The notes beneath the pieces were generated by a model. The model was not told the origin of the DNA and made no database searches. It saw only the letters and a list, made by a program, of their open reading frames with translations. A stretch of 64,000 nucleotides of DNA, taken from Thecamonas trahens ATCC 50062 (lineage: Eukaryota > Protista > Apusomonadida). Shown one piece after another: positions 1 to 64,000 of this stretch; the first letter of the stretch is position 1, and every line of letters begins with the position of its first letter. A program made the position numbers and the translations under genes. The stretch covers positions 213,487-277,486 of the forward strand of contig NW_013657659.1 in NCBI RefSeq assembly GCF_000142905.1. Reading direction: 5' to 3'.

Positions 1-3000
1 GCGGTTGAGCGAGACCAGATCGCGCGCCTCGAGCACCGTCACCGTCAGCCGCGATGAGACCTCAACGGCTGCCGCCGCTGTCTCCTCGCCCGCTGCGTGG
101 TGGGTCGGCATCTCACGCCCGCTGCGGCCCTTGGCCGGCGACGCCGCATCCCGCACCGCCGCCTTGGCCTCCATCAGCGTCTCCAGCCGCGCCGCCTCGT
201 CCACAATGTTGTTCTTGGTGATCCGGAGATGGACCTTGCCGCGCGGCGCGCCCTTGAGCGCCACCCAAAGGTCCTCCTGGGTGCCCTCCTCCAGCGGCGC
301 GACAGCAATCTCGGCCGTGCCGAGCGCCTTGGACGCGGCACGGCGGTTCCAATCGTACACCGTGACATACATCCGCTCGTCCGGCTCGCCAGACGCAAAC
401 AGCTGGACCTTTGCGTTCCACCGCGGTTCGGTGGTGTACTTGAGTGTCGGCGACTCCCACGACTTGGTTCCTAGCCGCACAATGACAAACGGGTCGGCAA
501 GTCCGTTCGACTTTTTGCCCACCAGATCCGTCGCCTCCACCACCACCAGCGAGAGCTCGTACTTGGCCGCCGACGCCATGGCGCCCGAAAACGTGGCCAG
601 CCGCGAGCCGACTGCAGGCCCGCCAACCGCCGCCGTCTCCGAGGTAAACTCGACCTTGATCTGCACTTCACCGAGCTCCTTGTCCTGCTTCCCACTCTCG
701 TCATGGAGCGTGAGCCAGAACTTGAGCGGCCGCTCATGAGCCAAGTCCTTGAGTGAGACCTCGGCCGCGCCCATGAACTTGGCCGATCCCATCATGTTCC
801 AGTCGAGAACCGTGAGATGGAGCGGTGCGACCCGAGTCACCCGCTCAAAGACAAACGTCTCGTTCCACGTCGGGTTCACCGTCTTCTTGATCTTTCGTGA
901 GGTGTGCACGCTTGTGCCGAGCTGGAGCCGCACAAACGGATCGGCTGCCTTGGAGTGCTTGTCCATCACCTTGAGGTCCGCGCCTGACATGAGCGTCACC
1001 GTCACCGTGCCCACGTCGGAGAGCAGGTGCATGGCCGCCACCGTGCCGGCGTCGGTCACCCCAACCGCCATGCCGGTCGCCATGTCAGCAAAGACCGGCT
1101 TGCTCTCAAGCGTTAGCCCGAGCTGGATCTCACCCGACGCCACGTTCGCTAGCTTGTACCAGTTGACGCTCTCCGGCGCGTTGGCGGCCAGCGAACTGAG
1201 CTTGATCTCCAGCTCGCCAATGGGGTCATCCTTGGAGCCGCGGTCCCAGTCAAATACAGTGACTGCAAGCTTCTCGCGCCACCGCTTGCTGGATGCGTCG
1301 GTCGAGCCCGCAAACTCAAACGTCTCGCCCCACTTGGGCTCCAGCGTCTTCATCTTGGTCGCCGTCTTGACCAGCGACGACTCGCCGGCCTTGCGGAGTT
1401 TGAGCGTGACGTACGGATCCGACTTGCCGAAACGGTCGGCCTTGATTAGCTTGCGCGCTTGGATGACTCGGACCGTCAGCTTGTGCTCAAACGAAATCGG
1501 GACCTTGGTCGCCTGCAGCGCACCGCTCCGGCCGGCGTCTTCGCTTGTCTCGCCAGCATCGGACCCAAACCACGAGTCGCCGTCGTCTACCGCGGCGGCT
1601 GCATCGCTGTCACCACCCTCGGCCTCGTCGACCTCGTGAGCCTGCCGCGAGAGCATCACGCCACCGTCTGAGAGCCGCAGCACGTCCGGATGCCCGCTGC
1701 CAAGCGCCGCCGCGGCGGCAGAGTGCGGAGCTTGTGGCGCGAGCGTCGACCGCCGGTACGAGAGGCCGATGAGGAGCTCGCCCTGAGAGAACCCGTTGTC
1801 AGCGGACGGACCGCGGCTCTCGGACCCGCGGTCGTCGCCGCCGCTCTCAGCCTCCTTGCCCTTATCCTTGCGCTTCCGGCGAGCCTTGGCCTTTTTCTCG
1901 GCCGCCTTGGCCGCCTTGGCCGCCTTGGCCGCGCCCTTGTCGTCGGTAGCAAAAAACAGTGGGTACCAGGTCTTGTACTCTTCGTCGTCGGCCGACGGCT
2001 CGTCAACCGGCGCGGCGAGAAAGTCCTCCAGCGCGTCGAGCGGGACAACGACGCGACCCATGAGATCGTTGCTTCCGACCCGGTCCCAGTCCCAGACCTC
2101 GCAGTGGAGCGCGAGCGTCTTGCGGGCCTCGACATTTGTCGCGTACGGCGGCGGAAGCTCGAGATCTAGCCCCTGGGTCCACACCGGGAACAGCGTTGCC
2201 TTGCGGGTCACCGAGGTGGCTGAGATCGGCTCGAACGAGCCGGGCCGACAGACCGGGAGCCCGTCGCTCGTGGTGACAAGCGTGACCTTGACAAATGGGT
2301 CTGACGTGCCAGATCGGTCGTGCGCCGCAAGATTGCGGCCTTGGTACAGCATGCACCGCAGGTGCGAGATCGGAAGCGCGTAGGTAGCCAGCGCCGCATC
2401 GTCCGACGTCTCAACAACCGCCGCACGCGCCGCCGCCGCAACCTGCCACCCACCCGTCAGCACCACCCGGCCGGGCGGGGAGAGCGTAGCCTCTTTGCCG
2501 CGAAGAGCTGCTCGAAGCGTGCCGCCCGCCGCGTTGAGGAGCGCTGAGACTGGAAAGGCCGTTGCGCCCAGCAGATCATGCGAGACCTCGCGGCGAGGGT
2601 CCTTGTACACCACCGAGAGATGGACCACATCAGTGGCTTTGACGGCAGCAAAGGTAAACTGCTCGTTGTCCCACGCAATCTTGCCGTGCCGCACACGGTG
2701 GGTGTGAGACGTCGCCTCGGACTCGCCAACTGCCAGCACCGCCTTGATCCGCGGATGGCCCGGCAGGTCAATGTCGATCAGCTCTTCGAGCTTGATCACC
2801 AGGTTGCCGGTCGAAAACGGATCCGCCGGCCCAGTAATCTCCGCCGCATACGCCGCAGCATCGTTCGGGTCGGTGGCGTGAAAGTTGGCCCGCTGGCCCT
2901 CTTCGCTGAGGTACTGGTCACGGAGGCCGGCGGCCAGCGGCCGCTCATCAGCACCGCCCTCGACCCCGGACCTGGCCTCGTTGCTCAGCCGCGGAACGTG

Positions 3001-3548
3001 CACAATGTGCCCAGCCGAGCCCTCGACTGCAACGCTCTCGCCCGGTGCAACCGAGCCGTCATTGATGAGCGTTCGCTCGTACCGCGCGTTGACGTAGAGC
3101 ACGCCATCGTCACCGTCGCGGAGAGGGAGGGCCAGCTCGACCGTCTCGTTTGGCGGAAGATCGATGAGCTTGACCCGGGCAGTGCCCAACGATTGCTTCG
3201 ATTTGAACTTGTTCTGTACATACAGGGGGAGAAGGGGGGGGTGGGGGGGGGGGTGCGGTGAGGTAGCTGTGGTGGTGGGGGGAGGAGGAGGAGGGGGGGG
3301 GGGGTGCTTGGCTGGCGTACCCAGTCAAAGACGTAGAAGACCACGGCAGAGTCATCATCCAGCAGAGAGCGGTCGATGCTAAACTCTGTGTCTGCCTCAA
3401 CCCAGACCGGGTTGAGCGTGTCTTCGATCTTCTCCGTCTTGTACTTTGCCTCGCCGAGGCGGACCACCACATACGGGTCGGACAGCCCGTTGCTGTCGGC
3501 GGCCTTGAGCGAGGTGGCTCTCACCACCTTGATCCACACCTTGTCCAT
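1..3548 (-). CDS. Multi-C2-domain protein (at least 7 C2 domains), 3' end outside the window; intron 3214-3320
   Basis: ATG at 3548 (MDKVWIKVVRATSLKAADSNGLSDPYV...VFDW). The GTACGC..TACAG intron joins to NKFKSKQSLG, and the same frame is used at position 1 (TVLEARDLVSLNR). Repeated C2 motifs: GRNLAAHDRSGTSDPFV, ARKLIKADRFGKSDPYV, GADLKVMDKHSKAADPFV, ATDLVGKKSNGLADPFV. Confidence 0.88.
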
Positions 3549-3740
3549 ACTGAGCTTTTCCACTGCAGGCTAGGAGGAGGAGGGGTGTGTGTGCCCGTAG
3601 TGGGATGAGAGAGTGGAGTGTAAGGGCGTGAAGGGGAGGAAGGGGGGGAGGGGGGGGGGCGCTTGGAGCGAGGGAGGAGAGGGAGCTGACGTGTTTGTTT
3701 GGTGGCTTTTTCGACACCTCGCTCGACGGCCACTCCACCA

Positions 3741-3794
3741 CCGACCGCCGACCACCGACCGCCGACCACCGACCGCCGACCACCGACCGCCGAC
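3741..3794. repeat. Tandem repeat (CCGACCGCCGACCA), about 4 copies, in the divergent C2/CDC73 promoter
   Basis: Directly visible 7/14-bp periodicity. Confidence 0.85.
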
Positions 3795-3966
3795 TGTCGA
3801 GTTGTCCGAGTCGCCTCCGATCCCGCCCCTCCTTTCCCTCCCTCCCCGCTCCAGCCCACTACCATACCGAAACCCACCCCACCCCACCCCAACCTTCCAC
3901 CCCACCCCACCCCCCCCCCACTTCCCACCTCCCCCACTCTTCCCCCCCCCACCACACACACCACAT

Positions 3967-5460
3967 ATGAGCCAGGAGCCCGACTACCTGGTGCTGCTGC
4001 ACGAGTACACCCATGGGCGGGTGGCGGTGGACGACAAGCGCGAGGCCCGCGAGCTGGAGTTCTCGCCAAAAGACGGCCCGTCGCACACGGCGGCGTACGA
4101 CACGCCCGTGGGCATGGTGTACAAGACCAAGTCGGTTGCCTTTCCGCTCATTCAGTTCTGGATTCTGGCTTCCGAGCTCGGCTCCGAGTCGTCGTCGTCG
4201 TCGGTGACCAGCGACTTTTACGCTGTCACCGCCAAGCGCGGCCTCGCCCAGGACGGTCTCCTCGACTTTCTGCAGGCCAAGCACGTCCGCGCCATGCTCT
4301 TTGCGGACGGTATTGACCCGGCTGGCGACGTGGTGCCGCTCTCGCTGGCGGGGGGTGCACCTGCCACTGATGCCGCCACTGCCGCCCCGGCCGCCGAGCC
4401 AGCACCAGCCAAGCGCTCGCACTCGGACATGGTGGCCGGAGGCGCCACGACTGGGCTCGCAAGTGCCGGCCCTGGTGGTAACGACGCCGCCTCAGAGGGC
4501 ACGCCGGCCAAGCGCCAGAAGACGCTGGCTGGCGCGAGCGGCGTGGGCGACCGGGCTTCGAGCGACCTGCATGCCGACATGGTGGCTGGCATGAGCGACG
4601 ACGAGGTGCTGCGGCTTGTCCAGCGCAAGGAGCGCCACATGCACACCCGCAAGTCGGTCCTGCAGTGCGCCTCGGGCCTCCCATTCTCACGGGTGCTTAA
4701 GGTTCTTGACGACACGCTCAACGCCGAGAAGGCAGCCGCCGAAGCCGCCAAGGCCGAGAAGGACGCCGGTTACTCGCGGTACAACGTCGACGAGAAGAAG
4801 GCGCTCGAGGCCGCCGGCATTGCTGCCGGCGACTTTGGCATCAACACGTCGGCGTCGTACCTGCCTGGCTTTGGCTCGGCGCCGGCACCGGCGCCCGCCG
4901 CGCCGTCGGCGCCCAAGCCGGCCTCGCGCTCCAATTCGTCCGCCGCCCTCCCCAAGCACGCACCCAAGGGAAAGCCTATCATCCTTGTTCCTGGAGGCGC
5001 GTCGACGCTCATTAACCTGTACAACGTTCGCGACTTTCTGGAGCGTCACTCGTTTGTGACCGCCGAAGAGAAGCGCGCCGCCGGCGGCCGCCGCAACCCC
5101 AAAACCGTTGTCGTCCGCCAGCGCGGCGACGAGCGTGTGCCGTACCGCGTCGAGGACGACCCCAACAAGCTGACCAGCGACGAGTGGACCCGCGTTGTCG
5201 CCGTCTTTGTCGCAGGTCCCAAGTGGCAGTTTAAGGGCTGGCCGTGGAACGACCCCGTCGACATTCTCGCCCATGTCCGCGGCTTCCACCTGCAGTTTGA
5301 CGACGAGTCCATTCCGGCCAACGTCAAGAAGTGGAACGTCCATGTCATGCGCATCTCCAAGGTGGTCCGCCACCGCGACCGCGCCATTGCCAACGCGTTC
5401 TGGGAGGAGCTCGACCGCTGGCTCACCCGCCGCAACAACTCGTCGCTCCGCGCGTGGTAG
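3967..5460 (+). CDS. CDC73: Parafibromin / Paf1 complex subunit CDC73
   Basis: C-terminal motifs KPIILVPGGASTLINLYNVRDFL and WTRVVAVFVAGPKWQFKGWPW. Start placed at the first ATG after the C-rich leader. Confidence 0.9.
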   Translation: MSQEPDYLVLLHEYTHGRVAVDDKREARELEFSPKDGPSHTAAYDTPVGMVYKTKSVAFPLIQFWILASELGSESSSSSVTSDFYAVTAKRGLAQDGLLDFLQAKHVRAMLFADGIDPAGDVVPLSLAGGAPATDAATAAPAAEPAPAKRSHSDMVAGGATTGLASAGPGGNDAASEGTPAKRQKTLAGASGVGDRASSDLHADMVAGMSDDEVLRLVQRKERHMHTRKSVLQCASGLPFSRVLKVLDDTLNAEKAAAEAAKAEKDAGYSRYNVDEKKALEAAGIAAGDFGINTSASYLPGFGSAPAPAPAAPSAPKPASRSNSSAALPKHAPKGKPIILVPGGASTLINLYNVRDFLERHSFVTAEEKRAAGGRRNPKTVVVRQRGDERVPYRVEDDPNKLTSDEWTRVVAVFVAGPKWQFKGWPWNDPVDILAHVRGFHLQFDDESIPANVKKWNVHVMRISKVVRHRDRAIANAFWEELDRWLTRRNNSSLRAW

Positions 5461-5463
5461 GTC

Positions 5464-8400
5464 TTACCGCAGCGCGTACCCGCATCCGCACCGCCGCGCC
5501 TCGACGTCGTACAGATACTTATTGTAGCCAACAAGGCCAATGAACTCGACATCCACCCGCGGCGCAACCACTGCCCGCGCCTTGCGCGCCGCCTTGACCA
5601 GCGCCTTGGCCTTGGCCTTGGCCTGCTTTCGCCCGCTCAACAGCTCGGTCGTCGGCGCAATCGTCCCCACTCGCGAGCCAAGAAACTTGATGTGGACGTA
5701 CTTGCCTGCCGCGGGCATGCCAATGTCGATGACTTCGCTCGACCCGTTGCCCACTTCAAAGAACAGGATCGGCTCGGTCGACACCCCACGCCGCTTGAGC
5801 CTGCAGAACTCGTCGAGCGTCATCGAATCGTACTTGCGCGTGTAGCTCGCGAGCTTGGCCGCATCGAGCTCGTCGTGAACCCAGACCATGCCGTACCGCA
5901 ACGGATACGCCGCCACCTTGGGCACCCGCACTACAAGCTTCTCCAGCACAAACCCGTTGGTTTTGTACCCGCAGTGCTCAAAGACCACGTCCTGGTTGCC
6001 CGCCACACTTTGCGACGGCGCCGAGTAGTGAACCCGCGACTCGTCCGCGAGCAGCACGTTGCTGATCTTGGTTCGTGAAGATGCCTCGCCGCCGTTATAG
6101 AATACCACAGCAAAGTCGTTGTTGATGTACCCTTGAGCAGACGCCACCTGGAACAGCCGCTTCCGCCGGTCTGCAAACTGCAGCAGCGCAAACGCGCGCG
6201 TCCCGCTCAGACATCCACACACGCCCACAATAGCCCACAGGACCACGCTCAGCCACGGTGCGGCTTCGTGCAAGTTCACGCTCTCCAGCGACCGCCATGC
6301 GGCTCCAGTCATCGCCACCTGCCATCCAGCAATGAGCAAGGCACTCAGCGCAAGGTACCGTACCTCAGCCAGCGATGTCGACGTCGAGACAAAGGCGGCC
6401 ACCAGCGGCCCATACCCGTATAGTGAGATGGCAATAAGGTGCACAATGCATCCGCCGAGTCCGCCCGTCACCACCAAGCTGTACCCGACGCCGCGCCACG
6501 CCGTGAGCCCAAAGACGCCTCGCCCGGTATCGTGCTGCTCAATGAGCCAGTGGAGCCAGACAGGGACCACCACAAGCGCAGACGTCATCCCAGCCACCAG
6601 CACACACGACGGCAGCATCCGCAGCCGAATTCGTAGCGCGTGCTTCCAATCACGCGCCGCATGCCCGGCCGCGCTCGCAAGCAGATTGCTCAGCGCTGTC
6701 CGGTACACACCGGCCACCGCCGCGCAGACCACCACCTTGGAGTCCTCAAGCAGCCCGTTGCTCACCGGAATGTGGACCAGCTCGCTCGGCCCAAACTTTC
6801 GCTGAAACTCGGCCTTGTTGCGGATACGGAGCGCCGCCAAAGCCGCCACAAGTCCCAGACCGGTGAGCCCGGTCGCCAGACCGCGCAGCACCATGCTTGG
6901 CGCTGCTTCGCTGCTTGCCGCCGCCACCACCAGCATGACGGCGCCAAGTAGAACACCCATGGCGCCCAGCGCAAAGCTTGTCGCCAGCACCACGTGTTCC
7001 AGCACCATGTTGTCCGCCAGCGGCGAGTTCTCCACTGCACCCATCAGCCCCAGCAGGCCAAACAGGAACCAGACATTGATACCAGAAAAACCACCCCGAG
7101 CAAGAGCAGCGCCACGTCGGCCGGCGGTCCCTTGCGGCCCGACCGCTGCGCCGGTGATGGGTACGCCACCCCGGCCAGCCGCCGCTCGCGCACTCGCTCT
7201 GCCAAATCGACCACCGTCGACTCGTGGTCAGAGTCCGTATCGGACGACCGGAACGACGGCAGTGCACCGGCATCGAGTGCCATCTCTGTGTCCCGCCCGT
7301 CACGAGCCGCCCACTCCTCGGACGAGTCGCTCTCGTACTCGGACGACGATGGCGATGCCGACGATGACGACTGCGACGATGACAGCAAGTGCCGGCCTGG
7401 AGCCTCCAGCACCGTCGGATCGGACAGTGCGGTCATGCTACGCCTAAACAGAGCGACCGACCGCGCTTTGCGCTTCCGCACCACCGCCTCGTACTTGGCA
7501 AACCGCCTCGGCTGCGCAGCCGACTCGGCAGCGTCGCACGAGCGACTATGGAGAGTAAAGGCGGTCAGATAGCCAACAACGCCCATCGGGGCCAGCCACA
7601 TCCACAAAGTGTCGTCAAAGTTACGCGTCTCGCGGTCGCGCCCGGTCTTGTCCGAGAGCGTGGCGTCAAGCGCAGCAACAACCGCAGTTGCCAGTGTCCC
7701 GATGCCAGCCGTGACAAACGCTGCATGCGTAACGACGGGCCACACACCCCACAGCGCAGTCTCCCACGGCAGCGTCGGGAGGCGGATCCGACGCCCGAGC
7801 TGGCGCAGCCGCGTGTACGACAGCTTGGCTGGGAGCGGCGAGAGCGGGAGCCACGCAGTGAGCTCAAAGCCGCAGAGCGTCACTGCCATCAGCGACGCCA
7901 GGATCGCGGCCGCCAGCGGGTGACCTGCCAGCGCAACAGCGGCTAGCGACCACGGCGCCAAGAGTGGAATAGCTGACATGCGCAAGAGCACAAACCGAAG
8001 CGGCGCCGAGACCACAAATCGAGCTCGGCTCCGCCAGCAAGCCAGCACGCCCTGAATGAGGAGGAGGAGAACCGCAACCGCAACCATCGGCGCCCCTGCA
8101 TACGCCTGCTTGAGGACGCCCGGGCGGTCGCTGCTCTGCAGAAGGAGAACTCCGGTGGCGCCAAGCCCAACCGCGACGGCAAGCGTGGCAACATGGACCG
8201 CGACACCAAGCACTTGCTGGCCTCGGCTCTGCCATCGACTCCAGAACGCCAGGCCACGATGGGTCGGCGCGTGGGTGTCTCGGCCACGGTCGGACGGCTC
8301 AGCGTGCTGCTCTGAACCGCTCAGTGTCGACACTGACGAGCAGGATGCGCCCGAGCCCGTCGGAGACGGAAGCGATGACAGCGCAAACCGCGCATCAAGC

Positions 8401-9639
8401 TCGTCATCAGTTTCGTCCCTCGCGATGTAGCCGGCGTCCACAAGCGAGTCCACAACCGCATACGTCCGAGTAGTTGTCTCGAGGCGGGCGGCCAACATGG
8501 CAGCGCGGCGGTTGAGCGGCGTGGCTAGGGCCTCAAACTTGGTTGGCGACACCGAGATCGAGAGCGAGTTCGAGCTTGACGAGCCCGAGTACTCGTTGAC
8601 AGTGAGTGTGGCGGTCTCGTACGAGTCGCTCTCGTCGTCGTGGGTCTGTGCCACAAGGTAGCGGGAACCCCATCGAACGGCAGGCAGCGGCTGCGCAAGC
8701 TCGGGTGCGTAGCGGGTGCGGACCACATCGCGGGCGTTGGCGCTCGCCGATCGAGCCCATACCACCGCGTGCAGTTCACGAGCAAGCCACGGGAGGCCAA
8801 AGGCCAAAGCAGCGACCAACCCATAGTACTCGCCGGCACCAACCGTGATGCCGAGGACGGCCGGGACCGCAAGCAGGAGCGAGCGGGCAGAGCGAAGGGC
8901 GTAAAAGCCAGACTGCGGGGCGTCGCTTGTCGGATCAATGATCCACCACGCCATGCCGAACACCATGTGGCTCGCGACGAGGACCACGACGACCAGCAGC
9001 GGCCAGGCCATGGTCGGCTCGTCACTCACCCTGTTTCGCACATCGGGCAGATCGGCGGTCGTTGCTGACAAAGCGAGCATGATGCAGCCGGCGCCGGCAA
9101 CTACAACCAGCACGGCCTCGAGGATGCGCTGCAGAGTAAAGAGTGAGAGGAAGAGGCCCGAGTACTCGGCCATCCGCCACGGCAACCATTGCATGCGCCA
9201 GGTAGCGTAATAGTGTGGCTGCTCGGCAGCAAGGGTGGCCACTGGCGACGATGGCCACAGCGCCGCCAGCTCAAACACAAGCATCACTCCCACAATGAGG
9301 ACAAGAAGTGGGAGAACAAGAAACGGATCAAAGGTGAGCAGCGCCACCGTGCCCGAGACCACCACGCCAAACGTGTTCACCAGTGATCGGATGACAAAGG
9401 CATGGGTCTGCTTGCTCGCCATTGTCTCGCCTGCCATAGATGATTGTTGCGTCAGCATCAGAGTGAGTTGGGGTAGGGGTAGGGGGGGGTAGGGGGGTAG
9501 GGGGAGTACGGGCGATGTGCGTACCAGCGCACCAGTGGCCGAGAGTGAGCAGGCAGTGGGACAAGAGGAGGAGGGCTAGGACGAGGACTGATGGGGCATG
9601 TGTAGCATTCAGGACATGCGTGGCCACCAGTACTGCCAT
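5464..9639 (-). CDS. Large multi-pass membrane protein with a C-terminal beta-sandwich-like domain; intron 9431-9524; apparent frameshift at 7086-7090
   Basis: ORFs 7044-9458 and 5464-7044 join as VVFSGINVWFLFGLLGLMG if the T5 run is T6. Exon 1 (ATG 9639) splices in phase 1 via GTACGC..GGCAG. Many hydrophobic segments. Confidence 0.65.
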
Positions 9640-9917
9640 TACAGCCAGATGATGGGGGGGGGGGGAGTAGAAAGGGAAAGAAGTGTGTGAGGGTGGGTGT
9701 GTGAGGGTGTGTGTGTGTGTGAGGGTGTGGTGGGGGGGGTGTGGGGGGGGGGGGTGCGGACCACAGTCCACACACCCAACACCATTGTTCCCTTGGTGTG
9801 CCAACAACGTGGCATGCCAACAGCCACCAAACCGAATACCCAAAGGTGGCCTACACCCTGGTCTTGACTTGCCTCTCCCGGGGCCACCTCACTCCCATAC
9901 TCATTTCATACCACAAC

Positions 9918-11166
9918 ATGGCTGCCAACATTGAAGAGCTTGTCACCGACTTCCGGGTGGGTACCACCAGTATGTTGTTCAGAAGGGGGGGAGGGAGGGG
10001 AGGGGGGAGGGGGAGGGGAGAGCGGAGAGAGCGGGAGGGATGGGATCGTTGGTGTTAGCGGGTGAGCGAGGTGCCGGGGCAAGAGGGAGGGCAGGGACGG
10101 TAGGGTGGGGGGAAGGGGGAAGGGGGGGGGTGTTATTGTCGGTTGACTCACACAATGATATACAGTCAACCAGTTCATTGCGGCGATGGAGCGGCGTGTG
10201 CCCAACGCGACGGGAGCGCTGTCTGTGGTGCTGATGGAGATCGCGGTGGCATGCAAGCTCATTGCGTCCAAGATCAAGCGTGCCGGCATTGCCGACATCC
10301 TCGGCAAGGTCGAGGCTGAGAACTCGACCGGTGACGTGCAGGCCAAGCTCGATGTGCAGTCCAACTATCTGATGAAGCAGCGGCTGATGTCGACCAAGTA
10401 CGTTCTGGCGTACATCTCCGAGGAGGAGGAGGCACTCACCTTTGCCGACCCCGAGTCCAAGACTGCCAAGTTTGTGGTGGCCACCGATCCGCTCGACGGC
10501 TCGTCGAACGTCGACGTCAACGTGGGCGTCGGCACCATCTTTGGCATCTGGGAGCGCAAGACCGAGCGCGGGACGGCGTGTGACCCGGATGTCGACTGCC
10601 TGCAGCGCGGGCGTGACATGATTGCCTCGGGCTACGTGCTCTACGGCTCGTCGGTCGTCTTTGTCCTCACCGTCGGCGCTGGCTCGGGCGTCCACGAGTT
10701 TACCCTCGATCCGGCGCTTGGCGAGTTTGTGCTCTCGCGCGAGTTCATGACCTACCCCGACAAGTTCAAGCACTACTCTGTCAACGAGGGCAACTACGCC
10801 AAGTGGGACTCGGGTGTCAAAAACTTTGTCGACTACTGCAAGGCCGTCGACAAGGAGACCAACCGCCCCATCTCTGCCCGCTACATCGGCTCGTTTGTGG
10901 CCGACTTTCATCGCAACCTCATCTACGGTGGCCTCTACATGTACCCGGCCGACTCCAAGAACGCCCGCGGCAAGCTCCGCGTCATGTACGAGTGCGCTCC
11001 GCTGGCCCTCCTCTCCGAAGAGGCCGGCGGCCGTGCCACCGATGGTGAGGTCGACATCCTCGACATTATCCCCACCGGCCCACACATGCGCTCGCCGCTC
11101 TACATCGGCACCACCGAGTCGGTCGACCTTGCCGGAAAGTTCCTCTCTGGTGAGATCGAGGCGTAG
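9918..11166 (+). CDS. FBP: Fructose-1,6-bisphosphatase class I; intron 9970-10165
   Basis: SEE, DPLDGSSN, RYIGSFVADFHRNL and GKLRVMYEC motifs. The GTATGT..TACAG intron gives MAANIEELVTDFRVGTTINQFIAAM. Confidence 0.95.
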
Positions 11167-11480
11167 CCACCGTCCCAACCTTTGATTACAGCCGTGGACA
11201 TAGGTGATAGACCGCAGTACAATGCAAGAGGTACTCGCTGGTATCAAACCTGGCATCAACCACCAACATCAGCTGTGGCCAGCTTGAGCCGCAGAGCCCC
11301 CCCCCCCCCCCCCGCCTCCTCTCATCTTTGACAGCCGCCACGAGGCAAAAATCCGGTCACGTGCGCGCACCTCTGCCAACCGTGTGACTCAACCCCGCCA
11401 CCACGGAACGAGGACAAGGTCACGGACGAGTACTACACGCCCACGCCTGCCACCACTTCTCACGAGCCATCCGCTGAAGG

Positions 11481-14231
11481 ATGGGCGTGGGCTGGGTCCA
11501 GTTTCAGGCCCACTTGTGGAAGAACCTACGACTTATGGTACGTGCACGGTGGCGGGGTTGGAAGGGCATGGGCGCGAGAGGCTGACGGGCATGATCCTCC
11601 TGCGCACCGCACCCGGCCTGTGGCCACGCAACTGCTCGAGAGCAACAGGATGGGACTCACAGAGCGCTGCCTGGGTTGATATGGGGAGGGGATGGGATAG
11701 TCAAAGTCATGGAAGGCTGCTGTGGCGACGACGGTGCTGGTGCCGCTGGTGTGTGTCCTGGTGGTGGCCGTGGCTCAGTCGATTGGGTCGTCGTCAGAGG
11801 GAGCGGCGCCATCGGGAAGTCGCGACGCGTTTGATCTTGGCCCCATCCCGCTCTGTACTCCGCAGCCAAGCTGCCTCTCACTGGCGTATACGCCTGGTAA
11901 GCATCCTGTCTTTGTTGCACTCGCCGAAGAGATTGCTCGGGCGAGCGCGCTGCCGGCGAGCACTGTCCGCGCCTTTGAGACACGCGGCGAGATGGAGAGC
12001 TTTGTGCTCGGAAATCCCAACACTACTTCGCTGGCCATCGAGTTTGTGCCCGAGGCCCTCCCAGATCTACAGTATGTGGTGTGGTACAACGCGTCGCTGG
12101 AGAGCGAGGCTGCTGGGTGCTTTGCAGCAAGCGGACTGGTCGATGTGCGGTGCGCAGGTACGGTGCCGCGGATGCGGGTCCAGGCCATGGCAGCGGTCAT
12201 GGCAGCAGCGCTCAATGTAAGCGCAGCAAGCGCCAACATGCTCGGGAGGCCGATGTCTGCGGATGGGCGGCTCGCGCTGGAGCTGAGCGTGCGGCCGCTG
12301 ACGGTCCCGCCCAGCCGCGACGAGACTGCGGCGTCGGTCTTTCTAGCCCTCATGTGCGGCATTTACCTGGCCGGGGCGCTTGTGGCCTCGGTGGTCTTGG
12401 TCGTGCTTGTCGGTGAAAAGGCGAGCGGATCGCGAGCGATGATGTACATCCACGGCCTGCACAACTGGGTCTACTGGCTCACCTGGGGGCTGGTGTTCGA
12501 AGCCGGCGCCGTGACCGCGGCTGGCGTGGTGGCTGGAACCGGCCAGCTTGCCGGCTTTCGGCTCTTTACCTGCTCCGGCCCGGGCCTCATGTTTGTGGTT
12601 GCGGCCGAGTTTTCACCGTCATGGTCGCGCTCGGCGCGGCGCTCTCGGTCCTGGTCAGCTCGGTGGCGGTGGCAGTCGGCCTCGCGGTGGCGCTCTCCAT
12701 TTCGGGCCTTGTTCTTGTCCAGCTCCTCTGCTCAATTGACCTGTACATGCTGTGGGCCGGCTCGGGCTCGCCCGCGCTCTGGGCTCTGCTCTTCTTTCCG
12801 CCGTTCCAGCTGGTCAAGATCGGGACCGACATCAACTCTGGCTGCTCTGCGCAGTATGCGACCGATCGCGACGCGACGCCGAGCTTTGCGTGGCGCGACG
12901 TCTCGCAGGCACCGCAGTACGGACCGTCGGTCGGTCTCAATGTGTGGGCGCCGTCGCTCTCGTTGGGAGTCCTGGCGGCAATGGCGGTTGGCCTCTGTCT
13001 CTTCACCTGGTTTGTCGACTCGTGGATCCGACTCCGCGATGCTCTCTTCTGCTGCCGACCGTCGTACTACCTCCCGCCGCCGCCCGAGACCGTGCCAGAG
13101 GCCAAGGTGCTCGGCATGTACGCCGCCACCTCGCCGGCCAAGTCGTCGTCGCCGCGCCCAAGCTCGGGCGACGCCACGTCGGGCGGCGAGGGCACCGGGC
13201 CGGATCCGGACCTCGAAGCCGAGGTCTCATCGCTGCTGGTCCTCGACCATGGCGGAATGGGGCCGGCCACCGGCGAGCCTGTTCTCCCATTCAAAGTCTA
13301 CAAGATGTGCAAGAGCTACGGGCCAAAGGCAGCGCTGCGCGACGTTTCGTTTGGCGTCGAGGAGGGCACCATGCTCTGCATGCTCGGCAAGAACGGCGCC
13401 GGCAAAACTACGCTTCTCAACGTGCTGACCGGCATGGCGACGCCGTCGTCGGGTGATGCCGAGGTATATGGCCACGCGCTCTCGCGAAACACCCACCACA
13501 TCCGTGCGCTCCTCGGATTCTGTCCGCAAACCGACTCGCTCTGGCCGCAACTGAGCTCGCGCGAGGTTGTCGCCCTCTTTGGCGCCATCAAGGGGGGGAC
13601 CGGCGCACAGCTTGAGCGCGACGTGGCGTCGATCCTCGATCAGCTGCGGCTGACCGGTGAGGCCGACAAGCCGCTTGTCACCCTCTCTGGTGGAACGCGG
13701 CGCAAGGCCTCGCTCGCAGTCGCGCTCGTCGGCTCGCCGCGTGTGGTGGTCCTCGACGAGCCGACCGTCGGCCTCGACGCCATGTCGCGCCGCGCGGTGT
13801 GGGCCCTGCTCCAGAAGCATAAGGCGGGCCGGGTCATGGTCCTTGCCACACACTCCATGGAGGAGGCCGACATGCTCGGCGATAAGATCGGCATCCTCGT
13901 CGACGGCGGCCTCACCTGCATCGGTTCTTCGGCCCACCTCAAGGCCAAGTACTCGGCTGGCTACAATCTGGTCCTAGAAGCCTGCGACGGGTCGACCGCG
14001 ACCCTTGGCGCTATTGTGACCCATGTGACGACCCAGCTACCTGCTGCCCGACTGGCCTCGGCCGACGGCACCGAGCTCATCTTTGCCCTCCCGCGCAACG
14101 TGGCGCCTGCCGAACTTGCGCAGCTGTTCGACACTCTCGAGGGCGTAGACGACAACCTTGTTGTCGATTGGTCCGTCCAGCACACGTCGTTGGAGGACGT
14201 GTTTGTCCATCTCACCAATACCACTCCGTAA
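11481..14231 (+). CDS. ABC transporter subfamily A, half-size (one TMD, one NBD); intron 11538-11700; apparent frameshift at 12610-12613
   Basis: Exon 1 QFQAHLWKN is the ABCA N-terminal motif. GEKASG...GL...YW TMD motif, Walker A GKNGAGKTT, LSGGTRRK signature, LDEPT Walker B and SLEDVF tail. The two ORFs fuse if T4 is T5. Confidence 0.88.
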
Positions 14232-14365
14232 GCTCGACACGAGACTGCGATATCGTAAATCCCGTCGAGAGCCTCACCAGGCCGGTGCGCCTCAGGCCAC
14301 CAGCCACACTGCCACCCGGCCACCCCTCCAGCCACAGCCACACGTGACTCGGGTGAAACGCAGCC

Positions 14366-17344
14366 ATGTCTGAAGCCGATGCGCTCATCAACTGGGTACG
14401 TCTATGAAGGGAGGAAGGATAGCCAAGCGGGTCTGTGTCTTGCATAACTATGGGAGTTGGGCTCTATGCATGTATGTGAGGGGGTGTGGAAGGGGGGGGG
14501 GGGGGGGGGTCGAGGCGAAGTGACGTCGGCGGGTGTGACCCCCCTGTACTTCCCCCGTTTTTGGGGTTAAACCACCCCTGGATTGCGGGCTGGGGGGGGG
14601 GCTGGGCGGGCTGGGTGGACGGGTCGCATGGCGAGGGGGGGTAGCTCAACACGTTCCCGCTGCCGAACCCGGTCGAGGGGGTGCAAGAGCTGGCGGCGGG
14701 TGTGGTGATCAATGCGGTTCTGTGCACGATTGCGCCGAGCCATTTCTCGTCGACGACAGTGGATGCGAGCATCAACGAGAGCAACTGGGTAATGGCTGAA
14801 GGCAATGTGCGCAAGCTGCTGGCGACGCTGGACGTGGCATACCGTGAGCTGCTCAACATCAACATGTCTGGCGTCATCGAGGCGGTGTCAGCCGAGGCTG
14901 TGGCGCGCGGCGAGGATGAAGCAGCTACGGTGGCGCTGCTGGAGCTGGTCCTCGGGCTGGCCGTTCAAGTGGAGAACAAGCAATCGTACATTGCCGGCAT
15001 CATGGGCATGCCCAAAGAGTCGCAAGTCATGCTGATGAACGTCATCAAGAGGATTCTGGAGCAGTCGCGGCGGCTGTCGGGCGCAGGCGGCAGTGCGAGC
15101 TCGGCGGCAGCGGCTCCGGCGGCAGCGGCCCCGGCAGCGGGCGTTGAGGGTGGCGCGGTGAGCGAGGCCGAGGCGCGGCGGGTGTTCACACTCGAAAACG
15201 AGGTTGCCGACCTCAAGGACGCGCTCAGCCGGGCAAGCCGCGAGACAGAGTCTGCGCAGCTCAAGGCGGTGCAGGCACGGAAGGAGGCGGAAGAGCTGGC
15301 GCTGTTCAAGGAGCGTGCGACGGAGCAGGCGGCATCGCTTCAGGCCACAATCGAGGGCCTCCAGGCGCAGGTCAAGTCGACGAGCACGGCCGCGCAAGAG
15401 TCGCTCAAGGCTGAGGCGGCGCGGGCGCAGGCGCAGATTCTGGCGGCAGACGAGAAGGCTGACAAGGCCGAGGCCGTTGCGCGCGAGAAGAGCGCCGAAG
15501 TCGAGGCGCTCAAGGCCAAGGTGGCAAGCCTTCGTGAGATCGAGGAGGCGTACCACGAGCTGAAGGACGAGTCCGACGCGCTGCGGTCGAGCTCGCTTAA
15601 GGCTGACAAGCTTGAGCGGCAGCTGGCCAAGTACAAGGAGCGAATCACGGCGCTGGGCGATCTCAAGAAGCAGATGGCGGATATGCAACAGGAGAACGAC
15701 CGCAACGTGGAGAAGCTGGGTGAGGCCAATGCGCGGGCGGCGCGGGCGACTCACCTCGAGTCGCAGATTGCCGACTATCGCGAGCAGGTGACTGCCGGCG
15801 AGGCGCGTGTCCACGCGCTCGAGCTCGAGAATGAGCGGCTGGAGGCCAAGCTTGCCAAAGCCAAGGAGGCGGTGAAGGAGGCGGCGCAGGCCAACGAGCT
15901 GCTGCGAGCCCAGGTGGTAGCGGGCGGAAGCGCGGTTGGCGACGGTGACGGCGACGGCGAGCTGGTCAGCGCGGGCGTCTCGTCGGACCTTTTCACGGCT
16001 GACCTGCAGAACAAGCTGCGCAAGGCCGAGGAGGAGAACCGGATGCTCAAGGCGGCAGCGGCGGGCGGGAGCAGCGGTGACAGCAGCTCGGCGCTGGCGT
16101 CGGTGCAGGAGGTTCTCGAGCGGGTGCAGCTCTCACGTGACTCGCTTCAGGAGCAGCTGACTGTGGCGACCAAGACGATCCATGCCCACGAAGACACCAT
16201 CGAGGAGCTCGAGGGCAAGCTCGCGGCGTCGTCGTCGGCCTCGCTGGGCTCTGAGCTCGAGGCTGGTAAGGCGCGGATGGCGCTCGAGTCGCTGGCCAAG
16301 GCCGAGCGGGCGCTCGAGTCGCGCGAGGCCGAGCTGGCGACCGCGACCAAGGACGCCGCCGAGCTCCGGCGCGAGCTGGCGACGACCAAGGAGGCGCTGG
16401 AGCGGGTCCAACAGGAGAACGTCTCGCTCGAGTCGAAGCTCTCGTTGGTCGGTGCCGACTCTGCTGAGGCGCTGGAGAAGCTGCAGGCCCAGGCGCGCGA
16501 AGAGATGGAGGCCGCGCTGGCCATGGAGCGGTCGGCGGCGGCGGCGCAGCTGGACGACTACAAGACCGAGCTTGAGGCCGCCGAGGCCGATGTGGCGCGG
16601 CTGGAGGGCCAAGTCAGCGAGCTGCAGGAATCGCTGGCGGCGGCCGAGGCGAGCGCGGCCGAGGCGACGGCCGAGGTCAAGAGCCTCGGCGCCGACCTCA
16701 ACGAGGTTCACAAGGCCAAGTCGGCGGTGACCGAGGAGATGGTGGCGGCCAAGGAAAAGGTGGCGGCCAAGGACGCCGAGCTTGCCGAGCTGGCAGCAGC
16801 CAACGCCACGCTGCAGGGCAAGATCGAGCTCCTCGAGCACACCACGTCGGCGTCGGCCGGCTCGTCGCAGGAGGCCGCGATGCTGCGGGATCAGGTGACG
16901 GCGCTGACACAGAAGGCCCACGCGCTCGAGCTGGAGATTGCTGGCGCCAAGGCGGAGCTTGCGGCGGCGGACGTGCGTAACGAGGCGCTGCAAGACAAGC
17001 TGACAGCGTCGGCGGCGCAAGTCGAGCAGCTACAGGGCGTGGTCCGCGACGCCCAGACCGCAGCTGTTTCCGGGGCCGGGGCGCTTGGGTCGGAGGCCGC
17101 GGCCGCGCTGCAGACCACGGTCGCCTCGCTGCAGGCGCAGCTGGCGGACAAGACCAAGGAGGTCACGTTCTACAAGACGCAGTTCCACGAGAGCAAGGTG
17201 GTGTTTGCCCGCGAGAACCAGCTCATCACCACTGCGTTCTACAATCTCGGCCTCGAGCTGCAGCGGCTCAAGTCGCAGTCGCGGATTGCGGCCGAGAGCT
17301 CGGACAATGGGTGGCTCAACTCGCGGCGGTCGGCGGGGCGGTAA
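14366..17344 (+). CDS. HOOK: HOOK-family dynein adaptor; intron 14396-14644
   Basis: Spliced N-terminus MSEADALINWLNTF...ELAAGVVI (Hook CH-like domain), long coiled coil, and C-terminal RENQLITTAFYNLG...WL motif. Confidence 0.85.
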
Positions 17345-17376
17345 AGCAGAGCGAGAGCGAGGCGGGGTTGGGTATT

Positions 17377-18672
17377 TTATGCGGCAGGAGTCGGCTTGGG
17401 CTCGTCGGCAACGTCGTGGTCAAAGTCGCTGGCAATGCCGTTCTCGGCAAGGAGGCGGCGGGCGACGTCTTCGGCCATCTCGCGGGCCTTCTCCTCGGCG
17501 CGGGTCCGCGGTGAGCCGTACTGCAGACGCTCGTACGCGGCGACGAGCGAGTCGTAGTGGTCGGGGTCAAAGTCGAGCTTGCGGCAGAGTGCCTTGTACT
17601 TGCGGTCGTAAAAGTAGCCGCGCAGGCCCTCGTACGAGTCCGGGTCGGCCGAGGTGACGTTGTAAAAGCCGTAGAGGAGGACGGCCTGGCCGATCATGAC
17701 GACGTACGAGACCGGCTCCATGATGTCCCAGGAGAACTCCCACCAAGTGAGGCGGGTGATGATGCCAAGTTGGGCAACAACGCCGGCAAAGCCAAGAAAC
17801 ATCATGCGCGAGGCCGAGGCTGCAGACTTGGACTCGATGGTGGACTTAATCTCGGTCAGCGGCTCGATCTCGGCCTCCATCGAGGCCAGGAGCTCGGTCT
17901 TGGGGTTTGCGGCGGCAATCTCGTTCGGAGTCATGACGTTGAGCGTCCGATGGAGCTGCTTGAAGACCCGCCTCGGCTTAATGAAAAGAGTCGAGGCGAG
18001 GTTCGGCTCGTCGTAAAAGTAGAGGATGGAGCCGCAGCCAGCCAGCGAGCGGGCGAGGAACTCGGCCTCGAGCTCGTCGATCTCGTACTTTTCGCACAGT
18101 TCGACAAACTCCTGCTTGGGCATGGCGGAGCGGGTGTCGCGACGGAGGGCCTTGGCCACGGCGGCAAAGTCCTCCTTCTTCAGCAGCTGAGTGATGTCGA
18201 GCGAGCCGCCGAGCCGGGCCTTGGTTCCGTCGTACGACGGCACGAGCGAGTGGACCTCACCGCTGAGCTCGAGCTGGAGCGGGGCTCCAGCAGCGACCGA
18301 CGACTCGCGGAGGACCGAGGCCCAGGGCGTGGAGCCAGCAAGGGCGACGCCCGACGGCGAGCGGAGGACAACGTCGTCGACGGAGAGGCTCGGGTCGTTG
18401 GCCACGAGCGAGTCGACCAGCGACGCCACCGTGTCGCCTGCACCGAGATGGAAAGAGACTGGGCCAGACGAGAGCGGCACAACCATACGTGCTGCAGGCG
18501 GAGCGCCCGGCGAGCCGTCCAGCACCAAGTCAACAGCCGCCTTGGCTGCCGCACTAGCCGCCGGTGCCTGCACAACGGCCGCCCGCCACAGCCAGCGGTG
18601 GGCGAGGGCGGGGCTACCACGCACCACAGCAGGGAGGGCCGGTGCAAGCGAGCGCATTGCCATGCGGAACAT
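17377..18672 (-). CDS. MCU: Mitochondrial calcium uniporter
   Basis: WWEFSWDIMEPVSY selectivity filter between two TMs. Arg/Ala-rich presequence from ATG 18672. Confidence 0.95.
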   Translation of the reverse strand: MFRMAMRSLAPALPAVVRGSPALAHRWLWRAAVVQAPAASAAAKAAVDLVLDGSPGAPPAARMVVPLSSGPVSFHLGAGDTVASLVDSLVANDPSLSVDDVVLRSPSGVALAGSTPWASVLRESSVAAGAPLQLELSGEVHSLVPSYDGTKARLGGSLDITQLLKKEDFAAVAKALRRDTRSAMPKQEFVELCEKYEIDELEAEFLARSLAGCGSILYFYDEPNLASTLFIKPRRVFKQLHRTLNVMTPNEIAAANPKTELLASMEAEIEPLTEIKSTIESKSAASASRMMFLGFAGVVAQLGIITRLTWWEFSWDIMEPVSYVVMIGQAVLLYGFYNVTSADPDSYEGLRGYFYDRKYKALCRKLDFDPDHYDSLVAAYERLQYGSPRTRAEEKAREMAEDVARRLLAENGIASDFDHDVADEPKPTPAA

Positions 18673-18869
18673 ATTTGAGTGTTGATGGGGGATTGGTGGG
18701 GGGGGGGGGGGGGGGGGGGGTGAGGGGGGGTGGAAGAGAGAGGGTGAGGTGGGGTATTCGTCGGTGGCGTGGCGTGGGGGGGGGGAGGGGAGGAGAGAGG
18801 GAAGGGCGGCGGACATCAAATAATTGTTCGTTTCGTTCGATTGATGGGTTTTGGCTCTGCCTGCCCTTG

Positions 18870-18996
18870 TTTGTTCGGCCGTCCGTTCGGCCGTCCGCTC
18901 GGCCGTCCGCTCGGCCGTTTGTTCGTTCGTTGCTCGGCTGTTTGCTCGGCTGTTTGTTCGTGCGGCCATTCGGCCATTCATTCGGCCATTCGTTCG
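18870..18996. repeat. Degenerate 12-bp tandem repeat (TTCGGCCGTCCG) in the divergent MCU/DnaJ promoter
   Basis: Visible periodic TCGGC(C/T) cores. Confidence 0.8.
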
Positions 18997-19086
18997 ATCC
19001 TCCCCCACTCGCTCACTAGCTCACCCTCCTCTGCTTCGAGACCTCATCGAAGTCCGCAACGACGGGTTGTTTCAGGGAGGTGGACC

Positions 19087-19720
19087 ATGGATGTGCACAA
19101 GGCATACAAGCTGCTGGGCATGCGGAGCAGTTCGACAGATGCAGACATCCGCTCAGCGTACGCCATGTCTGGTGGGAAACAGGGCCGGGGGGGGGAGGGG
19201 AGGGGGAGGGGAGGGGGAGGTGGTGCCATGCCGCTCACACGGGCCACTCACCGATGGAGGGCGTAGATACCTGAGGCTGGCCAAGAAGACCCATCCTGAC
19301 GCGCAAGGTGCCGGGCCGGTTGGTGGGCATGGCGGGGCTGGTGCGTTTGGGGCCGTCAAGGAAGCGTACGAGGTGGTCAAAGCCCACCGGGCGGGGTTGG
19401 CTGACGACGGCGGGCCGCAGGCGCCCGCAGCTATGCAGCACGGCGTCTCGGCGGCAGGCATGGCGGCAGAGATGGCCCGCGGATATGGTGGCTCGGCAGA
19501 AGCCCAGTTTACAACCTCAAAGCCGGGCTTCCTCCAGCGCGATGTCGGCCGCGACATCGCGCGCTCCGAGCACGCCGCCCGCGCCGCCGCCGTTGCCGCC
19601 AGGCAGTCGCGCTCCAACACCCGCGGCCTCTTCGGCTTTGGCATCGTTCTTGCTCTCGGCCTCTACGCCGGCATGTCGTACTTGCGCGGACGCGATCGGA
19701 CAGGTTCGCGATTCAGCTGA
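19087..19720 (+). CDS. Small J-domain (DnaJ) protein with a C-terminal TM helix; intron 19158-19266
   Basis: After splicing GTACGC..CGTAG: AYKLLG...DIRSAYLRLAKKTHPD...FGAVKEAYEVV. Hydrophobic tail GLFGFGIVLALGLY. Confidence 0.85.
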
Positions 19721-19726
19721 CGCGGC

Positions 19727-21481
19727 TCACGGCGCAACGACTTCGTCGAACGGCTCCAAGTCTAGCAGGATCTCCACCGGTGTGTCGAGGTCGAGCTGAA
19801 GGTCGCGCAGGGCGGGGCGGTCGTCCGACTTTGCCGCAAGTGATGCACGTGTCTCGATCGGCAAATTCCACGGTGCGGCGTATCCGATGTGCGGCGGTGC
19901 CGGTGGCGGATCGAGGTGGACGCTGGCTAGCGCCGCCTCCCGCTGCCGGGCTAGCGCAGCGCGGCGCTCCTCGCACCGGCGTACAGCTCGAGCGTCAAGC
20001 TCCGACTGCGTCGGTGGCGGTGGTGGCGCCGGGTGGTAGACCGGTGCCGGGTCACGCGGGCGTGCCATGCCAACATCCGCTCTATCCGCCGGTGGCGCCG
20101 AGAACCGTGGCGGCGGCGGCGACCACCCCTCGAACGACGCCATCCACGACGGCGAGGCCGACAGGTCGCGCCCGCGCGAAGCTTGGCGACGTGAAGCAAG
20201 CGGCCCGAGTGGATAGGTAAAGTCTGTCCAGTCTCCGGTACTGGCCGCTGGCGCAACGATATGCTCGGATTGTGGGGCATGGCTATCCTGCGTCGCGTTT
20301 GCCCGCTCGAGGCTAGAGCTAGATCCGGAGCCAGATTGAGAGCCGGAGCCGGGAACTGACACCGACGAGCCCTGGCCCGTGAGCGACGTGGCGGTCATCT
20401 GCCGCGCGGTAATCCGACGCGGCGTGAGAATCCCGCTCGAGCCGCTGCAGCCCTCAAGCGTCAGCAGGACCCGTGGGATCGCGCATGGAGGTAGCGACGC
20501 CGCTGGTGATGTTGGCGAGACCGGGCTGTGTGCGTACGACGAGGCCGACGAGACAAACGATGTCTCGTCAGCGTCGTTCTCAGTGTCTGCGCCGGAAGGT
20601 GGGCCTGCCGCGGACTGGGGCCGCGGCGTGCCGGCTGCACTCGCAGTCACGTCCATGTACGAGTACGTGTACGACGAACCGCTATCGACGTCGACATCGT
20701 CTGCAGCATCAGCGCCGGCAGCGTTCAAGGTTAGTGATGGCATGACTATGCCCAGCGCATCAAGATCCGGGTAGCCAAACAGCGGGATAAAGTCCTCGAT
20801 GAGTAGCGCAAGGAGCCGAGCAATGCGGCTTCCGTCGGCTCGGAGCACCGCACGCGCTGCGCTCTCGTCGTCCGGGAGCACCTCAGCTGGATGGACGTGG
20901 ACAGTCTTGCCCAGAATCCGGGCAAGTTCTGGGACCGACGTTCCCGCCGCCGCCAGCACCGAGCCGTACACTAGCAGTGCGGTGAGGAGAGTGAGGCGGG
21001 CTGGATGGAGCGCATCGATGACCGGCGCCAGGCGGGCCACAGCTTTGGCGCTCCGTGCAGCAGGATAGTCGTCGCTGCTGGCTCTCCCTACTGCACGATC
21101 GATGGCAGTGAGGTACAGCTCGCTGCAGTGCTCGCCACGGCCGACGTAGCTGTCGGCGGCGGCGAGGACGGCAGCGTGAGCAGCCGGCGGGAGGAGCGCC
21201 GGATGGCCATCGCCGGCCTCGAGCGTGCGTAGGATCGAGTACATGACATCGGCCGCCACCGACAGCCCGACTTTTGCCCATCGCGGCGTCGTGCCGGCAA
21301 AGACCGCGTTGGCTAGCGAGGTCTCCAGCGCCGCGGGCGTCGTCCGCCGCGGGTGCGCCTCGCCTCGCGCCGCAAGCAGCACGCTCACCAGCGACGCAAA
21401 CGGGGGGCGCAGCCGCTGGCCCTCGACCAGCTTTTCCACTAGCCGCGGGGGCGGTGCGTCCCATTCGCGCGGGGCTGGCAT
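19727..21481 (-). CDS. Hypothetical protein with a divergent RhoGAP-like helical domain and a low-complexity tail
   Basis: Long ORF. The IDALHPARLTLLTALL...ELARILG...LLIEDFIPLF pattern resembles the RhoGAP C-terminal helices, but no clear arginine-finger motif is present. Confidence 0.5.
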   Translation of the reverse strand: MPAPREWDAPPPRLVEKLVEGQRLRPPFASLVSVLLAARGEAHPRRTTPAALETSLANAVFAGTTPRWAKVGLSVAADVMYSILRTLEAGDGHPALLPPAAHAAVLAAADSYVGRGEHCSELYLTAIDRAVGRASSDDYPAARSAKAVARLAPVIDALHPARLTLLTALLVYGSVLAAAGTSVPELARILGKTVHVHPAEVLPDDESAARAVLRADGSRIARLLALLIEDFIPLFGYPDLDALGIVMPSLTLNAAGADAADDVDVDSGSSYTYSYMDVTASAAGTPRPQSAAGPPSGADTENDADETSFVSSASSYAHSPVSPTSPAASLPPCAIPRVLLTLEGCSGSSGILTPRRITARQMTATSLTGQGSSVSVPGSGSQSGSGSSSSLERANATQDSHAPQSEHIVAPAASTGDWTDFTYPLGPLASRRQASRGRDLSASPSWMASFEGWSPPPPRFSAPPADRADVGMARPRDPAPVYHPAPPPPPTQSELDARAVRRCEERRAALARQREAALASVHLDPPPAPPHIGYAAPWNLPIETRASLAAKSDDRPALRDLQLDLDTPVEILLDLEPFDEVVAP

Positions 21482-21618
21482 GGGCGGGTGGCTGGAGCCT
21501 GAGAGGAGTACGGGTGGTACCAGGTCGTACCGCCGCACCGACCTGAGGCGGGTCGGCGGCCGACGCCACGACGTAACCCAGGTGCTTTGTGTTTGCTGGT
21601 GGAAGGAGGAGGAGGGAT

Positions 21619-23361
21619 CTAGTCACGGCCGTGGCCGGCGGCAAGGCGGGCGCGATGCGCGGCCTGGACAGAGCGGGAGAGGACGATCTCGTCGTGGACG
21701 CCGTCGGACTGGTCACCGCGGTATTGGAAGGTGAGAGTGTCTGCAGTGGTCTCAATCATGCAGTAGCCCCAGTTGGCGGTACGGAAGACGGACCAGGCCG
21801 GCTGGAAGAAGTGGTTCGACGAGTACTGGGACCATGGCATCTGGAAGGTGTGGCCGGCCATGCCAAGGACGACGTAAATGGGGTGGCCCGGCGCGCCGAT
21901 GGCGCGCTCCGGGTACAGTGACTTCATCGGCTCCGAGCGCTCGTACTTGTGGACGTGCCCGGTAAGGACGAGGTCGACGCCGTGCTTGAGGAAGAGCGGC
22001 TCAAACGCAATGGCGAACTGGTCGACGAGCTTCGAGTTCATGTTGCCATGCGACGACGAGAGCATCGGCCGGTGGAGCGAGACCACCAGCCAGGGCGTGA
22101 TGGTCCGGTCGACGCTCTCGAGATCGGCCGCGAGCCAGGTCCACTGCGGCGAGCCAGCCACAAAGTCGGTTTCGGACGAGAGCGTGACAAAGTGGACGTT
22201 GCCAAAGTCAAACGAGTAGTACAGGTTCGACGAGACGTTGGCGTTCGGCATGGCAAAGCGCTTCATGTACGGCACGCCACACTCACCGCCGGAATCGGTG
22301 CCGTAGTTGGCAAACGGCGGGCGCCACGGCACACGCGACGGGTCGTTCGGCGGCGGATGCTCGTAGTCCCACTCGTGGTTGCCGACGCCGACCATCCACG
22401 GCCGGCTCGTCGCCAGATCCTCGATGTGGTCGAAAAAGTACTCCCAAAGGAATGAGTAGCCGCGCGCGTACGAGATGTCGCCCACGTGCAGCACAAGCTG
22501 CGGGTCGTGCTTGCGGACCCACTGCAGCGTCTTCTTGGCCGGCGGCTGCTGCTCCGGCCCGATGGTGAACGGCAGTGCGACGCCAAGATCGCCAAACACC
22601 GCAACCTTGACGCCCTGCTCGGCGCCCGCAGGGACCGGCGCCACAAACGACGCCACCTCCGCCCAACCAAAGGCCTCGGAGCCGTACGTGTAGTACACTG
22701 TGGCGCCCGGCTTGAGCCCGGTCATGACCGCGGTGTGGAGCGAGCCCGGCTTGATAAAGTTGACCGACTCGTTCGCCGGCGCGTTGCACAGGTCACCAGT
22801 GGTGTACGTCGTCGTCGTCGCCGGCGCCTGCGCGTCGAGGCTATCAGGCGACGCGCCCCAGCGGACCATGGGCGTGCCGAGGTCGCGGGTCGTCCACGAG
22901 ATTGACATCGAGCCCGCGGCCTCACCGAGCGCCAGATGGCCCATTGTCGGCTCGTTCGGGTTGGCCGGCGCCACATTGTTCGAGACGGCGACAACCGCAA
23001 GCGCGTCAACGTCTGCCGAAGCCCGCGAGAACAGCCGCAGCTGCAGCGGCTGGCGGAAGTTGAGGACGGCGTCGGCAATGACAAACGAGCCCGATCCGGA
23101 CTTCCATCCGGTGGCGTTGGTCGCCATGTACTTGCCAAAGTACTTGCTGTCCGGATTGCCCGCAGGCACATACAGTGCCACAAAGTCGTCGACCGACGGA
23201 TGCGTCACCCCTGTCCAGCTCACCGTCACGTTGGCTCCCGAGTGCGGCAGCGTTCCTGGCGTCGCCCGCAGCGTCACTCCGCTGCCGGCCGCGCCCGCCA
23301 CCAGCGCAGCCGCCACGCACGCTGCAACCACCACCACCACCGCGTTGTTTGCCGTAACCAT
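21619..23361 (-). CDS. Purple acid phosphatase (secreted or lysosomal; FN3-like plus metallophosphoesterase domains)
   Basis: Signal peptide and all five PAP motifs: GDLG, GDISY, GNHE, VSLH, GHVH. Confidence 0.93.
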   Translation of the reverse strand: MVTANNAVVVVVAACVAAALVAGAAGSGVTLRATPGTLPHSGANVTVSWTGVTHPSVDDFVALYVPAGNPDSKYFGKYMATNATGWKSGSGSFVIADAVLNFRQPLQLRLFSRASADVDALAVVAVSNNVAPANPNEPTMGHLALGEAAGSMSISWTTRDLGTPMVRWGASPDSLDAQAPATTTTYTTGDLCNAPANESVNFIKPGSLHTAVMTGLKPGATVYYTYGSEAFGWAEVASFVAPVPAGAEQGVKVAVFGDLGVALPFTIGPEQQPPAKKTLQWVRKHDPQLVLHVGDISYARGYSFLWEYFFDHIEDLATSRPWMVGVGNHEWDYEHPPPNDPSRVPWRPPFANYGTDSGGECGVPYMKRFAMPNANVSSNLYYSFDFGNVHFVTLSSETDFVAGSPQWTWLAADLESVDRTITPWLVVSLHRPMLSSSHGNMNSKLVDQFAIAFEPLFLKHGVDLVLTGHVHKYERSEPMKSLYPERAIGAPGHPIYVVLGMAGHTFQMPWSQYSSNHFFQPAWSVFRTANWGYCMIETTADTLTFQYRGDQSDGVHDEIVLSRSVQAAHRARLAAGHGRD

Positions 23362-23430
23362 GTCTTGAGAGAGGGAGGGGGGGAGAGGGGAGGGGGGAGA
23401 GGTCTGCTCGGGTGTCAAGGGCTTTCAGGT

Positions 23431-23442
23431 GGTCACGTGACC
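23431..23442. promoter_or_regulatory. Perfect palindromic E-box/CLEAR-like element GGTCACGTGACC
   Basis: 12-bp palindrome 70 bp upstream of the PAP ATG, in a divergent intergenic region. Confidence 0.45.
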
Positions 23443-23653
23443 GGGGATGGCTGGCGAGGAGTCAAGCGAAGAGACCGGCGGCTGTCGAAGACCAGAAAGT
23501 GCAAAAAGTGCGAAAGTGACATGGCTTCGGCGGAGATGCGCAGTTGTGCAGTTTGCAAAGACGGCGCGCTTAAAAGGCGACGATATCGAGCATCGGTGTG
23601 GACCTTCCACAAACACATACCCTTTACTCTCGACACCATTGATCAAGATCAAG

Positions 23654-24943
23654 ATGTCTCTTCCTTCGCAGCCCGCTATCGACGCCATCGCCTCGCTTGC
23701 TGAGGTTCTGGACGAGGTGGTGACCCACACCACGCCTGTACTCCGCCACTTTCTGGCGGTGCTCGGCATCGACACGTCCGAGCTTGACTTTCGTGCACTT
23801 CTCAAGGAGGTGGAGCGCCTGAACATCCCGGTCATCGACACTCGGACGTGCATCGCGCTCCGGCGCATGCTCAACAGCTCGTTTCATCAGAACGCGCAGT
23901 CCAAGGAGGTGGTTATGGCCACCCTCCGCGGCTTTGTCGACTTTCTCGTCTCCATCCAGCGCTTCGGCACGTACCCGGACATGCCCTTGGTTCAGGACAT
24001 TCTAACTTCCACCATTGGGCGTCTGCGGATGGCCAACCAGCCGGCGCAGGTTGCGGCGGCGCGGTCGTCACCGCCACCGCCAGTGGGGGTTGCGCCCACG
24101 ACGGCGCCCACTCGCGATCATGCAGCTGGCACCTGCATCGCCTGCCCAGACCGCTTCGCGCAGGGTTGCCAGCTTGACTCTTCCTGTCCCCTCTGTCACC
24201 ACCCGGATCACGCAGCTGGTGCGCTCAAGGCTCATGGCACGACGTGCGTCCCGTGCCGGTACGCGTTCCGTCCCAGCGGCTGCACCAAGTCGTCGGCTGA
24301 GTGCAGCCACTGCCACCACCCAGATCACGCCCGCCCACGATCGCCGCACGACGCTGGCTCTTGTAAGCCTTGTCGACACTTTGCACGGGGCAACTGCAAC
24401 CGTGGCGCATCGTGCCACTTCTGTCACCACCCTTCGCATGCCGGCGGCGAGAGCCGTGGCTTCCGCCGCGGTGGCCGCCGTGATGGCGGACGCCACAGCG
24501 AGAGCCGCGGCTCCCGCCGTGGCTCGCCAATGAGTGGCAACGCGCGGGGCGAGACTGATGATCGCGGAGATGGCCGTCGTGGAGGTCGTGGACTCTGGAG
24601 TCGTCGTGGCGGATCTGGTCGTCACCGGACCCGCACCCAGTCTTCGTCGCTGCCGCCGTCGCCGGTAACCTCGTCGCCGCCGGTAACCTCGCCGCCGCCG
24701 GTAACCTCGCCGCCGCCGGTAACCTCGCCGCCACCGGTAACCTCGCCGCCGCCGGTAACCTCGCCGCCGCCAGTCTCCGACGTGCACAGCGCGTCGTGTG
24801 TCATCTGCCACCACGAGCCGCGCGGACAGCTCTTCATGCCGTGCATGCACGTCTGCGCCTGCTCGACCTGCTCGTCGCTCATCCACAACTGTCCGATGTG
24901 CCGAGGCGAGATCGAGGATCGCGTTAGCGTCTTCGTCTCGTGA
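23654..24943 (+). CDS. Protein with three extended CCCH-type zinc fingers, an RGG region and a C-terminal C3HC4 RING (putative RNA-binding E3 ligase)
   Basis: Three H..G.C..C...GC.....C..CHHP.H repeats, an RG/RGG tract, and CVIC...PCMHVCACSTC...CPMCR. Confidence 0.8.
   Translation: MSLPSQPAIDAIASLAEVLDEVVTHTTPVLRHFLAVLGIDTSELDFRALLKEVERLNIPVIDTRTCIALRRMLNSSFHQNAQSKEVVMATLRGFVDFLVSIQRFGTYPDMPLVQDILTSTIGRLRMANQPAQVAAARSSPPPPVGVAPTTAPTRDHAAGTCIACPDRFAQGCQLDSSCPLCHHPDHAAGALKAHGTTCVPCRYAFRPSGCTKSSAECSHCHHPDHARPRSPHDAGSCKPCRHFARGNCNRGASCHFCHHPSHAGGESRGFRRGGRRDGGRHSESRGSRRGSPMSGNARGETDDRGDGRRGGRGLWSRRGGSGRHRTRTQSSSLPPSPVTSSPPVTSPPPVTSPPPVTSPPPVTSPPPVTSPPPVSDVHSASCVICHHEPRGQLFMPCMHVCACSTCSSLIHNCPMCRGEIEDRVSVFVS
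24655..24772 (+). repeat. 18-bp coding tandem repeat (VTSPPP), about 6 copies
   Basis: CCGGTAACCTCGCCGCCG units. Confidence 0.9.
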
Positions 24944-25036
24944 CGACTATTCACAAGCGGAAGGGCGTATTCGCCCGACCGCAGCTTATCTGATTTCGCC
25001 AAAAAACAAGCATCACCTCTTCCGCAACAGCCATCA

Positions 25037-26241
25037 TCACTTGCCAGACATTGAGCGCGCCGAGAGGGCAGAGAGCTTGCGGTCGCGGTCGCGGATCCTT
25101 CGCTGAAGGGCAGAGATGGCGTCGGCGTGCTTGCGCTCGCGAGCGTCGGCGGTGTCCACAAGGCCCTGGACTCTGGCCCGCTCGTGGGCGAGCTGGGTCC
25201 GTAGCGATGTATTTGCGGTCTCGGCCCGGCTGACGGCGTCGAGGATCGACTCGTTTGCGGTCTGCTGCGCCAGCCGCAGCGTGGTAGTGAGATCAGCAAT
25301 CTTGGTGTCACGAGCCGCCAGCTCGGCCTCGAGCTCGCGGTTGGTTGCTGCGAGTGCTGCATTCTCGGCACGAGCGGCGGTGAGCGCATCAGCTACCGCA
25401 TTGTGTTCGGCCGTAAGCGCCTCAGACTCTTGTGTCAGCTGCGCAAGCAGGGTGTCGCGCTCGTTGACCTTGTCACGCCACTGGTTCTTGGCGCTCGCCT
25501 CGGCTGCAAGCGCGGCCTGGACCGAGCAGCGGTAGTCTTCCCACGAGCGGATGACACTTGCCTGCTCCTCGACAACCTCAGCGAGCGCGCGAGTCTGGCG
25601 CGCGAGGACCGCAAGATCGTGCTCAGCGCGCGCCTTGGCGTCCTCTGCCTCGTCCCTCTCCCGCTGCAGCGTCGCGATCCGCTCTGCCTGTACCTGGCCC
25701 TCACTCACCAGCTTGGCAAAGGCGTCAGCTGAGAGGCCCTCCACCTCGCGCCGCGGGCGATGGGCCGACTCGCGCGCCTCCTCGCCGGTCGGATCCAGCT
25801 CGGCCACAAGGAGCGGACGAAAGGCTTCGTGGACTAGCGCCATCGGCGAGTCCAACGCGCCGTCGTCGGCGGATATCTCAGGCAGCGCCGGCGGAGGTGA
25901 TGCTGACGGGAGCGCTGATGCAGATGGCGAGCTTTGTGGCGGATTGAGCCGTGGCGAGTGGACGCCCAGCCGGGCCATGAGTCGTGCGACATGTGGCGGG
26001 CGAGCAAGTGGTGCCGGATTGGCCGCCACCAGCTGGCGACCGAGCTCGTACTCGCGAGCCAGCCGCTGGGCTTCGCGGGTCCGCAGGCGTATGGGCGACA
26101 TGCCCGACGCAGCCAGCACCTGCAGGAGAGGCGAAGAGGTGAGTCCGGAACGGGACAAGGTAGGGAGATAGAAAGAGCAAGAGGTAGGAAGGGGAAGCTG
26201 CGTACCTGTGACAGGAGGCTGGTGGCTGGTCCGGCTTGCAT
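25037..26241 (-). CDS. Coiled-coil hypothetical protein; intron 26120-26205
   Basis: MQAGPATSLLSQ|VLAASG via GTACGC..TGCAG. Heptad-rich C-terminal half. Confidence 0.65.
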
Positions 26242-26710
26242 GTGGTGAGGGCGAGAGAAAGGTGGTGGACGGACAACGACCAAGCCGACACTGGCTGGTT
26301 GCTGCGTGGCATGATCGGACGGCGATGCGCCAAAGAGGCTGTTTAACTCTTTACGGTACGGGTTGAGAGGGCAGGGGGGACGGTGCGTTGGGGCTCACCC
26401 GCCGCTTCTCCGGATCGGCGCCGTACGGCACCTCGCGCGCCTCGCGCATGCTCCAGCCGTCCGTCACCGCGAGGGCAACTTGGGCATCCTTCAGGTGGGC
26501 GTCTACGTGTCGGCCGCCATCAAGTGCGGGCGCGCCTCCCACCTCAAGCCGCAGGCCAAGCAGGCGTCGCGCAGCGTCGGCCAGTGACCTTGAAGTCAGG
26601 CATCATCGAGTTGTTCACTTTGAGATGCGCGACAACGCGTCCGAATGACCGTACCGTTAAGGGTTAAAGGCTGACAGCACAGAGCACAGATTCGGAAGAT
26701 GGGAAGGATG

Positions 26711-27534
26711 CTAGAGGGTGAGCCCACCGTCGATGGTGAGGACCGATCCGGTGGTGTAGTTGGAGGTGAGGAGGTAGATGACGCCATGGACGACATCGTC
26801 GACGGTGCCAAAGCTGCCGAGCGGGACCTCAGCCTTGATGGCCTCCACACGGTCGGCAGGAAGCGAGTCGGTGAGCGGAGTCTTGATGTAGCCCGGCTCG
26901 ACGACATTGACCCGGAAGTCGCGGGGAGCCATCTCCAGAGCCAGCGATGCCGAGAGGCCGCGAAGACCTGCCTTTGATGCCGCGTAGGCGGTCTGACCAC
27001 GCGATGCCAGCCCGGCGCCGACCACCGACCCAATCAGTACGATGTCAGTTCGGCGTGATGGGCGCTGGCGGAGAGCGGAGCGGACTACGCTGCGAGCGTA
27101 TCGGGCGGCCGAGGTGAGATTGATGTCGATGACCTCTTCCAGCGCATCCTGCGGCATCGATGCCAGCGGGGCGTTGATCGCCACACCTGCTGCATGGACC
27201 AGAATGTCTGGACGAGCGCCGAGTGAATCGACCGCCGCCGCCACTGCTGCATCGGGCGCCTCGGTCTCGCGCACGTCGCCGGCCACCACCACTGTCGGCC
27301 CAGCAGCCTCCGCCTGGACCTGAGCCAGCCGCTCGCTGTTTCGCCCACACACTGAGGAGGAGAAAGCGAGTAGGGGTGAGCAAAGAGGAGGGGAGGGAAG
27401 GTGAGGGGGGGGGAGGGGGGGTAGGGGGGGTGCGTACAGGCTACCTGCGCACCATGCCAGCTGAGGGCCAGGGCCACGCCGGCGCCGATGCCCGACGATG
27501 CGCCGGTCACGATCGCAGTCCGGCCGGTGAGCAT
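26711..27534 (-). CDS. Short-chain dehydrogenase/reductase (3-oxoacyl-ACP reductase-like); intron 27352-27437
   Basis: TGASSGIG, YAASK, NVVEPGYIKT and IDGG motifs. Splicing gives QVALCGRN. Confidence 0.92.
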
Positions 27535-27685
27535 GGCAGTGGCAGTGGTGTGTGGATGGAGATAGAAAAGGTAGGAGGGGGGAGGGGGGGGGGGGGGCAG
27601 AGAGAGAGAGAGATGCGATCGGCTGTGGTTGTTCTCTGCTGTTGGTGCTGGTGCTGGTGCTTGTGTCAGCGGCTGTCAGGTTTGG

Positions 27686-28387
27686 TCAGAGGCCCGGCTT
27701 GTGGGCCTTGATGATGGCGATGGACATGCCAAAGTCAGGATCGGTCTCGGTGTGGGTCGCATCGGTGTCGACGACGAGGCCGGCAGCGCCAAGGCCGGCT
27801 GTGAGGGCCGAGAGCGGGTGGAGGACGGCGTCAATGTCGTACTTGCCGCCATAATCGACAACGCCCTCACCCTCCCAGGCCGCAAGATAGATCTGGCCGC
27901 CGGCGACGAGCGCCTTACTCCACGCCGCAAAGAGCGCGGGCAGATCGGTCGCCGCCACGTGGTGGACGACAAAGAAGCAGATGATGCCCCGGCAGCTGCC
28001 GCTCTCAAGCTCCGTTGCCGTGCTTCCATCGCGAATAGTGATGCGACTAGCCGCAGCTGGAGGCAGCGCCTCGATCTTGGCGGCAGCAGCCGCGCGCATC
28101 GCCGCCGACGGCTCCAGGCCGACCAGCGGCGGAACGCGGTCGAGGCGAGCAAGGACTGCCAGCGCATCGGCGGATCCGCATCCGACATCGACAATGGGCG
28201 CGTCCTCAGCGGCCTCCGTGCTTGTGGTGGCAAGAACCCGAGTCAAAAAGTCCGGAAGGCCCTCGGCGTACATTGGCTTGGCCATCTCGTCGTCCATACC
28301 GGCGGCGTACCAGCCGGCCACCTCCTCGTACATGGCATTGACAGACTCACTGTCGGATACGCCCGCACTATGGCCAACACTAGCCAT
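27686..28387 (-). CDS. Class I SAM-dependent methyltransferase
   Basis: VDVGCGS motif I, GLEPSAAM, and FFVVHH...ALVAGG. Confidence 0.85.
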   Translation of the reverse strand: MASVGHSAGVSDSESVNAMYEEVAGWYAAGMDDEMAKPMYAEGLPDFLTRVLATTSTEAAEDAPIVDVGCGSADALAVLARLDRVPPLVGLEPSAAMRAAAAAKIEALPPAAASRITIRDGSTATELESGSCRGIICFFVVHHVAATDLPALFAAWSKALVAGGQIYLAAWEGEGVVDYGGKYDIDAVLHPLSALTAGLGAAGLVVDTDATHTETDPDFGMSIAIIKAHKPGL

Positions 28388-28666
28388 ACTCAAGCACGTC
28401 TGGTTTCTGCAAGAGACGGATGGTTGCTCTTGGTTGTGTTCACCTCTGTCACTTGTCGCGGGGTGTGGCCAGCATCAACCCATGTCCGTCAACCCAATCA
28501 CGTCCATCGTTCTCTCCTTCCCCCCCCACAAGTCGCCTTGAAAGGGTGGCGATCAACCGGCGGGTGGCCGACGAGGTGCGGGCGGGCGGCAGAGCGGTGC
28601 GGCGGGCAGACGACCGACGAGCGACGACTGTCGAGTGACAGTACTCAACCACCACCACTACCACCT

Positions 28667-31454
28667 ATGGGCCGGCGCAAGAAGAAGGCCAAGACGGCGA
28701 CGTCCGTGGCCACGAGCGACCCCAACGAGCTCCCGGCCAAGTTCAACAAGGACTTCCGTACAATTAAGGTACGTTTGCACACGCTTGAACAAGATTTTTC
28801 TCTACCTCTGCCAGCTGTTCTCCATCCCCCCCCCCCCCCCTCCTCCCCTCCTCCCCTCTGCTGCGGTGGGATGCCAAATTCTTGGCCGACTGCACAGCGT
28901 CGGACTCATGGGAGCCATCATATGAGGGAGTGCACAGACTGCGTATGATGCCAAGCTGTACAAGAAGGCGCTCAAGGCTGCGGATAACATCCTCAAGGCG
29001 TGCCCGAAGCATGGCGAGACGCTGACGCTCAAGGGCATTGTGGTGGACGCCATGGGCAAGAAGGACGACGGCGAGGCGCTGATCGTGGCTGGCGTCGAGT
29101 CCAACCCGACCTCGTTTGCCTGCTGGAACTACTACGGGCTCTTCTGCAAGTCGCACTCGATGTACACGACGGCGATCAAGGCGTTCAAGAACGCACTCAA
29201 GTACGCTGCACCCGAGCACGAGATGAACATGCGCTACGAGCTCATGGCATTGTACGTGCAGACGGAGCGGATGGAGGCCTTCCTCGACCAGGCCAACGAG
29301 GCGCTCAAGATCAAGTCGGACGTCAAGCGCAACTGGATTGCTCTCGCCATTGCGTACCACCTCAACGCCAACTACTCGATGGCGCTGACGGTCCTCGACA
29401 CCTTTGAGGACTCGACCGGCGGCCTCGAGCCGTGGGTCCAGCCGGCCGACGATCCGACGGCGGTGCCCAAGGCCGCCACGTCGGAAATCCAGCTGTACAA
29501 GATCATGATCCTCATCGAAGGCGGCGAGCACGCCCGCGCCCTGGCTGCCATGGACGCCGCAGAGACCAACATTGCCGACAAGGACCAGCTCCTGGTCTTC
29601 CGCGCCGAGTGCTACCTCGCCCTCGGCCAGACCGCCGAGGCCGAGGCCGCCTACGCCAAGCTCATTGCCATCAACCCGGAGAACCTCGAGTACCACAAGG
29701 GCATGCTTGCCGCCAAGGGCGTGACGCTCGCAGACAAGCCGGCCGACATGGAGCCCGCCGCCCTCGACTCGCTCCACACCACCTATGCAACCCTCGCCGA
29801 GACGTACCCCAAGTGCAACGCCGTCCAGGACATCATCCTCCGCTTCTCGCGGAACGTGGCCGACTACAAGACCCAGCTGCAGGTTGTCCTCCCCAAGCCG
29901 CTTCGCAAGGGCACGCCCTCGCTCTTCAACCGCATCGCCGGTGTCACTACCGACCCGGCCCACTGGGGCGCCCTCGAGGAGCTGGTGGTCAGCGAGTACT
30001 TGCCACGCGCCGCCGCCGGTACGTCAATGACCGGCGGCGACGAGGCCGAGCCGCCGTCGACGCACCTCTGGGTCCTCTTCTTTGTGGCGCAGCTGTACCA
30101 GGCGACCCACCGGTCTGAGCTCGCACTCGAGACCATCAACGCCGCCATTGCACACACGCCCACCGTTGTCGACCTCTACGCCTTCAAGGCCGTCATCTAC
30201 GGCCAGTGTGGCGACCACGTGACCGCCGTCGAGTGGATCGAGTTTGCCCGCTCGCTCGATCTCGCCGACCGCTACCTCAACACCACCGCCGGCAAGTACC
30301 TGCTCGCCGCCGACATGGTGCCCGAGGCCATGGACGTCGTCCGCCTCTTCACCAAGGACTCGGACGCGTACAACTCAATGTTTGACATGCAGACGCTGTG
30401 GTACGAGCTCGCCCGCGGCGAGGCCCACGTCCGCCGCGGCGAGCTGGGCCCGGCCCTCAAGATGTTCACCTTTGCCATGGACGCCATCGACCAGTACGTC
30501 ACCGACCAGTACGAGTTCCACAAGTACGCCCTCCGCTGCTTCTCCATCCCCATCTACATCGACATGCTCCGCACCTTCCGCGCCATCCACTCGGACAAGC
30601 GCTACGCCACTGCCGCCCTCGGCGCATGCACCATCTACCTCAAGCTTCACGAGGAGGCCGCCGCACACGCCGCCCTCCCGCCCGCAGAGGCTCGCGCTGC
30701 CTCAAAGGCCGCGCGCGCCGCGCGCAAGGCCCAGGTCGAGCCCATCGCCGGCCGCATGAAGGTCGAGGCCAACGCCGGCCGCCAGCGCAAGTCCACCGGC
30801 AAGCATCCCGACACCGACCCTGCCGGCCTCGCCATGGCCTCGGTCGAGAACCCGCTCGCTAAGGCCGCTAACATTGTGGCCAAGCTCACCAAGTTCCACC
30901 CGAACGACCTCGACGCCCACGCCATCGCTGTCCGCATCCATCTCGCTCGCAACAAGCCGGTTCTCGCCCTCCGCTCCCTCGCCCTGCTCCTCGCCCTCGA
31001 CCCGGCCTCGCCGCAGGCCCTTGCTGCCCGCTGGCGCATCGAGGCCGCCGCCATCAACGGCTCGCTCCTCGCTGAATGTGCTGATGACACCACCGTCGTC
31101 GCCTTTGTCAACGACCGCCTCGCCGCCCTTCCCGGCGGCGCCCACGCCTCGCTCGACGCCCTGCAGGCCGCCGGCAATACCGCACTTGCCAACGCCACGG
31201 CCCTTGACGACGTCATCGCCATCATCGACTCTCTCCTCACCGTCGTTGCCATGGAGCCGTCGGCCGACCTCAAGGCTGCCCTCACTCGCGCCGTCTCGGC
31301 CGCCCTCGCTGTCCAGCCCGTTCACACCGACGCCCACGTCGTCCTCGCTGCCGCCGTCGACCTCGCCGGCCGCCTCGACCCGGCCGGTGCCCTCGCCGCC
31401 GACATCAAGGCCCAGGCCCACGCTGCGCTTCCGCTTTGTGCCGCCTTTGTCTAA
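28667..31454 (+). CDS. NAA15: NatA auxiliary subunit (Nat1/NAA15); intron 28769-28937
   Basis: Spliced YDAKLYKKALKAADNILK..HGETLTLKG, TPR repeats, AIAHTPTVVDLY, ARSLDLADRYLN and DMQTLWY. Confidence 0.93.
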
Positions 31455-31514
31455 TAGAGTAAAAGCGAAATGTTCTCGTTATTGAGCGACTTTATATTTG
31501 GCTCGGCCCCTCTG

Positions 31515-33707
31515 TCAGTGGGTGCCGTCGCCCCGGTCCTCGGTCCCTCCCCTCGCAGTAGTGCTGCTGGACGAGCCTGGTCCACCGTCGTCGCCCGAGC
31601 CCGAACCAGATCCAGATCCAGAATTAGGACCCGCAGTTGAGCTCGAGAGCGATAAAACCACATCCAACTCATCACCACTCTCCGCCTCGGTCTCGGGTCC
31701 CAAGCTCGGCTCGATGACCGCCCCCTCACCTGCGCCAACGCCTACGTCGGCACCTGCGCCGCCCATGCCCTCGCCAGGCGTGGGCCCGGCCCACACCTCG
31801 GGCGGTGCCTCCGACCACGGCCGATGGGTGACGGCCATGTGCTCGGGCGCATTGCCCCGCTTCGTCCAGTAGGAAAAGATGCCTTCGCCGGTGGCGATCG
31901 CCGGCAGGTCCCAGCCGCCAAACACAACGGCGTTGGTCCAGTTGTCGACCGAGTTGATAAAGGCTTCGGCCTCGAGGCCGACATGGTCAGCGATGGCGTG
32001 CATGACCCACAGCGCCTCCTGCGGCTGGTCGTTTTGCCCGTCAGCCTCGGCCCACGCTGCGTTCTTGATGAGATTGCTGAGAACAGTGTCGATGGCCTGG
32101 TCGTACGCCGCGTCACTGAGCTCGCAGGTCCCCGCCCCGCGCCCCAGCGGCTGCTCCAGCTCCAGCTCGTCGAGCGAAACGTCAAAATTCGGAAGGAGCT
32201 CCGACATGGTCTCCGAGTACGACATGGCCTCCATCTCGGCCGGCTGGCTGCCGACGAGCGGATCGGCCGACGCAAGCTCTTTCATCACATCGGCGCTGAG
32301 GCCGAGCGAGGTGCGGATGCCGCGAGATGCGTTGTGTGAGCCCTGCTCTGGGAGCTCGCACCGCAGAGCCAGCGTCTCGATGCCGTGAACCGCCAGCCCC
32401 AGCGCGGTATCGTACGAGACCGGCTTTCCGTCCGCAGCCATCCCGTAGGTGTACTCATCGTCGCGTGGGAGTGCAAGGTCCGGGCGCAGCCGGGTCATCT
32501 CCTTGTGGGCGAGCGCCTCGAACCAAGATGGAAAGTCAAACTCGAAGATGCCCTGCAGAACGGCAGTGAGCTCGGCGTTGTGCGGCTGCTGCTGGTCATA
32601 ACTAAACGCGTAGCGCCTAACGAGCGCAATGGCAATGGCCAGCGCGACGGCCTCATTCGTGCCGGGCACCGACTCGGCCTGCGGGCGGGCAATTAGCGTC
32701 ATCTGGCCATGAATGCGCAGAGCGAGATGTGCCATCGCCGGCGGAAGCTCCAGCGCCCGTGCATAGCGCACAATGTAGAGGTAGCTGGGAGGGTCGAGCC
32801 AATCGCGCGGGACGAGACGGAAGACAAGCTCGGTCGTTACCCGGTAGAAGCGGCGGAACATGAGGGTAGATCGCAGGATGTTGGCAAACGGCCCGCGATG
32901 CGCCCAGCCGCGGACGATGCGGTCGTACTCGTTCCATCCAAGTAAGCCGCGCGCTTGCCACCGCACAATGTCCAGCACGGAGACCGGAAGCCCGGCATGA
33001 GCAAAGGCGAGGCCAACGAGGACGTACACCAGCGAGCCGCTTCGATTGCCGAGCGTCTCGAGAATGCCAACAGCCAGATCGATCGTCTCCACCGGCTCGT
33101 CAGCAAGGGCAAACGAGTCGGCGGCCATGTCCTCCTTTGTCATTCTGAACAGAGGCGACCGACGATGGACGCGCCAGCGGAGGCCCAGCTTGGCAGCCAC
33201 CTCCTTGCCGAGCACGCCGATGGCAAAGGGGAGCGAGGCTTGCGACGCGGACCGCGTCTTATCGATCAAGAGGTGACCACGCTTCCGCTGGCCCTCGATC
33301 ACGGCAAAGTACGTCTCACGGCACCAGGCAACCGACTCGCTCGGAAGGCCGAGGTTGCGCGAGGCGGCAGCGAGGACGGCCTTGAGGGCCTTGCTCTGCA
33401 GCGCAAGAAACTGGCCGAGGCTCATGTACGGCAGATTCTGACGGCCGCGCTTCTTCTTGCCGGGCTTGGACTTTTGCCGGAGCATTCGCCGCTCCTCCCG
33501 TAGCCGCGATCGCATGTTCTTCCGCAGCTGCGACGAGCCGAGCCACACATCGCCGCTGTTCTCGGTCTCCTGCGCCACGTAGTCGCTCGACACCGTCGAG
33601 CACCGCGAGCACACCATCAACCCGCCGTCCTGCAGTGCAAACTTGGTAGCTCCGCACGCCCGACACACCAGCTTGGCCGCACGCCCAGCCTTGGACACCG
33701 CCTTCAT
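31515..33707 (-). CDS. Probable RNA polymerase I initiation factor TAF1B/Rrn7
   Basis: N-terminal zinc ribbon CRACG...DGGLMVCSRC, and PVSVLDIVRW...GLL cyclin-fold-like motif typical of Rrn7/TAF1B. Confidence 0.65.
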   Translation of the reverse strand: MKAVSKAGRAAKLVCRACGATKFALQDGGLMVCSRCSTVSSDYVAQETENSGDVWLGSSQLRKNMRSRLREERRMLRQKSKPGKKKRGRQNLPYMSLGQFLALQSKALKAVLAAASRNLGLPSESVAWCRETYFAVIEGQRKRGHLLIDKTRSASQASLPFAIGVLGKEVAAKLGLRWRVHRRSPLFRMTKEDMAADSFALADEPVETIDLAVGILETLGNRSGSLVYVLVGLAFAHAGLPVSVLDIVRWQARGLLGWNEYDRIVRGWAHRGPFANILRSTLMFRRFYRVTTELVFRLVPRDWLDPPSYLYIVRYARALELPPAMAHLALRIHGQMTLIARPQAESVPGTNEAVALAIAIALVRRYAFSYDQQQPHNAELTAVLQGIFEFDFPSWFEALAHKEMTRLRPDLALPRDDEYTYGMAADGKPVSYDTALGLAVHGIETLALRCELPEQGSHNASRGIRTSLGLSADVMKELASADPLVGSQPAEMEAMSYSETMSELLPNFDVSLDELELEQPLGRGAGTCELSDAAYDQAIDTVLSNLIKNAAWAEADGQNDQPQEALWVMHAIADHVGLEAEAFINSVDNWTNAVVFGGWDLPAIATGEGIFSYWTKRGNAPEHMAVTHRPWSEAPPEVWAGPTPGEGMGGAGADVGVGAGEGAVIEPSLGPETEAESGDELDVVLSLSSSTAGPNSGSGSGSGSGDDGGPGSSSSTTARGGTEDRGDGTH

Positions 33708-33888
33708 ATCCTTGGTGTGGTCGCGGCGAGCGGTGTGACTCGCCCAAGGACAAGGGGCCGTAGCCGTGCCAGCGGGTGATGGCAGGATGGGGAGACATTT
33801 AGGCTCACAGCGCGCTGAGTGACACCACGATGGCGGCAGCGGTCAGGTGGGAGGGAGGCGTTCAATAGCTGCAATGGCACAGCGAGGG

Positions 33889-34968
33889 CTACACGTCCAA
33901 CGTCTCCCAGCCGAGCTGAAGGCTAAATGCAAGAAAGTCCTTGCGGTAGAGACGGGCGATAGTGGCAAGGGCCGAGTGGACGCACGACTGCGGCTTGGCC
34001 GACGAGGCGCAGGCCAAGGCGACAGCAGCCGCGGCTGGTGGTGGTGGCGGTGGCAGCGGCTGGCGCTGCCAGCCTGAGGCATAAAGGTAGCGGAGGGCGG
34101 GCTCGCGTCGCATCAGCCGCACCTCCAGCTGGCTCAGGATGCACTCGAGGCCATTGTCGAGATCGTCGTAGTCCACAACATGCTCGTAGGCATGGAGTAG
34201 GTCCCACGCATTGCCGACAGCCACCGCTGGCGCCCAGAGCCACGCAGCGTCCCATACGGCAGGTGGTGCGCTCAGTGCAGCCGCCACCCGGGCGGCAAAC
34301 TCGTCCAGCGCCAGCTCCTCAAGGGCTGGCGGACAGGAGGCGCCGGCTGGTAGACCCAGTGCGACGCAACGAGCGTCCAGCGACTCTTCGTTATCATTGA
34401 AGAGCACGTGGCGCTCAGCATAAGCGGCGAGCATGCGATGGACCGGATGGCGGGCAATGAGGAGGCGGACACCCGCCGGGCTGAGCATGAGGAACTCGCG
34501 GGCCGATGCTGCCAGCTGCCACACCCTGCTGAAGGTACTCTCTGACGCTGCGTCAGCAATCTCCATCAAGCCAAAGATGGCAGCATCGAGCCGTCTCGCA
34601 CCAGCGTAAGCTGCCGCGCAGTGAACCAAGCCCAGGGCAGGATGGACGCCCGGTGTGCGCAGTTCGGCGAGCGGAGTGGTCGGCGGCGTGATGAGGGTGA
34701 ACCAGTCCACACCGGCATCGATTTGCAGTGAGCCCTGATGATGGCGGACGCGGCGATCCGCGACCTTCAAGCAGTCTTGCCGCACTGGCGGGAGCTGCCC
34801 ACTCTGCCTGACGTCTCTAAGCATGATGGGATCCAGGACGAGCCAGAGACCATAGGTGATGGCAGCCAGGCCAACAACAGCCACCAGGCACAGCCACCGC
34901 AGCCACCGTGAGCGAGCCGCCCGGGACGCCAGCAACCACAGCAGTCGTTTGAGCTGTACCTCACGCAT
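33889..34968 (-). CDS. Golgi type II membrane sulfotransferase family 2 (CHST-like), divergent
   Basis: N-terminal TM, ARHPVHRMLAAY (3'-PB-like), YEHVVDYDDL and LYRKDFLAF. Confidence 0.65.
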   Translation of the reverse strand: MREVQLKRLLWLLASRAARSRWLRWLCLVAVVGLAAITYGLWLVLDPIMLRDVRQSGQLPPVRQDCLKVADRRVRHHQGSLQIDAGVDWFTLITPPTTPLAELRTPGVHPALGLVHCAAAYAGARRLDAAIFGLMEIADAASESTFSRVWQLAASAREFLMLSPAGVRLLIARHPVHRMLAAYAERHVLFNDNEESLDARCVALGLPAGASCPPALEELALDEFAARVAAALSAPPAVWDAAWLWAPAVAVGNAWDLLHAYEHVVDYDDLDNGLECILSQLEVRLMRREPALRYLYASGWQRQPLPPPPPPAAAAVALACASSAKPQSCVHSALATIARLYRKDFLAFSLQLGWETLDV

Positions 34969-35143
34969 GTGGCGCGGAGGGAGGGGGGGGGGGGGGTGAG
35001 GGGAGGACTGTGGTGGTGGTGGCTGTGGCGGGAGTGGCCGTGGCCGTGGCGATGGCAGCCCCCCTGACAGTCCCTCCCCCTCCCCAACCCCCTCCCCTAC
35101 CCTACCCCGCCTACCGCCACTACCGCTACCACTTGACGACAGT

Positions 35144-35631
35144 ATGGCCATGGCAACTGTGACTGCCGAGGACGTGGCCTTTCTGGGCAACACTTTCATG
35201 GAGGGCATCGGCTTTGCTATTGTCCTCTTTGGCCTCTCTGTCTCTCCCCTCACCAACGCCGTGAGCAAGTCACTGTACGTGGCCACCACACCCATACCCA
35301 TACTCATACCCATGCCCATGTCCATGCCCATGCCCATGCACTCACTCTCATCTTGCCCTTGCCCTTGCCCTTGCCCGCCCACAGCCTCCCGACTCGCCTC
35401 TTCGGTGCAGCAGCAGGCGCCATTGCCCTGCTCTCCTACCTCGCCTGGGCCTCGACGTCAACCGAGGCCAAGACCATGGCCGCCATCGTCTGCACCTTCT
35501 ACCACATCCAGGCCACCCTCATCGCCCTCAACGAGAGCACGGCAGCAACTCGTCCCGCAGTCATCGTCCACGCCGCTCTCGCATCCGCCTTTGTCTATGC
35601 CTTCAAGGACGCGTGGTTTGCTCAGGCCTGA
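35144..35631 (+). CDS. Small multi-pass membrane protein; intron 35275-35384
   Basis: GTACGT..CACAG intron joins SKSL|LPTRLFGAA in frame. About 4 hydrophobic segments. Confidence 0.7.
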
Positions 35632-35847
35632 GCACCATCCTCCCCCTCCCCCTTCCCCCCCCCCCCCCTTTCCTCGGGCCTACCACGACCATCATCCATT
35701 CCATCCCCATCATGAAACACCCCCCCCAAGAAGAGAGGTCGGTCTAGGAGGTGCTTGAAAGAAGTTCTAGGTATTCGCTCGAAGGAGCTCAAAATGCCGG
35801 AGCGTACAACATCCGCAATGAAAGACGTCTAGTTGGGGGCCTGCCTA

Positions 35848-36044
35848 GTGAGCGTGGGTCTCTCCTCTGTGACGTTTTTGTCTCTTCTTTTGAGACGGCG
35901 ACACCCCTCAGGTGAGGTTAGCGCCAAGCCGGAAAGGACGGCATCCCTAGTGCGTGCGGTGGACCCCGATATCGAGCGTGCCCCTAGGAGGATACAAAGC
36001 GCAGAAGTGAAACACACACAGGGGGAGGCAGTGTCTCCACTCAC
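35848..36044 (+). ncRNA. Candidate structured RNA, family unknown
   Basis: Long closing stem plus four internal hairpins found by eye. G-U pairs favour the + strand. Confidence 0.3.
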
Positions 36045-36056
36045 CCCCTCTAACCC

Positions 36057-36156
36057 NNNNNNNNNNNNNNNNNNNNNNNNNNNNNNNNNNNNNNNNNNNN
36101 NNNNNNNNNNNNNNNNNNNNNNNNNNNNNNNNNNNNNNNNNNNNNNNNNNNNNNNN
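36057..36156. other. Assembly gap
   Basis: N run. Confidence 1.
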
Positions 36157-36265
36157 CGCTCTCCCTGGGTCCCCATCCCCATCCACATGCCACTCGTCAG
36201 CGCTCGCAACCGCAACCAACCGCAGCCACTCGTCGCTCTCGCCCCTCCCCGCCCCGCCCAACTCC

Positions 36266-37990
36266 ATGGTGCGGTTTGACGCAGACTTTGAGACGGGCAA
36301 CCTGGCAAGGGTAGAGCCAGCACCCGCGCGCAGACATGCCTTCTGTCTGTGGCTTCGTGGAAGCGAGTGCGAGGATGCCGTCGGCAGAGAACCTGCTCAA
36401 GCCGCCGACCACGACGGCTGGTTCCACTTCCGACTCACCGACATGGCGCCAGAGACGACGTACACGCTGACGCTGATGAACCTGCCTCTTGCGCTCAAGC
36501 GCATCTACGCCAAGGATGTTCGTCCGCTGGTAGCATGGGGTGCCGATGGGTCCTGGGTCCGCCTCGAAGGCCCCTGCCAGTTCAAGACCTCCGCCAACGC
36601 TCTCCAGCTGCGGTTCAAGATCCGCGCGACGAGGGCATCGCCGGCCAACTCGCGTCTGGGGCCGGACGTCGGTGGCTCGTCCGACGACGCCTCATCAGAT
36701 CTCCCGCATCGGCCTGCTGTCGGATCATCCGCTGACGAGCTGGCTAGCGTCCGCATCGCCGCCTGGCTGCCGTACTCGCATGCAGAGCTCCAGTCCACAC
36801 TGAGTGGCCTGGACGCCAAGTTTGGCAGCCGGCGCCGTGGGCGGAGCAGCAAGCTTGCGCCGCGCGTCTTTTACGCGCGTGAGCTTCTCGCTCGCTCACG
36901 GCTCGGCCGCCGCATCGACCTACTCACCGTCACCCAAGATGTGGCCGCGCCACCGCCGCTCCCACCAGTCGCCGACGTCGCCAAGCCGTCGCCGCACTCG
37001 GAGACCTCGGGCAACTCACGGTCGGGAGCAACTGTCGGTGGTACAACAACTGACGCCAGCGGCGACGCCCGAAGCAGGTCGTGCGGGCACGCGCTGCGCC
37101 GCGCCTCCCGTCCTCGGCCCTCGATGCGCAAGACTACGTCGACGGCGCGTTCCCGGACCGAACCTCGCCGCGGCCGCCCATCTTTCCCACTCGTCAGGTC
37201 GTGCTCATCTTTGCGCGGGTAGTGGCATCTGACTCACCGGCGTCACATGTGGTCGACGCCTTGATCCGCGCGCTCACGTCCGACTCGGCGGTGGCCACAC
37301 TCCTCCGCTCGCGCTTTGTCTTTAACATTGTGCCAATGGTCAACCCGGACGGCGTAGCGGGTGGCTGCAACGACGCTACTGTCAACGGCGTGGACGTTGC
37401 GGAAGCCTTGGCCGCGCGCAGCGACGACGGCATCGCCAGCCGCACACCGGGCGCTGCCGCGCTGAGAGCGCTCGCTGCTGCGCTCGGCAAGCGCCGATCG
37501 GTGGCGTATGTGTTTGAGCTCCGGGCCAACGTGGCCCGTCGGCACACCCGGATTCTCGGTAACGCGCTCCCGAACGCGTACGATCAGACCAGCAACGCGC
37601 TGTTTGCGCTCCTCTTCGCGCGCGCCTCGCCGTTTGTCAACATCGGGTCGGAAACGCCGTCGTCAACACTTTTCACCCCGCTCGGCGAGCCGTCCACCTT
37701 GTCACATCCCGCCTTCCATGACCTCACGCGGGCTGTCCATGCGTACACGGTCAAGGTTGCGGCACATGCGTTGCCACGCAAAGGTCTGCCCCGCGCGCCT
37801 CATCCGCCGGCCGATCCAGGTGGCTACATTCACACGGCGCATGCGCTGCTTGAGGCGATGGCGGACATGGCGGGAGGTGCCGGCGGTGAAGGCACCTTGC
37901 TTGCCGATCGCGCAAAGGTGGCGATGTCGGTCCCGCTTGCGCCGCTAGCGGCGTCGGCGGCAGCGCTCGGACTTGACTCGGGCTCGGCGC
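36266..37990 (+). CDS. CCP5/AGBL5-like cytosolic carboxypeptidase module, catalytically degenerate; N-terminal part of a probable fusion; apparent frameshift near 37068-37070
   Basis: FDADFETGNL, WFHFRL, PYSH, FYARELLARSRLGRRIDLLTVT, FPDRTSPRP and FVFNIVPMVNPDGV. The zinc motif HPGE reads VASD. Confidence 0.8.
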
Positions 37991-39664
37991 GACTGCTTTT
38001 TGCGCCTCGTCTCCAGCGCCGACACTGGTCTTCTCGGCCGTTCGCAAGGTTTCGGCCAAGCAGCGCAACTTGGCGCTTGAAGCTGCGTTTGCGCCGCGAC
38101 CGGCGCCGACATATCGACTCGCGCACGTCTCGTCGGCCTCCTTCGAACAACGCTCACGGCGCACGGCTTTGTCGACGCTGGCCCTGATCACCGTGGCTGG
38201 ACGCTGTTCTGGGTCGGGCGGCACATCAGGCCGGCGCTGCTGGTGGCGATGCAGCCGTACCAAAAGGTCAACCACTTTCCGCTCTCGTCCGAGTTGACTC
38301 GCAAGACCGAGCTGACGCTCAACTACGAAACAGCACGGGCGCAAGCTGGCGACGCGCTCTTCGACTTTATGCCGCAGACGTTTGCGCTGCCACGGCAGGC
38401 CGACGAGCTACGTGCGGCAATCGAGTCTGGGGCGAGCGACTCGCCGCTGTGGATCTACAAGCCATCGTCGGGCGCGTGCGGACGCGGCATTGCGGTGCTC
38501 GACTCGCTAGCCAAGGTGCCTGCGCTCGACAAGCCGGCGGTGGTGCAGGCGTACTTGGACAACCCGCTCCTTGTCGACGGGCGCAAGTTTGATCTCCGAC
38601 TGTATGTGGTGGTGACCTCGTTTGCGCCGCTGAGGGCGTTTCTGTACGAAAACGGCCTCGCACGGTTTGCCAACCTCCCATACACGTCTGCGGCTCAGTC
38701 GCTGGACTCTGCAGCGACGCACCTCACCAACGTCTCACTCAACAAGCGGCACAAGGAGTTTGTGAAGAACGCTTCGGCAGCCGACGATGGGGTCGGATCG
38801 GTCTGGTCGGTGCGTGCAATGCGAGTGCGGCTGGCGGCCATGGGGTTTGACGTGGGAGCCATCTTTGCCGCCATCGAGCGAGTCATTGTGGCTGCGCTGA
38901 GTGCAGTGGAGCCAGCGATTGCGCCGCATGTGGCCGGGCATCCATTCCTGCCGTGCTTTGAGCTCTTTGGCTTTGACGTCATTCTCGACGCCGACGCCAA
39001 GCCTTGGCTCCTCGAGGTCAACTCGTTTCCGTCGGTCTCGTGTGGAACGCCTATGGATCTGGACATCAAGTCTCGACTTGTGGCAGACATTTTTACGCTT
39101 ATCGGCCTGGTGCCGCCTGCTTACCGCGAGGCCGTACCCAAGGCGAGCTCGACCGTGGACGCGGCTCGGGCGGAGCTGGCACGGGCCGGAGAGACCGGGT
39201 TCAAGTGCATTTATCCGGTGCCCACGGCGGCGGCAGCGGCAGCCGGGTACGATGCTCTTCCGCTGAGCGTGCCGTATGCCGACGATGAGGTGGAGGCTGT
39301 GTTTGGCGATGCCGGGGTCGAGACATTTGACCCGTCGGTGCCGCTGACGCCTGCGGCGGCACGAGTGGTGTTCCGGGCCTATCTGCGTGCAATGGCAGAG
39401 CGGCTGGGCGACGGTGGGGAGGTGGATCCGGCTATTTCAGAGTTTGTGGTGATGACGAGCAAGTATGCCGAGGTGCGGTCGAGTGATGAGCTGACGGCGC
39501 TCCGTGAGTACATTGCAGCGCATGAGGCAGCTGACCTGGCGCGCGGCGGGAGCAGCAGCGAGCAGCTGATGCATTTCATTGCTGGGGCGAGCGAGGACGA
39601 GCTCGAGTCCCTGCTCAAGGCTGTCCACGAGTATGTGCCTGCGGCGGTGCTGATGCATGTCTGA
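37991..39664 (+). CDS. TTLL5: TTLL5-like tubulin glutamylase module; C-terminal part of a probable fusion; apparent frameshifts at 37997-38001 and 38135-38136
   Basis: TLTAHGF..W.LFW.G.H, QKVNHFP..ELTRK, WIYKP, KFDLRLYV, HLTN, FELFGFDV and WLLEVN. TTLL5-type tail ARVVFRAYL and FIAGASEDELE. Confidence 0.88.
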
Positions 39665-39681
39665 GAGGGCTAGCAGGCAAG

Positions 39682-41915
39682 TCACCAGTCCGAGTCCGAG
39701 TCCCAGTCATCGTCGTCCGAGTCGACAACAACAACCTTGCGGCGGTCGCCCATGGCAGACGCGAGCGCAGCGGCAATGCCGGTGAGCGGCGGTGAGGCCA
39801 CAGCGGGAGCGGAGGTGGAGCCAAGGTCGGTGCGCTCGGGGGCGCCGACCTTTTTGAGCGATGCCACGCCCTGGTGGGATTGGATGGATGAGAGTAGCGA
39901 GCCACGACCAGCGCCAACGGTGGGGCGAGTGCGTGCGGTGGCTGGCGTGGCGGCGGCGGCTGGAGGCGGCGGTGGCGGCGGCGGCAGCGCACCAGAGCCA
40001 GCCGAAGCCGGTGTGGCCCTGGCCTTGGCCTTGCCGCCCTTGCGGATGGAGGCGCCGGGCGGCGGAGGCGGTGGAGGCGGGGGCGGAGCGCCGCCGAACG
40101 GCGGCGGCGGCGGTGGCGGCGGCGGGGCGGCAGAATCACCGTCTGTCGCAAGAGCTGCGGCGGCCGAGTCACCGAGGGAGGTCGACTTGGAAGTGAAGCG
40201 ACGCTTGAGGGTCTGCCAGCGCGACTTGCGCTTGCCAGCGAGGGCATCGGGGATGCCGCTCTCGGGAGGGGCGTCGACGCGGCGGCAGAGGCCGTGGTCG
40301 ACAAGAGCCTTCAGCCAAAACTCGACCTCAGCCTCGGTCTCTGCCAGGAGCCAATAGGTATTGAGATTGCGGCGTGCGACGTAAAAGGTGGTACCAGGAA
40401 GAAAGCCATCCCGGTCGACCTTGCCAACGGTGCAGCCTGCGACGATGACGGAGCCGCGCGGCTTGTTGTCAGGCGAGAGGTTCTTAAAGTAGTAGAGGAC
40501 CATCTCTTGGAGGACGCAGTAGCGCTGGCGCCACTTGCTATTGGAGCTTCCCTCTTTGGCGAGATAGCCGGCCATGTCTGCGGCGCCGAGGTCGGAGAGC
40601 AGCATATCGTGCTTGGCCTTTGTGGCAGTGTCCGAGTCAGGCTCGGCACCGGCGCTAGGGTCGCGGGCAGGACGAGACAAGCCGTGCGGCGTGGCCGATG
40701 GGATGGCAGCAATGATGGCGGCGGTGGCCTCTGAGTCGTCGATTCCGATGGAGGCGAAGAATTCGTGATCTGCATCCTCCAACTCGTCTCCGTCGACCTC
40801 ATTGGCCTGACAGGCGTGTGCGGCAGCGTCAAAGCCAGCCGCGATGAGCCACTGGCAAACCTGGTAGGTGGTACGCGACCGGCGCCAAGAGCTAGCAAGC
40901 TCGGCCATGTCGGGCGCCGAGATGACGTCGGATGGGTTGTGGTCAACAAGTGACGGCAGGGCGTCCATTGACTTGGCAGCATCGACCGGGCGCGAGCGGA
41001 CCGGCTCGGGCGTCTTGGCGCGGGTGTGGACAGCCGTGGTGTCGACAACCGGGAGGAGCGGCATGGATTGGATGGCTGAGGCCGACTTGCGCCGCTTCGG
41101 CGGCGGGGCTGGAGGACCGCCTGTTAGCTGGCCGGGGATGCTGAGCAGTCCGGCGCCAGGCTTGGGTTTGGGCTTGGGCACGGGAGCCGGCTTGGGCTGC
41201 GTGATTGGCGATGCAGCGGACGGCTTGGGCACGGGCGCCGGCGGTGTCTTCTTGGGCACAGGCTCGGGCTTGGGCATGGGCTTGGGTACAGGTGCCGGTG
41301 GGGTCTTCTTGGGTACGGGCGCTGGTGGTGTCTTCTTGGGTACAGGTGCAGGTGGGGTCTTCTTGGGTACGGGCGCTGGTGGTGTCTTCTTGGGTACAGG
41401 TGCCGGTGGGGTCTTCTTGGGCACAGGCTCGGGCTTGGGCATGGGCTTGGGTACAGGTGCCGGTGGGGTCTTCTTGGGTACGGGCGCTGGTGGTGTCTTC
41501 TTGGGTACAGGTGCCGGTGGTGTCTTCTTGGGTACGGGCTCGGGCTCGGGCTTGGCCATAGGCTCGGGCTCGGGCTCAGGCTCGGGCTCGGGCTTGGGCT
41601 TGGGCTTGGGCTTGGGCTTGGCGACGGGCGGAGCAGCGGCGGCAGCAGCATCAGCAGCAGCAAGCGAGTCGGCGGCAAAGGCCACCGATCGCTTGCGGAC
41701 AAGATCCGACTTTGGCAAAAGAGGCGGAGGAGCAGCCTTGGACCGCTTGGGCGGCGGCCTCGAGGCGCCTAGTCGGCGACGAGGTGACGACGACGGCGAG
41801 GAGGACAAGTCCAAGATGAGCCGAGCAGAGGTAAGTAAACAGAGAAGGATGAGAGGTAGGAGGTGGAAAGGGGGGGGGGGGGGGGGGGTGAGAGGTCCGT
41901 ACCCGAGCCGTGCAT
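39682..41915 (-). CDS. Pro-rich repeat-SAM-PH-polyPro-WH2/C/A protein (putative Arp2/3 nucleation-promoting factor); intron 41769-41902
   Basis: SAM-like [11 protein letters not shown]...NEVDGDEL...[13 protein letters not shown]...WRQRYCVL...LYYFK...FWLKAL. WH2 RGSLLSSIQ...LKKV. Central [13 protein letters not shown]. Acidic [13 protein letters not shown]. Confidence 0.85.
41222..41620 (-). repeat. Coding tandem repeats: 27-bp PVPKKTPPA (about 9 copies) plus (KP)n/(EP)n
   Basis: Visible periodic GTCTTCTTGGG(T/C)AC units. Confidence 0.9.
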
Positions 41916-42062
41916 GGTCAGGTGGTGCCCTCCAAGGCGGCGTTGCTACTCCCTTTGCAAAAGGTGCCACTCCCCGGCCGACGCACCTGCAAACGCCACT
42001 TTGGTCACATGGCGCATCCGGCTGGGCCTGCCGACGGGCGGCGGGCTAAACTGGCCGTGCGG

Positions 42063-42123
42063 CGACCGACCGACGACGACCGACCGATGACGACCGACCG
42101 ACCGACCGACCGACCTACGACGA
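42063..42123. repeat. (CGAC)n-rich tract in the divergent WCA-gene/PITH promoter
   Basis: CGACCGACCGAC... directly visible. Confidence 0.85.
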
Positions 42124-42167
42124 AGCGCAGGTCGCGGCGACGGCACTCGTCTCTGACCTCGGCTGCG

Positions 42168-42798
42168 ATGGACACGGGGGGACACGGCGGAGGATGCGAA
42201 CACTGCGTGGAGCAGGGCGAGGGCTTGTCGCTCTTCGAGGTCATCGACACTGCAGCGGTGGTGGCCTTCAACGAGGAGACCGAGGGCGGCAGCTGGCGTC
42301 TTTGTGCCCTACACCGAGCGCTTCGGCTCGCATCCGCCGCTGGTCTCGGACGCCGATGCGCAGCTCATCATTCACATCCCGTTCACGGCTAGCGTCAAGC
42401 TTCAGTCGCTGGTGGTCATGGGCGATGGTGACTCGGCGTTCTTCCCGGCGCATGTCAAGCTCTTTGCCAACCCGCGCGCCGTCATCGACTTCTCCAACGC
42501 CGACGACCTGGAGCCGACGCAGGAGCTGGACCTCGCGGCCGACGCACTGGGCGTCATGCCACACCTGGTCAACCCGCCCAAGTTCTCGTCGCTCTCTTCG
42601 CTCACTCTCTATATCACCGCAAACGGCTCCGGCGACGACGACGAGCAGACCCGCATCAAGTACATCGGCCTCGGCGGTGAGCACTCGGCGCTGGTGGGCT
42701 CGCGCGAGGTCGTCATCACCGCCTACGAGTCGCGCCCGCAGCCATCCGACCACAAGACCAAGGCCGACGCCTTTGGCGGAACAAGCTCTATCTTTTGA
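42168..42798 (+). CDS. PITHD1: PITH domain protein (PITHD1-like); apparent frameshift near 42284-42287
   Basis: SLFEVID...FNE in one frame. GVFVPY..R..LVSDADAQLIIHIPFTASVKL, TRIKYIGLGGE and YESRPQPSDHK in the next frame. Confidence 0.85.
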
Positions 42799-42821
42799 TG
42801 AGGGGATAAACCGCTGGTTTG

Positions 42822-44552
42822 CTACCACCGACGGTGTCTGCGCGAGCTGTGAGCGCTGCGCTTGCCAGGCGAACCCGCCAGCGACGCCATCATCGACAGC
42901 AGATCCAAATCGGCTTCGGACGGCTCGTATTCTCCAGCCTGAACAGACGGCTCGGAGAAGAGTGATCGGTTGTGTCGCCGCGAGCTGCGGTGTCGCCGCG
43001 ATGCATTCTGCCGCCGCGATGCATTCTGCCGCCGCGATGCCTGGTGGCGAGGCGGCGGAGGTGGGCGTGGCGGCGGCGACGGCGAGCGCGGCGGCGGCGG
43101 CGATGCAAATCCGACGCCTGACGCCTCCAGCTCGTCGACCAGATCAAAGAGCGAGTAGACTCGCGTCTGTGGTGGCTCGGCATACAGCGACGTGTGGTGG
43201 GTGTGGGTGCGGGAGTGGGAGAGGCGTGACGCCCGCGGCGGCGACGGTGACCGCGACGGCGACCGCGGGTACTCGACACGTGAGCGATGTCGCCGCCTCG
43301 ACCGGTCGGGCGAGGCCGGAGAGTCAGGAACCCGGTGCTTGGCGCGAAAGTAGGCGCGGTAAATGGCTTCGGCCGCGCGCTCCATGGCCAAGGTCTCCGA
43401 ATCATTCCCCTCGTCAGCTTCGTCGTAGGTAAACTCAGAGTAGCAAGCGTCGCCTTCATCGTCGTAGCCCGAGTACGGTTCGAGCTCATCGTCGTAGACG
43501 TAGCCGGTCTCAGCCTCATCATCGTCGTCATCATCGGCAAAGCTGAGCGCCGCACCGCGGCGTGGAGCGAGATCGTCGTCTGCGGCCTCTGCTGCGCGCT
43601 CGACCTCCATGATCCGCGCACGCAGCGCTTGGACTCGACGTGCCGGAGTGATGACTGCCGGAGCGCTGTCAGGGCTCGGGCGCGGCGGCGTAGTACCGGC
43701 GTGGATGGCGCGCAGCCGCTCGTACTCGGCCAGCAGTGACGATGCAGCCAGCGACTCGGAGACCTGCGCCTGGACCTCGGGCGGAACACTCTGCCGCTGA
43801 GCCATGCCTGGCGTCAGTGGCGAGACAGAGGGCGAGAGAAGAAGCGAGTCGTTGGCTGGTGTCTGGCCCGCGGCCGGTTTGGTCACTGCCAGCATCGGCG
43901 GGGTGTGGACCACCGGTGAGCCCTCCACCGACGCGACCGCGGGCGGGCGGATCGGCGACATAGGCGTCCGATGCGGCGGGGCGCGGTGACGCAGCGAGGA
44001 AGCTGGGCTGCAGTGCGCCTGTGTCAGTGCCTGTGTCTGCGCCGACGCCTGCGCCTCGGCCCTGGCCTGCGCTTCGGCCTCAGCCTGGGCCTTGGCTTCT
44101 GCCTCAGCCTGGGCCTTGGCTTCGGCCTCAGCTCGGGCCTGCGCTTCGGCCTCGGCCCTGGCCTGCGCTTCGGCCTCAGCCTGGGCCTTGGCTTCTGCCT
44201 CGGCCTGGGCCCGCGCCTCGGCCTTGGCGCGAGCGGCAGCATCCTCGAGCGCGCGGGCTTCTGCGCGGGCCTTGGCCTCTGCCATGGCTTTGTGCTCATG
44301 CTCGAGCCGGGCTAGCTTGTCCTTTGCCGCGGCAGCATCAGCGAGCTTGGCCTGGACAGAGAGCGACTTGCCGATGATGGCATCGTTCTGCGAGCGCAGC
44401 CTGTCGAGGCGGTCCTGGAAGCCCGCGCGCTCCGACTCCATGACTTGGACGATGCGCTGGTTGTCGGCCTCTGCCTGCGACAGCTTGCGCAGCAGCTCGC
44501 CTAACCGACCCCCGCCCGTCCCCACCTGCGCCTCCCGCAGAGGGCTGCTCAT
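42822..44552 (-). CDS. Coiled-coil / low-complexity hypothetical protein with AEAEAQAR/AEAEAKAQ repeats
   Basis: Long ORF from MSSPLREAQ, with 24-bp repeats at about 44040-44230. The 5' end is uncertain because of the gap. Confidence 0.6.
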   Translation of the reverse strand: MSSPLREAQVGTGGGRLGELLRKLSQAEADNQRIVQVMESERAGFQDRLDRLRSQNDAIIGKSLSVQAKLADAAAAKDKLARLEHEHKAMAEAKARAEARALEDAAARAKAEARAQAEAEAKAQAEAEAQARAEAEAQARAEAEAKAQAEAEAKAQAEAEAQARAEAQASAQTQALTQAHCSPASSLRHRAPPHRTPMSPIRPPAVASVEGSPVVHTPPMLAVTKPAAGQTPANDSLLLSPSVSPLTPGMAQRQSVPPEVQAQVSESLAASSLLAEYERLRAIHAGTTPPRPSPDSAPAVITPARRVQALRARIMEVERAAEAADDDLAPRRGAALSFADDDDDDEAETGYVYDDELEPYSGYDDEGDACYSEFTYDEADEGNDSETLAMERAAEAIYRAYFRAKHRVPDSPASPDRSRRRHRSRVEYPRSPSRSPSPPRASRLSHSRTHTHHTSLYAEPPQTRVYSLFDLVDELEASGVGFASPPPPRSPSPPPRPPPPPRHQASRRQNASRRQNASRRHRSSRRHNRSLFSEPSVQAGEYEPSEADLDLLSMMASLAGSPGKRSAHSSRRHRRW

Positions 44553-44694
44553 CTCTGCCTCGCCAGCTGCCGTCTCTGCGACACGTGTTGCCGTCTTGCT
44601 GCAAGACGCCCGCCAGCCCGCCCTGCCCGCCAACTGGGTCAGCTCGGCTGCCCGCACGGCGCCAAAACCGGAGCTGAGCCACGGAAGGGGGGGG

Positions 44695-44828
44695 NNNNNN
44701 NNNNNNNNNNNNNNNNNNNNNNNNNNNNNNNNNNNNNNNNNNNNNNNNNNNNNNNNNNNNNNNNNNNNNNNNNNNNNNNNNNNNNNNNNNNNNNNNNNNN
44801 NNNNNNNNNNNNNNNNNNNNNNNNNNNN
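44695..44828. other. Assembly gap
   Basis: N run. Confidence 1.
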
Positions 44829-45307
44829 GGGGGGGGGGGGAATGGCACGATAACGGAGCTTAACACCAGCACTCATTCGATGGTGCAGCTCTGGCATGCA
44901 GACAGCCCATCCATGCCGCCAACGCCGTTCATCGCGCAAATACCGATCACCTACACCCCCCCCCCCCTCACCCCCTCGCCCATTACCCACACAGATCGCC
45001 CTCTTCATCCGTCAATCAATCAAACAATCAAACAATCATGCCCCACCACCCACACCCCCCCCTTCCCCATCTTCCCCATCCCCATCCCTCCCCACCCCCA
45101 TCACCCCATCATATCCACCCCCATTCCCCATACACGCTACTCCCCCAACACTCCCCGTCCGATCTCTGCGCACCAAACAGATTGAGTCTCAGAAGACATG
45201 GCCCCGAGCCGGCAAGCAGAGAGTGGGGCGCGTGTCGGCGCACAGCCGCCGTTGGCCGCCACTCGTCGCCACCACGACTCGACCGTTGAGGCAGAGGCAC
45301 TGGGGCT

Positions 45308-47569
45308 ATGGGCAACTGCTGTGGCAAAGAACGGGTGACACCACCTGCTGTAGCATCCGGGAAGGGTACACTGCTGGTGACAGATGAGTTCTGCCTGGCA
45401 GGCAAGGCCGGTGGCCGCAATGCCCGCCTCGAGGCCCTGCTGGACCATGTCTACACCGTGGTGGAGAACGACCCACAGTTTGCCGGCCAGACCTTCTCGT
45501 CGGACGTCTCCTCGCCGGCCGTCGTTGCTGCTCTTGAGGCCGACCTCGCCCGAGCCCACGACAAGAAGTACGTCAAGGGCGGGATGAAGGCTCTTCGCGT
45601 TGCCCTCCGCTCTGCTCCAGAGGCAAAGATCCCCGTTCCGGGCACGGGCACGAGTCTCTCCGCCCTCCGCCTCCGCGCCATGGGCGGCTGCGTCAACATC
45701 GCCCTCCGCGCCGTCGACTCGCTCCTCCTACCCTCGAACAAGCAGTCGCACAACGTGCTGGGCTTCACCTCCAACTCGGGCCACCGCGCCTCACGTGCTG
45801 TCGCGCCCAAGGGCTACAACATGTTCAACGCCGCCGCCGTCGCCGCACTCTACGCTCGTGCACGCTTTGGCCTCGACCGCGTCGCCGTCCTCGACCTCGA
45901 CCCGCACTCGGGCGAGGGCACCCTGGACATGGCGCGGAGCCACGGCTTTTTCTACGGCGCCACACAGCTTGTGGCCGATGACGTCGACCTCTCGCGCGCA
46001 AAGATCACAGAGGCCGACGGCCGCATCGTCGTCCGCGGCCTGCCCTGGGACGCCACCGCTGACGAATTCCGTTCCGCTTGGGCCTCCTCCATCCTGCCCA
46101 AGCTCAAGGCATACAGCCCGCAGCTGGTCATTGTCTCGCTCGGTTTTGCCGACGCCGAAGACGACGACCGCTTTGTCGGCGGCGTGTGGGGCGTTGATCC
46201 CGACGAGTACTTTTGGGTCCTCGACCACGTTGCCTCTATTGCCGAGACTGCCGCCCTCGGCCGCATTGTTGTCCTCCTTGAAGACGGCGTCCACGTCGAC
46301 TCGGTCCTCGACTACACCACCATGGCCCTGTATGCCCTTGTCGGCGCTGACCCGCCCGAGGCTGCTGTCGTCATCGACGAGCAGTACTCGGAGCCCGAGT
46401 CGTCCGAGTCCGAGCCCGAGTCCGAGCCCGAGCCCGAGCCGACTCCGGAACCGAGCCCCGAGCCGACCCCGGAGCCGAGCCCCGAGCCGACCCCGGAGCC
46501 GTCGTACGACGAAGACGACTCGTTTGTCGACGAGCCGCGCTACGAGTACGACGACGACGACGGCTGGCTCGACCCGCGCCACACCTTCCTCGACCAGGAG
46601 ATCGGCAAGCAGTGGGCCATCAACCGCGAGCTCGAAGAGCGCCTCGCTGCTCTGGAGACAACGATCCAACAGGCCGATGCCCACGAGGCCGACGTTGAGG
46701 CCCGCCTTGCCGTGCTCGAGGCCCAGCTTGAGGACGAGAAGGCGACCCTCGAGCCCATGCGCGCAGCCCTTGCGCCCCACACGAACGACATCATGGCTTC
46801 GGTCCACGCCATTGACGACAAGGTGGTCCGCGCTCGCGAGCTCACCACGCTCATCGCCGCCAACAAGGAAACATCGGCAGAACTGCGCGAGCTCATCGCC
46901 GCCCTTGAGGCCCAGGTTGTCGATCGCGCCCGCGAAAATGTTGTTGCCCACGTCGAGGCCGGCGATCGCGAAGCTGCCGCCGTCGCCCGCGCCAAGGACG
47001 AGCTTGCCGCCCTCAACGCCTCGGCCGCTCGCATGCTTGAAGAGCTCGGCGAGCTCTCAGAGTCCTCCAACGTCATTGCTGCTGCCTTTAAGCGCGCCGC
47101 CGGCGAGGTCCGCACCACCCGCCTCGCAGCCTCGCACCTCGACGACGACATCCTTGGCGCTTACGCCAACGTTGAGGCCAAGGTCGACTTTGTTGCCAAC
47201 ACCGCCACCATGCGCAAGATGCGCGAGCGCGACGTTGCCATCGCAAAGGAGGGCCACATCAACATGCTCCAGCGCAAGGTCGACCGCGTCAACACCGGCC
47301 TTGCTCGCGTCGGCCAGATCGCCAACGAGACCAGCGCCGCCATTGACGCTCATGACGCTGTCTCGCCCGAGCGCGCCGCCGCCCGCGAGCAAGTCCGCCT
47401 CGCCCAGGCCCAAGTCGACGCACACCTTGCTGGTGCACCGGCTGTCGCCGCCCGCCCTCCGCGTGCCGCATCGGTCTCGACCGCACTGACTGCAGACACC
47501 TCGGGCATGGACTCTTCCGGCTTTACTGACTTTCATCCGGCCACAGACTCTTTCTATCTCGACCAATGA
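45308..47569 (+). CDS. Degenerate histone-deacetylase-fold protein with an MGNCC acylation motif, EP linker and C-terminal coiled coil
   Basis: GHRA, GYNMFNAAAVAA, RVAVLDLDPHSGEGT, PQLVIVSLGF and GRIVVLLEDG motifs. Confidence 0.8.
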   Translation: MGNCCGKERVTPPAVASGKGTLLVTDEFCLAGKAGGRNARLEALLDHVYTVVENDPQFAGQTFSSDVSSPAVVAALEADLARAHDKKYVKGGMKALRVALRSAPEAKIPVPGTGTSLSALRLRAMGGCVNIALRAVDSLLLPSNKQSHNVLGFTSNSGHRASRAVAPKGYNMFNAAAVAALYARARFGLDRVAVLDLDPHSGEGTLDMARSHGFFYGATQLVADDVDLSRAKITEADGRIVVRGLPWDATADEFRSAWASSILPKLKAYSPQLVIVSLGFADAEDDDRFVGGVWGVDPDEYFWVLDHVASIAETAALGRIVVLLEDGVHVDSVLDYTTMALYALVGADPPEAAVVIDEQYSEPESSESEPESEPEPEPTPEPSPEPTPEPSPEPTPEPSYDEDDSFVDEPRYEYDDDDGWLDPRHTFLDQEIGKQWAINRELEERLAALETTIQQADAHEADVEARLAVLEAQLEDEKATLEPMRAALAPHTNDIMASVHAIDDKVVRARELTTLIAANKETSAELRELIAALEAQVVDRARENVVAHVEAGDREAAAVARAKDELAALNASAARMLEELGELSESSNVIAAAFKRAAGEVRTTRLAASHLDDDILGAYANVEAKVDFVANTATMRKMRERDVAIAKEGHINMLQRKVDRVNTGLARVGQIANETSAAIDAHDAVSPERAAAREQVRLAQAQVDAHLAGAPAVAARPPRAASVSTALTADTSGMDSSGFTDFHPATDSFYLDQ

Positions 47570-47600
47570 AACCACTGCACACAAGCCCGCAAGTTCACAG

Positions 47601-50015
47601 CTACTGGCTCGACGCGTGCCGCGCCCGTTGGGCCGTGGCCTGCTCGCAGCGGAGAACGTGTTCCAGAAACTCGAGAAGCAAGAGGTAGATGGGGTCGCTG
47701 CGGCTCGCTGGCTTGCACGCCGTCAGATGGTCGTTAGGTACGGTGACAAAGCGACCATAGCCTGGATACGCCGACTCGGGCGGGACGATGACGATGCGCA
47801 GCGGCGACGACGGCCGCTCCGGTGGGAGCGGGAGCGCAATCTCCTCGCCCACAGACATGACCGCAATATGCCGGTAGCGGCGGACAAGCTCGTTGAGGAG
47901 GCGGAGCTGAACCGAGCCCATCTGCAGGACCTGGAGATCATGCGACGGCTTGTAGACCGACGACGCGTAGGAGGCCACCAGCGGGAGCCATGAGCCAAAG
48001 TGCGGAGTGGCGTAAAAGGCAATGCCGACTGTCCGCGCCAGCAATGCTGGCGCCCGCTGCTCAGCAAGCACGAGCGCTTGCTTGACTACCAGCCCGCCCA
48101 TCGAGTGGGTGACAAAGACCACGCGCCGCCCGCCGCGGCCGACACCGGCCTCGACGAGCTTGTCGAGAAGCGCCGCACCGCGCTCCTCGAGCGTCAGCGA
48201 CGAGCCGGACCACTCGGACCAGACCGAGTCGTATCCGATCGAGAGGATTCGCGCGTCAGCAATGCGAAGTTGCTTGTGGTCGGCACCAGGCCGTGCCTTG
48301 CGTGCTGCCATTCCGCTCAGGAACGCCGTCTCGAGCCCGGCGTCGCGCCAGAGCTTCGATGCCTTGTCGTCGAGCTTGACCAGCTCGGACGAGGTGTAGT
48401 CATGGCCCGCACGCATGGGCGACCGCCCGCGCTCGCGGGCAACTCGGGCCACAAGCTGCTCCAGATCGTGCGGAAGCCAGGCGTGCGGCCAAATGATGTT
48501 GGATCGCGGCTGTCCCAACGGCGCAAATGTCCGCCAGGTCGTCACTGGGTGGCCGCGGAGGCCGTGCACAAACACAATGTCTAGACTCGACGTCGCGGTC
48601 GTCGCATCCGCCTCGGCATCGTGCAGGGTCTCGGTGGCCGACGTCGGGTGCAGGATGTAGACTGAGTCGTCGTAGGCAGAGACAAACTTGCCCGGCCGCT
48701 GCGCAATGCGAAACGGGCGATGCATGTTGGAGAGGGCGCGGACGGCCTGGAGCTTGAGCTCCATCGGCTGGTCGGACTCGTCGTCGGCCGCTCGCGACCA
48801 TTGCACAAGCCGTGGAAGCAGCGTCGAGGTGAGGACTGTGTGGGTGAGTGCGGCGCTTGCATTGTCATCCAGCGCCACGTTGGCCACAATGCGGGCGACT
48901 TGAATGGCGGCCGAGTTGGCGTCGGCGGCATCGGCGCGGTCGAGAAGCTCACAGAGCACGCTGACGAGGACCGGGGCAGGCACTGCCGCGACCGCGCTCC
49001 GCGACGTCGGTGAGCCCGTGTAGTCACCGAGGAGCCTGAGGAGAGTAGCATCGAGCTTGGCCCCGTCGGCAGAGCCGCCCCAGACCCGCGGGATGGCACC
49101 CGAGACCCGAGCCCACCACGAGGGCGGGCTGGCGTCCGGGGTCTTCACGGCGCTCGCCAGCCGCTTGCTCACATACTCGCGATCAGCGAGCGTGGACGAG
49201 TACTCGCGCGGAGTCGGGAGAAAGAGCAGGAGCTCGCAGAGCGCCGCCGCTATCGCATCGACATTGTCGGCCACCGTGGCAAACCGTGGATCGGGATCGG
49301 CGGTGACCGGGGCGTGAGCTGTGAGGAGCCGCGCCGCCCGCTGTGGATCAAACACCTCGACCGGAACCAGCTCGGAGCGGGCGCAGAAGAGCAGGGCCGA
49401 GACGCCGCCGACCGCCACGAGCTCGTCGGCGGCCGCCGGCTCAGCGGTGAGGCCGGCCAGAACCTCGATGAGCAGCTCGCGGACTCGGCGATGCGGCTCG
49501 GCTACCAGCAGGTCGACGAGACGGGCGAGCGGGGCGGCGTCCAGCGCTACTGCTCGAGCATCAACGTCGGGCACTGCAGCAGCCAGCACCTCCAACGCTG
49601 GCTCGAGCGGAGGCCAGTTTCCGTGAGGAGCAAGCTCGACAACTGCCAAAGCGCCAGCGATTCGCAGATTGCGCGCCAGCAGAGGCAGCGGAGGAGGATG
49701 GGTGACGTGGGACCGGCCGAGTGCGCTGTCGTCGACGACAAGCGGAGTGCGGAGCTTATAGGCGGCGATAGCAACACCAGCCAGCCCCCCTGCGACCCCA
49801 GCCAAGCGGACAATCAGAGGAGCGTGTGGCAAGCGTGGCGGAGGTGGAGGCGGAGGTGGATGCGAGGATGGTGGACGAGTGGGTTGGCTCGGCTTGCTAG
49901 GCGGGCGTGGAGGAGAGGGCGGAGGTGCCGGTGCCGACGAAGCGCGACGGAGGGAGAGGCGGATGGGGGCAAGCAGGGCACGCCCTGTGGAGGCGACCAG
50001 ATGGCGGAACCGCAT
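47601..50015 (-). CDS. SERAC1: SERAC1-like protein (presequence, TM, ARM-like region, alpha/beta hydrolase)
   Basis: DIVFVHGLRG..TW, WLPHD, ARILSIGY, HSMGGLVVK, FYATPHFGS and DHLTACKP. Confidence 0.85.
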   Translation of the reverse strand: MRFRHLVASTGRALLAPIRLSLRRASSAPAPPPSPPRPPSKPSQPTRPPSSHPPPPPPPPRLPHAPLIVRLAGVAGGLAGVAIAAYKLRTPLVVDDSALGRSHVTHPPPLPLLARNLRIAGALAVVELAPHGNWPPLEPALEVLAAAVPDVDARAVALDAAPLARLVDLLVAEPHRRVRELLIEVLAGLTAEPAAADELVAVGGVSALLFCARSELVPVEVFDPQRAARLLTAHAPVTADPDPRFATVADNVDAIAAALCELLLFLPTPREYSSTLADREYVSKRLASAVKTPDASPPSWWARVSGAIPRVWGGSADGAKLDATLLRLLGDYTGSPTSRSAVAAVPAPVLVSVLCELLDRADAADANSAAIQVARIVANVALDDNASAALTHTVLTSTLLPRLVQWSRAADDESDQPMELKLQAVRALSNMHRPFRIAQRPGKFVSAYDDSVYILHPTSATETLHDAEADATTATSSLDIVFVHGLRGHPVTTWRTFAPLGQPRSNIIWPHAWLPHDLEQLVARVARERGRSPMRAGHDYTSSELVKLDDKASKLWRDAGLETAFLSGMAARKARPGADHKQLRIADARILSIGYDSVWSEWSGSSLTLEERGAALLDKLVEAGVGRGGRRVVFVTHSMGGLVVKQALVLAEQRAPALLARTVGIAFYATPHFGSWLPLVASYASSVYKPSHDLQVLQMGSVQLRLLNELVRRYRHIAVMSVGEEIALPLPPERPSSPLRIVIVPPESAYPGYGRFVTVPNDHLTACKPASRSDPIYLLLLEFLEHVLRCEQATAQRARHASSQ

Positions 50016-50166
50016 GGAAAGGTCGAGGGTGGGCCGGGGTGGGTGGCGGTGAGGTGGCGGGTGGCGGTGAGGTGGCGTGTCCGTGGCGCCACGACGTGTC
50101 ACTCTTGACCCGTGCATGCCGTAGATTCGTCCATTCAAGCAGTGCAGGAGGCAGCCGGGCTAGCGA

Positions 50167-50706
50167 ACGACCGATGGGGCTGGCCGATGTGGCTGGCTGA
50201 CGTGGCTGGCCGATGGTGCCCGACCAAGGCGCCCGACCGATGCGCCCGACCGATGCGCCTTACCGATGCGCCTTACCGATGCGCCTTACCGATGTGCCTG
50301 ACCGATGTGCCTGACCGATGTGCTCGACCGATGTGCTCGACCGATGCGCCCGACCAAAGCCCCCGACCAAAGCCCCCGACCAAAGCCCCCGACCAAAGCC
50401 CCCGACCAAAGCCCCCGACCAAAGCCCCCGACCAAAGCCCCCGACCAAAGCCCCCGACCAAAGCCCCCGACCAAAACGCCCGACCAAAGCCCCCGACCAA
50501 AGCCCCCGACCAAAGCCCCCGACCAAAGCCCCCGACCAAAGCCCCCGACCAAAGCCCCCGACCAAAGCCCCCGACCAAAGCCCCCGACCAAAGCCCCCGA
50601 CCAACGCCCCCGACCAAAGCCCCCGACCAAAGCCCCCGACCAAAGCCCCCGACCAAAGCCCCCGACCAAAGCCCCCGACCAAAGCGCCCGACCAAAACGC
50701 CCGACA
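50167..50706. repeat. 13-bp minisatellite: about 27 copies of CGACCAAAGCCCC preceded by variant ACCGATG(C/T)GC units
   Basis: Directly visible. Lies between the divergent SERAC1 and ankyrin genes. Confidence 0.95.
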
Positions 50707-50788
50707 GGCGATCTTTTGCCGGCGAATGGACGTTGTGGCTGTTTCTCTCACTCCGCTCGCACGCCTCACTCTCTTCACACATCACTAC

Positions 50789-51431
50789 ATGGCGGCAGAA
50801 ACCGATGCCGCCCCCAGCTTGTCTGCAAGCGAAGTGTATGAGGCCGGTAAGCGCGGCGAGTGGGATGTTGTGCTGGCTGTGATAGGCGAGCGGTCCGAGG
50901 CGGCGGCGGCGGCGGCGCGGTTTGTCAAGTGCAGCTCGGGCTGGACACTGCTCCACCAGGCTGCGTGGTGGGGGACAGCGATGCCGTCCGGGTGGTGGTG
51001 GGCGCCGGTGCTGTTCTCGATCACAAGGACAAGGACGGAAAGATGCCCATTGAGGTGGCCAAGGACGAGCCAACGATTGCCTTGATCAAGCTGGCCATGG
51101 ACAACGCCGTCAAAGGGCTGTACAGTGGAACGCCGAGCTGGCGCAGCAGACGAGCCCGGTCGTCTTTCCGCCAGCCGCGCCGGACTCGCCCGCGGTCAAG
51201 ATCATCAACGTCGGGCCGACGTACCACATCGCCTATGGCGGTGGAGTGACCTCGGCCTACAACGGCAGGGCGGTCTGGCTCGACGAGTTTGGCCGCGTTC
51301 TCGTCGGCTGGCACGGCACAGTCTCCCCACCGTCGGGCATGGCTGGCGAGGATCTCATGCAAGACGAATCAGACGCAGACATTTTGTCACGGCTAACTAT
51401 CGTACCGTCATGGATGGCCATGCCGAGGTAG
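50789..51431 (+). CDS. Small ankyrin-repeat protein with a C-terminal VGWHGT domain; apparent frameshifts at 50970-50974 and near 51123
   Basis: SGWTLLHQAAWWG|DSDAVRVVVGAGA...DKDGKMPIEVA, then a third frame IAYGGG...LDEFGRVLVGWHGTVSPPSGM. Confidence 0.7.
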
Positions 51432-51835
51432 CTGCGCTCCCTGATTGAGTTAGTTGCAAGTGTTTGGCGGTGTGACCAAGCCGTCGCCTGGGCCCGGCTC
51501 CAGCCCGACAGCCGCAACCAGACATCGGTAACACAGGTGGTGCTCTGTCACGATGCTACGAATCCACGATCTTGGGATGGGATGGGATGGGATGGGATTC
51601 GCGCAGCATAGCCAGCGAATCAGTCTCCTCGTGCGGCTCCACCGCCAATGCAGGCCACCGTGACAACGCACCAGCTGTCAGCCGTCGTCAGCCGTGACCT
51701 ATACAATGCCATGGCACAGGGGAAGGGTGGGGAGAGGGGGGGGGGGGGGAGAGTACAGAGAACAGCGATTGGATGTTTGACGATCGACATCGATCGACAT
51801 GGCCCAGCCTATGGCTCGGATCTTCTCTACGTGGC

Positions 51836-52801
51836 CTACTCGGCGGCAGTAGCGGCCCTCTTGGCCTCCATCTCGGCCTCGAGCTTCATAAAGGCTTCCA
51901 TGTTGACCTCATCAAGCTCGTCCGAGACCTCCTCGACGGCCTCAACCTCGGGGATAAAGTGCATGAGCAGGCCTTGGATGCCCTGCTTGAGGGTGACCGA
52001 CGACGAGGGGCAGCCCTGGCACGAGCCCTTGAGCTGCAAAAAGACGACGCCATCGTCGGAGAAACCGCGATAGACGACGTCGCCGCCGTCCATCTGGACT
52101 GAGGGGCGGATGCGGGTGTCGAGCAGCTCCTTGATCATGAGGACCACCTCCGAGTCGTCGTCTTGCGGCTCGGTGTCTGCGGCAGACGAGTCCGCCGGAG
52201 CAGCCTCGCCCTCGCGGAAGAGCGGAGCGCCCGAGGCGAAAAAGTCCATGAGGGCGGCAAAGATCTCGGGCTTGAGGGTGGCCCACTCGGCGGTCTCGTC
52301 CTTGGTGACGGTGACAAAGTCGGCGGCAAAGAAGACCGATTTGACACCCGGAATGAGGAAGAGCGACGAGGCGAGCGGCGAGGCCCGGCCTTCGCCCAGG
52401 TTGTTGAACTCGACAGGCCGCGCCCCGGCCTCCATCAGCGGCTCGGTGGGCAGGAACTTGAGCGACGCCGGGTTGGGCGTCGCCTCTGTCCGCACAAACA
52501 TGGTCCGTGCGGGCGCACGCGGCCAGCCACCCGCCGTCACCGCCGGCCTGCTCACGCTCGGCCGCGCCAGCGCAGCCACGCCGGCAACTGCAGCCGTGCT
52601 CAGCGCCCGCCGGCCGGCCGCAGCCGCAAACACCTCGGACGTCGTCCAGCCATGGCCCAGCACGCCGCAGCCAGTCGCCATCGTCCGTGTCGCCGTCACC
52701 GCCGCTGCCGGCGGAGCACGAGGCCGAGGTGCCTTGGGCAGGCCAACTGCGCGGACAGCAGACGACGCGCGGGTGAGTGTGCGCAATGTGTTGCGGAGCA
52801 T
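51836..52801 (-). CDS. NFU1: Mitochondrial Fe-S cluster carrier NFU1
   Basis: TPNPASLKFLP, IRPSVQMDGGD, GSCQGCPSS and a presequence. Confidence 0.95.
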   Translation of the reverse strand: MLRNTLRTLTRASSAVRAVGLPKAPRPRAPPAAAVTATRTMATGCGVLGHGWTTSEVFAAAAGRRALSTAAVAGVAALARPSVSRPAVTAGGWPRAPARTMFVRTEATPNPASLKFLPTEPLMEAGARPVEFNNLGEGRASPLASSLFLIPGVKSVFFAADFVTVTKDETAEWATLKPEIFAALMDFFASGAPLFREGEAAPADSSAADTEPQDDDSEVVLMIKELLDTRIRPSVQMDGGDVVYRGFSDDGVVFLQLKGSCQGCPSSSVTLKQGIQGLLMHFIPEVEAVEEVSDELDEVNMEAFMKLEAEMEAKRAATAAE

Positions 52802-52914
52802 GATGTTGTGGGTGGAGGTGGGGGTGGGTTGGGGTTGGGTGGGGAGGTGAGGTGCGTCGGGTCGGTGTCGGCGACCAGCAAGCTGACGACGCGTCGTCCG
52901 GCCTGTTCGGCGAG

Positions 52915-54694
52915 TCAATCGGCTCGGTCGCGGCTCGGTCGACTTGGTCCGCTCGTCCACCTCGTTCGGTAGTAGCAGATAGACATTGGGCACGGATCAG
53001 AGTTCATGGGGAGAGCCGGCGGCTGACTAGCTGGCTGGCTGGCTAGCTGACTACACGGCGCCACGACAAGACGCGTCGCCTGGAAAGGGCAGGGGGGTAC
53101 CATGCCCTCAGAACGTCGAGTCGTAGACCGGGAGACCGTCGCGCTTAGCAGGGGCACGGACACGGGCGTTGGGTTGATGATGCGCTCAAAGCCGCGCGAG
53201 GAGACCCACTTGCGCGGCTCGTCCTTGCGGAAGTGGTGGTCGAGCCAGGACGAGTCGACGTAGGGCCCGTTCGAGTTGAGGTACGGCGACTCGTAAGTGG
53301 CCTGGCGCTGGTACGCAGGCTTCTTGGACGCAGTCGAGTACGCTGGCTTGCCGGAGCCGCGCTTGAGGAAGGGCTTGAGGGCAAAGTTGGAGGCGCCTGT
53401 TGCCTTGCCGGACATCAGCTGCTTGCGGCGCTCGCGGAGCTCGGCGTACTGCTGCGGGGTGAGGGTGACGAGGTACTCGCGGATGAGGACACGGCCGCGC
53501 TTGCGGACGCCGGTCAGCGTCGAGTTGAGGCCTGGCGGCGGGCGGGTCTTGAGTTCGTAACCGTTGGGCAGCGGGCCGTCGAACGCCGGGGGCTTGGTCG
53601 CTTGCGAGGGCGCCGGCGAGCCGTGCGCGCCGGCCGACGAGGACGGCGGGCCGGGGGCGTCCACATTCAGCTGGTCCTGCATCAGCTGCTGCTGCTCGCG
53701 AAGCTGCGCAAGCATGTCCTCCTGCTGCTGGAGGAGCGCCTGCTGCTGCCGGATGCGATCTGTGTGTGCCCGTGAGAGGTCGAGCGAACCGGCGTCCGCT
53801 GCCGCCGCTGGCTCGGCCTCGGCCTCGGCGACCTGCGCCATCGACGCCATCGACGCGTTGGTCAGCGAGGTCTTGGCCATCTCACGCTGCACAAGCCGCG
53901 CCTTGCGCTCGTCGTGGTGCTTGGCCAGAAGCTCGCGCTGCTTGTCCAGCGCCTCCTGCTGCGCACGCAGCTCGTCCTGCTGCTGCACAATCCGACGCTG
54001 CTCCGGCGAGAGTGCCCCGCCCGCAGGCGCCGGCGATGCCTCGCTCCCCGCCCCTCCTGCCCGTGCCGGCGTCTGTAACTCCGCCCCAGGCCGGCCCAGC
54101 TCCTCGCCCATCGACCCGTACCCCGCCGTCTCGTCCGCGTCAAACGAGGTGAGCGTGATCTTCTCATACGCCCCGCCAGCTGCATCCACCACGTCTCCTG
54201 TCAACGCCTTGCGCAGCTTGCTCTGCAGCAGCTCCAGCAGGTGGATCCGCGCATCCTCGCTGTGCTTCCGCACGAACCGGTCCAGCTGCAGCAGCCGGAC
54301 GTCGATCGACCGCTTGAGCCGCTTCGTCGGCGTCCCCTCCGTCCCGTCCTCCACCAGACACTACCCGCCGCCACCCACCGAGTCCAGTAAGTTCCTCCCT
54401 GCCTACTCTGCCCACCACACACCCCGCATGCCCCACCCCTGCAAGGCCTGCGCCGTCACAGCCCACGCCTGGGTCTTGTCCTCCCGGCCAAAAAATGCCC
54501 CCCCCCCACCCCCGGGGCCGGCCGGCCGGCACCCCTCCCAACGGCCGCCGCCACTGCCCCGCAGCCGCCCCCACCGCTGCCCACTGCCGACGGCACAGCA
54601 TGCGTACTTCTCTATACTTGTCAATGACTTCGTCAACCTCGAGCATAATCGCGTCGAGGTTGTCCAGGTCCAGGCGCTTCCAGCGAACCGACAT
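52915..54694 (-). CDS. Hypothetical coiled-coil protein; intron 54361-54607
   Basis: MSVRWKRLDL...KYRE|CLVEDG via GTACGC..GGTAG. The true stop may lie near 53145. Confidence 0.6.
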
Positions 54695-54961
54695 GGTGCC
54701 GTGGAGTGGGGTGGCGGTCGTTTGTGACGCTGACTGACTGCCGTCCGATGGCGGACTCTCGAGCCACACACGCACGTCGCATCGTCGCCTGACACAAGTA
54801 CATCAGCTTGGTCGATCTGGCTCGAGAGGCTTCAGCTCTATCAGAGCTTTATCATCAAAGGTGGCAGTGTGCCGCAGCTTGAAGGGGTTGCAGGCGGCCA
54901 GCGGCAAGCTGGAAACTGCGCAGCAAAACTCACGACAGCCCCCGCCGGGCTGGGCTGACGG

Positions 54962-55880
54962 CTAGCGGCGACGTTGGTTGGTGGCGCCTTCGGTCTTCTT
55001 CTTGCGGCGCTTCTTCTTGGTGGCAGTCGGATCGTAGACAGCCGAGGCCGCAACATCCGGCACGACCGGCTGAAAGTCGGAGAAGATGCGGTGATGGCAC
55101 TTGACGGCGTTGCGCGAGGCCGTGTAGTGGCGCGGATGATCGGGTCCGAGTTGGGCAGCAAAGACGTCGCGGGCAGCCTTAAACATGGCCAGCGCCTCCT
55201 TGGAGCGGCCCATCGAGTCGAGGCAGACCGCAATGTTGTTGTCGAGGAGCGCCACGTCAACGTGATCCTCGGGCATGGTGATGAGCCGGATGGCGCGGGC
55301 CTTGCGGAAGGTCTCCAGCGCAAGCCGGAACTCGCCCATGTGGGTGTACACACCCCCAACAAACGACCATGTGAGGGCGCGGACCGGATGTCCCGGTGGG
55401 AGCTCCTCAGCGAGCTGGCGAGCATCCTGGAACTGCAACAGCGCAACCCGATCCTGCTCCTCAGACTCGTAGACCGAGCCCAGGGCGCACATAAAGTAGA
55501 TGTCCACCAGTGGCAGCTCGTCCTCTGCATCCACCAGCTCCAACCACTGCGATCGCGCCGCCAGGTATGTTTCCACCGCAAGCTTCACCTTGCCGCCATT
55601 CTGATACAACAATGCAGCCTCTAGCTTGTGTCCCAGCTCCTCTGTCGGTGTCGGCGGAGCATACAGCAGCTCCCTATTCTCGCCAGCCGCAGCCGCAGTC
55701 ACAACCACCGTCACAGCCAGAGCCCCACCACAACCCGAAGCAGCACCAAGCTAAGCGTGAGCCCATGCACAAATCCCCCTCCCCTCCCTCCCTGCCTTCC
55801 TCCCTCCCCTCCCCACACACCCTCTCCCCACACCCCTCATGCCCGTTGACCACCCACCCACCGCCCTCCCCCCACCCCAC

Positions 55881-55921
<41 letters not shown>

Positions 55922-55961
55922 ACTTGATCAGACACGGGGCTGTAGTGGCCAGGCCGGACAT
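54962..55961 (-). CDS. TPR-repeat protein; intron 55674-55923
   Basis: MSGLATTAPCLIK|ELLYAPP via GTACGT..AATAG. Kinesin-light-chain-like TPRs (EDHVDVALLDNNIA, LGPDHP) and a basic tail. Confidence 0.75.
55883..55919. repeat. (CA)n microsatellite inside the TPR-gene intron
   Basis: Directly visible. Confidence 0.95.
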
Positions 55962-56097
55962 GCCGGAAGCACTGGACGACGTAGGCTGCTCCACGGTGGG
56001 CAGGTGTGTGCGCAACTGTCGAGTGCGGTCCAAAGTGCAGTGTGGTGACACTCGCGCTTCGCCTTTGCCCTCGCACGGCGTCGGACACGCACCACGA

Positions 56098-57816
56098 TCA
56101 TTTGGGCAGGTGCTGCGCAGCGGCGCCAGCGGCGACGCCAGTGCAATCCTGGACCCATGAGCGTGGAAGGTAGGCCATCCACCACTGATCGGGGCCAAAG
56201 AGAGGGACAACGCACGAGGAGCGGATGGCGTACCACTCGCGGGTGTACAGAACCATCAGCAGGCCGTTGCCGAGCGCAAGCATGAGCCAGAGGAACAGAT
56301 TCCAGTACGAGGCCTTGTTGGCGGTAAGAGTGATAAAGATGACGCCCGGCCCGCCAAACATCAGCAGCAGGACCGGATAGACAAAGCCGAGGGCGGCGGC
56401 GATGATGTACTCGTGCAGGACGGCCGAGACAAAAAAGGCAAACAGCTGGGCGGCACCGCGGCCCAGGCCGAGGAACTCCATCGAGTCCGAGTAGAGGTAG
56501 GCGCGGACCCAAAGGTGGACGACCGAGTTCCACCGGCGATAAAACGAGCCCCACGAGGTGGCGTTCCACCAGTCCGAGTAGAAGCGGCGGTCGGCAAAAC
56601 GGGTGATTTCGGCCCAGGCGTTGAGCCAGGCATGGAGCAAGCCCCAGAAGGCCATGATGTACAGCAGCATGGCGGGCATCATCGACGAGAAGACCGAGAG
56701 TACAAACGGCTTGTAGGCAAACGGCGCGTTGGCCGCTTTTTCAAACTGCGGGCCCACGTACCGGAACACAATGTACGCGCAGTAGACGACGGCCACGATC
56801 TCGGCAATGTAGCGGAGAACAAGCGCATAGCGCGTGCGATACGTCCGCGGATACGATCGCCGGTAGAGAAAGGTCGGCGCAAACATAAAGTATGTGTACG
56901 CTTCGACCTCATTGCCGAGCGTCCATCCGTCAAAGGCCACAGGCTCGGCGGCGAGGAGCGTGCCGGCCGCCACCGTGGAGTGCGGGTAGTCGTCCGAGTC
57001 CGCAGGGTACGACTCGCGGAGATACGAGTGGATCTTCATCGAGATCCGCGTCTGCTCCAGCATAAATGCCAGGCCTGATGCCGGCGGCAGCTCCAACCGC
57101 CGTACCGCATACCCAGCCGCCGCGTAGAGGCCGAGCTGGTACACCGCGTACGCGCACACCGCCGCACACCGCAGCGCGCGCGACATCGAGCAGTGGCACA
57201 CGTACGCGATGGGGAGAATGGCATACGAGGCCCCAAAAAGGACAAACCACATGAGAATGACCGTATCAAACTGGCCAAAGCACCACCAGATGAGCGAGAG
57301 GTCGACAAAGAGGGTGCCTGACTCGAAAAAGTCCTGGATGAAGATGTTCAGCCCGGCCATGATGATGACCGTCACAAAGAGATTGTGGATGGTGGCGTAG
57401 TCGCGGATAGCAAGCATCTGCGTCAGCTTGGACTTGCAGGGCGTGAAGACCCACTTGAAGCCGCCATCGCTGCCGCCGGTTCTCCCACGCCCGCCCTTGC
57501 TTCGGCTCTCGCCCTTGCGCGGCCCGTCGACACCTGAGCCCAGCTCGGCCTTGCCGCCGCGGAGCGCACGACGCAGCGACTTGGTAGTCTGCTGACCGGC
57601 ACCCTCCATAAGCTCGTCGACCCGCTTGATAAGGCGGGCAAAGCGCGAGTCCATCTCCTCACGCGCCCCGTTGATGAGCGCCAGCGCCTCCTCCCGCACC
57701 GCCGCCTGCGCGGTAGCCACGGCTGCCTCTGCCCGCACCGTTGCCTCGGACTCGGCTGCCGATACTGCCGCCAGCACCTCCTGAGACAGAGTCGCTGCCA
57801 CAGACGGGCTCTCCAT
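56098..57816 (-). CDS. SOAT1: Sterol O-acyltransferase (MBOAT; ACAT/SOAT)
   Basis: MKIHSY, FAPTFLYRRSYPR, FADRRFYSDWWN, RRWNSVVH and catalytic SAVLHEY. Start placed at MESPSV. Confidence 0.92.
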   Translation of the reverse strand: MESPSVAATLSQEVLAAVSAAESEATVRAEAAVATAQAAVREEALALINGAREEMDSRFARLIKRVDELMEGAGQQTTKSLRRALRGGKAELGSGVDGPRKGESRSKGGRGRTGGSDGGFKWVFTPCKSKLTQMLAIRDYATIHNLFVTVIIMAGLNIFIQDFFESGTLFVDLSLIWWCFGQFDTVILMWFVLFGASYAILPIAYVCHCSMSRALRCAAVCAYAVYQLGLYAAAGYAVRRLELPPASGLAFMLEQTRISMKIHSYLRESYPADSDDYPHSTVAAGTLLAAEPVAFDGWTLGNEVEAYTYFMFAPTFLYRRSYPRTYRTRYALVLRYIAEIVAVVYCAYIVFRYVGPQFEKAANAPFAYKPFVLSVFSSMMPAMLLYIMAFWGLLHAWLNAWAEITRFADRRFYSDWWNATSWGSFYRRWNSVVHLWVRAYLYSDSMEFLGLGRGAAQLFAFFVSAVLHEYIIAAALGFVYPVLLLMFGGPGVIFITLTANKASYWNLFLWLMLALGNGLLMVLYTREWYAIRSSCVVPLFGPDQWWMAYLPRSWVQDCTGVAAGAAAQHLPK

Positions 57817-58124
57817 GGACCACCGAGAGTGAATGAGAGTGGAGTGCCTGCCTGGTCGGTCGCCGAGTGCGGGGAAGGAGGTACAGGCGCACAGGCCGAC
57901 GTGAGGCACGGCCAGGCAGAGGGAAGGAGGCTCATCAAGCAGCGGCAGTGTGGATGTGGGCAGCCTGCTGGGTCGGATGCGTTGTGATGGGGCGACGGCA
58001 TTGTAGTGGGAAGGCTGGTGCGGCGATCGATGCCTTGGTTGATGCCTAGTCAGTGTGGTGATCGCTGCGGCCGTCATCATAGTCGGTGCGGTATATGAAG
58101 CGGCCGATGCAGTGGATGAGGATG

Positions 58125-58236
58125 ATCGACACCTTGGACGATGCCTTGGACGATGCCTTGGTCGATGCCTTGGTTGATGCCTTGGTTGATGCCTTGGTCG
58201 ATGCCTTGGTCGATGCCTTGGTCGATGCCTTGGTCG
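58125..58236. repeat. 12-bp tandem repeat (GTCGATGCCTTG), about 9 copies, in the divergent SOAT/VPS41 promoter
   Basis: Directly visible. Two further copies lie near 58026-58049. Confidence 0.92.
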
Positions 58237-58361
58237 TCGCCTGGCTGCGCCTGGCGACAGGAGCATGCGGGACCAGCCATGGCCAGAAGCACCTCTCTCT
58301 CTCTCTTGTCCCCCACCCCCCCATACACACACAGCTACCTACCCTTGCATAGAGACAGGGT

Positions 58362-61300
58362 ATGAGCGGGAGTGGGTCGGGCTCGGTAGGCTCGTACTAC
58401 TACTCGTACTCGGACGGGGGAGTAGACGACGGTGTGGCTGGCCATGGCTCGTACGACGACGGCTCCTCGCACTCGGCGTCATCGTCATCGGTGGCCCTGG
58501 AAGAGCCAAAGCTCAAGTACTCGCGGGTGGGCGCAGACCTCATCCGCATTGTCCAGAAGGATGCCATCGTCTGTCTGGAGGCTGGGCCAAAGTTCTTGGT
58601 ACGTGTGTGTGTGGGCCGGGGGGGGGCACGTGCGACCTGTGGCACTAGGCAGGGAAGGGGTGGAAGAGGTGGGATGCGGAGTGGAGGAGGACGGGACGGG
58701 GAGGAGGAGACGGGGAAGCTCGGGAAGGGGGGGGGGGGGAGGAGGGACTCTCGTAGCCAGTGCGGCGCAAGTGTGGTCGCCACAGGCACAGCTTGCGGTC
58801 CAGACTCATGTTTGTACGAGTCCGCCTTTCTGTAGGCTGTGGGAACATCGTACGGAGCTGTGTACCTGACGGACCACCTGGGCAACCTGATCAAAGAGTA
58901 CCACTCGCACAGCATGGGAGTCAACGCGATCTCGATCGACGGGGCGGGAGACTACATCGGAACGTGCTCGGACGACGGGACGGCGGTGGTCAACTCGCTC
59001 TTTGACGAAGAGTCGTACCGGTACACCTTTCAGCGGCCAATGAAGGCCATTGCGCTCTCGCCCAACTTCCGCGACGACAAGGCATTTGTGGTCGGCGGGC
59101 TGGATGGAGTGCTCGTTCTGCGGCGAAAGAAAAAGTGGTCGGCGTTTGGCAAGTCCAAGGACACGATCATCCACCAGGGCGATGGCGCCATCTATGCCAT
59201 CTCGTGGCGCAAGTCGATCATTGCGTGGGCGACGCCTGTGGGGATCAAGATGTACGATCGCGAGACTGAGGAGCGGATCACGTTTATCGAGCGGCCGGCC
59301 GACGCGCCGCGGCCGGACGAGTTCCGCTGCCACCTGGTGTGGGTCAACGATGCGACGCTGCTCATCGGGTGGGCCAACTGGGTCAAGGTTGCAGTCATCC
59401 GGCAGAGCCACGTCAAGTACTGCGAGATCATCGGCTCGTTCCGGACAGACTACTTTGTGGGCGGCATTGCACCGTACAAAGAGGCGATGCTGGTCGTCAT
59501 TGCCTACACCGAGGAGGCGGCGGCGAATGAGAGCGATTCCGGCGAAGGCGCAACGTCATCGCGGCGTGTGGTCGAGACTGTGCCGCGGCGGCCCGAGCTG
59601 CGAATCATCTCGTACGAGAACGACCCGGTCTCGTCGGACGCGCTCGAGACCCACGGCTGGCAGTACACCCACTGCCGCAACTACTCGCTGGCGTACCTCC
59701 ACGACGGCGTCGACGAGATGCTGTACGTCATCTCGCCCAAGGACGTGGTCCTCGCCCAGCCGCGCGGGCCCGACGACCACGTCCATTTTCTCATGGAGCA
59801 CTCCAAGTTTGAGGAGGCGCTGGCCGCGGCAGAGGCGACGGCGAGCCAGCTCCAGTTCTACTCGGTGGCGCAGATCGGGCGTACCATCCTCGACCTGCTG
59901 CTGGAGCGCGGCGAGGTGCGGCGGGCAGCGTCGATGCTGCCGGCAATTCTTAAGGACGACCGTGGCGCGTGGCGCGAGTGGATCCTTCTCTTTGAGGCGC
60001 AGGGCCTGCTCGCCGAGCTCGTCGAGTTTGTGCCGACGACAGCGCCGCAGCTCGAGGCCGACCTTTACGACCTCATTATCACCCACCTGCTTGCCAACGA
60101 CCATGCCGGCCTCCTCACAGTTGTCTCCAAGTGGCCGCCGAGCCTGTACTCGATGACTTCGGTCATCCTGGCGGTCGAAAGGGCGCACGCCTCGTTTGCC
60201 GAGGACGAGGACGAGGGCGCGTCGCCCAAGGTACTCATGGAGGTTCTCGCCAAGCTCTACACTCTGTCAGGCCAGTACGACTCTGCGGTCCAGTTCTGCC
60301 TCGACCTCAACGTCGGTGACGTGTTCCAGCTCATCGAAGAGCACAAGCTCTTCTCCGCCGTCCTCGAGCGCATTCCGCAGCTTGTCGAGGCCGACGCCGA
60401 CAAGGCCGTCGCGCTCCTTGTCAAGTACAAGGACGAGATCCCGCCGGACCACGTTGTGTCTGCGCTCCGCGGGCCGGTACTCGAGGAGAGCCTCCTCCTG
60501 TACCTCCACGAACTGATGAAGAAGGATCCGCACATTGGCTCGGACTACCATGAGGAGCAGGTGGTGCTGTACGCCAAGTACAAGCCGGAGCTCCTGCTCA
60601 ACTTTCTCCGCCAGTCGCAGTACATCCCGCTCGAGCGGGCATTCAAGGTGTGCAAGGGCTCGGAGCTTCACGAGTGCATGGTGTTCCTCCTCGAGAAGAT
60701 GGGCAACACCCGCGAGGCGCTCGACCTCATCATCCGCAAAATCGGCTCAGTCCGCAAGGCCGTTGCGTTTGCACAGGAGCAGGCCGACGAGGAGCTGTGG
60801 GACGACCTCATCTCCAAGTCGATCGAAAAGTCCAAGGTCGAGCCGCAGTTCCTCGGCGAGCTCCTCGAGCACATCGGCGGACACATCAAGCCGGCCAAGC
60901 TCATCTCGCGCATTCCCGAGAACCTTGCCATCCCGCGCCTCCGCGACCGCCTTGTCAAGATCATCACCGACTACAACCTGCAGACCTCACTCCGGTCCGG
61001 ATGCGCCCGCATCCTCCGCAACGACTGTGTCGACCTTATGGAGCGCCTCGTCAAGAACAACCGCCGCGGCGCCCACGTCGCAGGCGCCGCCGAGTGCATG
61101 ACTTGCCGCGCCATGGTCAACGTCTCCTCCCGCGGTGCTCGGAGCACCGACGACGGCGTCGTCGTCTTTTTCTGTGGCCATGTCTACCATCGTGCTTGCC
61201 TTGCCCAGTCGGTGGTCGGCGGCGGCGGTGTCGCTGTGTGTGTCGTGTGCCGTGCGCAGGCGGCTAGCATCAAAAAGTGCTTGCTCTCCTCTCCATGTGG

Positions 61301-61442
61301 AAAACGATACGGTTTAATCAAGACACGGCCCGGGCGTCCCGAGCCTGCAGAATGGACCACAGCTTACGAAAGCATGGCCATGGCGGCGACGACGTCGCTC
61401 TCGATGCCGCACTCGTCGTGGCCGCGGAGGATCTTAAAGTAG
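58362..61442 (+). CDS. VPS41: HOPS subunit VPS41; intron 58599-58835
   Basis: EEPKLKYSR, WD40 region, clathrin-repeat YAKYKPELLLNFLR, IPRLRDRLVKIITDY and a RING-H2. The true stop may be 61267. Confidence 0.95.
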
Positions 61443-62216
61443 CCGTTGTCACCCCAGGCGGTGGTCCACGAGTTCTTGATGAGCCAGTACGGCTCGCCGT
61501 TCTCGGTGCCAAAGCCGACAGGCGAGACGCAGTGGCCGCCGAGCACGCCGCCCGAGGTGTGCTTGTACACGCCCGACTTGTAGTGGATAAAGTCCTCGTA
61601 GACGGTGAAGCAGGCCTCGACGGTACCGTGGGCAACGATCTCCTTGGCAATGTCATCGGCCCGGTTAAGGAACGAGCCAACCGAGTAGGGGCGGCCGACG
61701 TGGAAGGCCTTGCACGACGAGTTGGTAACCTGATGGCACGGCTTGGTGGGCGAGAACGGCGGCTCGCACGGCTGCTGCGACGGCTTGCACGTCGGCTCGG
61801 TGTACGGGTAGCACGACGAGGTCGTGAGCCCGTTCTCGTGGATGAACTCCTGGGCCGCGCCAGCGTCACCGCCCTCGCACCCGTTGCACGGGCCGCACGA
61901 CGTCAGCTGCTGCTCCGACAGCTCGTCCTGGAACTTGCCGCCCGACGCAATGCAGAACCGGTCCGACGCCATCTGCGTCGCGCCGAACGCCCAGCACGAG
62001 CCGCACGAGCCCTGGTTCTTGATGCTCCCGATCTGGGTGCAGTTGGCCCAGTTGGTCACCGAGTTGAACGAGGCCGGGACCTCCACGTCGGGCACCTCGC
62101 CCACAGGCAGCGACGCCTTGAGCACGGGGTTGGGCTTCCACCCGAGCATGCGCTTGACCTCAGCCACGGACGCGTGCTTGAACATCGGGTTGACGCCAGC
62201 CACCCAGCCGGCGTTC
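61364..62216 (-). CDS. CTSB: Cathepsin B-like cysteine protease; upstream exon lies in the gap
   Basis: QGSCGSCWAF, SDRFCI, GCEGG, GGHCV, YWLIKNSW and CGIES. Splice acceptor at 62217-62218. Confidence 0.93.
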
Positions 62217-62364
62217 CTGGAGGGGGGGAAGGGGAGGGGGGGTGAGTGGTTGGACAGCCTTTTTCGGTGCGACTGTGTGATCGAAAGGAGGGGGAGGGGG
62301 GAAGGGGACGGGGGAAGGGAGGGGGGGAGGGGGGGAGGAGGGGAGGGAGAGAGAGAGAGAGAGG

Positions 62365-63009
62365 NNNNNNNNNNNNNNNNNNNNNNNNNNNNNNNNNNNN
62401 NNNNNNNNNNNNNNNNNNNNNNNNNNNNNNNNNNNNNNNNNNNNNNNNNNNNNNNNNNNNNNNNNNNNNNNNNNNNNNNNNNNNNNNNNNNNNNNNNNNN
62501 NNNNNNNNNNNNNNNNNNNNNNNNNNNNNNNNNNNNNNNNNNNNNNNNNNNNNNNNNNNNNNNNNNNNNNNNNNNNNNNNNNNNNNNNNNNNNNNNNNNN
62601 NNNNNNNNNNNNNNNNNNNNNNNNNNNNNNNNNNNNNNNNNNNNNNNNNNNNNNNNNNNNNNNNNNNNNNNNNNNNNNNNNNNNNNNNNNNNNNNNNNNN
62701 NNNNNNNNNNNNNNNNNNNNNNNNNNNNNNNNNNNNNNNNNNNNNNNNNNNNNNNNNNNNNNNNNNNNNNNNNNNNNNNNNNNNNNNNNNNNNNNNNNNN
62801 NNNNNNNNNNNNNNNNNNNNNNNNNNNNNNNNNNNNNNNNNNNNNNNNNNNNNNNNNNNNNNNNNNNNNNNNNNNNNNNNNNNNNNNNNNNNNNNNNNNN
62901 NNNNNNNNNNNNNNNNNNNNNNNNNNNNNNNNNNNNNNNNNNNNNNNNNNNNNNNNNNNNNNNNNNNNNNNNNNNNNNNNNNNNNNNNNNNNNNNNNNNN
63001 NNNNNNNNN
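62365..63009. other. Assembly gap
   Basis: N run. Confidence 1.
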
Positions 63010-63096
63010 CCCCCCCCTCGCCCCACAGCCTCCGACACCACTACACTCCCTCCCTCCCTCCTCCCCCTCTACGTACACACACACACATACAAACGC

Positions 63097-63783
63097 ATGC
63101 AAATGCGTGTCCTCGCTGCTGTTGCTGTGCTTGTACTTGCGGTGGCCCATGGGTGGCTTGTCTCTGGCTCTGTGACTGTGGGGACGGCCAGCTCTGCCTC
63201 GTCGCCGCCTGCACCTGTCGTGCCTGCCCAGCTGACCTTCAGCGCCAACGTGACGACGACCTTCCCGTCGGGCGAGTCGTTCTGGCTGGAGATGGCCGGC
63301 ATGTGGTCGGAGGAGCTGCAGGCGGCGCGGTGGGATACGGTCAAGTCGGGCTCGATTCCGGGCTACCCGGTCTCGGTGGCTGTGGGCGAGTCAGAGGTGC
63401 AGTACTGGCCCGAGCAGAGCAAGTGCCTTGTCGGCTGCCTCGCTGGCGTCAACTGCACCGGCGCACTGTGTGTGCCCGAAACGCTGGCCTACGGCACATG
63501 GATGATTCCGCTTGAGCCATGGCTTTTGCTCGGCGACGCCGCGTACTCGGGCACCTGCGCCCTGGTCAACGACAAGCCGACCGGCGACAAGTTTGTGGTC
63601 AAGGGCGCGTACGACTCGACCTTCACCTACTGTTTTGTCGGCTCAACCATGCACGCCATCAAGATCGCAGGCAACGCCGGCGGCTCGATAGTCATCAAGT
63701 TCTCCAACGTCCAGGCCAAGCCGACGCCGGCCTCGGCCTTTGCCATCCCCTCGTACTGCACCTGCCCCAGCACCGCCGCATAA
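63097..63783 (+). CDS. Secreted Cys-containing protein, possibly ependymin-related
   Basis: Signal peptide, VPAQLTFSA start of the mature region, and C-terminal FSNV...SAFAIPSYC pattern. Confidence 0.55.
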   Translation: MQMRVLAAVAVLVLAVAHGWLVSGSVTVGTASSASSPPAPVVPAQLTFSANVTTTFPSGESFWLEMAGMWSEELQAARWDTVKSGSIPGYPVSVAVGESEVQYWPEQSKCLVGCLAGVNCTGALCVPETLAYGTWMIPLEPWLLLGDAAYSGTCALVNDKPTGDKFVVKGAYDSTFTYCFVGSTMHAIKIAGNAGGSIVIKFSNVQAKPTPASAFAIPSYCTCPSTAA

Positions 63784-64000
63784 GCAGCCATATGCGTAGT
63801 TCATTCATCGCTGCCGTCGCCATACGCTTGCCAGCAGAGCAGGCCTGCCATAACACTCACCCGGCAGCCACAGCGTCTATCCCCAGCCCTTTTCGTAGCG
63901 CGGCTTCCGCGAAAGACTCTCCATGTAGCGGGCGCGCTGGCGAGCGATGCCGCGCAGCCGGGCCTCCTCGCGGGCGTCGGCATGGGTGTCTGCGCCAAAG

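What the first reader, a model, noticed from the sequence alone, without database searches (positions are those of the whole stretch)
36266..39664. Tubulin-code eraser-writer fusion: dead CCP5-like deglutamylase joined to a TTLL5-like glutamylase
Seen: CCP motifs (FETGNL, FYARELL..S..GRRIDLLT, FPD...PRP, VPMVNPDGV) run into TTLL5 motifs. The CCP frame has no stop before the TTLL homology begins (PTLVFSA...TYRL...LLRTTLTAHGF), there is no intergenic space, and that first TTLL frame has a stop at 37974-37976 and no ATG of its own. Adding one base to each of three homopolymers (C3 37068-70, T5 37997-38001, G2 38135-36) gives a single ORF of about 1133 aa. The CCP zinc ligands are lost (HPGE to VASD, DxH to ELR, no NR), while the TTLL motifs (KFDLR, GFD, EVN) are intact. 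Known: TTLL5 initiates glutamate branches and CCP5 removes the branch-point glutamate, normally as separate genes. Inference: the dead eraser may have become a substrate-reading or targeting module for the writer. I know of no described fusion of this kind.
Basis: partly seen in the sequence, partly recalled or inferred. Interest (0 to 1): 0.85.

Follow-up and report, generated by a model that had tools for sequence, protein, structure and literature searches.

The report
Dead CCP5 fused to TTLL5 glutamylase
In the marine flagellate Thecamonas trahens, one intronless gene encodes a 1,133-residue protein that joins a catalytically dead copy of the tubulin deglutamylase CCP5 to an intact TTLL5-type tubulin glutamylase; the three apparent frameshifts are errors in the reference assembly, and no other organism searched has this fusion.

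Summary
Pfam finds a CCP N-domain, a weak M14 carboxypeptidase match and a strong TTL domain on the + strand, in frames 2, 1, 0 and 2. These are two samples of the organism and an unrelated estuary metagenome. The true sequence is therefore one open frame of 3,402 nt (1,133 aa) with no introns seen.

The organism is Thecamonas trahens. The gene is already public as the uncharacterised model AMSG_05091 (1,100 aa), which bridges the assembly errors with false introns.

The CCP module keeps a confident M14 fold whose nearest solved structure is human CCP5. It has lost both zinc histidines, the zinc glutamate, the catalytic glutamate and the arginine/asparagine residues that hold the substrate carboxylate. 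The TTL half keeps every invariant catalytic residue and a TTLL5-type C-terminal tail.

The genome also has a separate intact CCP5-like gene and a separate TTLL5. No second CCP-TTLL fusion turned up in protein, metagenome or literature searches.

The function of the dead module is inferred. A non-catalytic targeting or scaffold role is more likely than glutamate reading. This is a new variant of known kinds, of moderate interest.

The parts
36266..39664 (+). Whole gene: one intronless ORF of 3,402 nt (1,133 aa) once the three bases missing from the assembly are counted. Public model AMSG_05091 (P0001, 1,100 aa) covers it with false introns.
   Evidence: three single-base insertions in read contigs, no joints; identity of P0001.
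36278..36637 (+). CCP N-terminal beta-sandwich domain (Pepdidase_M14_N). It starts at residue 5 of the protein, as in CCP5-type proteins.
   Evidence: PF18027, E 2.6e-5, 24.8 bits, above the 23.2 cut-off; one of only two such domains in the genome.
36770..37870 (+). Dead M14 carboxypeptidase domain (pseudo-CCP5), with a low-complexity insert at about 36931-37120. Changed catalytic positions: VASD for HPGE at 37222-37233, Asp for Arg at 37372-37374, Ala-Glu for Asn-Arg at 37399-37404, Arg and Asn for the two His at 37522-37530, and Lys for the catalytic Glu at 37753-37755.
   Evidence: alignments A1 and A2. AF2 pLDDT 82.6, pTM 0.82; the top 7 PDB fold matches are human CCP5.
37068..37070 (+). 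Assembly error 1: a run of C that is one base too short (C3 in the window, C4 in reads). It switches frame 2 to frame 1.
   Evidence: table 4: C put in behind 37067 in X1, X6 and X7.
37997..38001 (+). Assembly error 2: a run of T that is one base too short (T5 in the window, T6 in reads). It switches frame 1 to frame 0.
   Evidence: table 4: T put in behind 37996 in X1 and X7.
38135..38136 (+). Assembly error 3: a run of G that is one base too short (G2 in the window, G3 in reads). It switches frame 0 to frame 2, inside the TTL N-terminal subdomain.
   Evidence: table 4: G put in behind 38134 in X1 and X7.
37871..38010 (+). Ala/Gly-rich linker between the dead CCP module and the TTL domain. 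It holds in-frame Met codons that could in principle start a TTLL-only product.
   Evidence: translation; low pLDDT at the end of the model.
38011..39106 (+). TTL (ATP-grasp) glutamylase core. All family-invariant residues are kept, including the Lys of IYKP at 38459-38461, KFDLR at 38585-38599 and EVN at 39014-39022.
   Evidence: PF03133, E 1.4e-73; invariant columns of A3. TTLL6 and TTLL7 structures, E 4e-57 and 6e-46.
39350..39661 (+). Short helical C-terminal tail that aligns with the TTLL5-specific CID domain. It keeps the equivalents of human R677, F680, Y683, L684, E801 and L804.
   Evidence: colinear BLAST motifs, E 0.06 and 0.68. (alignment A4). (residues named in PMC13052805). (six-helix model, pLDDT 62.7). 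The fold search was inconclusive.

Best explanation
Shown: the locus is one intronless gene of Thecamonas trahens. Its true sequence is a single 1,133-codon frame. The three frame breaks are homopolymer under-calls in the reference assembly.

Shown: the product has four parts in this order. First comes a CCP N-domain. Second comes an M14 carboxypeptidase domain that keeps the CCP5-like fold but has lost all three zinc ligands, the catalytic glutamate and the carboxylate-anchoring Arg and Asn-Arg. Third comes a flexible linker. Fourth comes a TTLL5-type TTL core with every invariant catalytic residue, followed by a CID-like tail.

Inferred: the protein works as an ATP-dependent glutamate ligase, a writer probably of the branch-initiating TTLL5 type, acting on tubulin tails or other acidic substrates. 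Its N-terminal dead CCP5 body cannot hydrolyse anything. That body serves as a non-catalytic targeting or scaffold module, bringing the ligase to the places or partners that CCP5 normally visits, such as basal body or axonemal microtubules or CCP5-binding proteins.

The gene arose from duplicates, because the genome keeps a separate intact CCP5-like gene and a separate canonical TTLL5.
For: - One ORF: the three extra bases are seen in X1, X6 and X7. One 1,984-nt contig spans 36405-38385, and there are no joints.
- Selection: of 11 single-base differences in those read sets, 8 are synonymous in the corrected frames, and 4 of 5 inside the dead module are synonymous. This was worked out by hand.
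- Expression: RNA-library contigs lie on both halves (X14).
- Dead active site: H52V, E55D, R102D, N111A, R112E, H152R, H154N and E229K, at positions at least 90% conserved in 72 CCPs.
- Fold kept: pLDDT 82.6 and pTM 0.82, with human CCP5 in the top 7 PDB ranks at E about 1e-15. The only PDB sequence hits are CCP5.
- TTL core intact.
- TTLL5 kinship: the best named hits are TTLL5 at E about 1e-75, and CID residues are conserved.
- Separate genes: an intact CCP5-like gene at C33 and a standalone TTLL5 with a clear CID at C30.
- Precedent for a non-enzymatic CCP5 role: CCP5 binds CP110 through its N-terminus and inhibits ciliogenesis without needing enzyme activity (PMC10210458).
Against: - No RNA read bridges the linker at 37870-38020, so a single mRNA and a single protein are inferred from the ORF only. 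The library types of X1 and X6 are not on record.
- The fusion was found in one species only, so there is no cross-species conservation to argue for function. The synonymous excess rests on 11 sites.
- Nothing tested shows what the dead module binds. The complex prediction gave no verdict.
- The CID-like tail is short and weakly similar.
- Assignment to CCP5 and TTLL5 rests on best hits, not on a tree, because the script machine was lost.
Confidence: 0.7

Rival explanations
1. Reader model. The dead CCP5 module still binds glutamylated or acidic tubulin tails. It may recognise the branch-point glutamate that TTLL5 makes and CCP5 removes. It could then give positive feedback, guide elongation, or shield new branch points from the active CCP5.
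For: The fold is kept and nearest to CCP5. CCP5 is the enzyme specific for the gamma-linked branch glutamate (PMC5269731). Dead erasers reused as binding modules are a known theme among pseudoenzymes (general knowledge). The excess of synonymous changes in the module suggests it is under constraint (hand count).
Against: The positions that hold a substrate's free carboxylate and polarise the scissile bond in M14 enzymes are all changed, two of them to acidic residues. These are the equivalents of CPA Arg127 and Asn144-Arg145, which are at least 90% conserved in CCPs. In the window they are R102D, N111A and R112E. An acidic pocket should repel glutamate.
Confidence: 0.15
2. Relic or two products. 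The CCP part is a decaying, functionless leader. The working product is a TTLL5-only protein made from an internal promoter or an internal Met in the linker, or by proteolytic separation.
For: In-frame Met codons lie in the linker. The module has lost every catalytic residue. No RNA read bridges the junction. The fusion is seen in one species only.
Against: About 580 codons upstream of the TTL domain stay open with no stop. A confident fold is predicted. Four of 5 nucleotide differences in the module are synonymous. RNA-library contigs lie on the CCP part as well. The N-terminal strands of the TTL domain follow the linker directly in the same frame.
Confidence: 0.12
3. Pseudogene or assembly chimera. 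Either the frameshifts are real and the locus is dead, or the two halves were wrongly joined in the assembly.
For: The window as assembled has three frame breaks in 1.1 kb, plus an N gap 110 nt upstream of the start.
Against: Contigs from the organism's own runs and from an independent 2025 estuary metagenome all carry the extra base at each site. They are colinear with the window, with no joints. The genome holds only this one copy. Other frameshifts in this genome were also judged assembly errors by other agents.
Confidence: 0.03

Closest known systems
Human CCP5 / AGBL5 (PDB 8V3M-8V3S), the branch-point deglutamylase
   Same: The N-domain sits at the very N-terminus and is followed by an M14 domain. 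CCP5 is the only PDB sequence hit (E 9e-15) and takes the top 7 fold matches (E about 1e-15, TMq 0.67-0.72). Shared motifs lie around the active site (FPD..RP, NPDGV, YT).
   Different: All three zinc ligands, the catalytic Glu and the carboxylate-binding Arg and Asn-Arg are replaced. The module has no C-terminal tail of its own and runs into a TTLL instead. It shares only 21-22% identity with human CCP5 and 32% with the organism's own intact CCP5-like gene.
TTLL5 (animal TTLL5; own-genome standalone TTLL5 at G000:C30)
   Same: The TTL core is 36-45% identical to named TTLL5s and 43-46% identical to the own-genome paralog. All invariant catalytic residues are kept. The tail aligns with the TTLL5-specific CID and keeps the conserved R, F, Y, L, E, L positions.
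   Different: It carries about 580 N-terminal residues of dead CCP5. The CID-like tail is much shorter and only weakly similar (E 0.06 and 0.68), whereas the standalone paralog matches the CID at E 4e-9. The basic stretch between the core and the GF.RI(F/Y)P motif is short. This was read off the translations, and the standalone paralog's stretch is also short.
Inactive M14 members CPXM1, CPXM2 and AEBP1/ACLP (from general knowledge, not tested here)
   Same: They are M14 folds that have lost catalytic residues and are thought to act as binding modules.
   Different: They belong to the secreted N/E subfamily, are fused to discoidin domains and act in the extracellular matrix. I know of no described inactive member of the cytosolic CCP subfamily, and none fused to a TTLL.
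TTLL12 (TTLL with an N-terminal SET-like domain; called a pseudoenzyme in PMC10883266, listed)
   Same: A TTLL-family protein that carries a second enzyme-like module of another modification system at its N-terminus.
   Different: In TTLL12 the TTL domain itself is the inactive part, by general knowledge. Here the TTL core looks active and the partner module is the dead one.

Membership tests
Cytosolic carboxypeptidase (CCP, M14D) family | CCP-specific N-terminal beta-sandwich domain (Pfam PF18027) | tested here: met
   E 2.6e-5, 24.8 bits against a 23.2 cut-off, residues 5-124.
Cytosolic carboxypeptidase (CCP, M14D) family | M14 alpha/beta carboxypeptidase fold | tested here: met
   The Pfam PF00246 match is only 20.1 bits, below the 21.6 cut-off. 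However, phmmer finds 98 CCPs at E<=1e-10. The AF2 model has pLDDT 82.6, with CCP5 and bacterial CCP structures as top fold matches.
Cytosolic carboxypeptidase (CCP, M14D) family | Zinc ligands His-x-x-Glu plus a distal His | tested here: not met
   HPGE reads VASD and DLHAH reads ELRAN. The module is a homologue but cannot be a working metallopeptidase.
Cytosolic carboxypeptidase (CCP, M14D) family | Catalytic Glu (YTLE motif) and substrate-carboxylate binders (Arg of GxYR, Asn-Arg of DLNR) | tested here: not met
   YTLE reads YTVK, GHYR reads GCND and DLNR reads DVAE.
CCP5 subfamily | Nearest relatives are CCP5 rather than CCP1/4/6 or CCP2/3 | tested here: inconclusive
   The only PDB sequence hits and the best fold hits are CCP5. 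The closest own-genome paralog is the CCP5-like gene at C33 (E 5e-19) rather than the one at C39 (E 2e-10). No tree could be built because the script machine was lost.
TTL/TTLL family | TTL ATP-grasp domain with invariant ATP-, Mg- and substrate-binding residues | tested here: met
   PF03133 at E 1.4e-73. All 24 invariant columns of a 56-sequence alignment are kept. Solved TTLL6 and TTLL7 structures match at E 4e-57 and 6e-46.
TTLL5 subfamily | Best matches are TTLL5 orthologues | tested here: met
   the top named hits are TTLL5 of insects, coral, fish and nematodes (E 1e-75 to 1e-68). TTLL4-named hits score lower (E 1e-60 and weaker). No tree was built.
TTLL5 subfamily | C-terminal CID six-helix bundle (human residues 658-820; PMC13052805) | tested here: inconclusive
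   Alignment A4 puts the window's R, F, Y, L and E, L on human R677, F680, Y683, L684, E801 and L804. Pairwise BLAST gives only E 0.06 and 0.68. The AF2 model is helical but has low confidence (pLDDT 62.7). No PDB sequence or fold hit was found.
TTLL5 subfamily | Initiating (branch-forming) glutamylase activity with alpha-tubulin preference | not testable with these tools
   This needs an enzyme assay.

The most novel reading that the evidence does not exclude
The dead CCP5 body is a natural reader of the tubulin code. In this reading it is a non-hydrolysing module that recognises glutamylated or acidic tubulin tails, or the microtubule sites CCP5 docks on. Wired in cis to the writer TTLL5, it would form the first natural writer-reader enzyme for glutamylation. 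As a Rosetta-stone fusion, it would also imply that TTLL5 and CCP5 work as a physical pair in other eukaryotes.
Probability: 0.15. Interest if true: 0.8.

Novelty: new variant of a known kind. Interest (0 to 1): 0.55.

Why it matters
TTLL5 and CCP5 make and break the same bond, the gamma-linked branch glutamate on tubulin tails and on substrates such as RPGR. Loss of either enzyme causes retinal degeneration in mammals (PMC11649768, PMC5269731). A natural fusion of the two folds is an evolutionary hint that they share a docking site or partner. It also provides a ready-made, naturally inactivated CCP5 body whose binding properties can be measured.

If the dead module binds microtubules or modified tails, it could explain how writers are targeted. 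It could also serve as a probe for glutamylation.

There is a practical point too. The public model AMSG_05091 is wrong. It is 1,100 aa instead of 1,133, and the N-terminal strands of its TTL domain are mistranslated, because of three homopolymer errors. This reference assembly shows the same kind of error at other genes.

Tried and rejected
1. Complex prediction of the dead CCP domain against the TTL core gave no answer (score 0.14, mark 0.34). It is not evidence either way.
2. The ESM Atlas look-up of P0001 found the sequence itself and no usable neighbours.
3. The JGI metagenome scan with the dead module returned only two distant canonical CCPs, 33-35% identical.
4. The search for homologous proteins with the 309-aa module (candidates of 170-540 aa) found nothing at E<=1e-15. 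With residues 1-600 of P0001 it found only P0001 itself and one canonical CCP.
5. A Pfam scan of 16 long CCP hits found no TTL domain in any. A Pfam scan of 17 long TTLL4/5-like hits found no CCP module in any. P0190, P0266, P0239 and P0247 have long N-extensions, but BLAST or hhalign shows these are unrelated to CCPs.
6. P0002 and P0003 looked like close relatives. They are firefly gene models of three or four tandem CCP copies and have no TTL domain.
7. The CID-like tail gave no PDB sequence hit and no fold hit. The model has low confidence.
8. The low-GC end of the window is only an N gap.
9. The script machine was lost. No tree, no computed dN/dS and no charge analysis were done. Codon effects of the 11 variants were worked out by hand.
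10. The corrected 1,133-aa sequence was never assembled or handed to any tool. Pieces were searched apart by reference, and the public model P0001 was used where a long query was needed.
11. The Nature 2024 CCP5 structure paper is not held in the library. CCP5-specific contact residues could therefore not be checked, and general M14 residue roles were used instead.
Full report
**What is in the sequence**

On the + strand between 36266 and 39664 there are four overlapping open frames, in frames 2, 1, 0 and 2. Pfam places three domains on them:
- A cytosolic-carboxypeptidase N-domain at 36278-36637 (PF18027, E 2.6e-5, above the curated cut-off).
- A weak M14 carboxypeptidase match at 37189-37359 (20.1 bits, cut-off 21.6).
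- A strong TTL domain at 38249-39106 (E 1.4e-73).

The frame-0 piece carries the first strands of the TTL domain. It opens only after the TGA at 37974-37976 and has no ATG. The break near 38135 falls between two conserved TTL motifs only 41 nt apart, so it cannot be an intron.

**The frameshifts are assembly errors**

I laid contigs of four public runs on 36160-39760.
- A C behind 37067, in X1 and X6 (both labelled as the organism, 2010 and 2020) and in X7 (an estuary metagenome of 2025).
- A T behind 37996, in X1 and X7.
- A G behind 38134, in X1 and X7.

One X1 contig of 1,984 nt runs unbroken from 36405 to 38385, across the CCP-to-TTL junction. No joints were found, so no introns are seen. 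With the three bases counted, the frame is 3,402 nt, or 1,133 aa.

The genome holds only this one copy. Other agents reached the same verdict for apparent frameshifts elsewhere in this genome.

**Signs of constraint and expression**

The same read sets show 11 single-base differences from the window. I placed them by hand in the corrected frames:
- Eight are synonymous: 37191, 37335, 37494, 37671, 38081, 38719, 38764 and 39313.
- Three are conservative replacements: 37607 Ala to Val, 38244 Val to Ala, and 38846 Phe to Leu.
- Inside the dead carboxypeptidase module the count is four synonymous to one replacement.

Random changes would be synonymous about a quarter to a third of the time, so the pattern fits a translated, constrained frame. 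The sample is small.

Contigs of a metatranscriptome library (X14) lie on 36569-36719, 37158-37306, 37512-37678 and 38250-38400. That covers both halves, but none bridges the linker, and DNA carry-over cannot be excluded.

**Identity**

The public protein that matches is AMSG_05091 of Thecamonas trahens ATCC 50062. It is an uncharacterised protein of 1,100 aa with only the TTL domain in its precomputed annotation. Comparing it with the window shows how the model handles the errors. It jumps the first error with a false intron. It reads wrong frames around the second and third, so the N-terminal strands of its TTL domain are mistranslated. No paper in the library names this protein.

**The CCP half is a dead CCP5-like module**

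Against all PDB sequences, the 309-aa piece 37069-37995 hits only human CCP5 (E 9e-15). I aligned it with 72 CCPs (A2; also A1). Positions at least 90% conserved in those CCPs are replaced in the window as follows:

| Role | Consensus | Window |
|---|---|---|
| Zinc ligands | HPGE | VASD |
| Arg of GxYR | Arg | Asp |
| Substrate carboxylate binders | Asn-Arg of DLNR | Ala-Glu |
| Two His of DLHAH (one a zinc ligand) | His, His | Arg, Asn |
| Catalytic residue | Glu of YTLE | Lys |

By the established roles of these residues in M14 enzymes (CPA His69, Glu72, His196, Arg127, Asn144, Arg145, Glu270), the module can neither bind zinc nor hydrolyse. It has also lost the anchors for a substrate's free carboxylate.

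The fold itself is kept. An AlphaFold2 model built with that alignment has pLDDT 82.6 and pTM 0.82. Its seven best PDB matches are the human CCP5 structures (E about 1e-15, TMq 0.67-0.72), ahead of bacterial CCPs.

**The TTL half is an intact TTLL5-type ligase**

The best named relatives are TTLL5 of insects, a coral, a fish and nematodes (36-45% identity, E about 1e-75). TTLL4-named proteins score lower. All 24 invariant columns of a 56-sequence alignment are kept. These include the ATP-binding Lys, KFDLR, HLTN, GFD and EVN.

The C-terminal tail aligns with the TTLL5-specific CID domain. It keeps the residues that PMC13052805 names as conserved at the CID binding groove: R677, F680, Y683, L684, E801 and L804. 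The similarity is weak, though, and the fold test was inconclusive.

**Context in the genome**

The genome has ten TTL loci and two CCP N-domains. A separate CCP5-like gene at C33 has every catalytic residue intact and is the closest paralog of the dead module (32% identity). A second intact CCP gene lies at C39.

A standalone TTLL5 at C30 (862 aa, 43-46% identical in the core) has a clear CID (E 4e-9 to fish TTLL5). The fusion is therefore built from extra copies and does not replace either enzyme.

**Is the fusion found elsewhere?**

- A full HMMER pass of the dead module over 1.84 billion representative proteins found itself, and otherwise only canonical CCPs at 27-51% identity.
- Sixteen long CCP hits have no TTL domain.
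- None of the best 120 TTLL5/4-like proteins of 605-1,925 aa carries a CCP domain.
- Seventeen long TTLL4/5-like proteins rescanned at a lax threshold have no CCP domain either. Four with long N-extensions are unrelated to CCPs by BLAST or profile comparison.
- A JGI metagenome scan, a search for fragments and the ESM Atlas gave nothing closer.
- Literature searches found no CCP-TTLL fusion and no inactive cytosolic CCP.

Only the top of each hit list could be inspected, and transcriptomes of other apusomonads may not be in these collections. Absence elsewhere is therefore likely but not proven.

**How it most likely works**

Three things are shown: one ORF, a dead but folded CCP5-like body, and an intact TTLL5-like ligase.

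The rest is inferred. The protein is probably a glutamylase whose N-terminal dead eraser acts as a non-catalytic module. I favour a targeting or scaffold role, at about 0.5 within an overall 0.7 for the gene picture, for two reasons:
- The canonical glutamate-binding residues are gone, and two of them are now acidic.
- CCP5 is already known to act without enzyme activity through its N-terminus, which binds CP110 (PMC10210458).

A functionless relic with a TTLL-only product stands at about 0.12. A pseudogene or assembly chimera is nearly excluded.

A complex prediction of the two domains gave no verdict.

**Verdict**

The functional inference is untested, and in its substrate-reading form it is weakened.

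The gene is a new architectural variant of two well-known families. It is present in public databases but not described. Interest is moderate (0.55). It is a single-species curiosity that still offers a direct experimental handle on how writers and erasers of tubulin glutamylation are coupled.

The corrected full-length protein was not assembled or submitted to any tool.

Noticed in passing
window 36266-39664 versus P0001 (AMSG_05091): The public gene model is 1,100 aa instead of 1,133. It skips about 16 residues at the first homopolymer error. Across the second and third errors it reads wrong frames, so the first strands of its TTL domain are mistranslated.
   Followed up: yes
window 37607, 38081, 39313: Contigs of runs labelled as the same organism differ from the window at these bases: 37607 C>T (Ala to Val), 38081 A>G (silent) and 39313 C>T (silent). 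These may be further reference errors or strain differences.
   Followed up: partly
window 36058-36156 and about 62300-62999: There are runs of N (scaffold gaps). The first lies about 110 nt upstream of the start codon, so the promoter and 5' UTR are incomplete. The second explains the apparent GC drop at the end of the window.
   Followed up: yes
L003 2329-5586 (-) = G000:C33: An intact CCP5-like gene with all catalytic residues. Its 5' part runs into a long N gap and a Gly/Asp/Tyr-rich repeat, so its true start is unknown.
   Followed up: partly
L002 1705-4293 (-) = G000:C30: A standalone TTLL5 orthologue (862 aa). Its C-terminal region clearly matches the vertebrate TTLL5 CID (E 4e-9). This suggests the CID adapter domain predates animals and their RPGR partner.
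   Followed up: partly
P0002 (Abscondita terminalis) and P0003 (Lamprigera yunnana): These firefly gene models hold four and three tandem CCP units. In some units the zinc and substrate motifs are degenerate (for example RPSE or NPSD for HPGE, and DLRAQ for DLHAH). They may be merged tandem genes that include dead copies.
   Followed up: partly
window 39682-41970 (-): The convergent neighbour ends 18 nt after this gene's stop codon. It is a proline-rich protein with repeated PVPKKTPPA units. Another first-reader note covers it (s1-753735).
   Followed up: no
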